13,881 bases of DNA from a bacterium. GTDB lineage: Bacteria > Zhuqueibacterota > Zhuqueibacteria > Zhuqueibacterales > Zhuqueibacteraceae. The position numbers and the translations under genes were made by a program. The stretch is from NCBI GenBank assembly GCA_044869275.1, contig JBIOXB010000097.1, positions 1 through 13,881 on the forward strand, read 5' to 3'. Positions 1 to 13,881 of this stretch are shown piece after piece. The notes under the pieces were generated by a model. That model saw nothing but the letters and a program-made list of their open reading frames with translations. It was not told the origin of the DNA and did not search any database. The first letter of the stretch is position 1. Each line of letters opens with the position of its first letter.

Positions 1-4
1 TAAG

Positions 5-32
5 CAACATCGAGCATCTAGCATCCAGTATT
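5..32. repeat. Tandem degenerate heptamers of a second family (CAACATC GAGCATC TAGCATC CAGTATT); possibly one arm of a palindrome extending outside the window
   Basis: Four consecutive 7-nt units with core AGCATC read directly from the sequence; unrelated to the AAAATCC family. Confidence 0.55.
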
Positions 33-81
33 TTCAATAGCAGGGCTTTAGAAAAATACGCGCACTACCGCAAGGCACGGT

Positions 82-169
82 AAATTCCAAAATCCAAAAG
101 AAGATTGGAACACGATACTATTTGGACTTTGGGTTTTGTGCTTTGTGCTTTGGATTTTGAGTTTTGGAT
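82..169. repeat. Heptamer palindrome element E1
   Basis: A-arm AAATTCC AAAATCC (82-95). T-arm of 7 units TTTGGAC TTTGGGT TTTGTGC TTTGTGC TTTGGAT TTTGAGT TTTGGAT (121-169), ending exactly at the amylase stop codon (170-172). Confidence 0.9.
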
Positions 170-1657
170 TTAGTTCTTGAGATTCCTCAACTCGAAGACA
201 TGGTACTCCCATGCCGGCACATCCAAATAAAGCCCGCGTGATTGCAGCTCATTTCCGTCGCGATCGTATTGCGCCTCGCCCATCAAATCCTGCAGCCGCC
301 ATTGCCGACCGCCAAGCTCGGGGAACGCCAGCCGCACGTAACATTGGCTGGGTTGCGCGGAATAATTCACGCAAACGAGCAAGCGCTCGCCATTGGCTTC
401 CTGCCAAGCATAGGCGATAAAGGAAACGGATGAGCCATTGCCCTCCCAAGTGGGAACGCATTCGAGCAATTGCCATTGCCCTTGCCGGACCGCTGGCCGC
501 CGCAATACCTCGAGCAAGCGATTGTAGAACTGCTGTAGGGAGGTATTCGCGGGCTCATTCGGGCCGCGAACCAGATGCGGAGAGATGCGCTTGAGGCGGC
601 CGTCGAATTGTCCATGATGGAAAAAACGCAGACCCGGTGATAGAAAGGTAATCACGGCCGCTGCCTCGTGCACGCCCGATGGAAATGTGGCCGCGGCGCG
701 CGGCTCGTCGTGATTTTCCAGAAAGCGCGCCAACTTGTTTTGATAATCCAAGCCCGCGTGAAAATGCTCGCGCACCGGCCTGACGTGACCTTCGTGGAGA
801 CGGTCGTACAGCCGCTTATCGTAGGCGTAGTCGAAGCCTTGTTGTTGCATCGTCCATTCCAAATCCCAGTAGACTTCGGCCATGAAACAAAAATCCGGAA
901 AGCGCTCGCGCACCTGCTGTGTCGCCTTGGGCCAGAACGGCTGAGACCGGATACCCCAGGTTCGTTCGAAGACCTCCGGCAACACCAGCATGGCCATGTC
1001 GCAGCGCACGCCGTCACACTGCCCGGCGATTTTCACCAGTTCTCCGATCATTGCTTCCTGTGTGGCCGGCTTGCCAAAGTTGAGCTGCAGCGTGTCCGGC
1101 CAGCCCGCAAAGTACGGATCGCGCCCGTAGGCAAGCAGCAAGTCGCCCTGCTTGCGCTTGACCCAGGTATAGTTCTTGGGCGCTTGCGCCATTGCCACTT
1201 CGTTTCCGGCAACGTAATACTCGGGGTGATCCTCCACCCAAGGGTGATCCAGGCCGGTGTGGTTGGGGACAAAATCGAGCATCAACCGCACGCCGCGTTT
1301 GCGCAGCCGTTCGCGCAACCGGGCCAGGGCCGCATCTCCACCGAGATTGCTGTGTGCTGTATAACCTGTGATCGCAAACCCGGAACCGGCGATATCCTGC
1401 TCACGCAGATCCGGCAGCGTCTCCTCGAACTCTTTGCGCCATTCGTTTTTCGTGCGTGAAATACGTTGCCCGGCCGGACCGGTTTGCCAGACGCTCAGAA
1501 ACCACACCCAGTCAAAACCCATCTTTGCCAGACGGTCCAGTTCTGCATCTGGAATATCATCTAGAATCGCGACCCGGCCCAACTGCTGGGACAATTCCGT
1601 CAGCCAGACACGGGTGTTGATCTGGTACAGGGAAGGATAGGTGGATGATGTCATCAT
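170..1657 (-). CDS. GH13 alpha-amylase-family glycoside hydrolase (~495 aa)
   Basis: GH13 conserved regions LDFVPNH, DGVRCDMAML (nucleophile Asp), AEVYW (acid/base Glu) and FLENHDE. Start moved from the ORF-track 1711 to ATG 1657 (or 1654), because the extra N-terminus (DFGLRILDFEI) is translated repeat E2. Confidence 0.9.
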   Translation of the reverse strand: MMTSSTYPSLYQINTRVWLTELSQQLGRVAILDDIPDAELDRLAKMGFDWVWFLSVWQTGPAGQRISRTKNEWRKEFEETLPDLREQDIAGSGFAITGYTAHSNLGGDAALARLRERLRKRGVRLMLDFVPNHTGLDHPWVEDHPEYYVAGNEVAMAQAPKNYTWVKRKQGDLLLAYGRDPYFAGWPDTLQLNFGKPATQEAMIGELVKIAGQCDGVRCDMAMLVLPEVFERTWGIRSQPFWPKATQQVRERFPDFCFMAEVYWDLEWTMQQQGFDYAYDKRLYDRLHEGHVRPVREHFHAGLDYQNKLARFLENHDEPRAAATFPSGVHEAAAVITFLSPGLRFFHHGQFDGRLKRISPHLVRGPNEPANTSLQQFYNRLLEVLRRPAVRQGQWQLLECVPTWEGNGSSVSFIAYAWQEANGERLLVCVNYSAQPSQCYVRLAFPELGGRQWRLQDLMGEAQYDRDGNELQSRGLYLDVPAWEYHVFELRNLKN

Positions 1658-1674
1658 TTTTAGCTTCCAGGTGC

Positions 1675-1871
1675 AAATTTCAAAATCCAAAATTCTAAGC
1701 CCAAAATCCAAAATTCAACACAAAATGCGAACGTCATCTTTTTGGGATTTGTGCTTTGGATTTTGAGTTTTGGATTTATGCTTTTGGTTTCCTAGCCCAA
1801 AATCCAAAATTCAATACAAAATACGAACATCATCTTTTTGGATTTTGTGCTTTGGATTTTGTGCTTTGGAT
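1675..1871. repeat. Double heptamer palindrome element E2a/E2b (tandem duplication, 96-nt offset)
   Basis: Two A-arm/loop/T-arm units. 1698-1778 and 1794-1874 align without gaps at 74/81 nt, including the loop. The last T-arm abuts the GH63 stop (1872-1874). Confidence 0.92.
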
Positions 1872-4580
1872 TTAGGTTGTTGGCTTCCTTGCCTCAAAGA
1901 TTGCCCGGCGTCCGCCGGCCAAAATCTGTTCGGCGCTGACGGAGGCGAAGACATGCATCAGGCTGGCAACCGTGCCGCTCCAGCCGGTTTGATGGCTGGC
2001 GCCGAGGCCGGCGCCGTTGTCGCCATGAAAATACTCGTAGAACAAAACGTGATCCCGCCAATGCGGATCGTCTTGAAACTTCTTCGCGCCACCGAACACC
2101 GGTCGACGACCGTCCTTATCGAGCAAGAACATGCTCGCCAGTCGCCCGGTGATATCCTTGGCAACTTCGTAGAGTGTCTTCAGCTTCCCGGAGCCGGTCG
2201 GACACTCGATTTTGAAATCATCGCCATAGTACACATAGAAATTCAGCAGCGCGCGGATGATGAGCGCGTTCACCGGCATCCAAATCGGGCCTCGCCAATT
2301 GGAGTTGCCGCCAAACATGCCGTTATTCGACTCCGCCGGCAGGTAATCCACACGATGCTCCTGACCCTCCGTATGGAATATGAATGGATGTTCCGCATGA
2401 TAGCGCGACAGCGCGCGCAGCCCATACGGACTCAGGAACTCCTTCTCATCCAGCATCACGGAGAGAACCCGGCGCAGCTTTTTCTCATCAAGGATCGCCA
2501 GGAGTCGACGGTCACCGTGGCCCGGCATACCGGGATGATGGATGTTTGCCACCAGGTCGGGACGTCTCTCCACAAACCAGCGGGCACGGGCGCGGATCTC
2601 AGGGATTTTTTCCAGCATCTCGGACATGAGAACGGTCGTGGCGCAGAGTGGAAGTAAGCCCACCATCGAGCGCACCTTCAGCCGCTGGGAACGCCCATCT
2701 GGCATGCGCAGCACATCATAAAAGAAACCGTCTTCCTCATCCCACATTTCATCCTGATGCTCGCCCACCCGGTCCATGGCGGACGCAATCCAGATAAAAT
2801 GCTCGAAAAATTTCAGCGCCATATCCCCGTAAACAGGATCGTGCAGGGCGAGCGCCAGCGCGATTTCCAGCATGTTCTGGCTGTACAGCGCCATCCACGC
2901 GGTGCCATCGGCCTGCTCCAAATGCCCGCCGGTGGGCAGCGGCGCGCTGCGGTCAAAAACGCCGATATTGTCCAGCCCGAGGAATCCGCCTTGAAACACA
3001 TTCTTGCCGGTGAGGTCCTTGCGATTCACCCACCAGGTGAAATTCAACAGCAATTTGTGAAAAGCGTGTTTGAGAAAAGTTATGTCGCCCTCGCCGCTTT
3101 GCAGCTGCTCATGGATGTAAGTGGTAATGGTGGCCCAGGCATGCACCGGCGGATTCACATCGCTGAAATTCCATTCATACGCCGGAATCTGGCCGCTGGG
3201 ATGCAAGTAATGCTCGCGCAGCATCAAATCCAGTTGCTGCTTGCCAAAATGGGTATCCACCAGCGAAAGGGGGTGGATATGAAAAGCCAAATCCCACGCC
3301 GCGTACCAGGGATATTCCCACTTGTCCGGCATCGAGATCACATCAGCATTCACCATGTGAAACCACTGATCGTTGCGCGGGGCCGGACGCTTGCGCGGCG
3401 AGAGCGGATCAGAACCGCGCTCCACGAGCCATTCTTCGATATCAAAGTCGTAATATTGTTTGCCCCACAGCATGCCCGCCAGCGCTTGGCGAAAAACGTT
3501 GCGCTGATCATCATTGAATGACGCCGGCGCGACCGCAGTATAGAAAGCATCTGCTTCTTGCTGGCGCGCGGTGAAAATCTTGTCGAACTGGCTGCCAAAG
3601 GGATTGCTGGCTGACGCGGCCCCGCTCAGCCGCAAGCGAATGGCAACGGATTGTCCGGCGCCGACCGTGACTTGATAATGCGCGGCGGCTTTGGTTCCAA
3701 TTTTTTTCGGATTCACCGCGTCTTGCCGGTTGTGGACAATATAATTGTTGATGCCGTCTTTGACGTAGGGCGTGCGATTGGCAACGCCGAAGATGCGCTC
3801 GGTGTTGGTTTCGTTTTCGGTAAAGAGCAGGGGCGTGCTTCCTTCGGCATAAAAATAGCGCGCGCCCAGCTCAGGATGCGAAGCTTCGATCGCGCTGAAG
3901 TCTTTGCCGGCCGCGCTTTGTTTCATCACCGGCTTCGCTGCCTTCTCATACCACGACCAGGTGTTGCGAAACCACAGCGTCGGCAGCACGTGCAGAGTCG
4001 CGGCTTCCGGGCCGCGATTATGAACGGTGACCCGAATCAAGATATCTTCCGGCGAGTCTTTGGCATATTCGACAAAGACATCGAAGTAACGATCTTGATC
4101 GAACACACCGGTGTCGAGCAATTCATATTCAAATTCTTCGCGGCTGCGTTCCCGATTGGTCGTGACGAGATGGTCATAAGGATATGCCGCCTGGGGGTAC
4201 TTGTAGAGATACTTCATGTACGAGTGCGTCGGCGTGCTGTCGAGATAGAAATAGTATTCCTTGACGTCCTCGCCATGATTCGCTTCGCTATTGGTTAAGC
4301 CAAAGAGCCGTTCTTTGATGATGGGATCCTTGCCGTTCCACAGCGCGAGCGCGAAGCAGAGCTTTTGCTGGTCATCAGAAATGCCGGCAATGCCGTCTTC
4401 GCCGCGGCGATAGGCGCGCGAGCGGGCCTGATCGTGCGTGAAGTAATCCCAGGCATTGCCGCCTTCACTGTAATCTTCGCGCACCGTGCCCCATTGCCGC
4501 TCGCTGAGATACGGACCCCATTTCTTCCAGGGCAGATTTTGCTCCTGCGCTTCTTGCAGCCGTAGATGCTCTTTTTCCAT
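1872..4580 (-). CDS. GH63/MGH1-like glycoside hydrolase (glucosidase), 902 aa
   Basis: Family motifs WKKWGPYLSERQWGTVREDYS, HGEDVKEYYFYLDSTPTHSY, SMPDKWEYPWYAAWDLAFH, FGGNSNWRGPIW and FYEYFHGDNGAGLGASHQTGW; strong SD upstream. Confidence 0.92.
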   Translation of the reverse strand: MEKEHLRLQEAQEQNLPWKKWGPYLSERQWGTVREDYSEGGNAWDYFTHDQARSRAYRRGEDGIAGISDDQQKLCFALALWNGKDPIIKERLFGLTNSEANHGEDVKEYYFYLDSTPTHSYMKYLYKYPQAAYPYDHLVTTNRERSREEFEYELLDTGVFDQDRYFDVFVEYAKDSPEDILIRVTVHNRGPEAATLHVLPTLWFRNTWSWYEKAAKPVMKQSAAGKDFSAIEASHPELGARYFYAEGSTPLLFTENETNTERIFGVANRTPYVKDGINNYIVHNRQDAVNPKKIGTKAAAHYQVTVGAGQSVAIRLRLSGAASASNPFGSQFDKIFTARQQEADAFYTAVAPASFNDDQRNVFRQALAGMLWGKQYYDFDIEEWLVERGSDPLSPRKRPAPRNDQWFHMVNADVISMPDKWEYPWYAAWDLAFHIHPLSLVDTHFGKQQLDLMLREHYLHPSGQIPAYEWNFSDVNPPVHAWATITTYIHEQLQSGEGDITFLKHAFHKLLLNFTWWVNRKDLTGKNVFQGGFLGLDNIGVFDRSAPLPTGGHLEQADGTAWMALYSQNMLEIALALALHDPVYGDMALKFFEHFIWIASAMDRVGEHQDEMWDEEDGFFYDVLRMPDGRSQRLKVRSMVGLLPLCATTVLMSEMLEKIPEIRARARWFVERRPDLVANIHHPGMPGHGDRRLLAILDEKKLRRVLSVMLDEKEFLSPYGLRALSRYHAEHPFIFHTEGQEHRVDYLPAESNNGMFGGNSNWRGPIWMPVNALIIRALLNFYVYYGDDFKIECPTGSGKLKTLYEVAKDITGRLASMFLLDKDGRRPVFGGAKKFQDDPHWRDHVLFYEYFHGDNGAGLGASHQTGWSGTVASLMHVFASVSAEQILAGGRRAIFEARKPTT

Positions 4581-4582
4581 TT

Positions 4583-4590
4583 GCTCCTCC
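4583..4590 (-). promoter_or_regulatory. Shine-Dalgarno (GGAGGAGC) of the GH63 gene, directly preceded by a small hairpin (GAAGTTA/TAACTTC, 4594-4624)
   Basis: Minus strand reads GAAGTTA...TAACTTC AGA GGAGGAGCAA ATG. Confidence 0.7.
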
Positions 4591-4628
4591 TCTGAAGTTA
4601 TTTCTACTTAGCCAGATTAACTTCGGTG

Positions 4629-4688
4629 GCCCGCTAAACACGCGACATCCACTAAAAAGCTTTTGCGTTTTTCGTGTGTTTCGTGGGC
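4629..4688. repeat. Imperfect palindrome built of 9-nt-period units (CACGAAA-type)
   Basis: Left arm GC CCGCTAAAC ACGCGACAT CCACTAAAA; reverse complement of right arm GC CCACGAAAC ACACGAAAA ACGCAAAA. Confidence 0.7.
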
Positions 4689-4756
4689 ATAAGTTCTAAT
4701 ATGACCATGTAGGATTGTGAGATTTTCGTGTTAAGCTTTCATCATCATCGCGTGTT

Positions 4757-5767
4757 TTACAATCCGCCCAGCCAGCTGTGTTGATAGCCGACCACGAATG
4801 CATCAAAATCCGATCCTGCTCTGGTGGCTGCGCCGGTGTGCACCAGCGCTTTCAGGGCGTGCTGGCGCCCGACCGGCACCGAAAACGTGGCGCCGATGCG
4901 CCAGTTTTTTTGAAAATCACTCTTGAAATTTCCATTCACTGAGGTCTCTCCGCCATCGGCGTAGCCGCCATTCACCGCCAGCCAAAGCCCGGGCTTGAAC
5001 ACGTAACTCACGTGGCCTTGCACGGTCAGCAGCGGCTTCTGCTCGAGCCGCGAGGTGCGAAGATACTCGGTATTGTCCATGAACAGCCAGACGCCGCTAA
5101 AGGCTTCGAGATACCATTTGCCCAGCCGCTGCGAGACGCCGAGCTCGGGTTTGAAAGACCAGCGATTCGAGCCGAGGTTGACGATTTTGCTCTCGTCGTA
5201 CTGGCCAATCGGCAAGGAGATGACGAGACTGGCGCCGGCAATGGTTTTCTGTCGGTAATTCCGGAACTCTCGGGGAGCAAGCGCGGGTGCGCCGATGAAA
5301 TTCACGGAGACGCGCACGCGCGCATCCGCAAAGCCGGTACGCGTTCCGCTCGTGTCCCGTCCCGCGACCTTTAAATCGCCCGCGAGCCAGGTGAACGGCA
5401 CCAGCACTTGCACTTTGCCGTGCATTCCGAAAAAATTCATGGCGCGGACATAGCCGGCACCCACACCATGCGCCGTGACGCGAAAGTCCTCGACGGGAAG
5501 GGAAGCATCGACAATAATATTGCCGCGCGACAAGCCATAAGTCGCCGCCACGAAGTTCATTCCCACCGGAGCATTGGAATAGGCCCGCGGTTCCAGTTCT
5601 TGCGCCGAAGCCAGGCCGAGAGGCAAAGCCCAAAATCCAAAATGCAAAATCCAAATTCCAAAACTCAAAGCCCAAATTTCAAAATTCAGAATCGAAATGA
5701 AGGGCACACCTCGGGACATTGGATTTGGGGCCTTGAGATTTGAGCTTTGAGCTTTGGGCTTGTTCAT
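4757..5767 (-). CDS. Putative outer-membrane beta-barrel 'transporter' (MetA-pathway/phenol-degradation-like family)
   Basis: A-S-A|QELEPRAYSNAPVG mature start, GFAD-x-R, P-x-GQYD...NLGSNRW-x-x-KPELG motifs, amphipathic strands and a YQHSW end. ATG 5765-5767 overlaps the upstream TGA (ATGA). Alternative start at Met17 (5719). Confidence 0.78.
   Translation of the reverse strand: MNKPKAQSSNLKAPNPMSRGVPFISILNFEIWALSFGIWILHFGFWALPLGLASAQELEPRAYSNAPVGMNFVAATYGLSRGNIIVDASLPVEDFRVTAHGVGAGYVRAMNFFGMHGKVQVLVPFTWLAGDLKVAGRDTSGTRTGFADARVRVSVNFIGAPALAPREFRNYRQKTIAGASLVISLPIGQYDESKIVNLGSNRWSFKPELGVSQRLGKWYLEAFSGVWLFMDNTEYLRTSRLEQKPLLTVQGHVSYVFKPGLWLAVNGGYADGGETSVNGNFKSDFQKNWRIGATFSVPVGRQHALKALVHTGAATRAGSDFDAFVVGYQHSWLGGL
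5625..5759. repeat. Heptamer palindrome element E3, inside the 5' end of the transporter ORF
   Basis: A-arm of 10 units (5625-5694: AAAGCCC AAAATCC AAAATGC AAAATCC AAATTCC AAAACTC AAAGCCC AAATTTC AAAATTC AGAATCG), 23-nt loop, T-arm of 6 units (5718-5759). Confidence 0.92.
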
Positions 5768-6630
5768 TTCATCACCGTGAAAGCTTGCTTGAGACTGACT
5801 TCCACCAGGGTTCCGGCGGGGATTTGAATTTGGCCGCCGGAGCCAAGCAATGCCAGTGCACCGCCAACGGCCGCGCCAGCAGCGGCGTCGCCGGCAGCCG
5901 CACCAATGAGCGCTCCGGCACCGACCTTGCGAGCGGTACCCGCCCTGCCGCCCTCGGCGCCAACGTCATCAGTGGCGATGGCGACCAATTGATTATCGAT
6001 GCTGATTTCCGTAAAAGTCGCGACCAATCGCTGCGTGCCCACGCGTTTGCCGCCGCTGGATTCCAAAACTTTGCCATAGACTGTGGTACCCTTGGGCGCA
6101 ACCACGACACCATTGGCGATCAAATTGGCCTCCAGCACCGCCGTAAACTTTGCACCTGTTTGATGCGTCGCCGTGCCGATTTCGTCCTTCGTCTTCAGGG
6201 TCAGCTTGGTGCCGGCTGCGACGGTGACCGGCTTAGGCTCCGGCGGTGCGGGTTTCGCTACTGCCGCGGGGCTTTCGGGCTGAGCCGTTGGCGTTGATTT
6301 GGGTGGCGGCGTTGCCTGGACCGCGGGCCTCCCCGCCTCCGGCGTGCTTCCTGCGCCTCCTGACGCAGCCAGGTACACGGGCTTTTCACCTTCCTTGAGC
6401 GTCAATGAATAAACCTGATCCATGGCAATCTCGCGCACCTCGCCGCCGGTCTCGAACTTGATCCCGGCATCCGTGCGCGAGATCAGCTCGCCTTTGAGTA
6501 TGGTGCCGTCTTTGAGCACCAGAGTGTGAGCCTCTGCTTTGGCTTTCTTGCCGCAGGAAATGCTCATCGCTGCGATGAGCGCCAAGCTGCAGAATAAAAG
6601 CAAGCGTCGCACTGTCTTTGGGGATAGCAT
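5764..6630 (-). CDS. Predicted lipoprotein: small N-terminal beta domain, Pro/Ala linker, TrbI/VirB10-like C-terminal domain with glycine zipper (288 aa)
   Basis: Signal with lipobox-like SIS|C26; linker ATPPPKSTPTAQPESPAAVAKPAPPEPKP; AGT-x-L...P-x-GT-x-V-x-G-x-V...GAGALIGAAAG...IPAGT pattern; SD AAGGAG upstream. Confidence 0.65.
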   Translation of the reverse strand: MLSPKTVRRLLLFCSLALIAAMSISCGKKAKAEAHTLVLKDGTILKGELISRTDAGIKFETGGEVREIAMDQVYSLTLKEGEKPVYLAASGGAGSTPEAGRPAVQATPPPKSTPTAQPESPAAVAKPAPPEPKPVTVAAGTKLTLKTKDEIGTATHQTGAKFTAVLEANLIANGVVVAPKGTTVYGKVLESSGGKRVGTQRLVATFTEISIDNQLVAIATDDVGAEGGRAGTARKVGAGALIGAAAGDAAAGAAVGGALALLGSGGQIQIPAGTLVEVSLKQAFTVMK

Positions 6631-6647
6631 GATCGATCTCCTTGTTT

Positions 6648-6736
6648 AAAATCCAAAGTCCAAAGTCCAAAGCCCAAAATGCAAAACCCGATATGGAAAA
6701 GATAATCATTTGGGCTTTGGAATTTGAGTTTTGTGC
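6648..6736. repeat. Heptamer palindrome element E4
   Basis: A-arm AAAATCC AAAGTCC AAAGTCC AAAGCCC AAAATGC AAAACCC (6648-6689), 19-nt loop, T-arm TTTGGGC TTTGGAA TTTGAGT TTTGTGC (6709-6736); upstream gene stop at 6741-6743. Confidence 0.92.
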
Positions 6737-6740
6737 TTGT

Positions 6741-8942
6741 TCATTTGAGCTCTGCCGTTTTCACCTCAGCGCCGGAAGGCGGAGCTTTGATGCCATTGAG
6801 CGTTCGCGCCACGCCGACCACGTCGCCGGTGCGGTAGAAGTCCACCGCGATCAGGTTTGGCAATTGCCGGCGTTCTTTTTGGCACTCCCGCGCCCGTGCC
6901 AGCAGAAAGTCGTAGGCATTCACGATTTCGGCATTGCTCGGCTTTGGCGCGGGCGTGGTCTCGATCCAATGGTTGATCATAAAAAAGGGCGCTGATTTGT
7001 CGCCGCGATTCGGCCGGCAGGAGAAATCTTCAGGCTTATGAAACGTGTAAGGCGTTTCCTGAATGTACTCGAAGGCCTGATGATACCAGGACACTCCTGC
7101 ACTGTTGTTTTCCGCGAAAACGACCACGCGCTGATCGCTGGCAACCATTTCCCGCAAGGTGGGCCAGGGCGGCGCCATCGGCCCGCGATAAACGAAGTCA
7201 ATGAGACCGCTCTCCTGAAAACAAGCTTCGATGTCTTGCGGCGTAACGCCTTCATCCTGGATGACGATCATTAGCACCTCGTTGGGATTCATCACGAGAA
7301 ACTCCCGAATTTGTACAAGCGTCGGGACCAGCGGGCTCGCGCCCAGCTCGCAGAAGCCATGACACATGTATACGCCACGCTCTCCTTCTTCACTGCCGAC
7401 CAAGCGGTCGCGAATGCGCATCGCGGCATCAACACCCTCTTTGCCCAGCACCGCTTCGTATTTTTTGCGCGCCGTCCCTTCGTCTTCGAGATGGGTTTTG
7501 ATCTTGTCCTCTACCGGCACGCCATAAAGCGCATCGATGAGGAAGCCGCGAATGCCGTGATCCAACTGTGCCGGAATGCCTTTCTCATGATTCGGAAACA
7601 GCCAATTCGGAACATCTGCCCCGGACATGGAATTGTGCGAGGCCGGGAAAACGACTTCATTGAGTCTGCGATCACAAAGCTCCGGATAGCCGTTGCAGGC
7701 CTCGATGGTCTGCGGCGCTGCTGTGGTTTCCGCCGTGCGCGTCAGAAAAAATACGCCCGCTCCTACGAGCACGACGGCGGCCGCGCCGACTAAAAGAACA
7801 CGACCCAGCGGCAAGCTACCTTCCTCGGCAGCAGAGAGGTCTTCGGTTGCTTTCTGAACTTCCGCATGAGGAAGAAAGCGCAGCAGCAGGCTAAAAAGCT
7901 CACGCAGGCCAATGAAGAAGATGAGGAGTCCGGCCAGAAAGGCGAAGATCGTCAAGGCAGCGTTGGGGGCGAGGCTGATCAATCCGCCCACCAAAAGCAG
8001 CACCACGCCGCGCAGCAACCATGTCCTCGTGCTTACCGCTGGAATCGTGAGCCAACGCCATACGGCCCTGCCCATCTCTTCCAATTTCACCCGTTCAAAT
8101 AAGGAGTTCACCGCGGCGGCAAGGATGAGGCCGATGCCTCCCAGCACCAGTGCCCACGTCATGAAGCCGCCGAGAAAGGCGCGCCACATGCCGGCGGCAG
8201 CCTGGCCAATCGCGGGATCGCGCGCCAGGTGCGCGAGAATTTCTCCGCCGAATCTCACGGTCAGGCGCAACACCAGCGCGATAATCGCGAGGCTGACACC
8301 GAGGCGAAACAAGCTCATGCGGTGCGCCGGCGAAAGCATCACACCAACAACGCACATGCCCACGCCAAAGATGATCAGGGCAAGCGCGCTCAAGCGCGAG
8401 CGACGGGCGACGCGCATGAAATCGAGAGCTATCTGGCCGCCTGGCGCTTCATCGGAGTCTCCGACCAGAGCCGTGACTTGCGGCGGAATTTTTTTGGCCA
8501 GCTCCGGATTGGTTGACAACGCGCTGTGCAGAATCACTCCGACGTCCGACAAATTGAGCAGCATGCGCTGGGCGCGGCCGGACATCATGGTTTCGTGGCC
8601 CGCACGCGCGGCCCGGCGCACAATGCCGCGAAAAGGCTCCGAAGCGATCATCGTGCGCGTCGTGGCGGAGATGATCGGCCCAAACGCGGTGAGATCGCGC
8701 TGCTTGGCGATCAGGCCCGCGGTGACGCGATCGGCAATGAGCGCGGACACGCCCGGATCCGCCAGACCCGCCGCCACACGATCGGCAAACGCTTCCGAGT
8801 TGAACAACACCCGCGAGGCATACGCCAGCAAGACGCCGAGCGTCAAAGCGACAATGCCCAGCACACTGCAAGCCGCCCCGAGGTAGGCGCGGACTGACTT
8901 GCGGTTTCGCGATACTTCTGACGAAGTGGTCGAGGTGCTCAC
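6741..8942 (-). CDS. Multi-pass membrane protein fused to a C-terminal PI-PLC-X-like phosphodiesterase domain (~733 aa)
   Basis: Several hydrophobic helices in the N-terminal ~400 aa. C-terminal CNG-x-x-ELC-x-R, HNS, QL-x-x-GIR-x-x-x-ID, CHG, FL-x-x-NPNEV, WPTL-x-EM and PN-x-IAVDFY motifs. Start reassigned to GTG 8942 behind SD GGAGGAG; the ORF-track extension is translated repeat E5. Confidence 0.8.
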   Translation of the reverse strand: MSTSTTSSEVSRNRKSVRAYLGAACSVLGIVALTLGVLLAYASRVLFNSEAFADRVAAGLADPGVSALIADRVTAGLIAKQRDLTAFGPIISATTRTMIASEPFRGIVRRAARAGHETMMSGRAQRMLLNLSDVGVILHSALSTNPELAKKIPPQVTALVGDSDEAPGGQIALDFMRVARRSRLSALALIIFGVGMCVVGVMLSPAHRMSLFRLGVSLAIIALVLRLTVRFGGEILAHLARDPAIGQAAAGMWRAFLGGFMTWALVLGGIGLILAAAVNSLFERVKLEEMGRAVWRWLTIPAVSTRTWLLRGVVLLLVGGLISLAPNAALTIFAFLAGLLIFFIGLRELFSLLLRFLPHAEVQKATEDLSAAEEGSLPLGRVLLVGAAAVVLVGAGVFFLTRTAETTAAPQTIEACNGYPELCDRRLNEVVFPASHNSMSGADVPNWLFPNHEKGIPAQLDHGIRGFLIDALYGVPVEDKIKTHLEDEGTARKKYEAVLGKEGVDAAMRIRDRLVGSEEGERGVYMCHGFCELGASPLVPTLVQIREFLVMNPNEVLMIVIQDEGVTPQDIEACFQESGLIDFVYRGPMAPPWPTLREMVASDQRVVVFAENNSAGVSWYHQAFEYIQETPYTFHKPEDFSCRPNRGDKSAPFFMINHWIETTPAPKPSNAEIVNAYDFLLARARECQKERRQLPNLIAVDFYRTGDVVGVARTLNGIKAPPSGAEVKTAELK

Positions 8943-8956
8943 AAAACTCCTCCTTC

Positions 8957-9043
8957 CAAATTTTAAATCCAAAGTCCAAAATCCAAAAATCAAATCAATC
9001 TCGCTTGTCGGCCTTCTTGAGTTTTGTGCTTTGGGCTTTGTGC
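8957..9043. repeat. Heptamer palindrome element E5
   Basis: A-arm CAAATTT TAAATCC AAAGTCC AAAATCC AAAAATC (8957-8991), 24-nt loop, T-arm CTTGAGT TTTGTGC TTTGGGC TTTGTGC (9016-9043), 5 nt from the stop at 9049-9051. Confidence 0.88.
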
Positions 9044-9048
9044 TTTTG

Positions 9049-9951
9049 TTAAAATGTTATGGAAAAACCGAGTTTCAAGGACTCGAATGTCAAGGGTGTC
9101 TCGGTCTCAAAAGGCCAGTTCATACTGTCGCGCATCTGCCAATAGTAAAGGTACGTCATGCCATTCTGAAGAACGAAATACAAAATGGGCCCCAGAACGG
9201 GCGAGGAGCCCACGATTTGCTCTCCGTACAAAGCGATCCCGGAATAGCCGATGGACTGCAAGGTAAAGCTGCCGAGCCATTTGGCGAAGAGATGCCGGGG
9301 AAAAATCACGGCGTATTCGTACCCGCCGGTGAGCGAAACGGCCTTGAACAAGCCCAGTTTGATGCCGGCTTCAGAAGCCTGGCCGAATCGGAAAGAGCCT
9401 TGGTATCTGTCCAATAACTGGATCTCCTCGGGCGACAGCCCTTCTGTGCTGCCGGGCTCGACTTTGGTCCAAGCCAGAGAAAGAAAGGCATACGGCAAAA
9501 GATCGAATGCTCCGGCCCTATAGCCATATCCCGTGCGGTTGCCAGTGCCGAATCTGGTGGCCTTGGTGACCTCGGCTCCCACGGCTTCGTAGTTATAATC
9601 CATGTCCTTCGAAATGTAGCTACCGTACAAATAACGGTCATCAATGGAGTAGATGTGATCCTTGAATTGTTTGATCTCGCTGAAGCCGATTTTGATCTCC
9701 GCCAGGCCGACTTCGGAGAAATCAATTGCAAAGCCTCTGTGTTTAGGCGTGCCCAGGCCGTAATTCGCTTCGAGGAAGGGACGAAAATCACCTTTCCATG
9801 CCCAATCCATGGGATTCTCCGAACTGCCGCTTTTAGCTGCTTGAGCCGTATCGCTTCCGGCAGGAGACAGTCGCGTTGCCTGTGCAACCAGTTCTTGCGA
9901 GCACAAGGCTGCCATGAACAGAGTGACAAGACAGAGCTTGCTTTTTGCCAT
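9049..9951 (-). CDS. Hypothetical exported protein, probable outer-membrane beta-barrel (~300 aa)
   Basis: Signal-like MAKSKLCLVTLFMAALCSQELVA|Q after SD AAGGA; alternating-pattern strands; C-terminal LKLGFSITF barrel signature. Alternative start ATG 9999 overlaps the upstream TGA. Confidence 0.65.
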   Translation of the reverse strand: MAKSKLCLVTLFMAALCSQELVAQATRLSPAGSDTAQAAKSGSSENPMDWAWKGDFRPFLEANYGLGTPKHRGFAIDFSEVGLAEIKIGFSEIKQFKDHIYSIDDRYLYGSYISKDMDYNYEAVGAEVTKATRFGTGNRTGYGYRAGAFDLLPYAFLSLAWTKVEPGSTEGLSPEEIQLLDRYQGSFRFGQASEAGIKLGLFKAVSLTGGYEYAVIFPRHLFAKWLGSFTLQSIGYSGIALYGEQIVGSSPVLGPILYFVLQNGMTYLYYWQMRDSMNWPFETETPLTFESLKLGFSITF

Positions 9952-9995
9952 CGAACACTTTCCTTCTGTTTCAGTTATCAGTGAGGATCTGATCT

Positions 9996-10658
9996 TCATC
10001 CTCCCAGCGCGATAGTGATGCCGACCAAGACCAGGCCGAGGACAACCATCGCAAGGCCCACGCGCCACGGAGCATAGCCCGCGTGGCGTCCCAGGGAATA
10101 GCCCACCATAAACAGCATGATAATGGCGACGCCGTTCGAAATGCGCAGCGCCAGCATGGCATTGCGCATCACCAAGAACGGAACGACCACCGGAAACGTG
10201 GACAGAAAGACCAACAAGAACACGCCGAGCGCGCCGCTGAAATCTTCGCGAACCAGGCGCGGAGAAGCGGGCGACTCGGGCCGGCGCTGCAGTTGCAGGC
10301 GCATCGCTTCCAGCTCCGCCGGACCCAGAACGGCGGCGATGGCCGGAGGCAGCGCCGCCGCAATGAGGCGAGAGGCCTCTTCCGGCGCCGTGGCCTGGTG
10401 CACGCGCCGCAGCGTGAGCAAGTCGCGCCCGCGCTCGCTAAGCGTATTCATGAGGTACATCACCGCATCGACCAGCCCCCAAGCCAGATTGCAGCCCAGC
10501 GCGCCAAAGAGCATTGTCCGGATTTCCTCCCGGCCCGCAGTAGCGGCGCTCAACGAGCCGGTAAAGGAGAGCACCATGATCAATCCGAACAGAATCTCCG
10601 AGGCGCGTTCGACCGGATCCAGCACCTGGCGGCGTTTTTCAGTTTGAGTTGCTGCCAT
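9996..10658 (-). CDS. VIT1/CCC1-family-like membrane protein (~220 aa)
   Basis: LDP-x-ER-x-SEILFGLIM-x-L-x-FTG and GCNLAWG-x-x-DAVMY; two N-terminal TMs, a soluble loop, then three C-terminal TMs including FP-x-x-x-PF. Start taken as ATG 10658. Confidence 0.7.
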   Translation of the reverse strand: MAATQTEKRRQVLDPVERASEILFGLIMVLSFTGSLSAATAGREEIRTMLFGALGCNLAWGLVDAVMYLMNTLSERGRDLLTLRRVHQATAPEEASRLIAAALPPAIAAVLGPAELEAMRLQLQRRPESPASPRLVREDFSGALGVFLLVFLSTFPVVVPFLVMRNAMLALRISNGVAIIMLFMVGYSLGRHAGYAPWRVGLAMVVLGLVLVGITIALGG

Positions 10659-10660
10659 AT

Positions 10661-10776
10661 GAAATTCAAAATGCAAAATTCAAAATCCAAAGTTCAGACC
10701 TCATGCGAGGGTTTTTGAATTTTCCGCATCACCGCTTGGGCTTCGTATTTTGGATTTTGTGCTTTGGCCTTTGTGC
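10661..10776. repeat. Heptamer palindrome element E6
   Basis: A-arm GAAATTC AAAATGC AAAATTC AAAATCC AAAGTTC AGACCTC (10661-10702), 32-nt loop with inner ATGCG/CGCAT, T-arm of 6 units (10735-10776) abutting the PPK2 stop; fills essentially the whole intergenic space. Confidence 0.9.
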
Positions 10777-11679
10777 TTACTTATTCAGCAACGCCTTTTT
10801 GATTTCGGCCAACTCCTGCATTTTTTCCTCGCTGACTTCCGGATATTTCAGGTCGAGTCCAGCCAGCGTATCGATAACCGCGGCGGCAACGACCAAGCGC
10901 GTGAACCATTTGTTGTCGGCCGGCGCCACGTACCACGGCGCCTGTTTTGTCGCCGTATGGCAAATCATATCCTCGTATGCTTCCATATAATCGCCCCAGA
11001 ACTCGCGTTCTTTGGCGTCGGCGGCGGAGAATTTCCAGTGCTTCTCCGAATTGTCCAGGCGTTCCAGGAAGCGCTTTTTCTGTTCTTTTTTGGAAACATG
11101 CAGAAAGAATTTGCAGAGGGCGATGCCGTTGTGCGAAAGGTAGCGTTCGAAATTGCGGATGTCTTCGAAACGCTCCTGCCAAATGTCTTTGGTGATGAGC
11201 TCGAGCGGGAGCTTTTGCTTCTCCAAAAACTCGGGATGCGTCCGCACCACCAAGACTTCCTCGTAATAAGAACGGTTGAAGATGCCGATGCGGCCGCGCT
11301 CCGGCAGGCATTTCGTGCAGCGCCACAGATAGTCATGGTCGAGATCATCGCTCGTCGGTGCTTTGAACGAAAAAACCTGGCAGCCCTGCGGATTGACGCC
11401 GGACATGACGTGCTTGATGGCGCCGTCCTTGCCGGCGGCATCCATGGCTTGGAAAATGACCAGCACCGCCCACTTGTCCTGCGCATAGAGCCGTTCCTGC
11501 AATTCTGCCAATGCCTCCACGCCCATTGCCAGCGCTTCCTTTGCGCGCGGCTTGTCTTCATCTTTGAATTCGAGCGTATCGCCGGGGTCAAAGTCCTTTA
11601 GGCGAAAATCTTTGCCATTGGTCACTTGAAAAGGCGCGGCGAGCTTGCGCGCCGATTTGATGATTTCTTTGATTTCCAT
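10777..11679 (-). CDS. ppk2: Polyphosphate kinase 2 family protein (polyP:nucleotide phosphotransferase, probably class III)
   Basis: Walker A QAMDAAGKDG, FKAP, HDYLWR, Walker B region IFNRSYYEEVL, K-x-FLHVSK-x-EQ, WKFS and APWY; SD GGAGGT upstream. Confidence 0.93.
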   Translation of the reverse strand: MEIKEIIKSARKLAAPFQVTNGKDFRLKDFDPGDTLEFKDEDKPRAKEALAMGVEALAELQERLYAQDKWAVLVIFQAMDAAGKDGAIKHVMSGVNPQGCQVFSFKAPTSDDLDHDYLWRCTKCLPERGRIGIFNRSYYEEVLVVRTHPEFLEKQKLPLELITKDIWQERFEDIRNFERYLSHNGIALCKFFLHVSKKEQKKRFLERLDNSEKHWKFSAADAKEREFWGDYMEAYEDMICHTATKQAPWYVAPADNKWFTRLVVAAAVIDTLAGLDLKYPEVSEEKMQELAEIKKALLNK

Positions 11680-11779
11680 AGATTGGGTTACCTCCCTTTG
11701 ATTTATTCGAGGTGCGATTGACTTTTCAAACGCGGGATAAATCTCTCCAAGTTTTGGGTCTGGTTAATTCATAAAATCA

Positions 11780-11918
11780 AACCGCGGAGTCGCTGAGTTT
11801 GCAGTGAACTTCAAACTATCGAATTCGCGTTTGTTCGATGTGAAAGTAATGTGCTCTTGAATCTTGTCACCCTATTCTCAACTCTTTCAAGCTCCGCGCT
11901 CTTGGCGACTCTGCGGTT
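11780..11918. repeat. Long-loop imperfect inverted repeat of CGCRGAG-type units (8-9-nt period)
   Basis: Left AACCGCGGAGTCGCTGAGTTTGCAGTG (11780-11806); reverse complement of right arm (11892-11918) AACCGCAGAGTCGCCAAGAGCGCGGAG; outer 13 of 14 nt match; 85-nt spacer. Confidence 0.75.
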
Positions 11919-11937
11919 ATGTGTCATTCAGCTTAGA

Positions 11938-13644
11938 TCATTTGCGTTGCAGATCATCCACCGCATCGGCGACAGTGGTAAAGCGATTGATGCCGCCGAG
12001 CTTGTCGTCTACACCTTCGGCCCGGAGCCGGTCGCGCACCGCGGCGCGGGCCTCAACGGCCTGGACGCGGATGCCCATGCCGGCCAGCTCATTGGCGAGC
12101 CCGGCAAGCGCTTGCGCGCTTTGCATGTCCACGCGCGGCGCGGCAGAGAGATCCAGCACGACGGCCTTGGGCGGGGTGGATTGAGCATGCACGTGATCGA
12201 GTATATCGTCGCAGACGTGATCCACATTGAAGTAAACCAGGCCGGATTCGGGCCGGAAAATCAGCACACTCGGAATCAGCTCGTTGTCCGGATGCCGCTC
12301 GCGATCCGAAAAACGCCGCGTGCCGGGAATGCGACCCAGGAAGGCGACGTGCGGTTGAGACGCGCGGCGGAGCAACTGCACGAGCGAGATGATGGCGCCG
12401 ATCAACACGCCGCGGAGCAGGCCGGACCCCAGCACGCCCAGGAGCGCAGCCACGGCAACGACGAACTCGGGACGGTCGCCGCGCCAAAGCTGTTTTAGCG
12501 TTGAGAGCTTGAACAAGCCGGCCACTGCCACCAGCACCACCGCCGCGAGTACGGGCTGCGGTAGCGCATGCAGGAGGTGCGAGAAGAACAAGACCACCGC
12601 CAAAACGATTCCCGCCGCGATCAGCCCGGACATGGGTGTGTGCGCGCCGCCGCCTTCGTTCACCACGGACTGCGACATGCCGCCGCTCACGGGAAAGCCA
12701 CGGCCCAACCCCGCCGCGAGGTTGGCCGCGGCGAGCGCGAGGAATTCCTGGTTCGCCTCGAGCCGGCCGCCGTGCTTGGCCGTGAACATGCGGCCGATGG
12801 CGGCCGTTTCCACCGCGCCCAGCAAGAAACACGCGAACGCGAGCGGCAGCAGCTCATTCAGATCAGTCAAATGAATGGCGGGCAGGCCGATTGCCGGCAG
12901 CCCTTGCGGCACTTCGCCAAGCAGCTTCACGCCGCGTGCTTCCAAACCGAGCCACGCTGAGGCGACAATGCCGCCGATGACGACGAACAACGCCACCGGC
13001 TTGTTTTTGAGGAACATCTTGCCCAGCACCAGCACCGTGAGCGCGGTCAGGCCGATCCCCAGGGACGCGGAGTTCGTGTCACTCAAATGCTTGAAGAAGT
13101 GCGCACTGTTTTCCCAGAAATCCCCGTGCGTACCGTGAAAGCCAAACAGCTTGGGCAACTGCGTGCTGGCGAGAAAGAGCGCCACGCCGCATTTGAATCC
13201 GGTCATGACGCTTTCCGAGATGAAATTCACGATCGCGCCTGCCTTTGCCAGCCACGCGAGGAAGCCGAGCAGCGCCACCAGCAGCGCCGTGCCCGCCGCA
13301 AGTGCGCCGAAACGCGCGAGGTCGCCACCCGCAATGCCTCCGAGCGACGCGCCGACGAGCAGCGAGATCGCGGAGGTGACGGTGATGGCGGTGTGGCGCG
13401 AGCTGCAAAACAGCCAGAAGACCAACCCACTAAACAAGCACGCGTAAAGCCCGGCTTCGGGCGGGAGATTGGCAAGGGAGGCATCTCCCAGGCCCGCCGG
13501 CAACAAATAAGCCGCAAGTGTGATCCCCGCGATCAAGTCACCGTGCAGCCAGCTCTTGTCATAATGACGCAGCCAGTGCAGCGCTGGAATAAACCGTATA
13601 AAGCCGTTTGGCGGCGAGTAAGTTTTGTGTGGTGTGGTGTTCAT
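11938..13644 (-). CDS. SulP/SLC26 family inorganic anion transporter with STAS domain (568 aa)
   Basis: DLIAGITLA...LA-x-LPPEAGLYA signature, GSSRH-like CSSRH, ISESV-x-x-GF, NQEFLAL, FPVSGGMSQS, and STAS motifs L-x-YFN and VVLDLS-x-x-x-x-VD. Confidence 0.93.
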   Translation of the reverse strand: MNTTPHKTYSPPNGFIRFIPALHWLRHYDKSWLHGDLIAGITLAAYLLPAGLGDASLANLPPEAGLYACLFSGLVFWLFCSSRHTAITVTSAISLLVGASLGGIAGGDLARFGALAAGTALLVALLGFLAWLAKAGAIVNFISESVMTGFKCGVALFLASTQLPKLFGFHGTHGDFWENSAHFFKHLSDTNSASLGIGLTALTVLVLGKMFLKNKPVALFVVIGGIVASAWLGLEARGVKLLGEVPQGLPAIGLPAIHLTDLNELLPLAFACFLLGAVETAAIGRMFTAKHGGRLEANQEFLALAAANLAAGLGRGFPVSGGMSQSVVNEGGGAHTPMSGLIAAGIVLAVVLFFSHLLHALPQPVLAAVVLVAVAGLFKLSTLKQLWRGDRPEFVVAVAALLGVLGSGLLRGVLIGAIISLVQLLRRASQPHVAFLGRIPGTRRFSDRERHPDNELIPSVLIFRPESGLVYFNVDHVCDDILDHVHAQSTPPKAVVLDLSAAPRVDMQSAQALAGLANELAGMGIRVQAVEARAAVRDRLRAEGVDDKLGGINRFTTVADAVDDLQRK

Positions 13645-13668
13645 TGATCGAAATGCAAAAACCAGAGT

Positions 13669-13881
13669 TTAAAAACCACCGACGCGCATGAATTCAAGGC
13701 GATAGTTGGCTTCCGGCGCGTGGTCGGACGGGCCGGCCACAAGCATGGCAATACCGCCGGTCAATTGTTGCTCACGCAGCCAGGCTACGGCAAAGTCGCG
13801 CCAATTGGTTGGGGCTTCCGCGACCTCGACCGGATGCACGCCATATGAAAAAACCAAGCTTTGGCAAGCTGCGCGGTCAGC
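13669..13881 (-). CDS. pyk: 3' end of probable pyruvate kinase (C-terminal alpha/beta domain), truncated by the window edge
   Basis: Frame open to the window edge: ADRAACQSLVFSYGVHPV...W...MLVAGPS...ANYRLE resembles the PK_C 'L-x-x-x-x-GV-x-P' pattern. Only ~70 aa are visible. Confidence 0.6.
   Translation of the reverse strand, partial: ADRAACQSLVFSYGVHPVEVAEAPTNWRDFAVAWLREQQLTGGIAMLVAGPSDHAPEANYRLEFMRVGGF

Follow-up and report, generated by a model that had tools for sequence, protein, structure and literature searches.

The 5' end of an outer-membrane protein gene appears to have been rebuilt from a DNA repeat. In the window, a 13,881-nucleotide stretch of a bacterial contig, approximately the first 48 codons of the open reading frame 4757..5767 sit within a hairpin element of 7-base units, and this captured intergenic-type palindrome of the design (NNNCAAA)n - loop - (TTTGNNN)n now probably encodes most of a putative Sec signal peptide.

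The host gene and the element at its 5' end

The protein encoded by 4757..5767 matches PF13557 (Phenol_MetA_deg, 'transporter') over residues 99-309 (E value 4.1e-19), its profile score of 70 bits lying well above the curated cutoff of 22, and a homology search returned 2476 homologues at E <= 0.001. The product belongs to an outer-membrane barrel family whose members require export. Its N-terminal 56 residues read MNKPKAQSSNLKAPNPMSRGVPFISILNFEIWALSFGIWILHFGFWALPLGLASAQ, of which Q56 (5602-5600) opens the predicted mature sequence QELEPRAY. That this is a family-typical mature start, as the earlier note had assumed, is borne out by the N-termini of homologues, where QE.EPR stands straight after the signal peptide; of the 119 homologues scanned (P0004-P0122), 93 have a looser form of the motif preceded by 12 or more residues.

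Among all six pairs formed by the gene of the window (G000) and three orthologues (L004, L005 and L006), dN/dS lies between 0.107 and 0.156 at dS values of 0.33-0.83, and the same codon alignments contain no stop codon or frameshift over 278-281 codons. As judged from these alignments, the gene is functional and its mature part is under strong purifying selection. The earlier note had named a pseudogene as one of the findings that would overturn its proposal; with a dN/dS of 0.11-0.16 the gene is evidently alive.

Table 1. Features at the 5' end of the Phenol_MetA_deg-family gene and in its upstream neighbourhood (window coordinates).
Feature	Position	Strand	Remarks
Phenol_MetA_deg-family ORF	4757..5767	-	336 aa
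Mature outer-membrane protein (Phenol_MetA_deg)	4757..5602	-	281 aa + stop
Putative c-region LGLASA, A-x-A cleavage motif	5603..5620	-	non-repeat sequence
T-arm	5621..5691 (approx.)	-	10 TTTGNNN heptamers
Hairpin loop	5692..5719	-	translation MSRGVPFIS
A-arm	5720..5761 (approx.)	-	about six imperfect NNNCAAA heptamers; pairs with T-arm
Codon 1, ATG	5765..5767	-	overlaps upstream TGA stop 5764-5766, giving ATGA
P0002, lipoprotein-like N-terminus, 288 aa	5764..6630	-	no Pfam match
Sister element	6648..6756	-	between a 750-aa ORF and P0002

From the upstream stop codon to the conserved cleavage site there is no sequence other than the element (Table 1). The in-frame translation of the A-arm, KPKAQSSNLKAPNP, is basic and polar and makes a candidate n-region, while that of the T-arm, ILNFEIWALSFGIWILHFGFWALP, is the sole hydrophobic stretch and the candidate h-region. 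RNA folding gave a main stem of 26 bp in which 5757-5731 pairs with 5684-5658; the final 30 nt or so of the T-arm (5621-5651) project past it. The z-score of this fold against shuffled sequence (-0.55) carries no information on structure, because shuffled A-rich and U-rich halves still pair. Within the T-arm, internal repeats (repeat family D2) are spaced by 21 nt, that is by three units, and hence lie in frame. These data agree with the earlier note, which had described a real palindrome in frame (its element E3), a basic/polar A-rich and a hydrophobic T-rich arm, and the overlap of the ATG (5767-5765) with the upstream stop (5766-5764). It had also argued that a second h-region would not fit, and indeed there is no space for one because only the seven residues PLGLASA separate the T-arm from Q56. 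A GGTGAT motif is located 3 nt 5' of the first ATG.

The upstream gene P0002 is flanked by two elements, each starting with AAATGAACAAGC. In the sister element, whose AAATGAAC contains the TGA stop (6741-6743) of the 750-aa ORF, its own frame closes in the loop and P0002 has a separate AAGGAG ribosome-binding site. In all six elements read in the window (those following ORF ends at 170, 1872, 5764, 6741, 9049 and 10777) the A-arm starts on the stop codon of the upstream co-directional gene or only a few bases from it. P0002 is only a remnant in L004, a relative of the same genus, and no counterpart of it was found in L005 or L006.

Signal-peptide properties and the start codon

Several properties of the putative leader can be set against the 93 homologues whose N-termini were parsed. 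Counted from M1 it comprises 55 residues versus a family median of 23, and its uncharged run of 25 residues lies beyond the family's 95th percentile (21). The most hydrophobic 9-residue segment averages 2.12 on the Kyte-Doolittle scale, as compared with a family median of 2.81 (5th-95th percentile, 1.83-3.53). The predicted h-region is therefore uncharged and hydrophobic, with a hydrophobicity that is low yet inside the family range. E30 and H42 fall near or within the hydrophobic stretch. The leader as a whole is atypical, being long and of low hydrophobicity, which counts against reading it as an export signal.

At the predicted cleavage site (A-S-A followed by Q), small residues are present at -3 and -1, and the pair A/A is the commonest of the family (33 of 93). 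The sequence G-L-A-x-A followed by QE also occurs in relatives that lack the element, and from this comparison the putative c-region and cleavage site (GLASA) are ancestral, non-repeat sequence. The proposal in the earlier note that an entire signal peptide derives from the palindrome consequently is likely to hold for the h-region and fails for the c-region and cleavage site. For the T-arm, the case is well supported because the gene is alive, its family depends on export, three close orthologues share the in-frame element and no other hydrophobic segment exists before the cleavage site; the T-arm very probably provides a working h-region.

In-frame start codons are ATG 5767, ATG 5719 (5719-5717, codon 17) and GTG 5707 (codon 21), the latter two being located in the hairpin loop, and three TTG codons (codons 34, 41 and 48). 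Of two public calls, the annotation P0003 begins at M17 and P0004, for an orthologue, at a TTG where the T-arm ends; the latter start leaves that orthologue without a signal. On balance we favor translation from ATG 5767, on the outer side of the A-arm, and regard the loop ATG 5719 as a possible but rather doubtful start. Translation of the A-arm is no more than likely because either of these two codons may be the start.

A start inside the element, at ATG 5719 or at a TTG of the T-arm, would make the A-arm an untranslated leader RNA and the hairpin loop the site where the start codon is presented, with the T-arm still serving as h-region. The available in-frame codons and the annotated M17 speak for such an arrangement, as do purine-rich motifs of the loop 5' of these starts (AAGG in G000, AAGAGG in L004) and the fact that initiation in the apical loop would spare melting of the stem. 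However, the net charge before the h-region, which is +3 from M1, drops to 0 from M17, the loop ATG is absent from L004 and L006, and starts at TTG in these two orthologues would produce leaders devoid of a basic residue (MNLEVW... and MAFVFW..., respectively). Moreover, all four orthologues have retained the ATG on the outer side of the A-arm and can be read from it without a stop, and in L006 an in-frame stop codon immediately precedes this ATG. We therefore consider a start inside the element unlikely.

We propose that a Phenol_MetA_deg-family gene acquired an intergenic-type palindrome at its 5' end by capture. With ATG 5767 as the start, termination on the upstream gene and re-initiation at this ATG would be coupled, the ribosome arriving from that gene melting the 26-bp hairpin. 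Translation of the A-arm would in that case yield a long n-region rich in Lys, Asn, Gln, Ser and Pro with a net charge of +3. The T-arm would supply the h-region, a TTTGNNN array being rich in F, L, W, G, I, C and A in every frame, and the ancestral GLASA would act as c-region, with signal peptidase I cleaving before QELEPR. Two observations run counter to this scheme. A 26-bp stem that begins 8 nt past the ATG should impede initiation, and as to coupling, the ATGA junction is shared by L004 but is absent from L006, and the upstream gene is a remnant in L004. Each of the three readable DNAs (G000, L004 and L006) retains the hairpin, so these bases may still have the RNA- or DNA-level role of the intergenic copies.

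Orthologues and the reading frame through the T-arm

The element lies in frame in three close orthologues of 78-87% identity. In L004 (which contains L002, G001; same genus, mature part 87% identical) the leader reads MKISKTLNSKHKAQNSKFKFQSPRGCALHLNLEVWIFCFGFWALLLDPASA before QE, and in L006 (P0005; 84% identical) it reads MNRYKTKNSKPKTQVSKYYARRLAFVFWLLYPGLAAA before QE, with an in-frame TAA immediately 5' of its ATG. P0014 (78% identity in the homology search, 88% over 172 aligned mature columns) has a leader of 57 residues, rich in K, N and Q and then of the FGFWIL type. As these orthologues are kin, they do not count as separate lines of evidence. L005 (82%), P0006 (71%) and more distant homologues have ordinary signal peptides some 20 residues long. 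The alignment of orthologues that the earlier note had suggested thus gave a divided answer, with the element in frame in the three close ones and normal signals in L005 and beyond. Between the leader DNAs of L005 and L006, no homology was detected 5' of the c-region (alignment score 2, shuffle mean 6.0). A homology search with residues 1-55 returned only the window's own protein (word index, 1 match among 4 candidates), a search that is blind to other repeat-derived leaders.

All three T-arm heptamers whose TGN falls in frame carry TGG, and three others carry TGA, in frames +1, +2 and +1; frame 0 is free of stops and both other frames are closed. The earlier note had taken this pattern as a hint of selection for read-through. 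Its counts are correct, but TGA is present in 224 of the 805 units that make up such arms in the genome, and when three of ten units carry TGA none falls on the three in-frame slots in 35 of 120 arrangements (hand calculation), so that the pattern is not significant. A different measure is offered by generic T-arms, in which 14.7% of codons are stops or charged (2988 codons, from 123 arms in three frames): here none occurs in the 22 codons that follow E30, for which this rate predicts a chance of about 0.03. Across 7 elements of 100 nt or more, only 7 of 42 frames are open; a single long element with an open frame is thus no rarity, yet each of the three orthologous DNAs (G000, L004 and L006) is open in the frame that is needed.

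It is extremely improbable that the element merely represents a disruptive insertion by which the signal peptide was lost and the gene died or its product became trapped in the cytoplasm. The atypical length and hydrophobicity of the leader and the signal-less annotation P0004 would fit such an event, but they are outweighed by the constraint on the mature part (dS up to 0.83), the frame that is open through the element in three of three DNAs and the depletion of charged and stop codons from the reading frame of the T-arm.

A contingency (phase-variation) switch, in which slippage by one 7-nt unit would shift the frame, is also very improbable, even though the unit length is no multiple of three, ten units stand in tandem, and unit number varies between species in orthologous signal-peptide arrays. 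The precedent would be Neisseria opa, where, according to PMC3960869, CTCTT repeats within the part of the gene that codes for the leader peptide form a frameshift switch; they, too, are short tandem repeats, with a unit that is not a multiple of three, in signal-encoding sequence. The opa repeats, however, are perfect pentamers with high-frequency on/off switching, whereas the imperfect heptamers studied here lie in a hairpin and vary in their NNN positions, which lowers slippage. Contigs from three DNA runs of one study, one of which may be the source of the window and in which rare variants are hidden, are identical to the window at the element and show no indel or length polymorphism. In addition, every orthologue examined is in frame, and the 21-nt spacing of the internal duplications keeps the frame. 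Metatranscriptome contigs (one RNA run) lie only on 5760-5930, the last part of the upstream gene, and leave the element uncovered, a pattern that bears neither way on its transcription; one contig of about 93% likeness stops 14 nt into a relative's A-arm-like sequence.

The element class and its relation to known repeats

The element is a member of a genome-wide class of heptamer-built palindromes. Strict runs of at least three units on the plus strand number 108 for TTTGNNN and 108 for NNNCAAA, whereas the reversed sequence has 8 and 9, respectively. Genome-wide, these strict runs form 59 A-then-T pairs within 90 nt and a single T-then-A pair, and the element at the 5' end of 4757..5767 is one of the 59, with arms able to pair. 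A relaxed heptamer detector was dropped in favor of strict runs since it reported 384 arms against 85 in the reversed control. Rfam returned no family at gathering score; two matches to a plant miRNA precursor model reached 29.7 and 24.4 bits versus a threshold of 101.7. A consensus scan of 4500-7000 placed no intrinsic (Rho-independent) terminator at the element, whose stem is rich in A-U and G-U pairs, unlike the G+C-rich stem and T run of such terminators.

In 17 genes, the longest ORF has both an A-arm and a T-arm among its first 60 codons, and of these only 4757..5767 is without another start or h-region, as judged by eye. Capture of a whole palindrome is rare in this genome, with one clear case among 17 in-frame candidates. 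Strict T-rich arrays fall within the first 60 codons of 33 of 4933 crude ORFs, compared with 4 in the whole of the remaining coding sequence; 20 codon shuffles yielded 0-1. Thirteen of these 33 N-termini resemble true h-regions, and all eight of the array-bearing genes scanned belong to envelope families. Our data support the view that free T-rich heptamer arrays serve as h-region in at least 13 other predicted export signals of this genome. The idea in the earlier note that these elements are ready-made export signals is accordingly weak for whole palindromes (1 of 17) and finds backing for T-rich arrays as such (13 of 33). We tentatively suggest that a 7-nt slippage or repeat process continually makes TTTGNNN arrays in this Calditrichota genus, and that such arrays, being hydrophobic in every frame and mostly free of stops, are a general raw material for export signals.

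Rickettsia palindromic elements (RPE), reported by Ogata et al. in 2000, are said to be inserted in frame in protein-coding genes. They resemble the element described here in being dispersed palindromic repeats that are translated within an ORF while the host gene stays functional. RPEs are conserved-sequence elements that form extra segments in the protein body, and to our knowledge none acts as an export signal. The present element, by contrast, has only its heptamer design and no conserved sequence, normally abuts intergenic stop codons, and bears no sequence relation to RPEs. REP/BIME, ERIC and Correia elements are intergenic palindromic repeats with conserved consensus sequences. They share with the present class the form of short imperfect palindromes between co-directional genes, the hairpin transcripts and the position beside stop codons, but the present class is set by its 7-nt periodicity and by the A-arm lying 5' of the T-arm on whichever strand is read (59 versus 1).

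Coding repeats with dyad symmetry that are linked to membrane-targeted proteins are also represented by PARCELs, which, however, are 25-residue protein-domain repeats in mature surface proteins rather than a single signal-peptide hairpin. In the extended signal peptide regions of autotransporters the N-terminal extension is a conserved protein motif. These Sec signals of about 50 residues likewise have a long extension before a normal h/c region, whereas the present leader is a translated DNA repeat. Heptamer repeats are known from cyanobacteria as STRR. TAACTGA heptamer repeats have been described in Beggiatoaceae (PMC4679880) and, like STRR, are abundant, lineage-specific 7-nt tandem repeats, mostly intergenic near gene ends. 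The TAACTGA repeats are direct repeats of one fixed unit with forward-sense stop codons, unlike the present units, and signal peptides go unmentioned in that study (0 occurrences). In the open-access literature we found no description of a palindromic repeat that supplies a signal peptide.

It is usually thought that signal peptides evolve as existing leaders acquire point mutations. In the present gene, a non-coding repeat of simple design appears to have replaced most of a signal peptide and to have persisted through speciation. If this is true, one in-frame capture of a palindrome would deliver a start codon, an n-region and an h-region together, and an altered number of units could tune or switch export. 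The same bases could then carry both RNA-hairpin and coding constraints. Gene callers would mis-start such genes, as in the two conflicting public calls, one of which deletes the signal. The unusual leaders (37-58 aa, aromatic- and glycine-rich) provide a natural set for probing the tolerance of Sec, and selfish or structural DNA may thus be able to yield a functional protein-targeting sequence in one step.

Leader and start codon of the transporter gene

The transporter ORF (4757..5767, minus strand) encodes a protein of 336 aa that matches Pfam family Phenol_MetA_deg (70 bits versus a cutoff of 22), and its ATG overlaps the TGA of P0002, the upstream 288-aa lipoprotein-like ORF, as ATGA. This overlap and the in-frame palindrome (see table), both described in an earlier note, were confirmed from the sequence. 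The palindrome consists of an A-arm of NNNCAAA heptamers, a loop and a T-arm of TTTGNNN heptamers; its 26-bp main stem pairs 5757-5731 with 5684-5658 and does not reach the final ~30 nt of the T-arm.

Mature parts of the transporter orthologues are under strong purifying selection, with dN/dS values of 0.107-0.156 and dS values of 0.33-0.83 in all six pairs among the source genome (G000) and the relatives' loci L004, L005 and L006. An outer-membrane barrel under selection must be exported, and the sole hydrophobic segment available to this protein for export is the T-arm. Listed homologues start with a signal peptide followed directly by QE.EPR, the median signal length being 23 aa (93 of 119 homologues parsable by a looser motif). 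Repeat-type leaders occur in four close sequences: the window gene, L004 (which contains L002 of genome G001; 87% identity to the window gene in the mature part), L006 (protein P0005; 84%) and P0014, known as protein sequence alone (78%, or 88% over 172 aligned mature columns). In all four, an ATG marks the outer edge of the A-arm and the frame stays open through loop and T-arm into G/P-x-A-x-A, then QELEPR. An in-frame TAA lies immediately 5' of the leader ATG in L006, so that sequence further upstream cannot contribute to its leader. These considerations point to the captured element as the likely supplier of the transporter's working signal.

The T-arm appears to have been cleared of unfavourable codons in its reading frame: stop or charged codons make up 14.7% of 2988 codons in the three frames of 123 other paired T-arms, and the captured T-arm has none in 22 consecutive codons after E30 (chance ~0.03). 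Seven elements reach 100 nt or more, and of their 42 frames only 7 are open throughout. All three orthologous DNAs keep the required one open; being kin, they do not count as independent trials. The earlier count of TGG and TGA was exact (ten heptamers, three TGG in frame and three TGA out of frame, closing both other frames). As a sign of selection for read-through, which the note had said it would fit, the pattern is not significant: with 3 TGA among 10 units, 35 of 120 arrangements avoid TGA in the three in-frame slots; TGA accounts for 224 of 805 units in heptamer arms of this type.

The proposal that the palindrome encodes the entire signal peptide is well supported for the T-arm as predicted hydrophobic h-region but not for the c-region and cleavage site. 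The latter are ancestral, non-repeat sequence, because G-L-A-x-A before QE is common to relatives with ordinary leaders, namely L005 (SGLALA, then QE) and P0006 (PGLTLS, then QE). The orthologue comparison proposed earlier yielded three close orthologues with repeat-type leaders beside these two relatives with ordinary ones. The n-region and start codon probably derive from the element; the predicted h-region does so whichever of the start codons M1 (ATG 5767) and M17 (ATG 5719) is used.

In-frame starts are found at codons 1, 17, 21, 34, 41 and 48. We lean slightly towards translation from M1, which is an ATG in all four repeat-type leaders, gives the leader a net charge of +3, overlaps the upstream stop and has GGTGAT 3 nt on its 5' side; elsewhere the genome uses sites of the AAGGAG type, as ahead of P0002. 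Against M1 stand the stem, which begins 8 nt 3' of it, and the state of the upstream gene, a remnant in L004 and without a match in L006. In favour of M17 are its location in the hairpin loop and its annotation as the start of the stored protein P0003; initiation there nevertheless appears less likely, as it would give a net charge of 0 and has no equivalent ATG in L004 or L006. Public gene calls disagree on the orthologue starts: P0003 begins at M17, and P0004 at a TTG at the T-arm end (MLLDPASAQE...), which leaves this outer-membrane protein without a signal peptide.

Positions of leader parts, repeat elements and arrays
Feature	Position	Strand	Sequence or genome
A-arm	codons 3-16 of transporter ORF	-	KPKAQSSNLKAPNP
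Loop	codons 17-25 of transporter ORF	-	MSRGVPFIS
T-arm	codons 26-49 of transporter ORF	-	ILNFEIWALSFGIWILHFGFWALP
Non-repeat c-region, then mature start	after T-arm of transporter ORF	-	LGLASA, then QELEPRAY
Window elements read for stop-codon adjacency	76-180; 1661-1885; 5621-5767; 6648-6756; 8943-9063; 10661-10780		
Conserved ~110-nt repeat, examples	C223:125151-125260; C79:12855-12960; C232:140-250		G000
P0002 remnant region	L004 2280-2480		
Genes with TTTGCY-array h-regions	C33, C76, C95, C137, C179, C184, C185, C191, C195, C223 (two), C242 (two)		G000
Further TTTGCY-array h-regions	C30, C36, C139		G000
Perfect heptamer microsatellites, examples	C1:513513-513670; C3:718163-718292; C6:16989-17125		G025

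Heptamer palindromes and the history of the locus

The G000 assembly comprises 6.67 Mb with 54.8% G+C, and the window is one complete contig of it (C97; 13,881 bp). Every long ORF read there is encoded on the minus strand, and most spacers between ORFs contain an AT-rich palindrome of NNNCAAA heptamers, loop and TTTGNNN heptamers. Strict runs (at least three heptamer units) number 108 for each of TTTGNNN and NNNCAAA on the plus strand genome-wide, versus 8 and 9 in the reversed sequence. Arms at most 90 nt apart are ordered A-then-T in 59 pairs and T-then-A in one; owing to the palindromic design, the A-arm comes first on both strands. Two kinds can be distinguished in G000. A conserved repeat of ~110 nt, to which at least 24 of the 59 pairs belong by flank-pattern match, carries a short heptamer hairpin between fixed flanks, whereas arms and loops of the window kind are longer and differ from copy to copy. 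The conserved repeat is dispersed in both orientations, with flanks AAATCTGTGCTTTTTGAGCAAAGAA ... TTCCGGCTTGTCCGGGTTATG, and often enters the next gene in frame (NLCFLSKEIQNPKLKIQ...). Region 1661-1885 of the window holds two tandem elements, a 96-nt direct repeat with copies 86% alike.

These hairpins usually occupy stop codons at the junctions of co-directional genes; the A-arm of each of the six window elements examined begins at the stop codon of the upstream co-directional gene or no more than ~3 nt from it (TAAATCC..., AAATGAAC..., TAAGCAC...). Such a location would be consistent with a function in the processing or stability of mRNA, or in translational coupling of adjacent genes. The captured hairpin is kept in G000, L004 and L006 despite a dS of 0.6-0.8; a consensus scan found no canonical terminator at it, and no Rfam family matches it. 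In a metatranscriptome run, short contigs match the 3' end of P0002 (window 5760-5930), one of them, from a 93%-like relative, extending 14 nt into A-arm-like sequence after ATGAACAA.

The conserved gene order is a 750-aa ORF, P0002 (present or absent), the transporter and a GH63-like gene. P0002 is whole in G000, is reduced in L004, the locus of the same-genus relative, to a remnant with its C-terminal part directly behind an orphan A-arm, and has no match in L005 or L006. Both G000 elements flanking it (window 5764-6756) begin with AAATGAACAAGC, and L006 (2370-2440) carries two copies of AAATGAAC behind the 750-aa ORF, at a spacing of 50 nt. This arrangement suggests that P0002 may have been gained or lost between two element copies.

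In a phylogeny of the mature parts, the five closest sequences cluster together, with L005 and L006 as sisters (support 100/100); the leader of L005 is ordinary, that of L006 of the element type. Forcing the four element-bearing rows together, a group chosen post hoc with the tree already seen, cost 29.2 log-likelihood units (AU p = 0.009). Leader DNA of L005 and L006 could not be aligned upstream of the c-region, and together with the discordance this requires at least two events. A single capture with the 5' end later replaced in L005 is somewhat favoured over two captures at the same junction, because both the AAATGAAC edge and the junction are shared. In L005, two other small genes are inserted upstream, and the spacer at 1300-2210 contains a short piece of a membrane protein and an outer-membrane-like ORF that ends in GYTF and appears frameshifted.

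Rickettsia palindromic elements, which lie in frame, are a near precedent. Others are the CTCTT coding repeats of the Neisseria opa leader (PMC3960869), intergenic heptamer repeats (PMC4679880) and PARCELs (PMC2996958). As a lead on what the hairpin may do, work cited in PMC4679880 describes a cold-shock protein that binds to T-rich heptamers as one molecule per unit. The captured element resembles known systems in being a palindromic repeat that is translated and in placing coding repeats in a leader; searches of open-access papers retrieved none in which such a palindrome supplies a signal peptide.

T-rich arrays as probable hydrophobic regions of leaders

In a crude gene set (4933 ORFs of at least 100 aa, longest start, greedy selection; 86.6% of G000), 33 genes have a strict T-run within the first 60 codons, and all other coding sequence contains four runs. 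The density is thus 37 versus 0.8 per Mb, or 45 times higher; shuffling the codons within those first 60 (n = 20 shuffles) gave 0 or 1 T-runs. Judged by eye, 17 of the 33 genes have an A-arm upstream. A later start or separate leader is apparent in 14 of these, whose palindrome probably sits in the 5' untranslated region; two (on contigs C142 and C115) are ambiguous, and only the transporter has no alternative. The ambiguous case at C142:40582-42454 (plus strand) is a gamma-glutamyltranspeptidase-like ORF with a whole conserved-type element in frame, 5' of a short leader (MLFLVALFLCEDAQPQA).

The other 16 genes have no A-arm, and in 13 of them TTTGCY-type arrays form the h-region itself (FAFCLLLFAFC...), in leaders that by eye end in A-x-A or a lipobox. 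All eight array-leader genes scanned (seven of the 13 and that on C139) belong to envelope families: ABC_trans_aux lipoprotein, LptC, TraF_2-like barrel, TonB-dependent receptor, NHL lipoprotein, TPR lipoprotein, LolA-like and periplasmic binding protein. For three such genes, orthologues were compared in five family members; leaders are heptamer-periodic with other unit numbers in G001 (an unpublished genome), G003, G009 and G002, and ordinary in G004. An amidase-like ORF of 696 aa (C230:110300-110420, plus strand) has a long GGCTTTC/GCTTTTG heptamer run that reads FRLSVFGLRFWDHAFWLLSFGLLWSGC, possibly a second leader of the T-arm type, whose end resembles a lipobox.

Four-unit runs number 157 in G000, 81 in G001, 1-71 in the family's other 17 genomes and mostly 0 outside the family; backward-pattern controls are near 0, save for 1-2 in G025, G021, G032, G011, G037 and a few others. 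G025, of the same order, contains long microsatellites, (TTTGCCA)n, (TTTGTGC)n and (TTTGCTG)n, of at least 20 units; these arrays are perfect, whereas those of G000 are imperfect.

The earlier note had proposed that the elements can be exapted as ready-made export signals and called for a genome-wide count of in-frame copies. The count in the crude gene set gave 33 T-run genes but a whole palindrome lacking an alternative start or leader in the transporter only. The proposal can be retained for T-rich heptamers but holds weakly for the palindrome as a unit. Judged from these comparisons, capture of a complete palindrome is a rare special case in a lineage where T-rich heptamer DNA readily makes putative h-regions.
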